Source: Podarcis filfolensis | Taxonomy: Eukaryota | NCBI GenBank assembly: GCA_964270895.1 | Contig: OZ185450.1 | Strand: one strand, 5' to 3' | Length of the DNA: 64,000 nt | The notes under the pieces: model-generated | The model's input: the letters and a program-made list of their open reading frames with translations, nothing else | Told to the model about the DNA's origin: nothing | Database searches by the model: none | Made by a program: the position numbers and the translations under genes | Shown here: positions 1-64,000 of the stretch, piece after piece | Layout of the letters: the number at the start of each line of letters is the position of its first letter | Position numbering within the stretch: position 1 is the first letter of the stretch

Positions 1-314
1 CCACTTTGAGCCTCTTCGTGCAAGGCAAAGAATGGTCCTTTCCTGTTGGAGCGTTGTGATTCCTGATCAGGATCTAGTTTCTGGCAGTCATGGGCATGAA
101 GTTTCTGAGCAGCTATTTTGAGGGATAGCAGCGGTGCAATGAGGCCAGGCCACAGTGAGGCAGGTCTTGTAGCAAACAACATGAGAGAAATGCCTTTGCT
201 GCTCAGGGTGAGGAAACTTCTGTCCCTCCTGATGTTTCTGGACTACAACTGCCATCATCTCTTGCCATTGGGCATGCGGGATGGAGGTGATGTGTGTTTG
301 GATTCCAACAGGGC

Positions 315-845
315 CAAAAGAAAGTGCTTGTGCATGCAACACATAATTAAAGTATGGAACTCACTCCCACAAGAAGCAGTGGTGGCCATCAGCTTGGATG
401 ACTTTCAAGGAGGATGAGATAAATGCAAGGAGAATAAGACTACCAACAGCCGGGATGGATGTGCTCTGCTTCCACTGTCAGAAGTACCGTAATATGCTTC
501 TGAATACTACTTGCTGTAAACTGCCCTCTGTCTGCTCCTCAGAGCTGGCACATCACATAGGGCTGGGCCTCGGTGGTGGCAGCCTCTCTTCCTTGCCCAC
601 TCCATAGCAGCCACTACAAGCTGCCCAAGGGAGGAGGCCGGCAGCACTGGCCCTGGTGAGGCCACAGGATGCTCCCTCACAACCACTGCCACCATTGTTT
701 GGTTCATCCTCCTTCCCATGCTTGGTGGTACTGAATTAGTGGAGAAAATAGGGACATTTGGGGGGATATGTAGGCTGGCTAGATACTGTGAGAACAGGAT
801 GCTGGACTAGATAGGCCCTTTGCCTGATCCAGTAGGGTTCTTTTT
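315..845 (+). mobile_element. CR1 LINE 3' end (ORF2 C-terminus and 3' UTR), interrupted by an unrelated insert at about 520-770
   Basis: Translation HIIKVWNSLPQEAVVAISLDDFQGG matches the CR1 ORF2 C-terminal motif. 775-845 (TGTGAGAACAGGATGCTGGACTAGAT...CTGATCCAG) resembles the squamate CR1 3' UTR. Confidence 0.7.
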
Positions 846-1384
846 ATAACACAGATTCCACATTCCTGTATTACTCAGGATCTTTTCTAGGAAGAAAGGC
901 CTACCCACCTGCCCTGCATTGGCCTATTCTGTGCAAGATGCTTCTTTGTTTTTTTCTATATTTCCCTCTGTTTCAGGCCTGGGGAACCTAAGGGCCAGAG
1001 GCTAAATGTGTCTCTAGGCCTCTTTACCCAGCCCACGTGAATCTCCCCAGGCTACACCCTCCACATCCTCCATCCTTACAATACACACACCCTCAAGTGC
1101 CTTAGTCTTTCTACAATGCTTGTCTGAACGGAGGACGGGCAGCATTGTGTGTTTGTAAAAATCATCAACTTTGTGCAGCTGGAGTGCAGCCTCCTGTACA
1201 AAGGAAAGAGCCACGTCTGTTGCTTTTGCCACTTCTTTCCCTGCTCCTCTCCATCAGGAGTAGGAATCAAGGCTAATGAAAGAGAATTTCTGAATGAAGC
1301 ACGATGGCTTCATATTGTGAAAATGGTCTCAGTTAGGGTGGGTGGAAGGAGGTGAGACACAATCACAGATTCAGAAGCTGTGCC

Positions 1385-1500
1385 AGCAAGCACTGTCCAG
1401 AGGGGTAATTGTGTTAGCCTGTTGCAGTCTTGTGAAAGTCTTGTGACGACTTAAAGACTGGCACCTTTTATTATGGCATAAGCTTTTGTGGGCTAGTCTT
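1385..1500 (+). mobile_element. Penelope-like element terminal-repeat remnant
   Basis: GGGTAATTGTGTTAGCCTG...GAGTCTTGTG..CTTAAAGACT...TTATTATGGCATAAGCTTTTGTGGGCT resembles reptile Penelope terminal sequence as I recall it; degraded. Confidence 0.45.
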
Positions 1501-2244
1501 TGAGGTGCAATGGTGCAGATAAGTAAATACTGAGAATTCTTAATAGATCTAGTTTGAATGATACTTGGCTAAGCTGGGAAGCAGGAGAACTAATCATGCA
1601 GAAAAATTATAGAAGGACCAAAACCAATTTTAGGCTCTCATACACATATATTTTGTTACTCCAGAAGCACTCCAGATTTGGAAGAGTTAAAAAGCTCACT
1701 GCTACTCAAGAGGCTTGTTCCCAGCATCTTCTATAAAGGACTTCCAAAGACTCGTTAAGAGGGACAACATTCGGTAATGAAGCCCTCTTGCATCCCCCTT
1801 GGTAGTAATAATCACAACGTGTAGAAAATGAGCATCTCTTGGTGATATTTACGTATCCCAGCAACAAAAGACATCCTGTTCTGTAATTCAGCAAGAAAGA
1901 AAAAAGCAGCAAAAGGGGAAGCCAAACATATACAGGCTTTCCATGGAAACTAGGTCAAAGCATTCAGGATAACAACCCTGAATTCAACAGACCCTGGCAA
2001 CTTTGGACAATACCAGGCTTTCAGAACGCTGAAGGTTATTTGAGAAGGGAGAAGTGCTTGTTCGGAGCTCCAGGAAACCTGCTGACCTCATCATAAAGAA
2101 AGCAGAACATTTCCCAGAGACAGGATGCAGTAACTTTTCAACATGTCTGCAAAGGGACATGGAAATTTCCTTTGTACCAGGTGAGACCATTTGCTTACCT
2201 AGCTTGTTATCATGTACTCTGTCAGACAGCAGCTACCCCTTTTA

Positions 2245-2315
2245 ACTGGAGATGCTTGGGATTGTGACTGGGACCTTCTGCATGCAAAGCCTGAGCTCTA
2301 CCACTGACTTGTGAT
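2245..2315 (-). mobile_element. tRNA-derived SINE head (Squam3-like), partial
   Basis: GGGACCTTCTGCATGCAAAGC...CTCTACCACTGA is the reverse complement of a tRNA-like head with A and B boxes. Confidence 0.55.
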
Positions 2316-5089
2316 GTCCCTGTTTGGTCCTTGGGAAGCACACAGAGGCAGATTTCCTCATTCTTTAGGTTCCTCACCCATCAGCACTTGAGTTGGGAAC
2401 AACTAACCCTGCACCATCTCTTCCAGGGATGACAGACTTGTGGCCTTCAAGATGTTGCTGAATCACAACTCCCATCATCTTTGATCATGGGCCATGCTGG
2501 CTGGGGCTGGTGGGAACTGGAGTCCAATAGCATCGGGGGGGGGGGGGGCTACACAGGTTAACACTGTACATGCATAGACATCTAAATTGATTTGGGGTTC
2601 TACACAAAGCTTTTGATCTGACCTAGGATGGTCCAGGGTTCATACCAATTTGGGGCCTTACACAGTCATGTGTTTGGGAGTGGGCAAAATGAGATATGAC
2701 TCTCCTTTCCCACACCTCCCAAATGTATGTTTCTTCAGGGTTTAAAACCCAGATAAACATATGGTTGTGGGAGAGAAAAGGACACATATAGGCCACTTTC
2801 ATGTCATACCCACTCCAGCCAACCACCCCCTTTGACAGTCCTGAATCACTCCAAGTGGAACCAGCTAGCCCTGAGGTGATCTGGTGCTGCTTCAACATAA
2901 TCTGGCTAAATCCTGAGTCAATGCAAATTGGCCTGTTTCTATGCAGAATCTGGCTGGATTTAGTGCACAGCCGTATTCGCCACCCCTGATCTATTGCATC
3001 TTGCAAGTGGATCTCCCTCACAAGGCCTTAAATGTATTGTGGTAATGGCTGATCCAATTCAATGCTGCTGCCACTCTGTCCACACCAACCATCCTGCTGC
3101 CTTGATCCTCCCCTCTTGGTAACCAGCAGCGACATGTTGTGTTTGGAATCTGGGTCACCAATGCAGCCCCGCCCACGTCATCATCCACTCCTAAATGTAC
3201 TTGCTCATTTCTTCTTCTTTGCACTGTTGCTTCTTGACTTCACATCGTGTCTGTAAGAAATTTAACCTTTCTGGCAGAAACCTGCCTCTTTCACTCTCTG
3301 AATAGCACTTCGTTGAATTTTAAGCAATGATGATAATGATGGTAATGATGGAACCGCAATGGTGAGGCTGCTGGGAATGGTCCCAGCACCACTCTGCCTT
3401 ATTATTTATTTCAAAATGCATCGATCCTACTCTCTCAACCATTCATCCGCTCATACGGGCTCCCAATAAAATATCAATAGAACAATCATCATAAACAAAA
3501 ACTGATCTATAAAGCATACAATAGAACAGCAAAGAGGGTAGAAAAAGTGAGAGAAAATAAACAGAATGGGAATAATTGAATCAGAGGAGCTGAAACATAT
3601 GGTATCCCAAGCAATTGCTAAAATAACTCTGAAAGGCCTCCAAGTTGAAGCTTAGGCAGGCCACCTGAGGCAGGAGATACTGGGTTGTATCCAACTAAGT
3701 TCTTGTAAGAGTAGACTGAATGAAATAAATGAACCCAAGTCTTTTCTAATAATTTCAATAGCTCTACTCTAGTAGGACCAGCAGTGGATGCAACCCATGG
3801 AGCCAGGTGCAAAGAGCTAGCCCATGTCCTCATCAGGGTCACTGATGGCCATGGACAGACTCAAAAATTGCATGGTCCTTTCAGAAGCTGGAGTGAGGGT
3901 CTCATGTTTGAGCTACTGCAACCCAGTAGTTTTAATACATGCATTTTTGGAGCACTTTTCCTGGGGTGGCCAGCTCACCATGCCACACTCCCTGCCATCT
4001 CCACCATACCCCACTCTTTGCCTCTCATTAAACACAGCAATGTGGCTGACAAGAGGTCAAGTACACAACCTTCCTCGTTGGCCAGCCCTGTGCTTTCCTC
4101 TAATACACACTTTTTTTCTACACTACACTACACTTTTTTTTGTTCTTGGTTGGAAAACTGCATTGCAAAATTGAGAAGAGTGGATTTTGAAAGATAGTCC
4201 TTCTCTGGTTCAGTAAAATACAAACCAAATGAATCCCTCTCCCCTCTTCCTAGGAATCCCTCCAGTATACAAGAGGTCTGCACCAACCTAACTTTGTGAA
4301 CAGATGGAGCATGTTGCAAGTCCTCCCATGAAGACCTTGGCTGAGCATCGGAGGCAGGCACCTTCAGATCCAATCTCCAAAAGGGAAGATGAAGGGGCTA
4401 GACTGTTGTGAAAAATATCCATCTCACCAAGGAATAGAAGAAACAGATGGGTCTTGAGTATGGAAGCCCTCCAGATTCCCTTTCCTGCAATGCCTCCTTG
4501 CCTTGGCACACTCCTTACTGCAATCATGTCTAGCACTTCTCTGCCTGTCGCAGAGTTTAAAAACAACCTGCTTTCATATTGTTACGCTCATTCGCAAGGA
4601 TCCCACACAGGGGCCATGGCTGCCAAAGAAGAACAGCAACCAGCTCAGCATCTCTGCAGGGAGCAATATTTAGCAGTGCACAGCAACGCTGTGTTAACAG
4701 TTGGGGAAGGAAAATAATAGATTGCACTTCCCTAGGGGGGATTGATGGGGTAGGAAGAACACATTTTCCCCATGTCCTGCAAGACCACTGAGACTGGCGA
4801 TGAGAAATCACAATGAAATGTTTATCAGGATGTCACACAGTTGGCCTTTAGAGCAGCAGAAGTCTTTAACCTTCCAATGCAGTTTATGGGGAATGGATCC
4901 ATGACTCAGTGTGGTTTATGGCTCATCCACACTTAAACTTGTCATGTGCCTAGAAAGCACAGGTCCTAGCGGTTTCGCATTTGTCCGCTACTTTCCCCAG
5001 GAAAACCTGCTCTTTAGTGTTAAATCAGTGCAAATGTCAATATGGGGGAAACTAAAGACTGCTGCAGTCTGAAACAGTGTGTTTATGAA

Positions 5090-5165
5090 CTCCTTGATCC
5101 CACCTTCTGAGGTGAGGTGGGTGGCCACAGGAGAAAGAGCCTTCTCAGTGGTAGTGTCCACCAGT
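5090..5165 (+). mobile_element. L2 LINE ORF2 C-terminal fragment
   Basis: Translation EVRWVATGERAFSVVV matches the L2 ORF2 'RAFSVVAP' region. Confidence 0.6.
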
Positions 5166-5834
5166 GGTTGCACAATTAGGACATGCAACAAAATGTTGCA
5201 GCATGGAGTTCTCCTGTTCAGGGTTCCAGTCAGCCATGCCCTTTTCCCGGATGCTCTATTCCATTCTCCTCCCCTCCAGTTTTTCATGTTTGTGTATCCA
5301 TTCCCCAACAGTCAGTAAGCATTCTGCGCTGACTCAGCATGCCAAATCCTCACTGAGCTTTTGAGGGGGGTGTTATTACTCTCTTAGGGTTCACCCCTAA
5401 CATGCCCCAAACTTGGATCTTGGCATTCATAGTCACCAAGCTACTCATGAACTCAGATGTACATATTTACTTTAGCTCTTGTGGGCTCTGTGAAATTAGC
5501 CGGTGATGCGGCTTAAGGATTTCTTTATTCAACGATGCGTTCCTTTGAGTTGTCTGCCTTATTGTGTGATCACAGCAGGAGAATCTATTTACTAATAAGT
5601 GGGGTTTCCACTCCCCCCGTTAGTTTTCCAAGTCATCTGAATTCCTGTCATGTGTGCTTTGCTTTATTGATTTCTGGGTGAACTTTCAGTACTCCTTATC
5701 TCTGAACCAGTATCTAACAGGTGAAAGTATTTAAGCATGTTGATAGAAGACATGAAAGGATATAGGAGGGAGGGAGGGAGAGTTATACCATCCTGTGATC
5801 TGGCAGCCTGGCCTGCAGTGCAGTTTAGAAATAT

Positions 5835-5995
5835 AGGAAGCTGCGTTGCACTGAGCCAGACCACTGGGTCCATTGGTCCATCTGGCCCAGGATGCTTTCC
5901 CAGCGCTAACTGGAGATGGCAGATATTGAACCTGGGACCTTCTGCATGCAAAACAGATGCATGCAAAACAGATGCATGCTACAGAGTTACAGACC
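5835..5995 (-). mobile_element. tRNA-derived SINE with CR1-like tail (Squam3-like)
   Basis: ATAGGAAGCTGC tail plus GAACCTGGGACCTTCTGCATGC head. Contains an internal 15-bp tandem duplication TGCATGCAAAACAGA. Confidence 0.6.
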
Positions 5996-6874
5996 CTCCC
6001 TAGATTACTGGGAGTTGGCAGGGAGACTGACGCTGTGTGGACACACCATACAATCCTTTAACATCTCATTATTTTTGTCCCACTGCTATGAGGAACAGGA
6101 AAGAAATGTGTTTCTCTAGCCTTAGTGGGAGGAATATATGGATGGGGAGTTCCTCTGAACTGCAGGAAATGTTGTATTGATGGTGATCTTGAAAGAAGAG
6201 GAGAAAATGAGTGTTGGAACGTTTGAAAATCTTAATAATGCTGTGTTATTTTGTTATTTTCATTCTACTATTCCCATTGTGTTCTCCTATACTAGCACTT
6301 CTATCAAACTCTTATATTGTGGATAATACAAATGTGTTTATTTGGTTTAATTGCCTCTGAGTCTGCTTCCACACCAGTCCTAGACTGAACCCTGAAAACC
6401 AATAATAAGAGATTACACATGTACAAGAATTTGTAGATCTAACATTGAACAATTGCTTGTCAAAACTAAAGTGGATAGAATCAGATGCAAGGGAAGTCTG
6501 GGATACTTGTCTGTACCAATAAAGCTACAGTATTAGCATAAGAAATTCAAACTGGTGTATGCAGCACTCTTAGGAACACTCTCTTCCCCCTTTCCCACTC
6601 CCTCTGTGTGTGTTTTCACTCAAGGGCTCTCCCCTTTCACAGGGCTGACCCATACTCCTTCAGGGAGCACCCTAATGGGGGATAGATGAAAGAATTTGCA
6701 TTTGAGTGGCACAAGAACACTCTTGGTCCTAGCATGGTAGGGGATTTGGGGGCTCAAATTCATAGAAAGTCTCGGATTCATTTTGCACATTAAATGTGAC
6801 AATGGGAATCTCAACGGTCGTAACATCAGCCAAACAGGAAGGGAACAAAAAACTCTTATAGTCCATAACATTTT

Positions 6875-7125
6875 ATTTTGTGACTTGCTTGCTTGTTTGT
6901 TTGTTTGTTTAATATCCCTTCATCTGAAGACCTCAGGGCAGTTCACAAGATAAAAATACAGGATAAAAGCAAAAAATAAATAGTTTAAACAAAATAATAA
7001 CCCCCTTCCCACAAAAAAACAACAACCACACATTTAAATGGCCATAGAATATTAATAAACTCATGGCTGAATAGAGGAAATCTGCTGTAAAGGATGCCAA
7101 GGGATGTTGGAAAGTAATCTCTTGC
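6875..7125 (-). mobile_element. L2-like LINE 3' end
   Basis: (TTTG)n tail followed by CCCTTCATCTGAAGACCTCAGGGCAGTTCACA, typical of an antisense squamate L2 3' end. Confidence 0.45.
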
Positions 7126-7987
7126 TGTTTTGTTTTTCGCTCGACTGAGGGAAAGCCAACAATTCCAAGGTCTTCACAACTGACCATGTTAGGACGTGAC
7201 CCTGAATAATCCCAATTAATTAGCACGAGTCTGCCTGCAACCTACCAGGTAGAGTTCAACTACAATTAGGCAGAATGTACTCCCGAACATGACACATCTT
7301 TCGACTTGCCAAAGTGCTCTGTCAAAGCCAAGATCTGAGGCTGAGCTCCAACCAAGTCAAGTCAAAGAGTCAGTAACACCTATGAAGATAGCCTACTGAG
7401 TGCTATCTGTTCGCGGATATTTTAATAGGGGGGATGTTCAGACACTGGCTAGTATTCAACTGAGTTTCTCTCAGAGTAGACATATTGCGATTCATGGCCC
7501 TAACTCAGTTATGTTCATTAATTTCAGAGGATGAACATCCCTGAATGCCTCCCATAACTATATATACTATCATTGCATTCTTGGGTGAGGGTATTCAGGT
7601 GAGACAAATAAAGTACATTCGCTGGACTGTAGACCTTAATGCAGGCCCAATGTGTGCTGGGTCTCAAGTCATTAGAGATATGCATCCACCTCCTCCTCTT
7701 GTTGGGTCTCCTCTTGTCATTCTTGAGGGCCAAAGCTTTCAAAGATTGCATGCCAGACATGGGCACAGTAAGAGCTGATGATTGGCAGGGACAGAGGCAT
7801 GGGAAGAGCCGTGACTGTTAAAGTGGCATAACAGTTTGGCATGGCTTTAAATGTTTGGTGTGGATGTGGCCATTGTTAACCCAACCCCTAACAACTCTCA
7901 GCCCCCCTAACAAGCTACAATTCCCAGGATTCTTCGAGGAACCTGTGACTGTTTAAAGTGGTATTTTACCGCTTAAATTGTTGTGTA

Positions 7988-8334
7988 AAAAGGTAAAGGT
8001 AAAGGGACCCCTGACCATTAGGTCCAGTCGTGGCCGACTCGGGTTGCGGCGCTCATCTTGCTTTATTGAACGAGCATACAGCTTCCGGGTCATGTGGCCA
8101 GCATGACTAAGCTGCTTCTGGAGAACCAGAGCAGCACATGGAAATGTCATTTACCTTCCCGCCGGAGTGGTACCTATTTATCTACTTGCACTTTGACGTG
8201 CTTTTGAACTGCTAGGTTGGCAGAAGCAGGGACCAAGCAATGGGAGCTCACCTCGTCATGGAGATTCGAACCACCGAGCTTCTGATCGGCAAGTCCTAGG
8301 CTCTGTGTTTAACCCACAGCACCACCTGCGTCCC
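7988..8334 (-). mobile_element. Sauria SINE, full length
   Basis: (AAAGGT)n tail, tRNA-derived head, and a 15-bp TSD TTAAATTGTTGTGTA at 7973-7987 and 8335-8349. Inserted into an older MITE. Confidence 0.95.
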
Positions 8335-8454
8335 TTAAATTGTTGTGTAGATACATCCTAATCCAGAATAAAGACCCTCATGCTTGATGGCTGTTTCAGA
8401 CCCTAATGTGGAAATGTTTTTGATGTGATTACTTTCAAAGAAGTATAAAGAAGT

Positions 8455-8467
8455 GTGTGTGTGCGCA

Positions 8468-8497
<30 letters not shown>
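8455..8497. repeat. (TG)n/(CA)n microsatellite
   Basis: Direct reading. Confidence 0.95.
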
Positions 8498-8500
<3 letters not shown>

Positions 8501-9189
8501 TACAAGAGGCCAATGCAGCAACTGTTCTGGGAAGCAAGAGAAAGTTATTTCTTTATGGCGTTCTCTCAGTCCCCTTCTCTCTCCCTCTCCCTCTCCCTCT
8601 CCACTTCTGTCACACACATTATAATATATTTGGCAGATTCCTGCCAATTTATTCTCAGACATCTGGGGAGAGGGGAGGCTACTCAGTTTCCCTAGCCATG
8701 CAACCAGAAACAAAGTTTTTTTTTCCCCTCAAACATTTATTTTTAGTTTCCAAATGTTCTGAGAGCACATAGAAAGAGGGAGAAATACTTTTCAAAGGTC
8801 TGCAGAAAAAAGTAATTAGGAAATGAACAGAAAGGAAGAAACACTGATGGAATGGAAGAATGGGGCAGCTTCTGAAGGCATCGAAGGCTGCATAAAATGG
8901 GGCTGGAAGCCACATGCTGCCTACATGTGAAACAGAAACACACAGAGCCATGCACATAAACCTTCTTACAAAAAAACATGCATGTCAGGAAAGGAGCCAT
9001 TGCTTGGTGGTAGATGTTGTTCATGCAGAAGGTGTTAGTTTCTATCATTGGCACCTCCTGTTACAGGTAGTAGGGAAGCTCTCAGGCATCAGGTCCAAAG
9101 AAAGGCTTTGGAGAGTTGTTTTCACCAGAGATTCTTGAGAAAATTGATTTCTATAGACAACCCGGAAGTCCCACAGAAGCAATGTAGGG

Positions 9190-9260
9190 ATTTGGGAAGG
9201 GCCATAGCTCAAGGGCAGAGCCTCTGCCTTGAATCATGAAGGTTCTAAGTTCAAAGCAAG
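9190..9260 (+). mobile_element. tRNA-derived SINE head, degraded
   Basis: GGGCCATAGCTCAAGGGCAGAGC...GGTTCTAAGTTCAAA contains A-box and B-box-like motifs. Confidence 0.45.
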
Positions 9261-11399
9261 TAAATATACTAATTTAGCTTTCGAAGTACAGGAAGTAAAT
9301 GCAAATATTTTCTTTCCTTATGCGGCTTTCATCAAGCACCTCCAAGTAAAAGGAAATGGCTCCCTCCTGCTCCCTGGACCCCATGGACAGCTGTGCAGGG
9401 AAACATTGCTAGCTGCTGCGTTAGCACACTCCCTTGTCTTCTTTGCTGCTGGGCTTTTGGGGTGGCAGATGCCACTACATGAGCTTCCCAGCAAGTGTGC
9501 TGCTGCTGCTTACCCAGAGGAGGAAGGTGGCGGGAGGTCAGCATGGTGCACATGCACCAGTTAGACAGATTCTGCTGGTGTGTTTGCACCACACTGACCT
9601 CCCCACTCTCTTCCCCCTGTAAGTAAGCAACAGTGGCCCACCTGCTGGGAAGCTAGAATAGCAACTCTGCCCCACCCAGCTAGCTCCTGTGAAATGGAGT
9701 TCCTTCTAGAAGAGAGAACTTGCAGTGACAGCCAGATGGGAGATCAATCCCCTTTCCCAGACTCTTATTACAACTATTGTGTGCAGAAGCTTTTTTCTTT
9801 TGCTTGTCCTGAACATGCTGCCTAATGCATAAACATCCTGTCTGAGGCTAGTGTTCAGAAAATTCTGCTATGACCTGACCTGACCACAATTCTTTCAGCT
9901 TCTTACGCCCCTCTGTATATGGGTTGTGTATTACTGAGAAGCGGCCTTTTGAGAACCTGAAGACTCCATCTGTAAGCTATGCAGCCTTCCTATTGCAGAA
10001 TGGCTGCTATTAAACTAGATTCGTATTTATATACACACTCCCTCTATTGACCTCTGCACCGGGAGTTCATAAAAAACACAGTAGCAGTCTTGTAAAAAAA
10101 GAAAATAAAAGAAAAGCACTTTCCTTCTCAATTGTGAAGGGAAACAGTCCCCTTTTTAAAAAAAGAAAAAGAAAAAAGGTTCAGTATTTGACCATGACTC
10201 TGCTCTTCCCAACCTCCAAATTGTTCAGGCCCGTCTGCTTTTGACCCAGATTATATAAAATCTTCTTTATGAAGCAGACTGCATTGCTGTATTTTGGATT
10301 TCTCCTCTTGGTACCAACTGATTCTCAGAATGCATCGGGGGGGGGGGGCTTTGTAGTCCTTATCCAGGAGGCAAGGGCAGGACAGGCACACACAGCAGGC
10401 TCTCAAAAAGCTGAAACACACAAAGTGATTCCAGCATATCTTCCTCCGTAGAAAGCGCACACTGCCTTGGTCTAGCACAGGCTGGCTAATGAGAGGGGGA
10501 GATGGAAAATAGGATTGAATAGATCAGGAATGAGTCATAAGACTGAGCAGCAAAACAGTCATAGAGGCTTGGAGCTGAGCTACATGATCTCAAGGACCAT
10601 GAAATGCAGTTCCTGATGGGGTGTACTGCTGAAAGTGAAAGACTGTATGTTAGAAAGCATCTCGCTGACAGCAATTCCCTGTATATTAGCTGCTCTTTTT
10701 CCTCAAGGTGTTGAATTTCCATATGCAAGGCACTGCTTTTTTTCAACACTGGTCATCAAACACCCGCTTGCTATCCAAATCCTCCAAGAGATTCATTGTG
10801 TGATTTTTGTTGATCATATGAGATATTTGCAAAACAGAATACGGAGTGATTTGCTTTTCAAAGTTCCTGCTTCTGCTGTAATGGGGCTTTCCCCTGGAAC
10901 TTGTAGATGAGATAAGTGAAGAACTCCAGTGTTCCCAGGAGGCACCTTGCTTTGTACATGAAAGGAGAAAACAAGGGATATCTGAATCACTCCATAAAGG
11001 AGGTTTCAACTTTCCTGTATCCACAATTTGATGCAAAACAGGAGGTACAGAAAGCAAGGTCTGGGACTTATTATATATATATATATATATATATATCAAG
11101 AACTGAATGATTAACAACACAGAATCTCATACACAGCACAACAGGAAAAAAGCTGACATTAAAATCTTCATCATAACAACTTATACAAGTTAACCTTACT
11201 AGTAATAAGGCTGAACACAGTCCAAAGGTCTGGTGGGGTGAATACTTTCACTTTGCTAAGGACGACATTTCAGGGGAATGGCAAACAATTTTCATTTTGG
11301 AATTCCATAATTATGTTCCATGTCCCACACAAACTGTGCTAGATACATGTGAATCCTACCGGCAGAACTCAATAATACCAATTGAAATATTCCTTTGCC

Positions 11400-11400
<1 letters not shown>

Positions 11401-11470
<70 letters not shown>
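11401..11470. repeat. Compound (TC)n(AC)n microsatellite
   Basis: Direct reading. Confidence 0.95.
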
Positions 11471-11472
<2 letters not shown>

Positions 11473-11944
11473 TCCCATAATTTCGTATGTTCTGTCATCC
11501 CTTCAACATTGTCAATAGCTTGTTTCGTTTAAATACCCTAGGTGTTTATGAAAATGTATCATGTGTTCTGAATTCTTAAAAAAATGTTGTCATGATTCAG
11601 TTTACAAAGTCTAATATTTCACAATTGCATACCATCAAATGTGGGTCAGGGAATAGCTGTCAAGATTCTCAGATTAGAATTTAGAACTAATATAACAGTA
11701 TTTGATGCAAATATTTTCTTTTAGAAAAGATGAAGCAAATATTGCAGTTTTAGGACTGGTAACGATACACAGTCTATGATTCCTCATCTGTTGTATGGAA
11801 ATGGAAATCATAAATGATCATGGGGACAATGGCAGAACCAATGTGAAAATGCTGAGCTACTGCAACAATAGCAACATCACGATTGTACCAGTAACTGCAG
11901 CTTACTCTGCTACACACTGGACATGAGATGCACAACAAACTAAG

Positions 11945-13030
11945 AATGGGGGAGAAATTCAATTCAGTTCACATTTGAAGTTTGCATATTGTATATTTTA
12001 TCATTGTAAACTGCTTTAGGTCCTAGATAGCAAAAACTGGTAGACAGATATACAGGCAGTGACCATTTTGTGTGTGTCCAATACCCTACTTCCAACTCAT
12101 GGGTCCTTTTGGACCAGGAAGAGGGCAGAATGGGGGCAGGGCATAACGGCTTATGCACACTCTGCCGACTTGTGTGAGGGCCAGGAATGGACCCCTATGC
12201 AAAATGGTTGCCACATCTATATGAATCTACCTAATCTGTCCATTGCAAAATCATACATGAACTGAAACACGGCCATCATGCAAAATTTACCCTCTGAATT
12301 TTGCAATAGAGTCTTCTAGCCATGAGCAGAAACATGCTTACAGTAAGGTAAATTGCAGACAGAAATCCATATATTTGTAAAAGTAACATGCAAAAATGCA
12401 TGGGAACTGATTTGCAAAAAATGTGTGTATTACACAAAACTGCATAGGAAAAATGACTATTAGGTGAAATTCACACAAAGAGTGTGTCGGGGACTGGGCA
12501 GAGGAGGAATGGTGGAGACTGCCTCCCCAACCTGACCCTTCCAGGGATGAGGAAGAGGAAGACAGTATAGATTTACAACAGGGGGTTGGGGGAGCTCACA
12601 GCTCAGAGGCAGATGAGGGGAAATTTGGGAAATCATGGAAGAACCAGAACAGCTGGTTGACACATTGTCGTTAGAAAGCATTCCAGACCCACCATCTCCC
12701 AGAACCCTGTGGGCCTTAAAAGTAGGAGAGCAAAGAGCTCAAAGACAGAGGGCACATAGCAGCACCTGTAGATGAGGTGATGATGATGACGAATGAAGAA
12801 GTGGGAGAGACGGGGGAGGGGGGAGATTCACTCGGGACAATGCCATTATCCAAAAGGCTGGGTTCTATAGCCTCTCTGTGTAAAGTTTGAAATAAAAAGG
12901 GACTGTAAGAAACTTTCCCTTGTCTTACACTTTCCTGGGCAACCAGCCGGGAGCTGCTGACAGCATCCTGACGGAAGGGAAAGCTGAAAAGCTGAGATAA
13001 ACCAAAATTGACAGATTTGTCAATAGTTAC
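11945..13030 (+). mobile_element. Degenerate AT-rich non-autonomous element (TAGGGATG-terminus family), interrupted by the solo LTR
   Basis: GGGAGAAATTCAATTCAGTTCACATTT start and AAACCAAAATTGACAGATTTGTC end are shared with the copies at 14268, 33411 and 39777. Confidence 0.55.
12485..12972 (+). mobile_element. Solo LTR (probably Gypsy/Ty3-like), copy A
   Basis: Starts TGTCGGGG, has AATAAA near 12890 and ends ..CTGACA/CTGACG. Colinear similarity with the TSD-flanked solo LTR at 57450-57962. No clean TSD. Confidence 0.75.
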
Positions 13031-14267
13031 AACCAACTAAGTTTGCACTGGTGCACACACCACTGGCAAACCATCTGAAAGAAAAGAGTTAAGGGCTACA
13101 GGAAACCATCAAGCTTGGGTAATGAATTTGAGGAAATGGGTGCATCACTGGTTCACCTCTCCCCTGCCCCTCCTCTTCCTTTTTTCTGCCAATAATTCCT
13201 TTCCTTTCCCTTCCCCTCCTTCCCTGTCCTCTGGTCAAAGAAAGATGTGTATCACATCCCGCTGGGAGGAGACTGTAGACAAAGATCTGTCAATTTCTAA
13301 GGCTGTTTTCTAAAAGCTTTCTTCTCCCTTTTTTCCTTGCTTTGTTTTCCACCTGCCTGTACCAAATCTTTAAAAAAGAAAATGCTGCTATTAATAATAC
13401 ATGGCTTGGTTTGTTCGCTTTCAGTTTTCCCCATGATCCAAATACAGGTTGGTATTCAAGTGAGTGAGGGGGAATTGTTTATCCCAAACTTTGCTTCTTA
13501 CAGGTTGTTTGGTACTTTGCTCCCCTTTTGAACATCTTGCCCCCTCCTGTCGCTGATGATGCTTGCTTGGACTCATCCATGCCACTTGGCTTTTGATTGT
13601 AGCAACTCATCTTGGGTATTTTAGCCAGCAGCTGTTAACCTACTATGTTGCCAGGCACAATTTCTATACACACAAACCTTTGCAGATGCAACCCCAGAGC
13701 CTATTTATATTATTATTGTTGTTCAGCAAATGGTTCTAGGTTACACATTGTGCACTTAATCTGTATGACATTTCTTTCTTTCTTTTTTCCCCAGAAATTG
13801 AAGTGTTTTCACAGCAAAATGGACCAACTTCTTGCAAATGGACAATTGTTTGAAAACTGGAATGAAGGCACTGACTTTTAGTCAGTGAAGTGGGGCTTTT
13901 TTTTTTTTTTTTAGGTATGCAAGCTTTGTTTTGTTTTTACCATAATATTGAAAGCAACTCACAACAATCAGAAAACACAACACTTTCAATAAAACCTTAT
14001 ACCTTAACGTTCAAAACTAGGACAAAAATAGATGCAAAAGATGCACAGATGAATATCCACTCCCTTGCCTCAAAACCTGCCTGGCTTTTGCAAACATTAT
14101 CATTGACTGTACACAAAACTTTGAGGACTTTCACCAGTATTCAGAGATAATGCTCCCTCTGAATCCAGAAATATAGTAACTATAACATATAGTTGGGGAG
14201 GGGTGTAAAACCCTTACCTTAACTTGCAAGAGTAGGGTAACCAGCAAAAGAGGGGAACCTGTTTCAC

Positions 14268-14721
14268 TAGGAGGGTTGGGAGAGAAATTCAATTCAGTTC
14301 ACATTTAAAGGTGAATCTATGGATTGCACACATTTTGAAATAACATGAGAACCAAAACACAGGCATCCTTCAAAATTCACACTTATCCAAATTTTGTACT
14401 ACATTGCTCCAACCATCTATTTATTTTTTATTTGAAAAAAATGCATACTCCGGTGGAAATTGTGCATTAAAATTAATAGATCCATGACAATAAGATCCAC
14501 AAATGGGTTATATTAGGAGAAATTGCTTGTAAAAATGTGTACATTAGTAGTAAACTTTTTTTAAGCATACAAAATGTGTTTATTAGAAATACTGACAAAT
14601 TTTCATGATGATATTTTGTGAAATAAATTTGCAAATTGCTGCAGAAATGTGGAAAATTGATTTTAAGATTGGAAAAGTGAAAAACCAAGAGAATTGACAT
14701 TGACAAACCTTTCCACCACTA
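14268..14721 (+). mobile_element. AT-rich non-autonomous DNA element (TAGGGATG-terminus family, probable hAT MITE)
   Basis: Colinear with the other copies in this window. Confidence 0.6.
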
Positions 14722-15199
14722 GTTGCTAGGCTGTAAGGTATCCACTCTGCCTTGCACAGCACTGTAACTAGAATTAACAATTCCAAGCAAGATCTGAAGA
14801 ACTATCTCAGTTTGAAATAGTCACTAGCAAGAATTTGCATACACTGTTTTCCTGATTCCTGGCAATACTTTCTCCCTCTTTGCATTTGCAAGCTTTGCAT
14901 TACTTTGCTTTGTTGCATGTGAAGAATCTCTGCATTTGTAACCCACTGTATGGAATGACTTAGATATGGTTTTGGACCAATGAGAAATGTCTTGTCATGC
15001 TTTTCTCTCTCTCTTCAGGGTGGGGCATCTCTCATGTTTTAGCTCCCCTTTTCAAAAACAGCTCCTTCTTCATTTATATTTGTGGACTAGCCAGACTAAT
15101 TGATATATTAATTAATTTCATTTTATTTTTGCCTGTAACCTTTCATTGACTTATCTGCAAGCAGGACCAGTGCAGAGGATTTTTCTGGTGCAGCTGTCC

Positions 15200-15485
15200 A
15201 GAAAAAATAATGTGTAAAGAGACGTGTTTCAAAAAGTGTACATAAAAATGCATTTATTAGCAAAAACGACATATAAAAATGCAGCATATTGGGGAAAATG
15301 CTTGCAACAATGTGTGTGTCGGGCACAATTGCAAAAGAAAAAAAGAAGTGTGGCGCAGGAGAACATTTCACTAAATGCTGAAACGAGGGCTTTAAAACAC
15401 ACACACAAATGGAAATGTGGAGAACTGAAGACTGGGAAAAGGAGAAACTGAGAGAAACCAAAACTGACAGATCTGTCCATCTGGA
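15200..15485 (+). mobile_element. 3' half of a TAGGGATG-family element
   Basis: AAATGTGGAGAACTG...GAAACTGAGAGAAACCAAAACTGACAGATCTGTCCATC is shared with the other copies. Confidence 0.55.
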
Positions 15486-15683
15486 CTCTAAGACTAATTG
15501 TCTCAAATGATCATTATCTGCACAAACTGCAAATCTCCCAGGATTTATATAGTACCAATATAGAGCCCTTTAACTAGGCTTGCCACACTTTCAGAAAATT
15601 CTGGACATGCCTGGAAATCGGATGCCTAAATGGCATCTGGGTGGAATTTTTGAATTTTAAGAGATATCCAGAATTTCCAGAAC

Positions 15684-15723
15684 AGAAGAAGAAGAAGAAG
15701 AAGAAGAAGAAGAAGAAGAAGAA

Positions 15724-15753
<30 letters not shown>
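15684..15753. repeat. Compound (AAG)n(TAG)n microsatellite forming the tail of the adjacent SINE
   Basis: Direct reading; abuts the SINE 3' end. Confidence 0.9.
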
Positions 15754-15754
<1 letters not shown>

Positions 15755-15979
15755 TTGGATTTGATATCCCGCTTCATCACTATCCGAAGGAGTCTCAAGT
15801 GGCTAACATTCTCCTTTCCCTTCCTCCCCACAACAAACACTCTGTGAGGGCTGTGAGACTTGAAAGAAGTGAGACTAGCCCAAGGTCACCAAGCAGCTGC
15901 ACGTGGAGGAGCGGAGATGCGAACCTGGTTCCCCAGATTACGAGTCTATCGCTCTTAACCACTACACCACACTGGCTCT
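15754..15979 (-). mobile_element. tRNA-derived SINE with L2-like tail
   Basis: Reverse complement reads GAGAGCCAGTGTGGTGTAGTGGTTAAGAGCG...GGTTCGCATCTCC (A and B boxes), then GGTGACCTTGGGCTAGTC and a simple-repeat tail. Confidence 0.8.
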
Positions 15980-16462
15980 CATAGGGCAACTTAGGGCAAC
16001 TTGTGTCTCTCCTCCCCCCTCCAGTTTTCTGCCCCCCATAACTTTTTTCAGAGGTGTTTTTTGATTTGTTTTGTTTTTTTAAAGTGGGGGACTCTGTCAC
16101 TTCCCTTAGCCGGAGAGGGGTGGAGAGGGAGGAAGGCGACATAGCAGTGGTGCAACTGGAGCTGCCGCTGCTGCGAACCTGGCCGTTTTCATTTTTTCCA
16201 GGGGGTTTTCAGAGTTTTGTTTTTTCTTGTTTTTGCCTGGGCCTTCCCCTGCAACGGTGGTGGCAGCTCTACTGCTGGGGAAGGCCCAGGCAGGATGGAG
16301 AGGTTGTGGAGCCGATGTAACAGCCACAGCCAGCAGCCGCGGCTCCATGGCCTTTCCGGTCCTGCCTGGGCCTTCCCCACCCAGCAGCTACAGCCCCAAC
16401 GACACCTCAAGCCATGTCAGAGGAGTAGTGGGATTTTCACTTTGGGGAATATGGCAACCCTA
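15980..16462. mobile_element. Putative hAT-type non-autonomous element remnant with internal inverted repeats
   Basis: Ends in TGGCAACCCTA (TAGGGTTGCCA-type TIR). Contains CCTGGGCCTTCCCC three times, in both orientations. Left end and TSD unclear. Confidence 0.4.
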
Positions 16463-17355
16463 CCTTGAACCTTTCTTGCTTGCTAACCAGGGTGAAAACT
16501 GTCACACAGAAGCCCCTGTGCCATGCCAACTCGGCAAGGCCTCCCAGCCAGCCGTCCCCTGTCACCTACGGCCACGACAGCTTCCACCTTAGTGAGATGC
16601 CTCCCAACAGTGGCCTGTCAGCAACAACTACGGCTTGGGCAGTGGAGGGAGCAACACCTTGCCACTGCCAATTAGGGCTTGAGCATCTCAGCTGCTATCT
16701 GGTTTTAGTCCTAATCAGCTGCCTGTCCTTATCAATAATTAGCCGGAGGCAGGGGAAGAAAAATGCCAGGTTACAAGCTAATATTTCCCACATACTGTAC
16801 AGTCATGAATCATACCGCCTCCAAACCTGCCACTGCTAATAATAAATGTGGATGGAACAATTACCTCTGCTAAAATAGCTCGGTTCATGCTATTTAGGGA
16901 GAAGCTTGCACTTGTGGTGGTGTTATTTCACAGCCACCCTGTAGCTTGTTTTCAGCCTGGACAGAGGCCCAGGCCTCAGTTCATCTGAATTACCTTGGTT
17001 GCTGTCAGTCAGGATTTAACTGTCAGTTGCTACCAATAACCCACCAGAGTCATCCGGGCTATGCCTTTCATCTGCCATCTTTTGCCCTAGCTCCAGCCAG
17101 CTTGCATGGTGGGGGGCAGTTTGTAAAATAATAGAGATTTATTAAAGGATGCCTCCTCCACTGCTTCTGTTACTTTATTGTTCCTCAGTCCTGTGTTCCA
17201 CTCCTTTAACTGACTTCCAATTAAACCAGAACTATCTCTGAAATTACTTCTGGAAATGGAGCATGCAGTTTGATGCTGCTTCTAGTTCTTTCATTTGTTC
17301 ACACACACACACACCCTACCCTGTTGCTGATGCGCATGTCTTCATAAAATGTCTG

Positions 17356-17556
17356 CAGACCCTCCAAATGTCCCTATTTTCCAGGGACAGTCCCAAATTC
17401 ATAGAAGCCATCCCAGTTTCTGATCTTAGGACGTCCCCATTTCCATTAGAGAAATGTTGGAGGGTATGGTAGGATGTCCCTATTTCCATAAGAGAATCCT
17501 TGAAGGGTATGGAATAGGACCTCCTGTTTTTCATCAGAGAAATGTTGGAGGGTATG
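17356..17556. mobile_element. hAT-type MITE with triplicated right end
   Basis: TIRs CAGACCCTCCAA / TTGGAGGGTATG, GTCCC subterminal motifs, and TGTCTG on both sides. Confidence 0.65.
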
Positions 17557-18576
17557 TGTCTGATTTCTTTATAAAGGACCTACAAAAAAAGTTGGGACTA
17601 TATAAATGCATGATAATTATTTTTGTGCAGTGCTTTACTGACGTATCTGAATGCACATGCACGTCAACAAAACACATTCATTAAAATTCAATAAAAAAAT
17701 TGGGACACACACATACACATCACCCCAAGCAAATCTTGATGACTTATGGAGACCAATCAGGTCCACACCATGGCTACATATCAGGGATGCTGTAAACAGC
17801 AGATATCCTGCATTGTCAGGAGATTGAATTAGATCTGGGGTAGTCATGTTGCCCTCCAGATGTTGTTGGACTACAGCGCTCATTAGCCCTAGCCCACCTA
17901 GCAAATGGCCGGAGTTGACCGAAATCCTAGTCCAAGAACATCTAGATAGGACGTACCCTTTGAGGTTCCTCCCAACTATATGATTCTATAGTCAATATCA
18001 CTTTATTGCATGCTTTATTAAGGTGAGCATGTATTTTAGCAGTGTGCGCAGGGAGGGTGGGCATGAAGGAACTGAAAGTTCCAGGAAACATGCATACATC
18101 CTGCTCTGTAAAAAGTTAATAACAAAAACAGGGCAATGGAGAATTTTGAGTGTTGTCCTCCACAGGAAACAGCAACACAGAATCATAGCTTGAGAGATTC
18201 CGGGAGCTGTTGGGATGAAGAGAATCTTGGAAATATTACCATTAAAAAAAACACCACCACCACCCAGAAAATATGAACCCTGTTAAGATCACATTCTCTT
18301 AGCCCTAGATGTGCTTTAGTCTGTGACAAAATTGTAAAGAGTTGCTACTGCCTAGGTTTCAGTGGGGAGTTTGAGTGGAAAAGATTTTCAATAGCTAATT
18401 TAGGCAGATGATTCCTGCTCAGAGTCAAGAAAGTTCAAGAATTGCACAACTCACTTCACTCAACCAAAATTGCCAAAAAATCAAAACAAATAAACTTACA
18501 CTTTTACGGCCTGTGATGGGAGCTGTTGACCCTGTACCTTGGTTTGGTTCCTCACTCCCATATGGTACTATATGTT

Positions 18577-18577
<1 letters not shown>

Positions 18578-18611
<34 letters not shown>

Positions 18612-18612
18612 A

Positions 18613-18642
<30 letters not shown>
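18578..18642. repeat. (TG)n followed by (AGAC)n microsatellite
   Basis: Direct reading. Confidence 0.9.
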
Positions 18643-18643
<1 letters not shown>

Positions 18644-18919
18644 AGATGTTACTCTATAGATTGTCACATGCACTCATGTTCCTATTAGAGGAAGAAGAAA
18701 GACAACTGAGCAACAGCTAATGGAGAGATGACGTGATGAGAACCCTCCATAGTCTGAGTGGTGGAAGTTTTCATATCTGTATTGGAGAGGGATTTCAGTT
18801 TCAAGCCGATCTTACACCTTAATAATTGTTGATATATACTATTGTTGTACTGTGTATTTTGGATCTATGGACCACAATAAAGCTGTGTGTGTGTGTGTGT
18901 GTGTGTCCCCCCCTTGTTT

Positions 18920-19290
18920 CCTCATATTTCTAGCATTGTGTTCAGTTTTCTTTACCAGTTTGCATTTTTTAAAAAACAATAATAATAAAATCTCATGCAA
19001 ATTTCTCAGCATTTTGGTGGAAATTTATCCTACTATATCCTTTATGTGAAACCTTTCCATAATACACATTTTTGCAAAACAGTTTCCCCTAATTACTTTC
19101 ACTAATATATGCATTTATAAGCACACTTTCATATATGCATTTTTGCACAGATCACTTGCCTGGAGAACTGCAATGTAAACTATGGACAGGTGTGGATGTC
19201 AAAAGATGGTTATGTTTTGGTTCGCATATTATTTTGGAAAGTGCAGATTAGATCAGTTTGCCCTTTTACATGTAGCTTCATCAGATTTGG
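18920..19290 (-). mobile_element. TAGGGATG-family element, degraded
   Basis: Reverse-complement similarity to 14268-14721. Confidence 0.5.
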
Positions 19291-19534
19291 CCCTCATACC
19301 TATCACTCATGGACCTTTGTCTCTGTAGGAGATCCATTTAAATCCTATGGATCTTGGGATACCCTCCCAGAGATCCTAAGATCACACACACTTACATCAT
19401 ATTTAGTTGTTATCATTGAGCACTACCAACAACAAGCAGCAGGGGAAACTGTGGTTGTTATCTCAGTCTGTGAAGTTACTGTGAAGTTACAAAAGGCTCT
19501 TGTGGCCATTGTGAAGCCCTATAGTGGTTTTTGT

Positions 19535-19890
19535 GGGTGTGGGTTAAACCACAGAGGGTGGCGCTGTGGGTTAAACCACAGAGCCTAGGACTTGCCGATC
19601 AGAAGGTCGGCGGTTCGAATCCCCATGACAGGGTGAGCTCCCGTTGCTCGGTCCCTGCTCCTGCCAACCTAGCAGTTCGAAAGCACGTCAAAGTGCAAGT
19701 AGATAACTCTGGCGGGAAGGTAAACGGCATTTCCGTGTGCTGCTCTGGTTCAACAGAAGTGGCTTAGTCATGCTGGCCACATGACCCGGAAGCTGTACGC
19801 CGGCTCGCTCGGCCAATAAAGCGAGATGAGCGCAGCAACCCCAGAGTCGGTCACGACTGGACCTAATGGTCAGGGGTCCCTTTACCTTTA
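19535..19890 (+). mobile_element. Sauria SINE with duplicated 5' segment
   Basis: GGGTGGCGCTGTGGGTTAAACCACAGAGCCTAGGACTTGCCGATC head and ACCTTT tail. Confidence 0.95.
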
Positions 19891-20958
19891 ATGACAGAAA
19901 GCCACACAATTCCTGCAAGGTTCATTTTCCCTAAAAGCGAAGGTCTAGGTATTGTGTTCTGCAGCTATCGAGAGGGTCAGCAGCTCTCTCAGCTACGTGG
20001 CCTGAAGTTTTCCATTCTCTTCTCTGAAAAGCAACTTCACAACACGTGGGGTTGAAATTCACCGCTGGGGACTCTGCCATTCAGATAGGGGATCCTGCCC
20101 AGGAATGCCAAAAGCTGCTGTTTTTACGGATGCTGTTGTTTTGGAAAGCGCTTCCCATCCCGCTGAAGATGGAATATGCTGCATCTGTGGGGAGCTGAGG
20201 AAGGTTACCAAGACACCAGAGTGAAGCTAAGTTGCTCCAAACTGTTCCTAGTATGGTGTCAAATCAGAGTTGTTAATTGGTGTGAGAGCAACTGTAGGCA
20301 ACCCGTTGTTTGCAGACTAAACCACCACCGAGCTCATAGCAAGCTAATTCCCACCTCAGGAAAGGGTTCTTTGATTTTATTTCACTGTGTGCAGAGGAGA
20401 TGTAAGCTGGAGCAAAGGGGTCAGATCTTATTGATGCATCTATTCACATAACGTCCAGATTATGCTTGTATGAATCCCTGGATTGCAGACCCACAAATAT
20501 GTCAGAGTCAGCATACCATACAATGTCCGTAGCATCTACACCCATGGCTCCGTTGGAAAGTACCTGCGCTTTGCTGCTGATTTCGCCCAATCCAGGGACA
20601 CCATTTAGGGAGGGAAAATGGGTATTATTCCTCTCCTACATTTCTGATTGTATAGTTGAGACTCATCTGTTAGGGTTAATGGGCCACTGCCACACTCACC
20701 TCAGCCAGCCCCCATGTGCCTGCCTTCTTCCTTTCACCCAGTGCAGGGGGTGTCTCTGGCTATCAGGTACCTCCTCCTTAGACTATGTGCCAAACGACAA
20801 CTCTGCCTGTTCCTTGACTCTGGCTCCACCTAATGTCCACCACGCTGCTTTTTGCCCTACCTGTCCCAATGGCTCCAACCACCACTCCTATCAGGAGCAC
20901 CTGTATGTCTAGCCAACTCACTGGTTTCCACTCATTAAGTGACAAATACACATACACA

Positions 20959-21138
20959 CAGAGGTGCCAACTTGAATAAAATATTGGGGGGGCAGGTAAG
21001 CATAGTCAATCACATGATGCAGCACATGCACACGATTTGAATGGCAATACCCACACACTTTTTTGGGGGGCGGCCCCCTCAAATATTGTTTTTTTGGGGG
21101 GGCAAAGGGACCTCAGCCCCTAGGAGTTGGCTCCTATG
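20959..21138. mobile_element. hAT-type MITE
   Basis: TIRs CAGAGGTGCCAAC / GTTGGCTCCTATG; TSD not preserved. Confidence 0.55.
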
Positions 21139-21645
21139 CTCCCTATGCATGCTAATGGCACAAGTGATATTTACTTCTTATTTTCAGCATGATGGGGTTG
21201 TGCTGATAGCACCACACAACACAATACCACATGGGGGTGGTGTCAACCTCCCACACCATTAGGTTACAAATTTGCAAATTTTGAGGATGGGTGACTCAGA
21301 TCCTTGCCAGAGCAGAGTTATTTAAAACACACACAAAGAGAGAGAGAGAGAGAGAGAGTGCAAAATGGCAGCTGGTATGTTGAACTGCACTTAAAGCCAC
21401 AGAAAATATGAGTTGTATGGGATCAAATGAGAGGTACTGTTGCTAAAATGTGCAAAATTGTGTGAGAAATGCTTTTTGGCCCGATAAATGTGAGAAGTCT
21501 ATATTATTGAGTGCTCAACACAGTTGGAAGATTTCAACTAAATTGTTGTGTGAGTAGCACAATCTGCTCACACAAGAGGACTCCCCTCCCTCTCCCAAAA
21601 CAGGTTTAGGGTGTTTGTGTGGAAGGAGGAGCGGGGAAAGTCCCA

Positions 21646-21648
<3 letters not shown>

Positions 21649-21702
<54 letters not shown>

Positions 21703-21870
21703 TTATTTGTACTCTGCCTATCGGACTGGGTTGTCCTAGCTACTCTTGTGTGGCTTCCAACATATATAAAAACATAACCAACCAAACCTTAAACCTTAAA
21801 AAGCTTCCGTATATACGGCTGCCTTCAGATGTTTTATAAAGATTATATGATTACCTTGTTCATCCCACAT
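21649..21870 (-). mobile_element. L2-like LINE 3' end with (AAT)n tail
   Basis: (AAT)n at 21649-21702, then sequence homologous to 55140-55280 in this window. Confidence 0.6.
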
Positions 21871-22903
21871 ATAACCCCCTTGACAATACATTGAATTCTA
21901 CCCAGTATTTCCACGATGACTATTATGCATAAGTGACATTAGACAGATTCTGGAGAGGCTAATCTCGTTATTATGAATGTGCAACAAAGCAACCAAAACA
22001 AATTCTCTTCAAATGCACTTTTTTTGTAATTTAAGGTTGAATTCACCCAAGAAAAGGATGTTTGAACCTTGCTCATAATCTCATGCTATTCCCCCCCACA
22101 CAAAAAAATCTGAAATACTGAATAGTTTCAAATAGTCAAGGCCAAACTAAGATGTATAGAGGATAGAAAACAATTCAGCTTGGAGCTGTGGTCAAATTCA
22201 GATGAGACACTACATTGTCAGAGAAATACCCCTTCGACATATGCCTTAATGGCAAATGCTCTGCATTCAGCACTGCTAAGTAAAAGCCTCTGACGACAAT
22301 ATGCGTTTGATAAAGAAATGCTATCTATGCCCTTTATTGGCTTCAATACTTGCTGGGAATTTAATATTGATGGGGTCTAGAGAAAAGCAGAGCATTTCAG
22401 GTTTATGGATGAAGTGGCAATACTAGACTAGAGTACTGAAAAAAAACCTGCAAAGTGCCCATCACAATGACAGAGGGGGGACCTGTGTTTAAGCCAGCCT
22501 TTCCACAGCTGGCACTCTCTCCAGATGTTTTGAACTACAACTCCCATCATTTCTGACCATTGGACATGCTGTCTGGAGCTGATAGGGGTCATAGTCTGAT
22601 GCTATCTGGAGACCACAGGTTACCCTACAAAGAGATTCCTTCTGATGAAAGAAAAAGGAGAAGAAACACTAATTTTATGATAGTCCAGGTCATCAAGAGT
22701 TTAAGGGCTGCACCCAATGTTATTCCAGACCCACTGAAAACTTAGTTAGACTTGAGTAACTTAGATAAATTAATTACCCTGGATCTACTCTGAGTATAAT
22801 TAGTTAGCACGTGTGGTTTGGTTTTCTTCCGCAGTCCAAATCCACAAATGGATTTCAGGTGTTCCTTGCCCTCCCAAACAATGCTTTTTTGCAGTGATGG
22901 TGG

Positions 22904-22906
<3 letters not shown>

Positions 22907-22954
<48 letters not shown>
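22907..22954. repeat. (AG)n microsatellite
   Basis: Direct reading. Confidence 0.95.
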
Positions 22955-22961
<7 letters not shown>

Positions 22962-25448
22962 TCTCTCCTTGTAGCACATTGCAGTATCTCTATCCACTGT
23001 GCATTATCTCCACAAATGACTGGCTCTTTCCAGTCAGAGATGGGTGTCTTGAGCTGGAGGAACAGGGCGGAAAGAATAAAAAATAAAATAAAACTTTAGG
23101 TGGATGGTTTTAATTAATTCCATATCCATTGTTCCAGGGAAGCTCTAACGAGGTGCAAAATACCTTGTTATTGTCAAGGCTCCTGAAGTTAACAAAACCG
23201 TTCCTGAGGATTCCCTTTGAAGTTGAAGCACTATAGCCTGCTACAGGGCACACCTGAGTACAAATAAACCCACCCAGGCAAGAGGAGCAGGTGCTTCAAA
23301 CACAGAAGCATTAGGGGAGAGCATTTGACAAAAGAGTGGGGGAGGGCAGGCAAGGGAAGAAGTGCATGGTGGGTAATTGGGGTGCTTGTTGTGTGATGTA
23401 CGCAGGCAGCTTATTTTTTTTCTCTCTCTCCTTCCCTGTCGTTCTACTTCCCCTTCACCTGCAAAAGACGGTAATGAAGCTGTCTATGAAATGGTACAGG
23501 CCTGGAAGGAAAACAGCACATTTCAGGTGCAGCAGCCCAGATGGCCAAAAGGAAGTTGGGCCTAAAAGAGTCCCTGCTTTAGGAGTAATTTATGTCCTAG
23601 AAAAACTGTGTCTTTATTTATGTATTAAAAAACAAACAAACACACCACATTTATGAACTGCTTAATATTTTACAAATCTCCAGTTGGTGCTCACTATTAA
23701 ACCAACTTTAAAGCAGAAAAGCAACATGAAACAGTGGTATGAAAGCATACTGAAACAGGAATTTCATAGAATTGCAGACTGGGAAGGGACCCCAAGGGTC
23801 ATCTAGTCCAAACCCTTGAAATACAGAAATCTGGGGAATTCAAACACATAAAACAGGGTCTAATTTTTTGGGATGAGGAAAACCTGGTGAAAAGGCAAAG
23901 TTTTTAAAAGACACCCAACTGAACTGGTGGTTTCTGCTCCGTGTATGGCAGGAGGAAGGGCAATCTACAGCACAGGGGAAATGGCAGAAGATGCCCTTAC
24001 CCCATACATGCCCCCTCAACCACTTCAATCAGTGGACCTGGCACTGTTATAGGTGCCACATAATAGCCGTTTCATATTGGTAATAACTTGACCTCTTAGT
24101 GTGGCAGCCCCTACACTTTGGAACTCCCTGCCTCTTGATATCAGGCAGGCTCCTTCCTTTTACTCTTTCTGGTGCTTGCTAAAAACATGCCAGTTTAGAC
24201 AAGCCTAGCTAGATGTTTAGAAAATTTATGTGCATTTTAATCTGTTTTTTTAGTTTATTGCTATTGAAAATGTTCAAGCGTCTTACATTATTTTTATTGT
24301 TAATTCTTCTTACTGATAAGTTTATTGTTTTTATCATTTGTGTGAACCAACACTCTAACCACGGCACCACAATGTGGGTACACCTCTTCACTGGAAGAAG
24401 GCACCCCAAAGAGGTGATACTTAGAGGTACACAGTGGGGGACATTCATTCCGTTGTGCCTCTCTGAACGGGAAGCAAATGAATGATCCCAGAGAACCAGC
24501 CAAGGTTACACATCCAACCGTCTTTTATGCAAGCTGGTTGGAGGGCGGGAAACCCAGAACAGTAACTCATGCAGAGACGTGATAGGCAGAGTCCCCTGAG
24601 GGGAAGATGGTGATTCTGCAAGGTTTCTAAACCAGAAGTGATGGAATACTCTAATTATATCTAACACAGGGACAAGCTGAATTGCCTGTCCACAGTGCCA
24701 GCTAATTGGAAAGAGCAAGGGGAAAGCAATCCATCATGCAGGGAGGCAGCAGGAACCTTCCCTCTGGGGGTGAGCACACGGGGCTCACGAGACCCTTTAA
24801 TCTTCACTTCTCACAGCGCATTAGCAGGGGGCCCACAGTTTGGGATTGACACAGGTGCTTCCAGGATAAGGGGCTCTCTTCTTTATTCTAGAGCTGGGAA
24901 AGCACCGGGGAAATTCAGACTTGTCCACGTCCTCTCCCGACTCCACCTTTTCCTTGAGCACTGCTGCTCTCCCGCCTGCCCGCTCTCCTGATCCCTGTGA
25001 CAGAATGGGGACACCATCCCAGTAATGTCAGCCGTTTGTTTGGAGTGTGGGGTGCAGCAAGCAGGCATGAATGGGGGACAGAAGGAGGGGAGTAAAAAAT
25101 AAAAAAAAAATATGCAGGCAGTTCTAATTACATCTAGGAGCTGAGTTAAGCAAGGCAAGAGTTTTCTTTAAATGGGGTGGGGGCCCTAGGAGAGGGTTCT
25201 TAGTTGCATAACACAACCCCTTGCTCCGTATGCAGGCAAGCAAGCTGTTCTGGAGGGTCAATTACAGCATACAAATGCAAGGGGGAAATTAGGGTGGTAT
25301 GCTAACTCTCTCCCCCCCCCCCCGTAATGGGCAGCTAAGCAGGCGGCAGAACAGAAAGACAGAGAAACATCAGTAATGACATATGCAAGGGATCCATCTC
25401 CTTTTTGTTCCTTGTCTTCTTGAATTCAGAGGAGATTTCTAGTTTATA

Positions 25449-25797
25449 AAGGTAAAGGGACCCCTGACCATTAGGTCTAGTCGTGGCTGACTCTGGGGTT
25501 GCGGCGCTCATCTCGCTTTATTGGCTGAGGGAGCAGGCGTACAGCTTCCGGGTCATGTGGCCAGCATGACTAAGCTGCTTCTGGCAAACCAGAGCAGCGC
25601 ATGGAAACACCGTTTACCTTCCTGCTGGAGCGGTACCTATTGATCTGCTTGCACTTTGATGTGCTTTCAAACTGCTAGGTTGGCAGGAGCAGGGACCGAG
25701 CAACGGGAGCTCACCCCGTTGCGGGGATTCGAACCACCAACCTCCTGATCGGCAAGTCCTAGCCTCTGTGGTTTAACCCACAGCGCCACCCGTGTCC
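25449..25797 (-). mobile_element. Sauria SINE, full length
   Basis: 14-bp TSD ATTTCTAGTTTATA at 25435-25448 and 25798-25811. Confidence 0.95.
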
Positions 25798-28608
25798 ATT
25801 TCTAGTTTATACAGCAGGTCCAATTCTCCATCCGTCACCCCCCTTTCAAGACAGCAAAGCCACCCAACAGACAGCAAATATGCCTGCATGATTAGATATC
25901 TGTTTGTCCCTTCAGAACAACACCCCCTTACATTTCTGACCATGCGGGTGGGAGGGTGGTTGGTAACACAGAATTCCCTGCAAGCAGTAAACTAGCAGAG
26001 CAGTCTACAGGCTGGCAGGGAGCTTTGCTTATTTATTTATTTTCCAAATTGGGGAGGATACAACAAAATGCACACACACACCACTTGCAATCTGGGACAG
26101 TCCACTCAGGACTTCACCAGCTCATTCTGCTGCATGAGTACGCCAGGAGAAAAAAAGCATTTTACCCTGTACAGAAGTGGATCAAAACAAACTGATATAG
26201 GCTAAAAAATTTACATGTGTCCTTCTTTGGCTGGTGTTCTTAGTATTCTCAGGGATGCTGGAAGATCATCTATCTCCTTCACTTGATGAAGTCACTATAC
26301 CGCTGGAGCTGCTGTTACTAACCAGGGCTTGAAAAATCCCATGCAGCAGGTTGCCTGGGAGCGTACAGGCACAATTCCCCCACTCCTGCACTGCCATGGC
26401 AATCTGCTGCCTAAAAACAAAAACAAAGACCATTTCCCCCAGAGTTTACCAATATTGTTCAGGAAACATATCGGCAAATGGTACTTCCAGGCAGCTCAAT
26501 GGCAGTGTCCATTAACAAGCTGCTTTTATAACATGAATAGACAGCCGGCTTATTATATTTCTCCTTAACCTTTCCACGAAGCCATGCAGCGGTGGGGTAA
26601 GGGAAGGTCGATTTTACTGGTGGCTACCGACATCTGCCTGAGCCATGTTTTGCCCAGTGATAAACATGCACCCAGCTGTGTGTACAATGCCTGCTCAAGG
26701 GATGAAGAAAGGAGTCTTTGCTTTGTGGGAGCTGACGGCGGAAAAGGAGGGGGGGCGAGGCAGCAGAGAGGTGGAAGAGGGAGATGGATTAAGGAGATAT
26801 TGGCTATTTCATTATCCAAACGCTTCACTTAAGAAGCAAAACAACCCAGAGATTCATTAAGAGAAACACTCAGCCGTCCAGGCCCTCCAGGAGGTCTGCT
26901 GCTCGCTAATAAGTCATGGCGGAGCTGGGCTGCTGCCACCTAAGAGCGCAAGAGGACCCTTAATAATCACTCTTCATTTGACTAATGACAACCCGTTGGC
27001 TAGCAAGGAGCAAATTGCAAGCACCAAGGAGGGACCTTGAGGCTGCTGCTGCCTGCACTGGATTCAGCAGAATAAATCTACCCATCCATCTGCCAACCTG
27101 CCTGCTCTTCCTTGTGTGAGGAAGATCCCAAGGAGCCCCTTTGGCTGCAAAAGGCTGCAAGACACAAAACAACTCTCAAGGTTCTTCCGATTAATGGGGC
27201 TCTTCTTCCTCCACCCTCATGTCCCACCCTCACCCTAAGACACAGCCTTGATCCCAGACTGGAGCATGCTCCTTAGAGTCTACAATGCACAATTAGCCAA
27301 TATGAATATTGTCTTCCAATTAAAATCCTTTCCACCAAGAGCTTTTTTTAAAAAACAACCCCACCCATCACTTCTTTTTCCTATATCCTTCTGGCTTCGC
27401 AACTCAGCATGAGAAGGGAATTAGCTTGGTGTGACTGCATAGCTGCCACTGTGAAGAGGAAGAACTTTGCAAAAGGAAGACCTCTTCCAAGTGGGGGAGG
27501 AATATGTGGCCACCATGGGGAGATGGAAAAGTCAAATGCCAGAGCTGGTCCTACTATTAGGCAGAGTGAGGAAGCTGTCTCAGGTGGCAGCTGCTGAAGG
27601 GAAGGGAATGCTGGCAATTGTCATTAGCCCATTGACCTCTGGTTTGGTTTGGTTTGGCAGCTCCATGTGGATGAGGATGCAGAGTGAGGAGATGAAGCAG
27701 GGTTGAAGGCTGATACCCCAGGATGGAGGATGGAGGTTCTCTCCTTTTCACCCCAAGCATCAGGGAGGGTGAAGCTGGTCTCTTGGCTCTCTCCACTGCT
27801 CCTCCTGCAAAGTGCAGAGCGTCATTGTGGAGGAGGGGTGACTTTGACCAGCTAAGGGAGGTGACAGCAATCTTGGCACCAAGAACCAGGCACCACCTTC
27901 ATCGATGGGATCAGATGCAACTGCTCAGATGAAGCGTGTTTGCCTGTGTGGCATTCCTGTAAAGCAGGTGAGCTTGCCACACCTCATCTCCCAAAAGCTG
28001 GGCAGCAAGTGCATGACAACTGTTGGGACATATTTGTTGCTTCTGTTTATTTCTGAATCTCTTCATTTGCTCTTATACTTTGGAATCTTTACTCTTAGAA
28101 CCTGTGCTTGCTGCTGAACCTAGGCCACTACTACTCTGGATATAGATCTCTTTCTTACTCACAAGTAAGAGCCTCCGTCGCCATGTTTTGGATGGGACAG
28201 GACAGCAAGGTGTTGGAAGAGAATGCTGTGTTTGTCACATGCGGTCTCCCTTGCATACCCTAAGCTAGCCAGAAGTGTGGAAGAGGATGCTGTTCTATCA
28301 TCAGAGTTGAAATTAGATTCATCCGCCAGTCCGGCCAGATTATCTACATGGGACGGGGGGAAAGTCACCTCGTCCTTTGCCTCAGATGGCAACGTATCTC
28401 AGGCCAGCCCTACCAAAGGTCCACCTAGTCCAGCATCCTCTTCTCACAGCAACCAAACAATAGGAAGTGGTCTAGAAACAGGATGGCCAACTTGGCTGTG
28501 AAAAAGGGAAGATCTGAGGGTACGGAAGTGTTGCTGTTCATAGATTATCATCTCCAAAGACTATAACGGAAGGTAATTGCATCTTAGTTGTGCTGAAGGA
28601 GTATCTAT

Positions 28609-29052
28609 TAGGGATGACAATATGTCCATTTTAGTTTTTTCTCAGTTTATGTATTTTCCAGTCTTATTTCAATTTCCATATCAGTTTGTGATAAATAGTG
28701 TGTGAGAGAGAAGTCCTCATGAAAATCCATCAGCATTTTAGTGCAAATTTCTCCTAAATTGCACTTTTGCATGCACTTTTGCCGAATATACACATTTTTG
28801 CAAAGTGATTTTACTTAATATAATGTTCTTTTTGTATGTGGTAGTCATTAATATACACATTTGCATGCACACTTTACCCTAATATATGCATTTTTATGCA
28901 CAGTACTTGGCTGAAGAATGGCAATGCAAAATTCAGAGATATGTGAAATTTGAACAACGGCTGGATTTCCGATCACACATTGTCTGGGAAAATGTTGATT
29001 AGGTAAGCTCACCTTTAAATGCAAACGGAATCAAATATCTGCCCCATCCCCA
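28609..29052 (-). mobile_element. Near full-length TAGGGATG-family element (probable hAT MITE)
   Basis: Termini TAGGGATG...CATCCCCA form an imperfect TIR reminiscent of Ac-type hAT ends. The interior matches the other copies. TSD not preserved. Confidence 0.6.
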
Positions 29053-30573
29053 GTGTAAACTTAACCTGCTAACAAAATGTATTGTCATAGTATGCTTGTA
29101 TTCATATCCCACTTTTTCTCCAAGGAGCTCAGTTCTCCCCCTTCCCAATGTTAACCTCAAAACAACTGTGGTGGATTCTACACACATATAAAAAAAGTTT
29201 GTTGTTTTTTTAAAGCATCTTTTTAAAAAAATACATTGATTTTTCCATATGGCTCACCATCGTCATCTAGTGTCACATTGGATATTTGCACTTAAAACAC
29301 ACTTAAAATGTTTTATTAGCAGCTGTAAAGCTGAGTCCCCTGCGTGGTAGATTAGGCTAAGGTTCAAGGTCAGCCAGAGAGCTTCATGGCAGGCGGATGA
29401 AACAGTCTCTTGAGATCAAATGGGCAGAGCATTAATCTAACTGGTCTGATTTCTTTCTGATGTTGTGCTGGGACTCTTGAGATGGGAAACGGACGAAATA
29501 TTCAGAACTTAGACAGCAAAAGGCTATTACAGAGGTCAAATGGGCTGTGCAACTCTGGAAGTGGCAGGAAATCTCCAAAGAAATGTGCTCCCAAGAGTTC
29601 GGAACTGAATCAAGCAGCCCCAAACGGAGCATAGATGAAATTAGTTTTAATATTGTTAAGCACGGCAATATCCCCCCACAAAGACAGGCACGCATGCACA
29701 CAAAAAGCCTGGCATATGCGCCTGCCAAAGCTGAAACGGATGCATGGAGAGAGGCAAAACATATGGGTGCCCATCTGGCAAAAAGCATACAGCTAGACCT
29801 TGCCTACATTTCACGTATCCAGGAAGCAGCAGCGGTAGCAGCAGCCGTGTTGGTGAGCAGACATTTCTTTGCAAAAAAAAAAAAAAAACCAACAACCCTC
29901 CCACAAAACCTGCGAGGAACAGCTTGCTTGTCCACAACTGTTTTACAAAGCAAGAGATGAATAACCTTGATTTCTCATCTATGGCACCTCGCTCCTGCTC
30001 TCGGAGGATTTAATTAGCCCCTAAACAGGTTCTCAGACAAGAAACAGAGTCTGGTAGCTTTGGAGACAATATTTATATATATATATAAAGAAGAAGAGGC
30101 TGCGAGAAAAACCTAGCTGATGTGACAAGTGGCTGTACTGGGTGCCTCTTGTTAGTCACTTGGCTTGTTGTTGTTTCTTCTTGGCTTAGGTCATCCCTAA
30201 CACTGTGATTAGGCGTTAGAATGGGCAGGAAAAGAGCTGGTTGAATGGCACTGCAGCATCGACAAAAAGCCCCCAAATGAGGCAGGGAATGGTAGGAGTG
30301 GGGCAGACCTCTAAGCACACAGGCATTTTTCATTGTATACTTCCACACTCCAAATGCTGGAGGGAGAAAGGAATATAATATTGGGGACAAAGAGAGATAT
30401 AGAGAGAGGACTATTGTGGAGCCTGATTCTGACTGGAAAGTACAGAGCTCCGGTTTAACCGTGCAGGGCTCTTGACGGCAGAAGTGCAGCCTGATATGGC
30501 ACAGAGCTTTGGGGTCCTGCTCATCTAGATCCCCCAAGCAAAACACTGGCTGGTTTGCCGTTTGCCAACAGAC

Positions 30574-30679
30574 CAATAGGTGTGGATTGCAACCGCAATT
30601 GAGGGGGCTGATGTTGCGTGTCCTGCGTGATGTTGAGGGGGCTCAGTCCCCTCCTTAAAAACTTTGGCCTCCGCCCCTG
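30574..30679. mobile_element. hAT (Tip100-like) MITE
   Basis: Perfect 8-bp TSD CAACAGAC at 30566-30573 and 30680-30687. Imperfect TIR CAATAGGTGTGGA / CCTCCGCCCCTG. Confidence 0.8.
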
Positions 30680-31649
30680 CAACAGACAATGGTGTTCACC
30701 ATTTTCTGCCACACCTTCAGTTGTGACCTCCCACTATAAATTACTTGTTTAATTTCTTTAATTGATTTCTTTAATTGTTTGTTTGCAGGTCCACCATAAT
30801 GGTTCAGCCACCTGTTGTCATATTTGGGAAACACTTATAAACAGCTCTGTGCGTTGCATCTCTAGGAGGAGCAGAGCAATCCACAGCATGGGTGGGGAAT
30901 CTGTGGCCCTTCAGATATTGTTGGACTCTAGCTCCCATCAGCCATGGTGGCATGACCAGTAGCCAGGGATTATGGGAGTTGGAGTACAGCAATAGCTGGA
31001 AGATCCACCACTGATCCAGTGGGCTAAGGATTAGGTGCAGGGTGGAGAGGTGAGGAATGGGAATCAATGGAAGAGCTCAAACTTCATTTCTTTGGATAGA
31101 AGTATTTAGCACAGAGTTTTCTTCCATTTTTTGCAGTGGTGGGTGTGAAGATTGGGTTACACAAAGATTGGTGGATGATCAAGGAAATTATAATTATTGT
31201 GTGCTTAAATATGCTTCAGCAACCTGGTTATATTCCTGGGGCACAATGTCCATGGAAATTGTAGTATTTTTTTATTTTTTTAAAAAGTAGAAGGGTGGCT
31301 GAAGGAGGGAAGTTGGGTCTACAGTCACCTCCAGAGTCCAGACTGTCATTATTCTGTAGGAGGCGTTGCAAATTTAAAGTAGATTAAAGTGCTTCGTAAC
31401 CTCATATTGAAAGGTAAGATGAAAAATGTTTTAAAAATTAATTGTTCTCATTTTTTTTTAGATGAGGGAGAGAAATGGGTTGATATATGGGGGGAGGGGT
31501 GTTTGGCCCAGTCTAAGACCTTGCCTGATTTTAATTAGTGTAGCCTAATTGCAAAAATAAATGAAATCACCCTTAATTTTAAAAATCCCTGATCAGAAAT
31601 AATGGAGGAGTGGTCCATTGGAAGAAACTGTTCCTAAACCTGAGTGATT

Positions 31650-31686
<37 letters not shown>

Positions 31687-31977
31687 CCCAAACAAGCACC
31701 ACTGCTTTGAAGCAGGCACTCAGGGGCTGAAGAGCTTTCCTGGTGCATCTGCTACCTTTAGAAGCGGCTGCAAAAACTAATTGCTTCAATCCCGTCCCCC
31801 CTGCTCCCCCCCTTAAGAATGAATGGGAGGAAAAAGAAGAAAAAAATCTTTTTCAGAACATCTTAAATTCAGGGAGCGACACAGCAGAGAATAAATTGGA
31901 GAAGGTGTGATGCAGCTGCACAACCCAAAATATCTCTTGGTAAAGGCTGATGAGTAAGATCTGGAAGAAGAAACAGG

Positions 31978-31986
31978 ACACACACA

Positions 31987-32033
<47 letters not shown>
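31978..32033. repeat. (AC)n(AG)n microsatellite
   Basis: Direct reading. Confidence 0.95.
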
Positions 32034-32036
<3 letters not shown>

Positions 32037-32320
32037 ACTTTCTATCCAATTAGGTATAACTTGTGAAAGTTCTTCTTCAATTAAGAATAGCCAGTGGTTT
32101 ACGTAAGGTTCATCAATTGGCGGACCCTGAGCCAAATTCAGTCCCTTGAGTAATGCACACCATACATTTAAAGCACTACGACACCACTTCAAAGAGTTTG
32201 CCTAGGGTACTGAGAGTTGTCAAGGGATCCCCCTATTCCCTTCACACAGTGGCAGAGTTCCCTAGCAAGAGGGAGTGATTGCTAAATCACTCTGGGAATT
32301 GTAGCTCTGGCTGGGGAATA

Positions 32321-32980
32321 CAGTGGTACCTTGGTTCTCAAACTTAATCTGTTCCAGAAGTCTGTTCCAAAACCAAAGCGTTCTAGAATCAAGGCACGCT
32401 TTCCCATAGAAAGCAATGCAAAACGGATTAATCCGTTCCAGACTTTTAATAACAATCCCTAAAACATTAATTTAACATGAATTTTACTATCAAACAAGAC
32501 CATTGATCCATAAAATGAAAGCAATAATCAATGTACTGTACTATAAAACAAATAAGACAGTATTGTAGATGACAAAAATCTAATTATTATTTTTCCTTAC
32601 CTACGTTAACGATAGTTATTGTTTGGATTGGGGGGGGGGGGCTTTATCCATTTCCGCAGTCACACAATCAATCAATCAGTAGCTGGACTGGGTTCCACAC
32701 AGTCACAAAAACAAATTAACTGAAAAAAGCCTCAAAAACAAAAACACAAAATAAATAGCAAAAACATAAGCACCAAACTTAATCCATTCCAGAAGTCTCT
32801 TTGACTTTTGAAATGTTCGAAAACCAAGGTGCAGCTTCTGATTGGTGCAGGTGCCCTGGAAACAATAGCTGACAGCCGCATCAGATGTTCGGTTTCCGAA
32901 AAACGTTCAAAAACCGGTACACTTATTTCTGAGTTTTCGGTGTTTGAGAACCAAGGCGTTTGAGAACCAAGGTAGCACTG
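32321..32980. mobile_element. Tc1/mariner (pogo/Tigger-like) non-autonomous element nested in an older MITE
   Basis: TA TSD on both sides; TIRs CAGTGGTACCTTGGTTCTCAAAC / GTTTGAGAACCAAGGTAGCACTG. Confidence 0.9.
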
Positions 32981-33410
32981 TATGGGGTCCTCCAGCCTTC
33001 TGTATGGTGTGAATGTAGACCTGGTCTTACAGCTACCTATCAAAGCAACATAGGGAGCTGTTTTCTACACTGTGTTGAAATCTACGCAGTGTTTAAGCTC
33101 TATTATAGCGCTACAGTTTGCTCCAAGAGGAAAAAGAGAGTCCATGAATTAGAAGCATCTGTGGCAATGGGTAGTTGTGTTTTGTTAGAGGTGGGGCACA
33201 GGCCATTGTCAGCCCTCCTGCTCCAACCCTTCCTCAAAGCACACACACACCTCAAATTCACTGCTAACTCGAGGCTTGATTCCAAAGTGCTAGGGCTCTT
33301 TTTAGCAATCTGTGTCAGGTTGTCAGCAGCCACGAGCCAGGGTAGTACGGTGGGGAAGGTCTTGGATTTAGACTGAAACCTGGGTTCAAATCCCAACTGG
33401 GCAGTGCTAA

Positions 33411-33842
33411 TAGGGATGGGAGAGCAAACAATTAAATTTGCATTTAAAGGCACATCTGACAAATCCATGCTTTCTGAAAGGATGTGAGAACAGCCATCTT
33501 CAAAACTCAGCAGTTTTCTAGTTTTCAAAACACACGTTGCTAACCCAAGTAATGGGTACAAAAATGCATATATTGCAATAAAGGATGCCTAGGGGTGCAC
33601 AAGTGAGTGAAGCAACATACAGAAATGCATTATGCTGGAGGAAGTAACTTTGCAGAAAGGGGGGGACAGTATATTAGACAGCACTGTACACAAAAATGCA
33701 CACATTAGGGAAATTTGCACTAAAATGTTGATGGATTTTCATGAGCACTTTTTGAAAATACCCACAACCTAATGTGGAAATGTGGATTGGGCGGGAGGGG
33801 AGTTGAGAAACTGAGAGATTGACAAGTCGTTGCCAGTCTGTA
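33411..33842 (+). mobile_element. TAGGGATG-family element
   Basis: Starts TAGGGATGGG; interior colinear with 14268-14721. Confidence 0.55.
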
Positions 33843-33950
33843 CATGAAACAACTTTCTTCCAGTCCATCCGACTGCACAAGACTGTTGTTTGTATTAAGT
33901 GGGAGTGATCCTTGGAGCAAAAGATGTGGGGCTATCAAATGCCACGCACA

Positions 33951-33989
<39 letters not shown>

Positions 33990-34371
33990 GAAGCCCTGCA
34001 GCTTCATTCTAGATGTGTGTGTGTTAGAGAGAGAAGGCAGAGCGATTATATAAGGAGCTTTTGGATCCAGTCACCCTACCAGGAATTCCCATGCCTCAGC
34101 TCCCAAGCAGCTGCTTACTGTGCAGCTCTGAATTAGTCACTTCTCTCCACGGAGCCTTGTTTCTCCATCTGCTAAATGCAGACAATAATATTTTTCGATC
34201 TCCCTGGAGAGGCTGCAAACCTGAATTTGCTAATGTTTGTCAAGATGACTTGGGTTTATTAAGACTCAATAAAGTATCCTTTTAGAGAGGTTGTGCAATT
34301 TCCAGTCCCAGCAGGGAGCCTAAGTGGAAATGCAAAAAAAAATAAGAAAAGATAGAAAAGGGAGTGGGGTG

Positions 34372-34445
34372 AGGAAGGAAGGAAGGAAGGAAGGAAGGGA
34401 GACAGGAGGAAGGAAGGAAGGGAGACAGGAGGAAGGAAAGAAGGA
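34372..34445. repeat. (GGAA)n-rich purine tract
   Basis: Direct reading. Confidence 0.9.
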
Positions 34446-34494
34446 AAAGAAGCCAGAGCATAACTTTCTTCAAACCACATCAAAATGATTGTTA

Positions 34495-34760
34495 CTGATC
34501 ACAATTTATATTGCCCTTCCTCCAGAAAGCTTAGGATCATGTACATAGTCCTGCTTCGGCATTTTATCCTCATAATGACCCTCAGAGTTAGGTTAGGCTA
34601 ACACAGAGAAAGACAGACAGACAAATTGAGAGGGAGAGGGAGAGCGTGCATGTCATGTGTGTACCATGACCAGAATCAGCCTGCGAGGCTAAGTGGGGAT
34701 CTTGAACCCGGGTCTCTCTGCTTCTAACCCAGCACTCTAACTACTACAACCACACTGGCT
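34495..34760 (-). mobile_element. tRNA-derived SINE with L2-like tail, degraded
   Basis: CTTGAACCCGGGTCTC...CTCTAACTACTACAACCACACTGGCT is the reverse complement of the same head as 15754-15979. Confidence 0.55.
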
Positions 34761-36064
34761 TCAAAGATCCCTGCAGTGTGGTGGTAATTTTCCCCAAGGC
34801 GCATTTCAACCTCCTTTGTGGTACAATAGTTTTGGAATAAATTAAGATTAGCTGGGGGGTGGAGTCAGTTTGATTAGCAATCTCCCCCCCCCCAAAAAAA
34901 AAACAATGAAAAAACCACGTATGAGAGATTAGCTGAGTTAAGGAACAGTCAGGAACAAGGGTTTCCCCATTTTCCTATGTTTTTCTGCCATGAATATAAC
35001 ACAAGGTATGGAAGCAATTGCTGTGGTTGGCCTGGGGTTATATTCATATATATATATTCCTTAAAACATTTACCAGAAGCCAAGATGCCTTTGAAAAAAT
35101 CTTTAGGCTTATATAAATATGTATTTAGGATCAACTAAATACATACCAGGGATTTCTACTATCTGAAAGATGTCTCGCTTCAGTGACTGCAGAGGTAAAA
35201 AAAGGAGACGGCTGTTATACATATTTCTGATGCATTATGCTTTCCGACTCATATTCTTCTAAGTGCTGAGCATGTGCTATGTGCTTTTACAGTGCAAGCG
35301 AAGGATGGCTTCAAGTGGCAGCCCGCAGACAGATTCACTTTCCCAGATCAAATTTATTTGTCTTCTCAATGGTCCTACCAAATTTTAATCAGGGTGTGGG
35401 AAAATATTTGCCCAGAGAGGTGCACTAGCAATGACTTTTTTAAAAAAAATGTTTCAATATGTTAGAAATGGGCATTATAATTTTATTTTTATAAATGTTT
35501 TGCGGCTGCTGAGTTCTGCTGATGATTTTGGCAAATGAATTGTAGCTTACGATTTTAATGCTGCTACAATATTCAGCTTTTTATCGGTAGTGTGTTGAAT
35601 TACTAGGAGCTGTGTATTGCATTGATGTTTGCCATTGTTTGTTCTGTGAATGTCAGTTTTGACTATTTGTTCATTTCGGAAATGTACTTGATTGATATTG
35701 AATGCTGCTGCATTTATAGCAGTTGCGTTCAGTAGTTGCGAAACAAAACAAGTACAAAAACAAATCTGACTCCACTTGATATTCCACACTTCTCCCTTCC
35801 CTCACCCATTTTGGGTGTAGTAAGTGTTAAACATTTAAATGTACAGATTTTTTAATGGAAACACTACTCATGTGCTTAGTCGTGTGAGATGGTGGCGACT
35901 TGACTTCAGAGTCCACCCACTCGTGAAGGAATCCATTTGTAAGGTTGGATATACTGTTGGCTACAGGATTACTGCCAGCAGAACAGAGCAGCCCTCTAAC
36001 ATTCAGAAGCTGGCCATTCCCAGAGTACAATAATACAAACTGTATAATAAATTGTATAATAATA

Positions 36065-37290
36065 TAAATTGTAGAACTAGAAAGGATCCCAAGGGTCATC
36101 TACAACTTCCTGTAATACAGGAATCTCAACTAAAGCATCCCTTACAGATAGCTATCCAACATCTTCTTACAAACCTCCACTGAAGGAGAATCCACCACCT
36201 CCCAAGGGAGTCCATTTCACTGCCAAACAGCTCTTACTGTCAAAAAGTTATTCCTATTGTTTAGTTGCAATCACCTTTATTGTTATTTGAATCCATTGGC
36301 TTTGGTTCTATCCTCCAGAGAAGGAGTAACCAAATATTCCAGAGAAGCAGTAACCAAGCTTGCTCCATCTTCCATGTGACAACCCCTTAGATATTTGAAA
36401 ATGACTACAGTGGTACCTCGAGTTAGAAACGCCTCAGGTTACAAACGCTTCAGGTTGCAAACTCCGCTAACCCTGAAGAGTTACCTCGAGTTGAGAACTT
36501 TGCCCCCGGATGAGAACGGAAATTATGTGCCGGCGGCGCAGCGGCAGCAAGAGGCCCCATTAGCGAAAGCATGCCTCTAGTTAAGAACAGTTTCATGTTA
36601 AGAACGGACCTCCAGAATGAATTAAGTTCGTAACTGGAGGTACCACTGTATTATATTTCCTCTCAGTCTTCTCTTTGCCAGGCTAAACATTCCCAGTTCC
36701 CTCAACTGTTCCTCATAAGGCTTGGTTTCCAGATCCTTGAAAATCTTGGTTGCCCTTCTCTGCACATGTTCTAGCTTGTCAATAGCCTTCTTAAATGGTG
36801 GTGCCCAGAACTGGACACAGTATCCCAAGTTTGGCCTGACCAAGACAAAATGAAGCAATACTATTATGTCCATTGAGTTGGACACTATACTTCTGTTGAT
36901 GCAGCCTAGAATAGCATGAACTCTTTTTTTGCTGCTGCATCACACTGTTGACTCATGTTGAGCTTGTAATCTTTAAAAACCCTAGATCCTTTCCACATGT
37001 ACCAAAGGCAATCCAGGTGCCCCCAATCTTGCTTTGGTGCAGATGGTTATTCCTCCCTAATTGCAGAACCTGACATATGTCTCTATTGAAATTCATTTTG
37101 TTAGTTTGGGCCCAGTTCTCCAATCAGTTAAGGTCATCTTGAATCCCGATTCTGTCTTCTTTGGCATTAGTTACCCCTCCCAGTTTGGTGTCATTTGCAA
37201 ATCTGATGAGCTTCCTATCAATTCCTCTACCCAAGCCTTTTATGAAGGTGTTGAACAACGATGGTCCAAGAACAGGACCCTGGTGACTCC
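36065..37290 (-). mobile_element. CR1 LINE, 5'-truncated (RT domain to 3' end)
   Basis: Translations QGPVLGPSLFNTFI...IRFANDTKLGG (RT; FADD-like motif) and LVRPNLGYCVQFWAP...VQRRATK...LRELGMFSLAKRRLRG match CR1 ORF2. Interrupted by a MITE at 36408-36648. Confidence 0.95.
36408..36648. mobile_element. Tc1/mariner (Tigger-like) MITE inserted in CR1
   Basis: TA TSD; TIRs CAGTGGTACCTC / GAGGTACCACTG. Confidence 0.92.
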
Positions 37291-39189
37291 GGGTTAGAAG
37301 CTGAGCCACAATGTATCAGATTACTCTCCCTCCCCCAAATATTTATGCTATTTTTCTTTTCTTTTTCTCAAACCTCAAGAACAGGGTTGGGGAACCTCAG
37401 GTTGGGGGTCCAAATGTGGCTGTACAGTCCTGTCTCTCTGGCCCTCAGGACTCTCCCTAGGCCACCCCCCCCCTTATAAACCTTGCTTCACATCCTTCTT
37501 TGACTGGTTTTACCTGGCTAAAATGTGAGCTCTGAAGATTGCCCAGAAAGGAACAAGATCCTCAGGCTGAATGTGTAAGATACAAGATGGTGACCAAACT
37601 GCCAACACAGTTTTTGCTGCTATTGCCACTTGCAGCAGCAGTGAAACACATATCTGCAGAAGCACTATCTGGTCTGCACTCGCTTAGCAGTTTATTCTGT
37701 TTTCATGCCTTTTCCCTAATAATTTTCATGTTATACTTGAGCTGTCGCACAATACAAAATGTGGAACTATAGCAGAATACAGGGTAGTTTTATCAGGCAT
37801 TTCCATATTATTTGCAAATTTTTTTCCCTGGAAGCAGAGAACCCACAGAAATGAGCACTAAACTTGCACTCTATTCCACTATAATTCCAGAAGGGGCTTT
37901 TGTGTTGTGTGGAAGCTCAAATGTAAAGTTGAATTTAACAGGGAAAAGTCATGAAAACAGAATAAACTGCTCTGTGAGTTCAGCCTTTCTCTGCCCATCA
38001 ATCAGGTGAATAACTCTGAGAGGCCACAGTGAGGTAAGTAGGCCAATGACCTGACTTTGATCTCTGATTATTTTTTAAAATCCTTTAGTAAGTCTCAATA
38101 TCATCATTTGGGTAATTTAGATTCAAATCATTTTATCCCAATAACTTAAAATCCCAACAGTCATACTTTTGAAAAGGGTGTATTAAGAGATATCACTGAA
38201 GCAGAAAGGAATACAAAAGGGTTTATCACAATTGTACTTTGAAAGAAAGATTAGCATTGGAGCAGCAAGGTAATAATCCCAATATTTTGTTAAAGCCTGC
38301 TGACTGATGGGCAACTGCAGTGGTTTTGAAAGCCTTTTCCACATTAGCCCTGCTCTCCGTGTTGAAACCATTTTCACCAAAGGGAGAGGTGAGATCATGT
38401 TCACACCATCAGCAAAGTCTGAAAGTGCATATAAACATGTATGTGTGGTCCAACATCACCAACAGAAATTCCACAGCCCTCATGTTCATATTAAGTCAAA
38501 CATCTTCCCAATGTTATTGTTACAATGCCTATTAACTGCGGGTGGTAGTCTTGAATGATGACTATAAAATTGTATTAAGGCATTTGGACATGATGCAAAA
38601 TTCGGTTTGGAAATCTTGTAATCAGTAAATATATTGATGTGCTAAGACTGAAAGCAAGGTTGGGTAATATGACGCTGTTGGACTACAGTCCCTACAGTCC
38701 TGACCACTGGCTGATGGGAGCTGGAAACCAACAACATTGAGAGGTCTGCAGGTTCTCCATCCTTGATTCAAAGGTGGATATATCTTTCCCTGGTTTTGGA
38801 AAAACCACTGCCTTGCCACAATTTTGTGTGTGGCTCTGGTTGGTGGACCTTGGGCTTTAAGTGAAGCAAACTTAGCTGTTGGTTTGCTACTGACCTAAGT
38901 TGAAGGGGCTAGTTTTCATGTAGAAAGCACTACACAGCTTGGGACAACATCTTTCATCATCTGATATACCTAATTGACACCTAATTATATACCTTATAGA
39001 CACTGTGCTCTGCAGCTGTGGTCCTCCTGCAGATACCATCTTTGGCCAGGGTGCTGTCTGATCTATTTTCCTTTGTATAAGAACAAGCATGAAGGAGGCC
39101 TTCCAGCCTGTTCATAGGTCCTTATATGATCAGTGAAAACAGTTGGTCCTAGCAAGTATTAACCACTCTCAATCTTAACCTGATAACTG

Positions 39190-39330
39190 CCATTTGTGCA
39201 GATTTTAATTTGTCTGAATTAATTTTAAGATGTATTTTAATTAATTGATGCCTGTTTTTATGTATACTGTGTTATTCATATGATGTTAGCCGCTCTGAGC
39301 CCAGCTCCAGCTGGGGAGGGCGGGGTTTAA

Positions 39331-39390
<60 letters not shown>

Positions 39391-39391
39391 T
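39190..39391 (+). mobile_element. LINE 3' end with (TTA)n tail
   Basis: GTTAGCCGCTCTGAGCCC...GGGCGGGGTTTAAA followed by (TTA)n at 39332-39391. Confidence 0.55.
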
Positions 39392-39776
39392 CCATTCTGC
39401 CCTTTGAAGCTACTCTTCAGCAGGCACCATCTTTTTGGCACCTACTTAAGACCTTCCTTTTCCAACAAGTCATTTAGGAAAAGATCTTTACCAGTCTGCA
39501 TCTGCAGTGGAATTGCTTTTAGATCTTTTATCATTTGTGTGTAGATTCTGCAAGCCTGATGTCTGCCCAGGCCTGTTCTCTGCTCCATATTGAATTCAAG
39601 AGGGTGCTGGGCAAGCCTGTTTGATCTCAGCATTGTCCCATATGAAATAAGGGAGCATCCCACATCCTTTTCTGCAGCTGTGCATTGCAGAGAACGTGGT
39701 GGTGAGCAAAGAAACAGCCTTTTCAGGCAGCTTGTATGGCATTACTGATAGTTCCATGGGGGCAAGACATTGCTAC

Positions 39777-40207
39777 TAGGGAAGGGAGAAATTCAATTTC
39801 AGTTTGTCTTTAAAAGCAAATATATCTCAGCCACAGTTTCTGATACAATACAAGAGTAGAAACGCATTTGTCATTCAAAAATTTGCTGTTCTCTGAATTT
39901 TGCAATATACTTCTCCAGCCAAGTAAAATGCGGAAAAGTGCATGTATGGGGGGGGGGAGTGTGCATAAAAATGTATGAGTTGGTGCAAACAACACATCAC
40001 ATTAAGGAAAGTTCCTTTGCAAAAATGTGTATATTGGGCAGAATTGTATACAAACATACGTATAGTTAAGAGAAGTGCGTGCCAGAATGCTGATGAATTT
40101 TCACGAGGACTTTTTTAAAAAATATATCAAAAAATGATGTGGAAATGTGGAGAGGTTAGAAAAATTAGAAATGGCGTGAAAACGAAATGGACAGATTTGC
40201 CTGCCTC
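39777..40207 (+). mobile_element. TAGGGATG-family element
   Basis: Colinear with 14268-14721. Confidence 0.55.
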
Positions 40208-40858
40208 CATTTGCTACCCAGAATGACGATGGTGGCTCACGTGTCAGGAATGAAATATGCCTCTTCTGTTCCAATTACTGACAAAGGGTTAAATGTATCA
40301 AGTAGGATTATATACCAAGAAAAACTGAACCCAGTCAAAGATTTCGAAAACACTGCAGCACTGCACAGGGGTGGGTGGGGAGAGCAAGGGGGTGAGGCGG
40401 GGGTGCCTTTGACCCAATTTGCAGAAGGCTAAGAGTCTCTAATCTTCAGTGTCTCTCCACAGAGTGCCTTGGGACAGAAGGAGCCAGAGACACAGACATG
40501 ATGCATTGTTGTTGTTATAAAAGCGAGCTCCTTGCTTTGAGCATGTTTCCAAAGATAATCCATTTCTTTCTCTGGCTATCGAAGAAACAAGGAGCTCTTT
40601 CCCGAAAGCAGGTTTTTTCCTCTTCAAGGTAGCTGTCGCTTTTGTTTACTTAAGCACTTTTTATGCAAAGACTTTGTAAAGCTCCTTTGCAATCGTGACA
40701 CTGAACAATAACCCTCGGAAGCTGGGAAAGTGCTGGAGCGAACCGTGACTTTCCATGCCTAAACAACATGCAATTTTTTTCTTTTTTTTAAAAAAGCAAG
40801 CTTCTGGCAAATGGCCAGAGCCATATCCACGGGTGTATGGATAGTGTAGTTATATAGT

Positions 40859-40879
40859 TTAGTCACTAGGTGGCACTGG
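40859..40879 (+). promoter_or_regulatory. Candidate CTCF motif
   Basis: TAGTCACTAGGTGGCACTG matches the CTCF core CCASYAGRKGGCRS with one mismatch, in non-repetitive sequence. Confidence 0.3.
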
Positions 40880-41106
40880 ACTTAACTGTATTTGGCTGGA
40901 GCCAGGAGTTTTTTGTTTGTGTTCTAGACTTGTTTAAAAAAGACAATGGCTGCATGCACACCACAGTTTATTCCCCTTTTTTGCAGCGCTTCCCTAACTG
41001 TTAAACTCCACATTAAATTTGTGCTTTCACATAACACAGTTTGGGAAATTCAGCAGAATATAGCAAAAGCTCAGTGCTAATTTCTGTGTTACTTGCTTCC
41101 AGAATA

Positions 41107-41366
41107 CAGTGGTACCTTGGGATGCGAACAGGATCCGTTCCGGAGCCCCGTTCGCATCCTGAGCAGAACGTAAGACGCGACAGTGCGTCTGTGTGTGCAC
41201 GGGTCGTGTTTCGCCACTTCCTCGCATGCGCGTGACGTCATTTTGACCGTCTGCATATGCATGAGCGGCGAAACCCGGAACTAACACGCTTCGTTACTTC
41301 CGGTTTGCCGTGGAGCGCAACCCGAAAATACTTATCCTGAAGCGTATTTATCTTGAGGTATGAGTG
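41107..41366. mobile_element. Tc1/mariner (Tigger-like) MITE, different interior
   Basis: TA TSD; CAGTGGTACCTTG / GAGGTATGAGTG termini; CpG-rich interior. Confidence 0.8.
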
Positions 41367-41522
41367 TAATAATAATAATAACAACAACAATATGTAAATA
41401 ACATTGAAATTGAAACCAGAGACATGCTCATGTCACCAAAGGAAATTGCCAGTGGCTCTTGACTTTGCAGATTCCACCTAATGCTTAACAGCTTAACCCT
41501 GGTTCCCTCTTTGTGACATACA

Positions 41523-42284
41523 TGCCAAGGCACCCAAGGCACAAAGTTCCCAAGAGGAAAATAAATCACACAGAAACGGAATATTTGGTTTGTGGGTTCA
41601 AATAAGCCACAACTTTATTGGCTACCAATGTGAGCGGTTCTGGCTTAGGCATTGGGGTGAATCCAGGCGATATCTTGACTCCTGCCTGTTTGCAGGGAGT
41701 CCCCAGAATGGTAAACTACCAATAGGGGGTTCCCTATAACTTACATCAGATAGTGGCATCCCAAGGGGTCCCCTTGGCCGTAGCCCACGTCCAGGCTTCA
41801 GACAGTATTCACACCATTTAACAGGATACCCTTACTGAGGAGGGGCAGGCAAGGCAGCAACCTCCCCTCCAACCAGACAAAGGCTTACCCAATGCCTAAC
41901 CATACAAAAGTTGTGACAATTTCTACTAGGTAGGCGAAAACCAAATGGCCGGTGCCAATTTGCCAAGTGGGAGAAAATCCTACCCAGCCCCAACAACATG
42001 GCAACCGACAACTGCCATAGCAAGGTCATATCAGAGCGAAGCATGAAAAGAGGGTGGGTGGGTAGGGTGATCTGACGAAGAAGCAAGGAAGAGGGAGCCG
42101 GCCGGCCAACCAGAAATTAAATGATCCGTGGCCACACCCACCCTGGTCACAGATTGGCTGGAGCTGTCCCCGGCACAGATAACATGACCGGCTGTGATGC
42201 GTGGGGAGGAGGGGTGATGCAGCGCACCTCTCCCTTACTCTGGAAAACTGTTGAGGCACGGCTGACTGGCTGCAATGCCGTACA
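41523..42284 (-). mobile_element. Putative solo LTR of a second family
   Basis: The minus strand starts TGTACGG, ends ..TGGCA and contains CCAATAAAGTTGTGGC near the end. TSD not identified. Confidence 0.4.
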
Positions 42285-43419
42285 CCAGATAAAAGGAGGA
42301 AAGCACTCTATTCTAGAAAAAGGTCACCCACACACGGACCCAGGCTGTTCACACAAAAAAGCACTCATCAAGCCCTTTTGCTTTACTCTTGCCCTCCAAC
42401 CCCTCACAACTCAACAGTGGTCCCTTCCACCACGTTCTGTATTCAGCCCTGGTTTCTCAGCTTGGAATTCCCCATCTCCAAATTTGAGCAAGACCTTACC
42501 TTTGCTGCCAGACAGGTGCTTCCATGTGACTGTTGGTTCTGGTCTCCCAAAGGCCAAGCACAAAAGGGTGACACTGCTGCCTTCGTTGACGGTGATGTCT
42601 GAGGTGATGTTTATAATCTGTGGAGGAACTGCAAGAAGAAAGGTGGGAAGGAATGAATACCTGTTGTAAACGAATTCTGATGCTACTTATGGGCAAGCCC
42701 TTCCAATCCAAGGCTGAATTTGGGGAAGTTAGACTATCTTGCCCAAATCCTGTTCTGCCAAGGGCAGCTGCTTTTTTTGGGGTGGGGGGATTCAGGGGCA
42801 ACAAGCACATTTATGGGTGAAGTCGACAGTCACAGCAAGAATTAGATGTAAAGCTATGAGATCATATTAATGCACAGCAAGAATAAAGCATAACACTACT
42901 AACGAATATCATTATTCGTTTGCAAATTTGATTTCTAAGAATTCATTCCTAGGCATGATAGCAGCAGGAACCTCTGGTAGCTGTAGTTGGTTGACACATT
43001 GCACCATCCTGGGACCTCTCTCTCTCCCCTGGGTCTCTTTATCTCCTCTGGGTTCCTCTCACAGTGCTTCCAGCTCTCATATTCAGAGTCTGTATCCTGC
43101 TGAGGAAGATAATTGGTGCATTACTCGTTCCCTTGTGAACCACACTTCAGAGGTCCCCAAGGACCTCCCCTAAGGGTCAGAGGGATGAGTTATGAGACTG
43201 CAGGTGCAGCTGTAGTCTTGTGACCCTGCCTGTCAAAGTCAAAGCATTTGACTTAACCAACTGGGGTCAAGAAGACAACCACTTGTCAGTCATAGGTCAG
43301 GAGCTTTCTCTTTTGCATTCCTGCAATAGTGCTGACCCTAGCAGAATATGATTAAAGCTTTCAGGACTCCAGCTTACCACTTTACAATATTATGCCAGAA
43401 TAGCAAATGCACAGTACAG

Positions 43420-43760
43420 CCCTGTGCCCGGGCACCTTTGAGGGCGTCCAAAAGGGCAATAACACAAAACAATTAAAACTTCTGAGAACAGATTAAAAGC
43501 AATCATCTAAAAACTTCTTAAAAAGCCATCTCATAGCAAATAATTTCACAATTGCCAGGAACAATTCTTTGAGCTACCAGAAACCCAGTCAAACAGGATT
43601 ATGCTTGGATTCTCCCTAAAGATTAATAGCACGGGAGACAAACATGCTTCACTAGAAAGGGAATTCCACAGACAGGAGCCAATATGCAGGAGGCCCTGTC
43701 ATAACACACCAGCAACCAAGTAACTCCACAGTGGAGAGTCTAACTGGACCTTTGGGTGGA
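43420..43760 (-). mobile_element. L2-like LINE 3' fragment
   Basis: AGGGAATTCCACAGACAGGAGCC...GAGGCCCTG is the antisense of the L2 'RAFS..APRLWNSLP' region. Confidence 0.45.
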
Positions 43761-45183
43761 AACAAACTCAAAGTGTCTTATATCCAACATTCCCTCTGTA
43801 TTTAAGATTCCAACCCTCCCTCTGTCTATTTGATGTTGGCAATGAACACCAGAGGCCTGAAAATGTGCTGCAAAGAATCAGGAACACATGGATGTGTGAT
43901 ATTTTGGGGGCTTCTGCAATCCTCAGTCCATAGAACTGTGAACATTGCTTCTATCCACTCCAGGCTTACAGCTGGGGCTGAGCATCTGGGGGGCACAGAT
44001 TATCCACCCCCAATCTAGACTCTATACAGATTTAGTGATACAGTTCTACAAAATAGCACACAGCTGTCAATGTGAATGTCTTCTAAAAGTTGAGTTCCTT
44101 TTCACCCTTTCCTTTTACAGTATCTTCTTCTCTCCCACCCCAACCATACACCTTGCCTTTTGAGGGAAGGAATTAAGAGCATTTTAAAATATCTTGAAAG
44201 ATTCGGGGGAGGGAACGAAGGAAGGGGGAGAGAGACTTTAGCTTTCAATCTGTTAGTCTGCTCCTGGCAATATAGCGTGCAGCATATTTAAAGGACAGCT
44301 GATGTCTTGTGGAAAGCTGAAAAACAACCTATGGAGAGAAATGATTCAGCCCTTTTGAATCTACATTTCCCCTATATTTCTGTTCACTGGTTCTTTATTA
44401 CAAAGGACACTGGCGCGAAAACATGTTCTTCAAGGATTCATCTGCGTCTCCGCTGTTTATTCCCCACCTGAATCATAATCTCTTGTTTGTGTCTTCACAG
44501 TTGGTTGCTATGGAAGTTATTATGTCCTTGGTATCTCACATTCACATCATGACGGGCGTAGAAAGGAATAAGAATCTTGTTGAAGGGGAAGGTGGGTTCC
44601 CCCTCCGGGCTGAAACCAAAGTCCATGGATAGAGCCGCATCGAGAACTCCGCACGACTGAACAAGTTTGAGGTGTATATTTAAATGAAGGAGATAATCCA
44701 GGATTACAAGTTCAGACATGGAAGATAAAGTCCAGCATCACCACAGGCAAGGTGAAGAGCAAGCCAGCTCTGATAGGGGACACAGACAAAAGCACTCGAT
44801 AGCAGCCACCACCTGGCGCGGAAGATTAGGGAGGGGATCTCAGGTGTGACCCTTTGTTAAGAGATGCAAGTTATTGGATTTCACCTTCGTACAGGAGTAT
44901 CACAACTCCGCAGAGCAAGGGTAGCCAACATGCTGCCCTCCAGATGCCACAGGACTGTAATTCCCATCATCTTGTGCTGGTTGAGGCCACAACATCTGGA
45001 GGGCACCACGTTAGGTACCCCGAGGGATAGGGGAGAAATTCACTCAGTTCACAGTGAAACAACCTAATTCACATGTCCTAAGCCAAGATGCAAACCAAAG
45101 GACAGCTCTCCTTCAAAATCCACAGCCTGCCAAATTTTGTGATGCACTTCCCCTAGCAAATACGGCATGCCCCCCAATGCATA

Positions 45184-45415
45184 CAGTGGTACCTCTGGTT
45201 ACGAACGCTTCTGGTTACAAACGCTTTGGGTTATGAACTCTGCTAACCCAGACATAGCTGCTCCTGGTTGCAAACTTTTGCCCCAGGAAATCGCATGCCA
45301 GAGGCGCGCAAGCATGGGAGACCCCATTAGCGAAAGCGCGCCTCAGGATAAGAACGGTTGCAGCTTAAGAACGGACCTCCGGAACGAATTAAGTTTGTAA
45401 CCAGAGGTACCACTC
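45184..45415. mobile_element. Tc1/mariner (Tigger-like) MITE
   Basis: TA TSD; TIRs CAGTGGTACCTCTGGTTAC / GTAACCAGAGGTACCACTC. Same family as 36408 and 60710. Confidence 0.9.
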
Positions 45416-46061
45416 TACATTAGTGAAAATAGTATCTGTTTTCTAAAAAGAGAGAGAAAAGTAAACAACCTCTCAATCCTCATGCAGACCTAATGGTCTG
45501 GTGCATGACTCAACAACTTTTTGCACTTAATTCTACTGCCTCTACTGAGGAGGGAGGAGAATAGACTCAGTGCACAATTCCAAATGAAGCCAGGATGCTA
45601 ATTGGCTGTACACTGCATGCAAAGGTGGCTGTGTTGGTCCATAAAAACAAGAAAATATCAAAGTTCACAGTTAAGCAATGCATTTCTTGGAATCAGCCCA
45701 AATAACACCAAAGTATGGTCAGCTTTCAAATCCTCCAGACCTCTTTGCTAGGGGAGATGTTACAGAAAACAGTTGGCAAGAGGGACAAGGAAATATATTA
45801 AACAAACACAGATGTGGGCACACAAACTACGCTTGTGTTGTAGCCATGAGGTCTTTATGTAGAGTCAGGGCAACTGACTTTTGGGTTTGGTGGATGTGCG
45901 TCAGTAAACGAGGGGAATTAAGACTAAGAGAGCTGAGTGGGGGGTGCTTGTGTAATCTCACTGTATACAAGTTGTACAAGTGACAATAAAGTATTTCAAT
46001 GTAGACAAAGTTCCAAGAAGGAGTTGTAGGCTGAGTTAGTCCCTCCCTGGTGCTATGTAAG

Positions 46062-46261
46062 CAGGGCTGGCCCAAGACATTTTGACACCTAAGATGGACC
46101 CCAAACTTGTGCTGCCCTCCCCGCCAGGGAAGAAGGGGTGAGGGAAGATCTACATCAGGAACAAAGAGGGAAAGAAAGATTGGCATTGGGATCTGCTACC
46201 CCAGTGAATCCTGCCAGCTGAGGCAGCAACCCCACCTTGCCTCATGGGTGGGCCGACCCTG
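46062..46261. mobile_element. hAT (Tip100-like) MITE
   Basis: TIRs CAGGGCTGGCCCA / TGGGCCGACCCTG; TSD TATGTAAG/TATGTAGG (7 of 8). Confidence 0.85.
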
Positions 46262-46645
46262 TATGTAGGAATGTAGGGATCAGGACTATGGCACAGAGAG
46301 TAGAAACCATAGACACTACCTTATGCAGACTCAGAGCACTGATTCTGGAATAAAGACACAATTAATGCTCCCCATGTCTAAGGAATTCAAGTATGGACTG
46401 CAAGACAGATTTGTGCAAAACTTAAACAAAACACACAGGTTCCCGAGAGAACAGCAGAAGAGACACATGACAGCGTTTAGTTTAAAAGTCAGGGGTTGAT
46501 TTTGGATGGTTTTCTAACTCAAAACAGCCAAGGGAAGCCAAATGTTTCCTGCTTGTTTCCTCCATTAATTAAATCATGTTTCTTGTTTGGGGCAGTAGTA
46601 GCCGACATGCTTCTCTCTTGATGTTGGGGATGATGGGTCTTGGAG

Positions 46646-47228
46646 CATAGCTGTCAAGTGTCCCTTATTTGAAGGGACAGTCCCTTATTCCAGCGCCATG
46701 TCCCGCTGCTGTCCCTTATTGATGGATGTCCCTTAAATGTCCCTTAAATGATGTCCCTTAAATTTCAAAGGAAGCAGCTCTTCTCCCTCCCTCCATGCCG
46801 GCCAGGGAGGAGGGAGGCTCCAACTGTGTTGCTTGGCTGTGTTGCTCACCCAATAAGAAGTTTAAGAACGACTGGGGGGTGGAGCTTGCATGCCTTGTGT
46901 GTGGCTAGTTAATGCAAGCTGAGGGGTTTTTTGAATGCTGGACGCCATTTTGTTGCACGTGCTGCTGCAAACTTTGCAGTGCAAAGCCAGGCCGGGAAGC
47001 CATCTTAAGTTGAGGCTGCATAGGCCTTATGGTGCATGTGATTCAGATTCTATTCAGTTGAACCTCTGGTTACAAAGTTGGTTGGACAGTGTTCTCGAAG
47101 CTACCAGCATGAGTTTGACCAGACTGCAGGAGGACAGGAAGACTGGAGTGCCTGGAACAGGTGAGGCTGCAGGTCCCTTATTTTAGCTGCTGGTCCCTTA
47201 TTTTCAAATCTGTAAGTTGACAGCTATG
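46646..47228. mobile_element. Non-autonomous hAT element with GTCCCTTA subterminal repeats
   Basis: Perfect 12-bp TIR CATAGCTGTCAA / TTGACAGCTATG; perfect 8-bp TSD TCTTGGAG at 46638-46645 and 47229-47236. Confidence 0.92.
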
Positions 47229-47809
47229 TCTTGGAGTCAAAGCAAGAAGCTGGACAGATGTCTGCTGGGGGTGCTCTAAGTCTAGGTTGCCTGCAGCAAA
47301 GAGGAAGCTGGACACGATGGTTCGCTAGGCCCCCAACAATTCTATGATGATGTATTGAATATTGCATCAGCCCCAGAATCAAAAGGGAAAGATAGTAGGT
47401 TAGATGTGTGCCCTTCTGTCACTATGATTTTTGTAAAAGATCTATGGATGGTATGCAGCTAAATAAACCTGCTAGTAGAAGGAATTTTGGCTGCAGATGA
47501 AACTCCTCTCCCACCCCCAAATCATTAGGTTACGGATAAAATTCAGCAATGGGAAACCTGACACTTGGGGCAGACTTCCTGGCTTCTACCTGGCTGTTGG
47601 GAGCCTCCCCAGACCACAACCCACACCAGCATTGCTTTGCACCTGCCTTCTTCATACTGGCTAGAATGTGCTCTTGAACTCTGACAATGCTTCTCGCTTG
47701 CCTGGTGGACAAAGAGGGATGTGTAAGTGTTGTGTGCTTATCACAGGCACTCCCCAGCTTATCACAGGCACTCTGAAGATAACTTTAATATAGGCCTAAA
47801 GCAGATAGT

Positions 47810-48163
47810 GGGATGCGGGTGGCGCTGTGGGTTAAACCACAGAGCCTAGGACTTGCCGATCAGAAGGTCGGCAGTTCGAATCCCCGCAACGTTGAGCTCC
47901 CATTGCTTGGTCCCTGCTCCTGCCAACCTAGCAGTTCAAAAGCACATCAAAGTGCAAGTAGATAAATAGGTACCACTCTGGCAGGAAGGTAAACGGCGTT
48001 TCCGTGCGCTGCTCTGGTTCACCAGAAGCGACTTAGTCATGCTGGCCACATGACCCGGAAGCTGTACGCCGGCTCCCTCGGCCAATAAAGCAAGATGAGC
48101 GCCACAACCCCAGAGTCGGTCGCGACTGGACCTAATGGTCAGGGGTCCCTTTACCTTTACCTT
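47810..48163 (+). mobile_element. Sauria SINE, full length
   Basis: 13-bp TSD TAAAGCA(G/C)ATAGT with one mismatch; ACCTTT tail. Confidence 0.95.
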
Positions 48164-49164
48164 TAAAGCACATAGTAAGATCCCCCCCACCTACATTTGT
48201 TCTGGGTCCCCCCCCCCACAAACCCTCCTGAGTGGATCTGGGGAAGGAGGGGGCAAGGGAGCACATGGAAAAAAGAGAGGCAGGGGAAGTTCTAATATGC
48301 AAGCAGAGAAACTTACCCTAGCATATCTGTTAAGCTGGGTAGCGGCCAAGATCTGGCTCTTTACAGTGAGCAAAATAATAACACGTAGAGACAAAGGCTC
48401 GAAAAAAATGCAAATCACAGGCAACATCTTTGTATTTGGCACATCAAGCTGTACCTGTGCTGATGGGCCGCAGCTCTTGAATTCCCCTTCTGAATGCCCC
48501 CACTTAGATAATACATTATATCATGTCATGTCAGATCAGATCCCATTCTATTTATGATTGCTTTTCTCCCCTATGTTGTATTTTGTGAAAGGAGATGATA
48601 GGGAATGAGAACAAATTATTGTGAATTGCAAGGATATAAATACACGCCATGATTCTAGTGACATCACAAACCACTCAAGCTGTGCTCCGGTGGTTTATAA
48701 TGATTGTTTCCCGAGCATCTCTCAGCATGCGTATTCATAGCTTTGTTCGCAGCTTTCCCCATATTTAATGCACATGAGGTGCACGGGTTTCACACACGGT
48801 TGCTCACAAAACTCTCATCTGAATCTCTGGTCCAAATTTGGGGGTTCTGAATGGCCTGGATCTGTTTGCAGATCAGCTCCAAAGGGTTAACAAATAGCTC
48901 TTTTCTCTATTTTTATTTTATTTTATTCTAATTCCCTGTGTTCACACCACTACACATGTGCAATGTGGTACATCTTTTTAAAAAATAAATCATTGCTAGT
49001 TACAGATATGCATGAGTGCATATGCACATGGAATAAATCAAAGAACAAAATCATGGTGCAAACATGATCACATCAGTGTATGGTGTTTAAATCCATCTAA
49101 GCATGATAACCTGCAGAGTGGAGTACAGGGAAGTGGGGTGGGGTGGGGAGACAAAACCACAATG

Positions 49165-49375
49165 TCTTCTCACATTAGTTCAAGGCCTGGGAGGCTTGGG
49201 TTCAAATCCCCACCCAGCCATGAAACTCACTGGGTGACCTTGGGCCGGTCTCTGCCTCTCAAGCTAACCCACCTCACAGGGTTGTTGTGAGGATAAAACA
49301 GGGAGAACCATTCATGTCACCTTGAGCTCCTTGGAGGAAAAGCAGGACACAAATGTAATAAATAAAGAAAATAAT
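49165..49375 (+). mobile_element. tRNA-derived SINE with L2-like tail
   Basis: GGGTTCAAATCCCCACCCAGCCATGAAACTCACTGGGTGACCTTGGGC (B box and body) with an AAATA tail. Confidence 0.7.
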
Positions 49376-49492
49376 TAAGTTGAGAAGGGAAGCAAAATAT
49401 AGGCAGAGTTAACTTCACATTCCTACATATACATTAAGATCTTAAATCGCTTTGTGTGGCTCCAGCAGGGGCCATCACCAAAGAGTCTTCCC

Positions 49493-50042
49493 CAGCGGCG
49501 TAGCATGGGTTGTCAGCACCCAGGGCAAGGCAAGTAATTTGCGCCCCCTAACCCCTAACCTGCCACCGCTGCCAGCTTCTTCTTGCTGCTGCCTGGGCTG
49601 GGGTATTTACGGTAAGGTAGCCACGGCGGCGGCGGCGGGTCCGTGTCAGGTGATCTGAGGCGAGTTGCCGCTGGTGCTGCTGCCCAAACGACGCCGCTTG
49701 CCCGGAGGAGGAGGAGGAGGGCAGAGAGGCGAGGAAAATGCAACATGGCCCAGCAGCTGCAGCAGCAGCGGCGGCAGGGGGGGCGGCGGCTGTGAGGAGG
49801 GGCTGCCTGGCATGCCCTCTGCGGTCCTGACGCGCGGGGACCGCGGCGAGCGCTGAGAGCCACTGCCTGCCGGACGCCTTCAGCCCGGACGCGCGCACAG
49901 CTCATCGGTTCCGCGAGACATGGGGCTCTGCTACAGCCTGCGCTCGAGGCTCTTCGGCGACTCAGGAGGCGGCGAGCGCGCCCCCCCAGATGTTGCGCCC
50001 GGTGCGGCCGGCCCCCCCTGCACCCCCCACGCTACGCCACTG
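49493..50042. mobile_element. Non-autonomous hAT (Tip100-like) element carrying captured host DNA (Pack-hAT)
   Basis: TIRs CAGCGGCGTAGCATGGG / CCCACGCTACGCCACTG (15 of 17 match). Perfect 8-bp TSD GTCTTCCC at 49485-49492 and 50043-50050. Subterminal TTGCGCCC near both ends. CpG-dense interior within CpG-poor flanks. Confidence 0.88.
49920..49985 (+). pseudogene. GNAL: Captured 5' fragment of G-protein alpha-olf long isoform (XLGolf) exon 1
   Basis: MGLCYSLRSRLFG versus human GNAL long-isoform N-terminus MGLCYSLRPLLFG (11 of 13, from recall). Strong Kozak context GAGACATGG. The rest of exon 1 (..[21 protein letters not shown]) is absent; the frame runs into the transposon end. Confidence 0.75.
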
Positions 50043-50234
50043 GTCTTCCCTGCTGCTTACCCTATTTATTGTCTTTTGAGCACTAGGGGAAGAGAACTTT
50101 ATACTTCATTAAGTTTTTTACGTGCAGTTTTAATCTTCCTGACTGTTCTTTGCTGCTTTTATGTTAGCTTATCGTATTTACATGTTATTTTATTCATTGT
50201 GTGTGTGTGGGGGGGTGGATTATAAACTGCCCTG

Positions 50235-50380
50235 GAAATCATAGAACTGTAGAGTTGAAAGGGACCACGAGGATCATCTAGTCCAACCCCCTGTGATGCA
50301 GGAATCTTTTGCCCAGCATGGGCCTCATACCCACAACCAAGATTGAGCGTCTCACGGTCTACCAACTGAGCTACCCCAGC
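50235..50380 (-). mobile_element. tRNA-Lys-derived SINE with CR1-like tail
   Basis: The minus strand GCTGGGGTAGCTCAGTTGGTAGACCGTGAGACGCTCAATCTTGG..GTGGGTATGAGGCCCATGCTGGGC resembles tRNA-Lys(CTT). It ends in the CR1 terminus GGTCCCTTTCAACTCTACAGTTCTATGATT. Confidence 0.75.
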
Positions 50381-51175
50381 TGTTGAACAAAACTGAAGGG
50401 TGAGCTAAAAATACTCCGGATAACAAACAGAGCCTTCAGCAGTGTGGAATAACAGGACGGAAGCTGAGATAATCACCACTGAAATAGTGCTGCTAGCAAG
50501 CATGGCCTCCTTACGTTTCTCTGTGAAATGCTGGGGAAGGTACCGAGTGCTATTCCTGTGCAACAAGATGAACATGCCACTCTTCCCCTCCCCTGCGGGA
50601 GTGTCAAAGCCCCCCCCCACGCCCCTCTGAATCTGGACGTTCTGGTCCCATCCACAATCCAGGCACAGTGATGATGACCCTGTGCTAGGGGAGGGAGGGA
50701 GGGAATTGATGAAAACATGTATGGGTTGTTGCCTGGCAACCACCCATGCACATCCTCTTCCTTCTCCCACATAGTCCTGCTCTTCCCTAGAACAGGCCTC
50801 CCGCTGATTAGGAGGTGAGGAGGGGGAGAGGCGAGGCAAAGCAAGGCAAGGTGGAGGCGAGCGCTGGGTACCATCTGAGCATCTCTGTATGTCAGCAACC
50901 CTTGCTCAGTAGGAGTTTGGCCTGCTGGGTCAGGAGAGATGGGCTGGAGGAGGAGCATCTGTCACAATGACACCTCCACATTCCACTTTGCTTTTCTGAC
51001 GTTGCATTATTCATTATATAATATGGTTGATGGTTGGAACAGTTTTTTTGTTTTTTAAAAAAGAAAGGCTTAAAGGCCACTTTCATTGAAAGTCCTACGA
51101 TTCCACTTTAAACATGACTTCCTCCAAAGGATTCTGGGAGTTGTAGTTTGTCAAGTGTGCTGAGAGGGATTAGGA

Positions 51176-51434
51176 TAAGGCAGGCATAGACAAACCCAGA
51201 TGTTTTGGGACTACAATTCCCATCATCTCTGGCCACTGGTCCTGTTAGCTAGGGATCATGAGAGTTGTAGTCCCAAAACATCTGGAGGGCCAAGTTTGCC
51301 TATGCCTGGGATAAGGTTACCAGATTTTTTTCCAATGAATCTGGGGACACTTTTCAACTTCAATGGATTTTGTATGGGGACTGATTTGTAAATCTGGGGC
51401 TGTCCCCGGGAAACAGAGACATCTGGTAATCTTA
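51176..51434. mobile_element. hAT-type MITE (TAAGGTTACCAGAT / ATCTGGTAATCTTA) with its left TIR split by the next element
   Basis: TSD GATTAGGA/GATTACGA (7 of 8) at 51168-51175 and 51435-51442. Confidence 0.7.
51181..51308. mobile_element. Short palindromic hAT (Charlie/Buster-like) MITE
   Basis: TIRs CAGGCATAGACAAAC / GTTTGCCTATGCCTG; perfect TSD GGATAAGG. Older relatives with the CTACAACTCCCATC..GATGGGAGTTGTAG core occur near 240, 2460, 17860, 22520, 30920, 38680, 44940, 54240, 56260 and 61950. Confidence 0.92.
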
Positions 51435-52096
51435 GATTACGATACACACCTGCATATCCCATTCCCTTTGCTGAACTACATTTCCCAGAGTTCCCTGTGA
51501 AGAGAGGTTGACAATTAAACCACCCTGGGAACAACACTTCTGGAAGCGGATAAGTGTCTCCTAGCCCCTCTTAGCACCCTGAAAAAAAACTACAGATCCC
51601 ATAACTCTTTGGGGGAAAGCCATAACAATCTAAAGTGATAACACTGTGCTTTGAACATATGGTGTGAACATGATCAAAGTCTCAGATTCTTACTATCTGC
51701 TCTAGATCTGTACAAAAGGATGCCTGAGAAAAGCCAGACCACAAGTTGGGATGCTTGATTTACACTGAGGGAGGTATTTTTCAGCTAGGGGGGCACATTC
51801 CAGACTGAACAGTTTTATGAAGGCCACATACCACATTCACACTTCACTCTCTATCTAACACCCAGGCAATCAGAAAGCATTGCTAGAGTTCAAGAGTGCA
51901 TTGTAGCCAAGCAAAAGCACTCAAGGAGGATGAAAAACAAAGCCTGAGTGGGGTGTTGCATGGGGGTGGGGGGCAGACCCAGGGGCCATACAGAGAGGCC
52001 TGGAAGCCCACATTCATCCCCAGTGTCTGAGGTCCCCTACCTCTGAATTATATATTTATCCCATCAAACAAACAACTCTTGGTTTTTAAATAAGTG

Positions 52097-52455
52097 GAGG
52101 ATAGGGTGGCGCTGTGGGTAAAACCTCAGCGCCTAGGACTTGCCGATCGCATGGTCGGCGGTTCGAATCCCCGCAGCGGGGTGCGCTCCCGTCGTTCGGT
52201 CCCAGTGCCTGCCAACCTAGCAGTTCGAAAGCACCTCCGGGTGCAAGTAGATAAATAGGTACCGCTTTATAGCGGGAAGGTAAACGGCGTTCCGTGTGCT
52301 GTGCTGGCTCGCCAGATGCAGTTTGTCACGCTGGCCACATGACCCGGAAGTGTCTGCGGACAGCGCTGGCTCCTGGCCTATAGAGTGAGATGAGCGCACA
52401 ACCCTAGAGTCTGGCAAGACTGGCCCGTACGGGCAGGGGTACCTTTACCTTTACC
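52097..52455 (+). mobile_element. Sauria SINE, second subfamily
   Basis: Same architecture as the others with diagnostic differences (AAAACCTCAGCGCC, GATCGCATGG, GGGCAGGGGTACCTTT tail). Confidence 0.9.
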
Positions 52456-53177
52456 TAGTCTATGAACACTGTGTAAAGCAAACAGACAAGAGTCTCCCAC
52501 TATACACAGAGATGGAGTGAGTGAGGCAAGGTCAATGGTAAGTAACGGTGCTGCAGGAATATTATTTGCAAATTCCAGTTTGAACTGAGCTGGTTTGCAC
52601 CTGCAGGACTAAAGCACAAAGCAGAAAGTAATTACCTTTTGTATTTTGTACTTCTCCAATTTCTGCAGTTCTTGGCTCAAAAGACACCCACACATTAAAA
52701 ATGCATGTTTTGAGATTAAATGTATTTTAAAGTGTGCATTTTGAGGGTGAGGGGACAAATTCACAAATGTGGATTTTTAGTGGGAAAACATGCCCACAAC
52801 GTGTTTATATATGTATTTTGTTTTTGTAAAAATGCACACATAGAGTGTGTAAAAATGCACATTGAGAATAATGCAGTAACAGGATGGAAAGGACTTAGGA
52901 AGGATCATAGGCAACAGTGACACGGACTAGAGAAAAAGACTGTATTTTGTAAGTATGCCTCAGTTTTCTTCTGTGACATGCTGGAAGATATGTGTTTGTT
53001 AATGCTACTGGTGTGTGCGCGTGTATGCGCATGCAAGCATGTGTCAAAATCCTCCAATGCTCACAAGCCAGAACTTATGTCTTCCTTCGCTGATGAAGAA
53101 TCAAGGTTATGGCTGGGTTGCTTTAGAAGGCCCTGCCCACATTCCCGTTGCTTTGTGCAAAATATAAAATAATACAG

Positions 53178-53309
53178 NNNNNNNNNNNNNNNNNNNNNNN
53201 NNNNNNNNNNNNNNNNNNNNNNNNNNNNNNNNNNNNNNNNNNNNNNNNNNNNNNNNNNNNNNNNNNNNNNNNNNNNNNNNNNNNNNNNNNNNNNNNNNNN
53301 NNNNNNNNN
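53178..53309. other. Assembly gap (132 N)
   Basis: Direct reading. Confidence 1.
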
Positions 53310-54496
53310 TATATTAGTCTATCCCCAGATCCTCCATCTAATAAATAACTTGGCAATCTCCGAACCCATAAATATCCCCGGCCCTGGCAAAAAGCAATTA
53401 AAGCAGGTTAAAAAAAATATAAAAATGCTGCTTCCCAACACTCATTGGTTGCTCCACTCAAATTATTTCACACTGCTTATTCTGGGATGGAATGAGGGAA
53501 AGGGAGGGAGGAGGGAAGCAGGTTCCAGCAACGCCCCCTTATCTGAAAATTTATCTTCTGGTTCCAATTTAAGAAACAAGCCACATACAAAACAATTTTT
53601 TAAAAGTTAAACATGTCACAATGATGCAGAGATGTTACCAAGGAAAACGTTATTTCCAGCAACAAGTGTTCGTTGGCCGCCTGAGACAGCTTAGGCTGCT
53701 AAAATATTGTTAAAAAGCACTTCAGGAAGGAGCCTGAGCCAAAAAAACATGTTTAAAATGCTGTGGCGTTAAGCACTGAGACAGCAGACTAAAATGTTAT
53801 TAAAGGCTCCCAGGTTGCCCGTCCAGAATATATTTCAGGTTAATAAGGTTCCCTTCCGTGCCGAGTAAAGGACAGTTTTATTTTATGGGTGGTGGGTGGG
53901 GGCAGGAGATGAAAATGGAGGGGTGGGTTGAAGTCCAGGGTCATAAAGCAGAAAAGCCTCCAGAAAATGATTTCCCTCTTAACTAGAAACTTGATATATA
54001 ATTTTTACCCTTATAGCTGCAGTGGAGCTTCAAAGGAGAAGTGCACTGTTCAATGCAGACCTTGGTCTTACATGCTTACGTTATATCTTGATTGGACTCC
54101 TATAGCATGATCTGAGTGGGGTTGCCCTTGAAGACCACTCAAAAACTTCCAGTTGGTGCAGAATGCTGGCGCTAAAGCTTCAAATGGTACATGGCCCCCT
54201 TGTTCTAGCTTTCGCCAGCCTATCACTTTTCAGACATCTTGGGCTGCAACTCCCATTAGCCCCACAGCCTGACTGTGCTGGCTGAGGCTGATAGGAGTTG
54301 TAGTCCAGAACACCTGGAGGATACCAGATTGGTGAAGGCTGCCTTATTGCATCATGTGCAGAGACTTCAAGTGCTTTTTCAAGTATGATTCATGGGCTGG
54401 CTATTGGAAGTCCTAAGCAGCCTGGGAAGAAGGCCATCTTATCAGCTCATCCTTTCAGGGGAGGCACTGGCTGTTGGCTTCCTCCTCCTTAACCTC

Positions 54497-54790
54497 ATAA
54501 GAACATAAGGTGAGCCTGCTGGATCAGGCCCATCTGGTCCAGGATCCTGCCCTCACAGTAGCCAACCAGATGCCCCAAAGGGAAACCCACAAGCAGGATC
54601 CAAGCACAAGAGCCCTCTCCCCTCCTGTGGTTTCCAGCAACTGGTATTCAGAAACATCGTTGCCTCTGACTATGAAGGCAGACAGTAGCCATCATGGCTG
54701 GTAGCCACTGGTAGCTCTCTCCTCCTCCATGATTTTTTCTAATCCATTTTAAAGCCACCCAAGTTGGTGGACCTCTCTGCCTCCTGTGTG
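54497..54790 (-). mobile_element. CR1 LINE 3' UTR fragment
   Basis: Begins CATAAGAACATAAG (antisense of the CR1 terminus) and continues antisense to the CR1 3' UTR seen at 450-845. Confidence 0.8.
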
Positions 54791-55057
54791 AAGAAGTAAA
54801 TGATGTAATGCCCTCATAGAATTCAGGGGAAAGGATGAGGCCAAAACACGAATTAATTGGCTTTGCCTCTCATGGGCTCTGGCTCCACCTGTCAGTAGAC
54901 TCTCTGCCTTCTGCCCACCATTCCCTAAAAGGCATCAGCCACCACTGCCTCTGAATTATCTTAGGAGGGGAGGGGAGCAGGCCAAGATATCTAGCACTAC
55001 AGCATCACTGACATAGCCTTCCACATCTCTCTGATGAAAATAGGGATGTCCTATTTA

Positions 55058-55087
55058 ATTACTACTACTACTACTACAACAACAACC

Positions 55088-55118
<31 letters not shown>

Positions 55119-55620
55119 CCACAACAACCACAACAACAACATTTATAGCCCGCCCATCTGAGTGGGTTGCCCCACTCACTCTAAGCAGTTTCCAACATAT
55201 ATAAAAACATAGTAAAACATTAAACATTAAAAGGCTTCCCTATACAGGGCTGCCTTCAGATGTATTCTAAAGATTGTATAGTTCAGGGGTAGGCAACCTA
55301 AGGCCCATGGGCCACAAGTAGCCCACAGGAGTCATTTAACCAGCCCACAAGCCACCCCCAAACTGAGCCGCCCGCTCAGCGAGTCCACGCCCGCTGCGCT
55401 AAACCGGCACAGCGCGGTGTGGAGACTCACTTCCGTGGTGTCGGAAACTGCGTCTGCGCATACGCAGATGCCGAAAATCATGTCTGCACAGACGCCAGAA
55501 ATCACGGGTGAGCGCAATCCGGCCCATGGAGGGATCTCTGCTGGAGTGAACCAGCCCAGGCAAGGTAAACCTTGCCAACCCCTGGTATAGTTACTTATCT
55601 CCTTGGCTTGGGGGTAGCAT
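55058..55620 (-). mobile_element. L2-like LINE 3' end with (CTA)n(CAA)n tail, interrupted by a hAT MITE
   Basis: Homologous to 21649-21870. Confidence 0.6.
55284..55584. mobile_element. hAT (Charlie/Buster-like) MITE
   Basis: TIRs CAGGGGTAGGCAA / TTGCCAACCCCTG; perfect TSD GTATAGTT. Confidence 0.92.
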
Positions 55621-56620
55621 AACTCCACACTCTCCAACATTTATGATTTGAAACCCCAGAGGAGAAAAAAGTCATAGATTACTGCTTCTCAGGTGCCAAA
55701 GAGGGACCAATTTCCCATTCCCACTGTTCCAACTCGAACAGCTGTCTCCCACCCATCTAGCTCAGTTTATGGATTTCAGTCTCTTTCTCTCTCTTTTTAA
55801 TTATAACAGTAGTTCCTCCTGGTGCCCAAGTCCTCTCAACAATCCAGACAATAATCCATAATTTTCTTCTGCTTAAAAAAAAGGGGGGGGGGAGATCTTC
55901 TAAGGAAATTAATCCCTGTTGGCTGTATTCCAGACAATAGGTGAGAAATTTAGTCCATTGCCAGACAACAGCTTTTCAATACATCCCAGCAGACATTTAA
56001 AAATGTGCATTGGGGTGCATAAGACAGTCCTCGAGTCTCATGTAAAAAAGAGCCAGCAGCTCAGCGTGGAACTGCAGACAGCTTATTCACAATGAAAGCT
56101 AACCAAAACCTGCCAGGTCTGAAGGGACCAATCAACATTCTGAATGGAATGGAACTGGGTTCCAGCAGAACAAGAAAGGCCAGACTTTGCTGTGCTGCTG
56201 TGGTTGTCAAACTGTTTTTCAGAGGACCCAGAGGTTAAAGGAAGCTATGGATGTACTGGCTGGGGCTGATGGGAGTTGTTGTCCAGGACATCTAGATGGC
56301 ACCAGGTTGAAGAAGGCTGTACCTTACTAGTTCATGCTGAAAGATATTGACTGGCCCACGGTTTCAATTGACCCTTCCCATGCACACATCCAGGTACCCC
56401 ATTTACTAGAGATGCCAGCAAACATATTCCAAACTAGGCTCATAAAAGAACTTTGGAGACTTGCTAAAAGAGAGGCAAGCATTTCAACCCCTCTCTTCAC
56501 CCCCCTTCCAGTTACATTGAAATCTAAGCTGGAGAAGAATCACTAACTTCACTCATGAAAGGTACCCTACTCCAGCAGGTCCAAACTAATAGAATAATTT
56601 TGCTTCATTAGCTTGCATGA

Positions 56621-56708
56621 GGGCAGAGCAAGGGTGAAATGGCAAGTTGAGAGAAGACATCCTGGGGCAGAGCAAGGGTGAAATGGCAAGTTGAGAGAAG
56701 ACATCCTG
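56621..56708. repeat. Perfect 44-bp tandem duplication
   Basis: GGGCAGAGCAAGGGTGAAATGGCAAGTTGAGAGAAGACATCCTG occurs twice in tandem. Confidence 0.95.
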
Positions 56709-56924
56709 GTGCTGAACAGGGGTGGGCCATATCCTTCCTCCTTGCAGTTCTCCCCGTCTAAAGTAAAGGAACAACATTGTTCTATTAGCCTGTATCGTGC
56801 CATGCAGAAAGATATGGAGAGAAAGACATGGAGAAATAGGGAGGTGGATTTCCCAAAACCTCTATGGGGGGGAGGAATACCTAGAGGTACTTTTTAAGTG
56901 TGTGCAAGATGTGCTACTGAAAGC

Positions 56925-57102
56925 TCATTTATATTTTTTACTTATTTTATATCCCACCCTTTTCTCCTGTGCAGCACCCAATTGGGCTCACATCATAAAT
57001 TAAAATAGATAAAACTAAAAACACTATCTATCTACACATGTATGCACAATTAAATCAGTAACCCTATTAAATATGGCACTGAAAATACTCAAAACCATTT
57101 CA

Positions 57103-57160
<58 letters not shown>

Positions 57161-58040
57161 ACACAACACTCACCCTGAGAAGACCATGACAGTCTTCCTG
57201 CCATGACAGTCAATTACTGTTGGAACAAACAGGTCTTCTTCACCTGCTGGCAACAGGAAAGCAGAGAAGGGGCCTGCTGAACATCCCATAGGAGGGAGTT
57301 CCACAATCTGGGAAAATCCACCAATAAGGTCCTCTCTTGACTGTAAGTTGAGGGCAAGAGAGAGGATTCCCCAAAAGTTCTCAAAGTCTGAGCAGACTCA
57401 TCTAGGGAGATAATGCTCCTCCTGATAGCCTGATCCCAAGCTCTGTAGGTGTAAGGGACCGTGCTGAGGAGGGCTGGAGTGAGGAGGAATGGGAGCCTTC
57501 CCCTCCCCCTGCCCCTGATCAGGATCCTGAATCTTCCCAGGAGCAGGAGGATAGTATAGATTTGGAACAGTGGTTTGCAGACGGACATAGTTCAGAAGGC
57601 AGAAGTTGGAAAATACTGGATGGGGAACAGTAGGAGAAGAAACACTGGGAGGGAAGGAGTTAACAGATTCACTGTCTCTGGAAAGCATTCATCCGCTCTC
57701 CCCAAGGTCAAGGAGGGCTGAGTGGCAGAACAGAAAGCACAGAGGGTATAAGGTTAGGTTACAAGACGTAGGAGTGACGTGGGTGACTACAGATGTAAGG
57801 GGGTGGAATTCTTCATTGGGAGCACTGCCATTCCTAGCAGATGGGTTCTTTGTTCTCTTGCTGCGAGTATTAAAGTTTCTAACTGGTAAGAAGACTCCTT
57901 TTCCTTTGTTCTGCTAATCTATTGCCAAGGGGGGGAGGAAGTTGATTTCTTGAAGACTGACAGTAGGTCATAACCAACACTTTGAATTGTGCCCAGAAAC
58001 AAACCAGCAGCCAGTGCAACTGCTGTAAGGAGGAGTGCCC
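56925..58040 (-). mobile_element. L2 LINE 3' fragment split by a solo LTR
   Basis: Translations LQQLHWLLVCFWAQFKVLVMTY (57965-58035) and FPRLWNSLLWDVQQAPSLLSCCQQVKKTCLF (57215-57320) are consecutive L2 ORF2 motifs. Confidence 0.85.
57450..57962 (+). mobile_element. Solo LTR (probably Gypsy/Ty3-like), copy B
   Basis: TG...CA termini (TGTAAG / CTGACA); perfect 5-bp TSD GTAGG at 57445-57449 and 57963-57967; TATAAG near 57747 and ATTAAA near 57869. Confidence 0.92.
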
Positions 58041-58931
58041 CATTTTAGATTTTATATACCTAAAACTCATCTTACACATATCTACCATTCATAGAATCAC
58101 AGAACTGTGGAGTTGGAATGAATATCAAGGGGCATGTAGTCCAAGCCCCTGCAAATCCCACTGGATCCTTGATCAAAGATCCTTGATCTTTGTTACTGAT
58201 ACATAAAGAGAGAGGTTCTGCAGATCAAACATATTCATCCACTTGGCAAGCAGAGAAGGGAAAATACCTGGTTGTGCTAATTCTGCTAGCTATGTGAATT
58301 ATTCTGGTAATGGAAACAAATAACAGGGCTGGCGATTCCTGGTTCAAATTATAGCCCACTCTCCCCCATTTTGATTATGCAGTATATACCTAAAACCCAA
58401 GGCAGGAATATGTAAGGGTGAGAAACTGGAAGCCATACTTATCAACCGTCTCCATAGCAACAGTATGAAATCAACCCAACACCTCAAGGCTATTTTCACT
58501 ACTTGAATATTTTATATTCACTCAAGAAATTTCTGGGTTTTGAACAACATGTTGTGACATATGCAAATTTTACCAAGAAACAGGTGATACTTTTTTTTTT
58601 AAAGGAAACCATTATTGTTGTTGTTTAAGGAGTTGTGCATCTTTTAATGAAGGGCAGGAGGTATTACGGTGACCATTAGGAAAACATTTAATCAGAGATG
58701 GCAAGAGTTTGGTCAGTTTTGGCCTAGACAAATAAAGATCAAGAGGTGCATGTGATACTGACTTCCAAATGCTTAGAAAGATGCTGTGAGGAAGATTGGG
58801 GGGAATTGTGCCATAAGGGACATTGACGAAAGCGAGAGAAAGAGAGAGAGAGAGAGAAAATTGTAGTAAGTGACATTTTCCACCAAATTATCAAAAATAA
58901 TAATAATAAAGTCAAGTGGAACAGGAATGTA

Positions 58932-59055
58932 GGAAGTTGTCTTATATAGAGTCAGACAATTGGTCCACCTAGCCTAGTAATGTCAACACTGACAGGCAGA
59001 AGCTCTCCAGGATTGGGGGCGGGGTTCTTTCTCAGTGCTACCCAGAAATGCTGCC
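58932..59055 (-). mobile_element. Squam3-like SINE fragment
   Basis: AGGAAGTTGTCTTATATAGAGTCAGAC...CTAGTAATGTCAACACTGACAGGCAG is the same tail as 5835 and 60148. Confidence 0.55.
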
Positions 59056-60147
59056 AGGGAACAAACCAGGGACATTCTACAGGCAAAGCGAAACTGAGCT
59101 ACAGGATATGGGTAGGATTCAACTAATGAAGTCTGCCAATGGAAGCCTGTGCAAGGACTTCCACTAGTGTAACAGGGCTTTCCCTCTCTATACTCACCCC
59201 TTGATGCACACACCCCCAAACTCACTCTGAGGAGGTCAAGAAATCCCATACACAGTGCGAGGAAATGCTTGCACTGGTGGAGCAAACTTCTTAATGCTAT
59301 GTTGCATTCCTCCCTACGTTGGAATATATTGATCCAAGTGGAATATATTGGAGGGCAAGTGTGCTTGTGTGCTTGTTTGCGTGCATTCGTGCAAAGCAGG
59401 AAATGAGGAAGAGAGAGATGAGGGTTATCCCTTGGGTGGCAGTTTCTAAGCACATTCACATGGTTGCATTTTGAAGCCACCTTCAGAACTTCCTGCACTG
59501 AATAGGGACATAGTCACTGGGAGTGGCGCATATGCCCCGGCCTGCCCTACACACACACTACGCCCCATGAGCACACACACATCCCTTTTATGCTCAGATA
59601 GGTCTTTGGTGTCTAAGAAAGGAGGCTGTCAATCATAATTCTTGACTTCTCTGTAGTCCTCTTGTTCCCCTCTGCATGTGTCTTTTGTATATTTTGAGAA
59701 CACAGATCCCTCCAGACAATGGCACTTTGTTAAAAAAGAAAGTGAGAGAAGTCGGGAGGGTGGGCTAAAGTTTTCAGGGTCACAAGACACATTTGTGGGA
59801 AGCTTTTATAGTTGCATTTAAGAGCAAGTGAGCGGTCGCCATGGCGATAGGTAAAAAAAAAAGCTAATCCATTATTTGTGACCTTTAGATTTCCAAAAGC
59901 ACCCAGCTGGGTGGGCAACTGATGTTTCTTTTTTGTCTTACAGAGCTCACCTGAGAAATTAAAACAACAAATTAATAAATGGGGGAGGGGAAAACATTTT
60001 TTTTTTTTTTGCATCCGCCTGCCCATTTGTAAAATAGACTTATATAGGGGATAAGAAATTTGGTTGAGAGAAGGAACTATTATCATTGCCATAATCATCC
60101 AGACAAATCCCTAGAGCCAGGATGCTCTAGGGACCTGGGAGCAAAGA

Positions 60148-60300
60148 AAGCTGCTTTATACCAAACCAGATAATTCTTCTCTGTCTCAGTATTGACTGGC
60201 AATGCCTCTCTAGGATTTCAGACTAGGGTCTCTCTGAATCATACCTGGAGATGCCAGGGATAAAACCTGGGACCTTCTTCATACAAGGCAGACACTCTGA
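60148..60300 (-). mobile_element. Squam3-like SINE
   Basis: CCTGGAGATGCCAGGGATAAAACCTGGGACCTTC head plus AAGCTGCTTTATAC tail. Confidence 0.6.
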
Positions 60301-60709
60301 GTTGAACAGTCAGATGAGTAGCTGGTATGATACTTCATGTATTCACAGCAGTAGTATGGAGGAGGGTGTCTGATCACATGTGATTTCTTTTGCCTCCTCC
60401 AAATGCATTTTTTTTAAAAAAAAAAAATCGAAGCAAATATGAGCTTTGTAGGATGATTTCCAGCAGAAACATTAGGAGTGTTATGTTCTGATTTATTAAT
60501 ATACCACTTTTCAGTCCAAAAAAGCCCTAAGCAGTGAACTGCATATCACATAATAATAATTAAAAACCAGTAAAGATACAACAAATACAATTAAGTCAAA
60601 ACAATACAAAATCACCAAATACCCACCAAACACATTGGTGAGCTGCATTCATGTTCTCAGCACTTACATAGTTACCCAGTATTTCACCTCTCACATGGAA
60701 GCCACATTA

Positions 60710-60951
60710 CAGTGTTACTTCAGGTTACATACGCTTCAGGTTACATATGCTTCGGGTTACAGACTCCGCTAACCCAGAAATAGTGCTTCAGGTTAAGAAC
60801 TTTGCTTCAGGATGAAAACAGAAATCGTGCTCCAGCAGTGTGGCAGCAGCAGGAGGCCCCATTAGCTAAAGTGGTGCTTCAGGTTAAGAACAGTTTCAGG
60901 TTAAGAACAGACCTCCGGAATGAATTAAGTACTTAACCCGAGGTACCACTG
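60710..60951. mobile_element. Tc1/mariner (Tigger-like) MITE
   Basis: TA TSD; ends GAGGTACCACTG; same family as 36408. Confidence 0.9.
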
Positions 60952-62259
60952 TACCTCTATTTTTCTCTCTCTCTCTTACATACAAACCAGCTGCTTCAAT
61001 CTCACCTAGGAGCATGGGGTGGGGGGGAATGTTGACCCTTTTCATACATTGACAACCTGCTATCAATGGCAGCCTCCAAATAAATTGACTTCCCCTTTGT
61101 AAACCAGCCATAGAAAGGGTTAAAAGGTGGGGAAAGAGTTAGCCCTTTCCCCCCTTCCACCAACATCCTGATCTGTACAGTTGTGGCTGCTTCCCCCATC
61201 CCACCCCAAAGAGATGTGCCTGGTCCCAAGGACAGGACTGAAAGTCGCCTCTAGGTTGACCCCGAGAATATCTTGCTGCAAATGCACTCCGTAGTCTACT
61301 TCTGTGCTTCTGATTAATCCAAGCCCTCTTCTACTGAAAACAGCAGCTACTTTATCTTAAACAGAATGCTTGGGAATTGACTGCCAGTCCTCTTCATCAG
61401 GCCCAGGTGTCCTCTAATGTATGTGACAGGCTCTCTTACACAGCACATTTCCCTAAGTGAACCACAGTGTAGGCATCATTTGGGCTCCTGGCCTTATTAG
61501 AGGAGCTTTCTTGCTACACCACTGTGCAGCGGAGACCCCAGAGCACCACACTTGTCTGTATTTTCTACTTGAATTTGCTGCTGTGCTGTCGTGTCATATT
61601 TTTGGCTTGTCTGTGTTGCCTTAGATCTCAGTGCCTTTCAGACTTCGTCTGCACACACTATTCTCATTCCAGACACAGACAGTAGCGTGGCCTCTGCTGC
61701 TGCAAAGGGCGCTCCTGGTTTTGCTCCTGATGCCATTGGACCATCACGGGTCAAAGTGCAGGAATTCAAATAACACCAACATTTGGAGTTCAGCACCTTA
61801 GCTATCATTTACTCGTGTGCAAGAAACACATGGGGGGTTGAGGGACAGAATGCACTACCAAAGATGACCACTAGCTTTGAAGTTTTAAAGAAGGTGCTCT
61901 AGTAAAACTCATACAGTAGATACGGGGAACCACTGGCCCTCCACATTGTTGCTGGAACACAATTCTCACCATCCTTAGTCCTTGATAGGAGCTGCATTTC
62001 AGCAGCATCTGGAGGGCCAAAAGCCCCACACACTTGTTACGGACGATAGGTCTGCCACTTGCTGCTTGTCATGGTAACTAAAGAACATCCATGCAAAATG
62101 GTGATGCACTCCATAATATCAGAAGCCAAGGACGAATGAGTGGCTGTTCACCTCTATCCTGTCATGCTGAGATAGAGGGTTGTATCCAATGCTAGTCCGA
62201 CTCATAGGCCCATTGAAAGCAATAGCAATTGTGCAACCTTTGTTGAGGTTCCTTTAATT

Positions 62260-62397
62260 CAGCCTTTCTCAACCTGTGTGTCCCCAGAAGTTGTTGAACT
62301 ACAACTCCCATCACCCCTAGCTAGCAAGGCCAGAGCTCAGGGATGATGGGAGTTGTAGTCCAACAATACCTGGGGACCCACAGGTTGAGAACCGCTG
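62260..62397. mobile_element. Short palindromic hAT MITE
   Basis: TIRs CAGCCTTTCTCAACCTG / CAGGTTGAGAACCGCTG; perfect TSD CTTTAATT. Confidence 0.92.
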
Positions 62398-62536
62398 CTT
62401 TAATTGCTGTTAAGGAAAATCTGGTGCACCTTATCTTGCACCTGCAGGTCTTGTAATTTGAAGGTTACTGACCTGGCAACCCGCCAAGTAGATCCCTGTG
62501 ATCTGACAACCAGCCAAGGATGTGGTCATTCTTGGG

Positions 62537-62672
62537 CAGGCATAGGAAAACTCAGCCCTCCAGATGTTTTGGGACTACAACTCCCATCATCCCTGACCAC
62601 TGGTCCTGTTAGCTAAGGATGATGGGAGTTGTAGTCCCAAAACATCTGGAGGGCCAAGTTTGTCTATGCCTG
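62537..62672. mobile_element. Short palindromic hAT MITE (same family as 51181)
   Basis: TIRs CAGGCATAGG / TCTATGCCTG; perfect TSD TTCTTGGG. Confidence 0.92.
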
Positions 62673-64000
62673 TTCTTGGGTATATTAAGAAGGGGCTGCA
62701 CATTGCCTCTGCTTCACTGCAAGGAAGCTCTGCCAGATTGATACAGAACTCTGTGCTGTATGTATTCTGTGAGTTGTACTTGTTTTGCATTTGAAGCCTG
62801 CACCTTCTACTAGGGATCTAGTGGAAGCCTGTATATAGTGCATAAAGTGAAACTGCCTTAATGCTTTGGATCTGTGAGCAAAGGACTGAACTGACTGAAG
62901 AGTTGGAGTCTGACTGAATTTCTCCCAGCACATAACTGCACTGCCACAAGCCTACACGCTTGGCGGGCTGCACACATTTGGCACATGCCATATGCCAACA
63001 GTCTTAATGTCTCTTTTTAGTTGTATAGTGTTTGGAATCTTGCTTTATTAGAACAACAAGAACAATAAAATCACCTACCACCTCAGAGCTATTAATGCTG
63101 ATGCTTTCCACACTGTTTATTTTATATATAAATAATCGTCATCTGCAACAAAAAATTGCCATCAGCCTCCTTGGAAATATGGAATTCTTTAAAACCTTAT
63201 ACCGGATAGTAATGATGCCATTAATCACTATATTTGTAACCTAGATACACCTTGTCTAGATATAGCAAGCACTAATAATGGATTATGCCATCCCCACATT
63301 TTGTGTTTCTTGTTAGAGGTCCATTAATTTCATTGGGTCTACTTGGAGCAGAAACTAGTTAGATATGACCTGGAATTTATCGAAACCTCACATCATTGAA
63401 CTCTTGCATTAAAGGTGCACTTGGGGCTTCTGATAATGCATGACTTTGATCCTAAGCCCCAAAAGAAGGTAGGGACCAATGAGCTCAGTGGATGCATACC
63501 CATAAGTGCCACATTTCAGTTTCAAAGCCACAACAGAGCCATTCCAGATTCTGATTATATCAACCTTGGCAGAAAAAGGTAATGCCAGTGAATGAAGGGT
63601 GCTCTCCCCCAACAATCCCCATTATGAGTTCACAAAATAGAGCTGAACTGTAATCCCCCATCATTGTGAGAGCAGCTATTGAAGCCAGGCAGCACCAGCA
63701 GCACCCACTTGCAGGGTGAAGCAGCTCTTCTTCCTGTCCTCCAAGGAGAGAACAGAAGAGAAAAGGGAACGGAATAAAAAGAAAGAAAGAAAAGCGAAGC
63801 TGGCAGAAGCAACAACCTTCCAGTCATCCCCAAGTTGTAATGGTAACTGATTCCACATTTACGGACCATTATAACAAAAACGGTATCCCCCCTCCTTTTG
63901 TCCGTAACTTGTATTCATTTTAAGGTATGACAGTTTCAAAGGCTCCGCACTGAATAAGCCAGGCTTGCTGAATGTAATGTATTAAACAGTTCACTAGGTT

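Follow-up and report, generated by a model that had tools for sequence, protein, structure and literature searches.

The window, by which we mean the whole 64-kb stretch of Podarcis filfolensis DNA analysed here, contains two solo long terminal repeats (LTRs) on the plus strand, copy A (12485–12973, 489 bp) and copy B (57450–57962, 513 bp). Copy B represents a diverged family, has TGT..ACA ends and is flanked by a perfect 5-bp target-site duplication (GTAGG at 57445–57449 and 57963–57967). Copy A belongs to a high-copy family; it starts with TGT, deviates from ACA at its final base and has an imperfect duplication, GAGTG at 12480–12484 on the left and GAAGG at 12974–12978 on the right (3/5 alike). 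The TG...CA termini and short target-site duplication expected of a solo LTR were thus found in full for B and with a 3/5 duplication for A, and the A family in addition behaved as a dispersed repeat, its copies being sharply bounded and lying in unrelated surroundings. A loose scan of the window returned five more stretches that run from TGT to ACA between exact 5-bp repeats (25037–25609, 35273–35985, 45396–46007, 27220–27981 and 44077–45053), which may be due to chance. The window also holds a host gene, recognized by an immunoglobulin-domain exon on the minus strand at 42414–42686 (Pfam Ig_3, E 6.8e-9), and a GC-rich island at 49500–50050, beyond which (from about 50050) the sequence is AT-rich. 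An ATG at 49921 within this island opens a frame reading MGLCYSLRSRLFG, which may resemble the start of an extra-long G-protein alpha isoform. SINE-like repeats in the window have a look that suggests a lizard host.

Four public sequencing runs (X1, X15, X17 and X24) were aligned to copy A and its flanks. A total of 5427 contigs of run X1 aligned to the region, as expected of a high-copy family, with 115 loose ends at 12485, 206 at approximately 12972–12973 and an agreement between flanks of 0.34. Summed depth in this run was about 1.4e5 over copy A and about 21 on the unique flank, and since depth does not equal copy number we read this only as very many copies. The insertion itself is common to the organism of run X1, one contig spanning the left flank and the start of the LTR with six differences in 179 bases. 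The flanks of copy A were found joined to each other in other copies of an older repeat, with X1 contigs bridging from 12401 to 12985, from 12446 to 12986 and from 12452 to 12999. This older repeat is AT-rich, surrounds copy A (12361–12464 and 12985–13036) and gives the flank a depth above single copy in X1.

Near the LTR's 3′ end, a non-coding patch common to both copies (12842–12896 in A, plus strand) carries TTCTAT, a TATA-like word, at 12863 and AATAAA at 12891, a putative promoter and poly(A) signal whose boundaries are approximate. These elements would place the coding part of the LTR, described below, in U3. Among 107 raw RNA reads aligned at copy A there were no RNA ends and no splice joints; these reads came from other copies (none was 99% alike to A) and from both strands, and are uninformative on translation. 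An Rfam scan gave 0 matches.

Both LTRs open a reading frame from their second base, and our translations agreed with those of the first-pass annotation that had drawn attention to it. In copy A, the first coding block (12486–12611) is acidic and Pro-rich, with 13 D/E in 42 aa, and is separated by a frame break (12612–12625) from a second block (12626–12796) that contains SLESI and SPR, has a basic, Gln-rich end and meets in-frame stops at 12773 and 12794. In copy B, the first block (57451–57630) has 19 D/E in 60 aa and is followed by a stop at 57631 and a break before 57654; the second block (57654–57770) contains SLESI and SPRSRR and has an undefined 3′ end, the frame staying open to 57914. 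Further in-frame stops were present at 12881 and 12893 in A and at 57915 and 57951 in B, and the stops of the two copies rule out a gag gene that starts inside the LTR and leaves through its 3′ end.

To determine the degree of constraint on this frame, we used three ungapped blocks of the A/B alignment, amounting to 40 codons and 43 nucleotide differences, which were picked where the copies align and whose borders were partly guided by the protein alignment. Twenty-five of the 43 differences were synonymous, as compared with 21% expected (binomial p=1.6e-7). In the base-2 frame pS was 0.98, which is saturated, pN was 0.19 and dN 0.22, giving a pN/pS of 0.20 over the 40 codons, so that per site silent changes between A and B were about five times as frequent as amino-acid changes; the other two sense frames gave pN/pS values of 1.02 and 2.39 and contained three stops each. 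The differences fell at codon positions 1, 2 and 3 in the numbers 15, 6 and 22, the second position varying least, and when neutral evolution was simulated under the transition bias of the data, taking the best of the three frames, the 16 silent codons observed were reached with a probability of 2e-5. Decay of CpG could explain only one of the 16 silent codons and was ruled out as the source of the excess. Recounting two segments singled out by the first-pass annotation gave exactly its figures: 12 of 16 residues are identical between 12653–12703 and 57660–57707, nine of the 12 through different codons, and the three nucleotide differences within EDSIDL (12558–12575 versus 57547–57564) are all silent. 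The purifying selection that it had proposed was likewise borne out for these two copies, in the frame from LTR base 2 alone. Codon-level constraint from LTR base 2 is present in A and B, as a single contrast between two copies.

The other members of the A family were consistent with a frame longer than the one left in copy A. Other copies diverge from A at 12620 in four of the four runs (31 contigs in X1, five in X15, three in X17 and 10 reads in X24), next to a dip in depth at 12621–12646, suggesting that the frame break is likely private to copy A and that the other copies, as judged by these loose ends, probably hold both blocks in-frame. The breaks in A and B share the same phase, which is a coincidence, possibly a meaningful one. 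The stop at 12773 is absent from most of the aligned depth, leaving 12794 as the next stop; X1 depth, which was highest over the coding blocks, dropped from 142,533 (12725–12750) to 6,217 (12777–12802), near this stop. The frame of the family would thus appear to end at 12794, with about 100 codons in all.

At two positions where A differs from B, 12585 and 12595, 94% and 90% of the X1 depth carries the residue of B, and it follows that the two families are closer in protein than copies A and B show and that the differences peculiar to A are largely later decay. When A was compared with the aligned copies, six of 20 classified differences were silent (the 20 coming from 40 of 183 rows), which fits the neutral decay of solo LTRs and reflects mostly the decay of A itself rather than a test of selection within the family.

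Block 1 contained no in-frame ATG in A or in B, nor did the host flanks; an ATG at 12635 in block 2 of A is absent from B. Since block 1 lacks an ATG in both copies, translation of the constrained frame must have come in from a point upstream of the LTR, as only a 3′ LTR allows. This bears out one part of the earlier proposal, that an open reading frame ran from the internal region of the parent element into its 3′ LTR. The other part, an accessory gene of the nef or sag kind as first choice, gave way to the phase of pol, the Sushi-like ends and the acidic tails of fish relatives described below, and the outcome that the proposal had named as its own refutation, a frame that is just the end of pol, appears the likeliest on the indirect evidence of relatives. 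Among the 24 of 565 loose-end rows listed, none upstream of 12485 resembled a polypurine tract, and a search of 125 frames (four peptide pieces and 121 of the 220 frames of at least 72 aa, mostly the longer ones) gave no Gypsy internal fragment in the window. Neither an internal region of the A/B parent nor a relative of its LTR was found in viral contigs or metagenome contigs.

The peptide consists of an acidic-aromatic, Pro-rich N-terminal part and a basic C-terminal part. Its SP-R may be a CDK/MAPK-like motif, as the first-pass annotation proposed. A single-sequence structure model of block 1 of B was almost all coil, with a pTM of 0.22, which is weak evidence for disorder. Conservation is concentrated in short words. 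One of them, of six residues (D, S/T, I/L, D/S, L, E/Q), was noticed post hoc to be present two times in each peptide, in unlike codons, as EDSIDL and as D-S/T-LSLES (12558–12575 and 12659–12679 in A; 57547–57564 and 57666–57686 in B); it may be a repeated binding motif. Homologue searches with peptide pieces gave 22 and 17 candidates, none of them significant, and the pieces had 0 matches among 1.84 billion representatives. The peptide of B had no usable match in Atlas, four peptide pieces matched no Pfam family, and five peptide or DNA words occurred in no paper of the open-licence literature.

To place the parent element, we compared the LTR ends with published motifs. Sushi LTRs have the end motifs TGTYANR and CNTNACA (PMC3601003, Table 3), from which A and B each differ by one mismatch at each end. 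The 5′ end of B fits the rGmr1 motif TGTNANR given in the same source without mismatch, better than it fits Sushi, while both 3′ ends show two mismatches to rGmr1 as compared with one to Sushi. The class III endogenous retroviruses (ERVs) covered there, with LTRs of 504 bp on average, require only TGT..ACA, a loose motif that A and B also fit. Chromoviruses, Gmr1 and other Metaviridae clades are among the elements reported from reptile genomes (PMC3670739), and Gypsy elements are described as abundant in squamates (PMC11011659, PMC8872380). Judged from these ends and the relatives below, the parent of A and B was likely a Sushi-type chromodomain Gypsy retrotransposon.

We then examined how pol meets the LTR in chromodomain Gypsy elements. 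A short chromodomain motif retrieved 121 loci from metagenome contigs (17 of 64 parts scanned) and gave no match in viral contigs. Under a strict scoring rule, 49 of 64 scored matches had the first T of the LTR at codon position 3 of the chromodomain frame, and under a relaxed rule applied by family the same phase, in which the pol frame reads from LTR base 2, was found in 14 of 20 scored families, one being a 1:1 tie. The rule was loosened after the results of the strict one were known, and 35 of the 55 clusters had no scorable polypurine tract followed by TGT, many of which were short contigs or host genes. As the families share descent, the nominal p of 0.0009 for 14/20 is too favourable; they had also been selected by a chromodomain motif. 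The TGT start was backed by a second LTR copy for three loci (L018, L023 and L045), and RT, RNase H, integrase and Chromo domains lay in a single frame in two (L001 and L003). The constrained frame of A and B, starting at LTR base 2, thus equals the pol phase of 14 of 20 relatives, and pol of the parent may have met its LTR in the same way. A match of phase is expected one time in three at random.

The same loci indicated how far pol may extend. In the fetched chromoviruses the LTR started mostly 128–197 nt past the chromodomain motif. Pol continued into the LTR in six of the 20 scored families and stopped just before it in eight of the 14 in-phase families; phase alone is therefore no proof of read-through. 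Read-through of 16–94 codons was found in L003, L039, L041 and the L007 family. In this last family (13 loci, e.g. L007, L022, L034 and L072), 10 of 13 copies had a pol that entered the LTR for 19–94 codons. In two other loci, L062 and L069, the first 330 nt or so from the chromodomain lacked a polypurine tract followed by TGT, and in L069 the terminal repeat starts about 10 nt past the pol stop.

A chromodomain profile search provided a second set of relatives, the best 120 of 1885 matches, 119 of which had the motif; those with a name were all from fish, and there was no reptile pol among these 120. Among the 119 integrases listed, 38 stop right after the domain, 28 have a G-x-V junction, 39 carry acidic Pro/Ser tails and 14 show none of these, and 22 of the 28 G-x-V read-throughs listed are only 2–9 residues long. 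In L104, the sole acidic fish tail with a readable position, the tail precedes the polypurine tract. The lizard peptide and these tails were not alike in sequence (best E 0.41). Of separate note, 32 of the 119 listed proteins (P0001–P0120) end in S-x-E-F/Y/L/I or SP-x-F/Y, mostly behind an acidic tail, and no description of this conserved terminal motif of fish Gypsy integrases was found in open-licence papers.

Three known systems offer points of comparison. Nef and the sag of MMTV are U3-overlapping retroviral accessory genes, separate genes carried on spliced RNAs. Like them, the A/B frame would begin upstream of the LTR and finish inside U3; unlike them, it matches no Pfam family, and no env, splice site or start codon of its own was seen in the solo LTRs and their flanks. 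The view that LTRs are non-coding apart from such genes, taken in the first-pass annotation, proved too narrow, as pol of chromoviruses is described as running into the 3′ LTR (PMC3059260, PMC3605345). In the CRM group A plant centromeric chromoviruses, a CR motif or putative targeting domain is encoded in the 3′ LTR (PMC3059260), and the same extension into the LTR is given for Beetle7, Bingo1-4 and Bingo7 (PMC3605345). The A/B frame is like that of CRM group A in being a conserved coding region inside the LTR, past the polypurine tract, and here too it would be the C-terminus of integrase; it differs in that the host is an animal and the peptide acidic and of low complexity. With the Sushi-type (V-clade) elements of fish (L001, L003, L039 and L100; P0001–P0120), A and B share end motifs within one mismatch, a similar LTR length, what would be the same phase of LTR base 2 relative to pol and, with 39 of the 119 listed proteins, an acidic tail. 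Read-through in these fish elements, in contrast, is mostly of 2–9 residues, and the lizard peptide lacks the S-x-E-F/Y-like end of the 32 listed fish proteins and any similarity to them in sequence.

The reading that we favour, with a probability of about 0.65, is that the first ~300 bases of the A and B LTRs evolved under coding constraint and encode, in U3, a disordered C-terminal tail of integrase, the end of pol, in an arrangement like that of the plant CR motif. In the full-length parent, pol would continue behind the chromodomain, cross the polypurine tract and enter U3 of the 3′ LTR, ending near 12794, and integrase would thereby gain a tail of ~100 residues. Reverse transcription would copy U3 into both LTRs, and every solo LTR would then be a copy of the tail lacking its start, followed by neutral decay. 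The tail, if disordered, may bind host chromatin or import factors through its short acidic-aromatic motifs and basic end, and might help in nuclear entry or target choice; a role in chromatin tethering or nuclear import is conceivable on this basis.

A separate accessory reading frame seems unlikely to us; its start codon would be found past pol but before the polypurine tract, or else on a spliced exon, and its product would be a small protein, acidic but basic at its end, such as a transactivator. It would account for strong constraint over ~100 codons, longer than most fish read-throughs, for the division of the peptide into acidic-aromatic and basic parts and for the stop of pol just before the LTR in 8/14 in-phase families, and nef and sag demonstrate that retroviruses have such genes; yet the distance of mostly 128–197 nt between chromodomain motif and LTR in relatives leaves little space for a second gene, and the phase of A and B is that of pol. 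In addition, an LTR 'accessory gene' of a tuatara foamy ERV was judged an artefact, in a case not put to a selection test (PMC6669660).

Quite improbable, in our estimate, is that the frame is the tail of another upstream gene, namely the RNase H end of a Gmr1-type pol, the env of a class III ERV or a non-autonomous gag. The 5′ end of B, which is rGmr1 TGTNANR without mismatch, the undemanding TGT..ACA and average length of 504 bp of class III LTRs (PMC3601003), and the several Metaviridae clades reported from reptiles (PMC3670739) would be in line with it, while each of the 3′ ends is closer to Sushi (one mismatch) than to rGmr1 (two), and the 125 frames searched gave no internal sequence of any class in the window. 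We give very little credence to the possibility that no protein is involved and that U3 is conserved as DNA or RNA motifs, the silent excess being a by-product of alignment choice. This would agree with the small basis of two copies and 40 chosen codons, with the break of both copies between the blocks in the same phase, and with the 6/20 silent differences between A and other copies (from 40 of 183 rows), but it has to contend with second codon positions varying least (6 vs 15 and 22; p 2e-5 with frame choice allowed), with CpG decay accounting for 1/16 silent codons, and with the 94% and 90% of X1 depth giving the residue of B at 12585 and 12595, which makes the differences of A largely later decay.

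If the frame is the tail of integrase, as we prefer, the arrangement is known already in plant chromoviruses and visible in fish relatives, while a frame so long and so constrained, in a reptile family of high copy number, appears to be undescribed. No description of a long conserved LTR-coding case in reptiles was found in open-licence papers and preprints; Repbase and Dfam may already annotate the A/B frame as the end of pol, and the intact element may be present in published squamate repeat libraries. A bolder reading, which we regard as possible but doubtful, is that a very abundant reptile retroelement has in U3 an undescribed, motif-bearing module of ~100 residues. This would be the animal equivalent of the plant CR motif, tethering integrase to host chromatin in place of the chromodomain, or else a nef/sag-like accessory protein in a non-retroviral element.

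Were the integrase-tail reading true, annotators would be warned against taking the coding signal of a solo LTR as proof of a new gene. Thousands of 'non-coding' solo LTRs in these genomes would then be fossil integrase tails, and they would provide a large natural alignment for the short motifs by which vertebrate Gypsy integrases engage host chromatin.

Follow-up and report, generated by a model that had tools for sequence, protein, structure and literature searches.

The DNA stretch that we analysed, referred to below as the window, is 64,000 nt long and contains at 49493-50042 a 550-base non-autonomous transposon of the hAT type, bounded by 17-nt TIRs and flanked by an 8-bp TSD (Table 1). 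The original prediction had located two TIRs and a perfect 8-bp duplication at this place, and both were recovered in our analysis: the TIRs are complementary at 15 of 17 positions, with both mismatches being CpG-type transitions, and GTCTTCCC stands unaltered on the two sides. The TIR ends begin with CAG and finish with CTG, as in the hAT superfamily. We scanned the window and 100 simulated windows for a 17-nt TIR pair with at most two mismatches that is directly abutted by a perfect 8-bp repeat. Two such structures were found in the real window, namely the present element and a 138-bp MITE at 62260-62397, and none in the simulated ones. The TIR pattern itself, with up to three mismatches allowed, matches the 64,000 nt only at the two ends of the element. 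Neither a pattern search nor a local BLAST with 49265-49303 masked revealed further copies of the ends or of the interior (hereafter the cargo) within the window, and the window search returned no Rfam family match. The subterminal motif that occurs as a direct repeat, once near each end, is a probable transposase-binding site.

Table 1. Coordinates of the element and of its parts in the window
Feature	Position	Strand	Remark
Left TSD copy, GTCTTCCC	49485..49492	.	Perfect direct repeat; recovered by the TIR+TSD scan
Left TIR, CAGCGGCGTAGCATGGG	49493..49509	+	Same 17-mer pattern ends metagenome hAT MITEs
Left transposon end, ~59 nt	49493..49551	+	Alignment A1; counterpart in relatives adjoins the transposase C-terminus
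Subterminal motif TTGCGCCC, left copy	49539..49546	+	Direct repeat; T..CGCC columns invariant in A1
Cargo, ~425 bp, GC-rich and CpG-rich; putative GNAL 5'UTR/CpG island and first-exon start	49552..49976	+	Unlike the interiors of relatives
ATG and 19 codons within the cargo, MGLCYSLRSRLFGDSGGGE	49920..49976	+	G at -3 and +4; MGxCxS start
Full mechanical ORF, 101 codons and stop	49920..50225	+	Runs from cargo through right end and TSD into the flank
Right transposon end, ~66 nt	49977..50042	+	Alignment A2; homology through GGGGGGGCGCGC
Subterminal motif TTGCGCCC, right copy	49993..50000	+	Direct repeat
Right TIR, CCCACGCTACGCCACTG (minus strand: CAGTGGCGTAGCGTGGG)	50026..50042	-	15/17 complementary to the left TIR
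Right TSD copy, GTCTTCCC	50043..50050	.	Perfect direct repeat; recovered by the TIR+TSD scan

Relatives of the ends were found by an exact-pattern TIR scan of JGI metagenome contigs, in which at least 120 contigs matched, with some chance matches to be expected. About 62 contigs among the matches listed come from few samples and share similarity well beyond the 17-mer, indicating one MITE family, and the TIR pattern heads at least 60 copies of this family. Matches in viral contigs were rejected as chance hits inside phage genes. The metagenome contigs that bear the family are invertebrate-associated. The family has two end types that are unlike each other, one reading CAGCGGCGTAGCGTGGGTTATCGGCGCCCGGGGCGGACTGCAATTTTGCCGCCCCC... 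and the other CAGTGGCGTAGCGAGGGGG..GGGGCGGACCGCCCCGGGCGGCAATCAGGAGGGGGCGGC..., and where both ends are paired in a contig they delimit elements of 49 to 1341 bp, many of them flanked by 8-bp TSDs that are perfect or have a single mismatch. Two of these elements, L069 3207-4547 and L105 546-1487, have kept a Dimer_Tnp_hAT domain (PF05699; 28.9 and 27.4 bits, respectively, with a gathering cutoff of 21.4 bits); both are internal-deletion derivatives with perfect TSDs, bounded by the same ends, and it is only in these metagenome relatives that transposase-coding sequence was found.

The left end of the lizard element could be aligned with L009, L041 and the family-A MITE ends (alignment A1), with homology extending over ~59 nt through TTGCGCCCCCTAA, and the right end is homologous over ~66 nt to the second, G-rich end type (alignment A2), in good agreement with the ends of ~65 bp that had been predicted. 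A TTGC(C)GCCC motif is present in both alignments and occurs once in each lizard end. On the grounds of this homology, 49493-49551 and 49977-50042 are genuine hAT termini, and the earlier assignment to hAT is borne out by the 8-bp TSD, by the CAG...CTG ends and by the kinship with a family that includes PF05699-bearing derivatives. In L105 the PF05699 remnant is oriented toward the end type to which the left end in the window corresponds, and the GNAL-like ORF described below would therefore run antisense to the ancestral transposase direction. The metagenome family (Ga0056131, Ga0056132, Ga0056123, Ga0209681, Ga0209788 and others) resembles the lizard element in the 17-mer, in both ends, in the TTGC(C)GCCC motif and in the 8-bp TSDs, but it consists of MITEs of 165-260 bp or of derivatives with transposase remnants, none of which has a CpG-island-like insert. 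The ~425-bp interior of the lizard element has no counterpart in these relatives, whose interiors are tens of bases or remnants of the transposase; judged against them, both termini enclose non-transposon sequence, which is the mark of a Pack-TIR (PMC8277862).

The cargo at 49552-49976 has a GC content of 0.70 and 42 CpGs, with a CpG o/e of 0.83. The island as a whole, at 49600-50040, has a GC content of 0.71 and a CpG o/e of 0.82-0.89, and the ratio is 0.79 across the entire element and 0.25 across the window. It had been described as the only strong CpG island in the window; it is indeed the strongest, but a CpG-rich SINE at ~52100-52440 also lies over the usual island thresholds (GC 0.60, o/e 0.97). 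In its make-up the cargo is of the type of a vertebrate CpG-island first exon, with trinucleotide runs, an ATG in a strong context and a lipidation-type MGxCxS start. The ATG, which had been noticed as a Kozak start codon, has a G at both -3 and +4 and opens MGLCYSLRSRLFGDSGGGERAPPDV..., a start that by sequence pattern is N-myristoylation/palmitoylation-like. The MGxCxS lipidation pattern is typical of G-alpha subunits. Also as predicted, the frame runs on into the right end of the transposon: it enters transposon-end sequence from 49977, after codon 19-20, and the 101-codon ORF then crosses this end into the flank. The G1-box region of a G-alpha protein, whose absence had been pointed out, is indeed missing, since neither the P-loop (GAGESGKS) nor any other G-alpha motif was found in the six frames of the window.

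A second copy of the whole element was found with a spurious antisense ORF of 116 codons, contained entirely in the cargo, as query. The search gave one match, P0003 (E 1.4e-22), a Podarcis lilfordi protein of 80 residues that is annotated as 'uncharacterized protein, partial', and its locus (L133, OX395143.1:10116838-10137078) contains the entire element at 9878-10392, with both TIRs, both subterminal regions, the same breakpoints between ends and cargo, and the same ATG. The flanks of this copy are unrelated to those in the window, and it has a perfect TSD of its own, AGTACTGG, on both sides. When the two copies are aligned, 460 of 480 columns are identical (95.8%), and there are five indels of 3-33 bp; the substitutions number 4 in the ~125 nt of the ends and 16 in the ~355 nt of the cargo. 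This similar divergence of ends and cargo indicates that the two have had a joint history since before the copies separated. The same breakpoints at two sites, each with its own TSD, indicate further that the composite, once it had gained the cargo, was moved as one piece by cut-and-paste transposition. The element is thus a mobile, multicopy Pack-hAT that is present at two or more unrelated genomic sites, as anticipated by the original prediction of a mobile composite, for which the site in Podarcis lilfordi with a different TSD provides the second instance. The two independent insertions would imply transposase activity in the past. The number of verified copies of the chimera is two (window and P. 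lilfordi L133).

As to the source of the cargo, the peptide starts with MGLCYSLRSRLFG in the window and with MGLCYSLRPRLFG in the P. lilfordi copy, which reads MGLCYSLRPRLFGDSGGGE over the cargo-borne codons. The N-terminus of the human long GNAL isoform would be MGLCYSLRPLLFG; against this presumed start, the window copy matches at 11 of 13 residues and the P. lilfordi copy at 12 of 13, so that the less decayed copy matches better. The original prediction probably set out from the same presumed GNAL start, and the two assignments are not independent evidence. Transcription of the long GNAL isoform in mouse starts from a distal CpG island (PMC7099774), and a CpG-island cargo would fit such a start; like the MGxCxS pattern and the better match of the less decayed copy, this agreement gives indirect support. 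Neither the helical N-terminal stretch nor the P-loop (GAGESGKST) into which GNAL exon 1 continues is present here. We consider it rather likely that the cargo originates from GNAL, a reading that rests on the 13-residue match to the presumed GNAL start.

The database searches have little bearing on this point. Exact-product look-ups for the sense ORF, for two antisense ORFs and for two neighbouring ORFs of the window gave no match, nor did a protein search with a second sense frame through the right end, in which the parent or other cargos were sought. Searches with the sense peptide returned no relative from a span of 0.55-1.75 times the query length, outside of which full-length GNAL falls, and from a library of 50%-identity clusters, in which GNAL is probably represented by a non-lizard sequence. 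Given this length span and the clustering, the blank peptide searches carry no weight on GNAL. Two matches above the threshold, to proteins of 1053 and 2140 residues, were multi-stretch and were discarded as low-complexity. Our literature search on the N-terminal peptide of the cargo found nothing relevant.

The best surviving alternative, which we nonetheless hold to be unlikely, is that a non-autonomous hAT subfamily specific to lizards has this interior as its native sequence, and that the resemblance to GNAL is coincidental or due to a wrongly presumed GNAL start. It would account for the fact that the interior accompanies the ends in each of the two copies, that no parent locus was met in the product look-ups or protein searches, and that the peptide has no relative in sequence searches if the two matches above threshold are read as low-complexity; moreover, the family has a right end that is G/C-rich too, and a GC-rich inside would thus not be alien to it. 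However, nothing similar is seen inside the relatives, which hold only tens of bases or transposase remnants, and the fragment is built like a vertebrate CpG-island first exon with an MGxCxS start. In addition, eight consecutive N-terminal residues plus LFG agree with the presumed GNAL start, and it is the less decayed copy that reaches 12 of 13.

The two copies differ sharply in their state of decay. Of the 20 substitutions between them, 11 are of the type CpG versus TpG/CpA, and this decay is one-sided, with the decayed form residing in the window copy in ten cases and in the P. lilfordi copy in one. Such a 10:1 loss of CpGs is the signature of germline methylation at the window locus. The element had been called young, which has to be tempered: the copies are 4.2% apart with five indels, and about ten CpGs have already been lost from the window copy. 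The non-CpG divergence of ~2.4% suggests, under assumed rates, an age on the order of 10 million years. Beyond codon 20 the ORF lacks conservation, as a 2-bp indel in a C-run shifts the frame of the P. lilfordi copy, which reaches a stop after 41 codons. No coding exons were recognised near the element within the window. Because there is no G-alpha domain, the ORF is unconserved past codon 20 and the CpGs are decaying, the window copy is, as far as can be read from the letters, most likely an inert, decaying passenger rather than a working promoter.

The opposite possibility, that the carried CpG island has been co-opted at the window locus as an alternative promoter and first exon, or as an unmethylated regulatory island, appears quite improbable to us. 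The CpG o/e of the element is still 0.79, a partial CDS is annotated on the P. lilfordi copy, and some animal Pack-TIRs are known to be transcribed and to be chimeric with host genes (PMC8277862). Furthermore, 24-32% of the sampled 31-mers of the cargo are present in the RNA contig sets of one organism, which indicates that some copy or the parent is transcribed; the source of these words may, however, be the parent gene or a further copy rather than the window locus. Against co-option, the 10:1 decay on the window copy is that of germline-methylated DNA, the unconserved ORF enters the flank without a convincing splice donor, and no coding exon was recognised nearby in the window.

Taken as a whole, the element is a non-autonomous hAT with two unlike ends that carries a ~425 bp host-type GC-rich fragment, probably from the 5' end of GNAL. 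The template would have been the GNAL gene of the lizard itself, of which the cargo would hold the CpG-island 5'UTR together with the opening 19-20 codons of the exon that starts the long isoform. The starting event may have been the repair of a double-strand break or gap in a resident MITE, or a stalled replication fork within it, upon which repair synthesis would have jumped to the GNAL 5' CpG island as template and then returned, leaving breakpoints at ~49551/49552 and ~49976/49977. A hAT transposase acting in trans could then have excised and reinserted the chimera. Gap filling or FoSTeST is the route that has been proposed for animal Pack-TIRs, the multicopy ones included (PMC8277862).

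A variant in which a resident MITE was filled in place, independently of transposition, so that the chimera itself never moved, would correspond to the usual origin of single-copy animal Pack-TIRs (Tan et al., PMC8277862), and the TIRs and TSD by themselves attest only to the transposition of the original MITE; but independent fillings cannot give a copy with the same breakpoints, unrelated flanks and a different TSD such as that in L133, by which this variant is rejected for the family and left with hardly any credibility for the element. The same unrelated flanks and different TSDs contradict a segmental duplication as the source of the two copies. Finally, the CpG island, the strong-context ATG and the GNAL-like start might be taken for the true first exon of the long GNAL isoform, or a mis-assembled one, with fortuitous repeats around it, but this is practically excluded and both forms of it were rejected, as the remainder of exon 1 is absent and GAGESGKS is missing from the six frames of the window, the frame enters a homologue of hAT ends at ~49977, the TIR+TSD structure arose in 0 of 100 simulated windows, and the unit recurs at another locus with other flanks and its own TSD, in accordance with the earlier statement that this is not the GNAL locus.

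Transposons are well known to duplicate gene fragments in plants; in vertebrates, such events were long held to be marginal. The claim that such capture is sparsely documented in vertebrates, which accompanied the original prediction, holds only in part: in the one systematic survey, Tan et al. (2021) described 370 Pack-TIRs in 100 animal genomes, 208 of which are hAT and only four of which are multicopy, so that Pack-hATs are documented and the novelty of the present case is smaller than had been assumed (PMC8277862). The multicopy animal Pack-TIRs tend toward GC-rich cargo, and the sole lizard in that survey, anoCar2, had 0 Pack-TIRs (PMC8277862). We found no literature on this hAT family in lacertids.

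The closest known parallel is hAT-N8_XT of Xenopus tropicalis, which is found on three chromosomes and carries 291 bp from the CAPSL 5'UTR (PMC8277862). It is likewise a non-autonomous hAT with short ends, a cargo of a few hundred bp taken from where a host gene begins (putatively so in our case) and distinct 8-bp TSDs at each locus, whereas the present element resides in a lacertid, belongs to another hAT family and has a cargo in which a start codon and 19-20 codons accompany the putative UTR. The Pack-MULEs known from rice and other plants are similar in that their ends flank captured gene pieces with a GC-rich 5' bias and that they are amplified by transposition (PMC8277862), but they are Mutator elements with 9-11-bp TSDs and long TIRs, in contrast to the 8-bp TSDs and 17-nt TIRs of this hAT, and they number thousands per genome, compared with two verified copies of one cargo. 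Helitrons of vespertilionid bats (PMC4224331) are also vertebrate DNA transposons that disperse the 5' ends of host genes; however, they do so by rolling-circle read-through, have no TIRs and no TSD, and act on a far larger scale.

A mobile hAT chimera whose CpG-rich, gene-start-like cargo brings along a start codon and an N-terminus of the membrane-anchor type means that this route is open in squamates. Whether a lacertid hAT lineage habitually gathers CpG-island promoter and first-exon modules from many genes and scatters them is a more speculative matter, which we regard as possible but rather doubtful. If it did so, amniotes would have an equivalent of the rice Pack-MULEs, one that seeds CpG islands, alternative first exons and signals for N-terminal lipidation throughout the genome, and the lineage would offer a natural system for following the fate of relocated CpG islands, given that the two copies differ so much in CpG decay. 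As these elements mimic promoters and first exons, and the P. lilfordi copy has been annotated as a partial protein, CpG-island and gene calls in lizards should be screened for hAT ends. The P. lilfordi match suggests a Podarcis lizard or a near relative as the source of the window, and this fits with the recovery of 42-68% of the sampled cargo 31-mers from the DNA contig sets of ten organisms (fourteen runs). For one sample, two runs gave conflicting results on the cargo 31-mers, and where contig sets lack the cargo, GC drop-out is the probable reason.

The two insertion sites of the element, in the window and at L133 (the Podarcis lilfordi locus OX395143.1:10116838-10137078), are independent, and at both of them CCAAAGA(G) lies directly 5' of the 8-bp duplication. 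The junctions read CACCAAAGA|GTCTTCCC and CTCCAAAGAG|AGTACTGG, and the duplications themselves are otherwise unrelated between the two loci. The common CCAAAGA(G) could reflect chance, a target preference, or related repeats having served as insertion targets. Within the window copy, the breakpoint between the GC-rich cargo and the right end falls where the second copy of an exact 11-nt direct repeat located within that cargo ends; this repeat could be template-switching microhomology or a chance match in GC-rich DNA. The P. lilfordi copy carries a tandem duplication of its left subterminal region, by which the TTGCGCCC motif is doubled. Its cargo also contains the antisense ORF annotated there as P0003 ('uncharacterized protein, partial'); the high GC content of the insert probably misled the annotation into placing this gene model.

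Among the matches listed for the 17-nt TIR, ten metagenome contigs (L004, L024, L056, L059, L062, L076, L096, L097, L114 and L115) harbor a different, unrelated element family, in which the same TIR is followed by CGATTTGACTACGCATGC; one member encodes a hAT dimerisation domain. The TIR thus extends beyond one family, and a broader clade of hAT elements from invertebrate-associated samples has it in common. A 'micro-MITE' in L079 consists of scarcely more than its two TIRs.

Features of the element, its relatives and other repeats
Feature	Location	Strand	Details
Insertion junction with CCAAAGA(G)	window 49473-49492
Insertion junction with CCAAAGA(G)	L133 10393-10412	-
11-nt direct repeat	window 49843-49853, 49969-49979		GCGGCGAGCGC
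33-bp tandem duplication	L133 ~10310-10360	-	GGGCAAAGCAAGTAATTTGCGCCCCCTAACCC
P0003	L133 10001-10241	+	80 residues
Unrelated same-TIR element	L062 967-4224		8-bp duplication, 1 mismatch
hAT dimerisation domain	L076 3911-4669
Micro-MITE, 49 bp	L079 1561-1609		perfect 8-bp duplication AAAAGTTC
hAT-type MITE, 138 bp	window 62260-62397 (within 62252-62405)		TIRs CAGCCTTTCTCAACCTG / CAGGTTGAGAACCGCTG; perfect 8-bp duplication CTTTAATT
tRNA-derived SINE	window ~52100-52440		GC 0.60; CpG o/e 0.97
Stop-free segment	window 36625-36939	-	GYCVQFWAPPFKK

The window holds a second hAT-type MITE, the termini of which are similar to those of the SPIN ('space invader') hAT family known from squamates. It also contains a CpG-rich tRNA-derived SINE of the Sauria type, and thus high CpG in the P. 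filfolensis genome can merely signal a young insertion. Finally, a stop-free segment shows by eye a reverse-transcriptase-like motif, and the same by-eye judgement suggests a CR1/L2-type LINE fragment.
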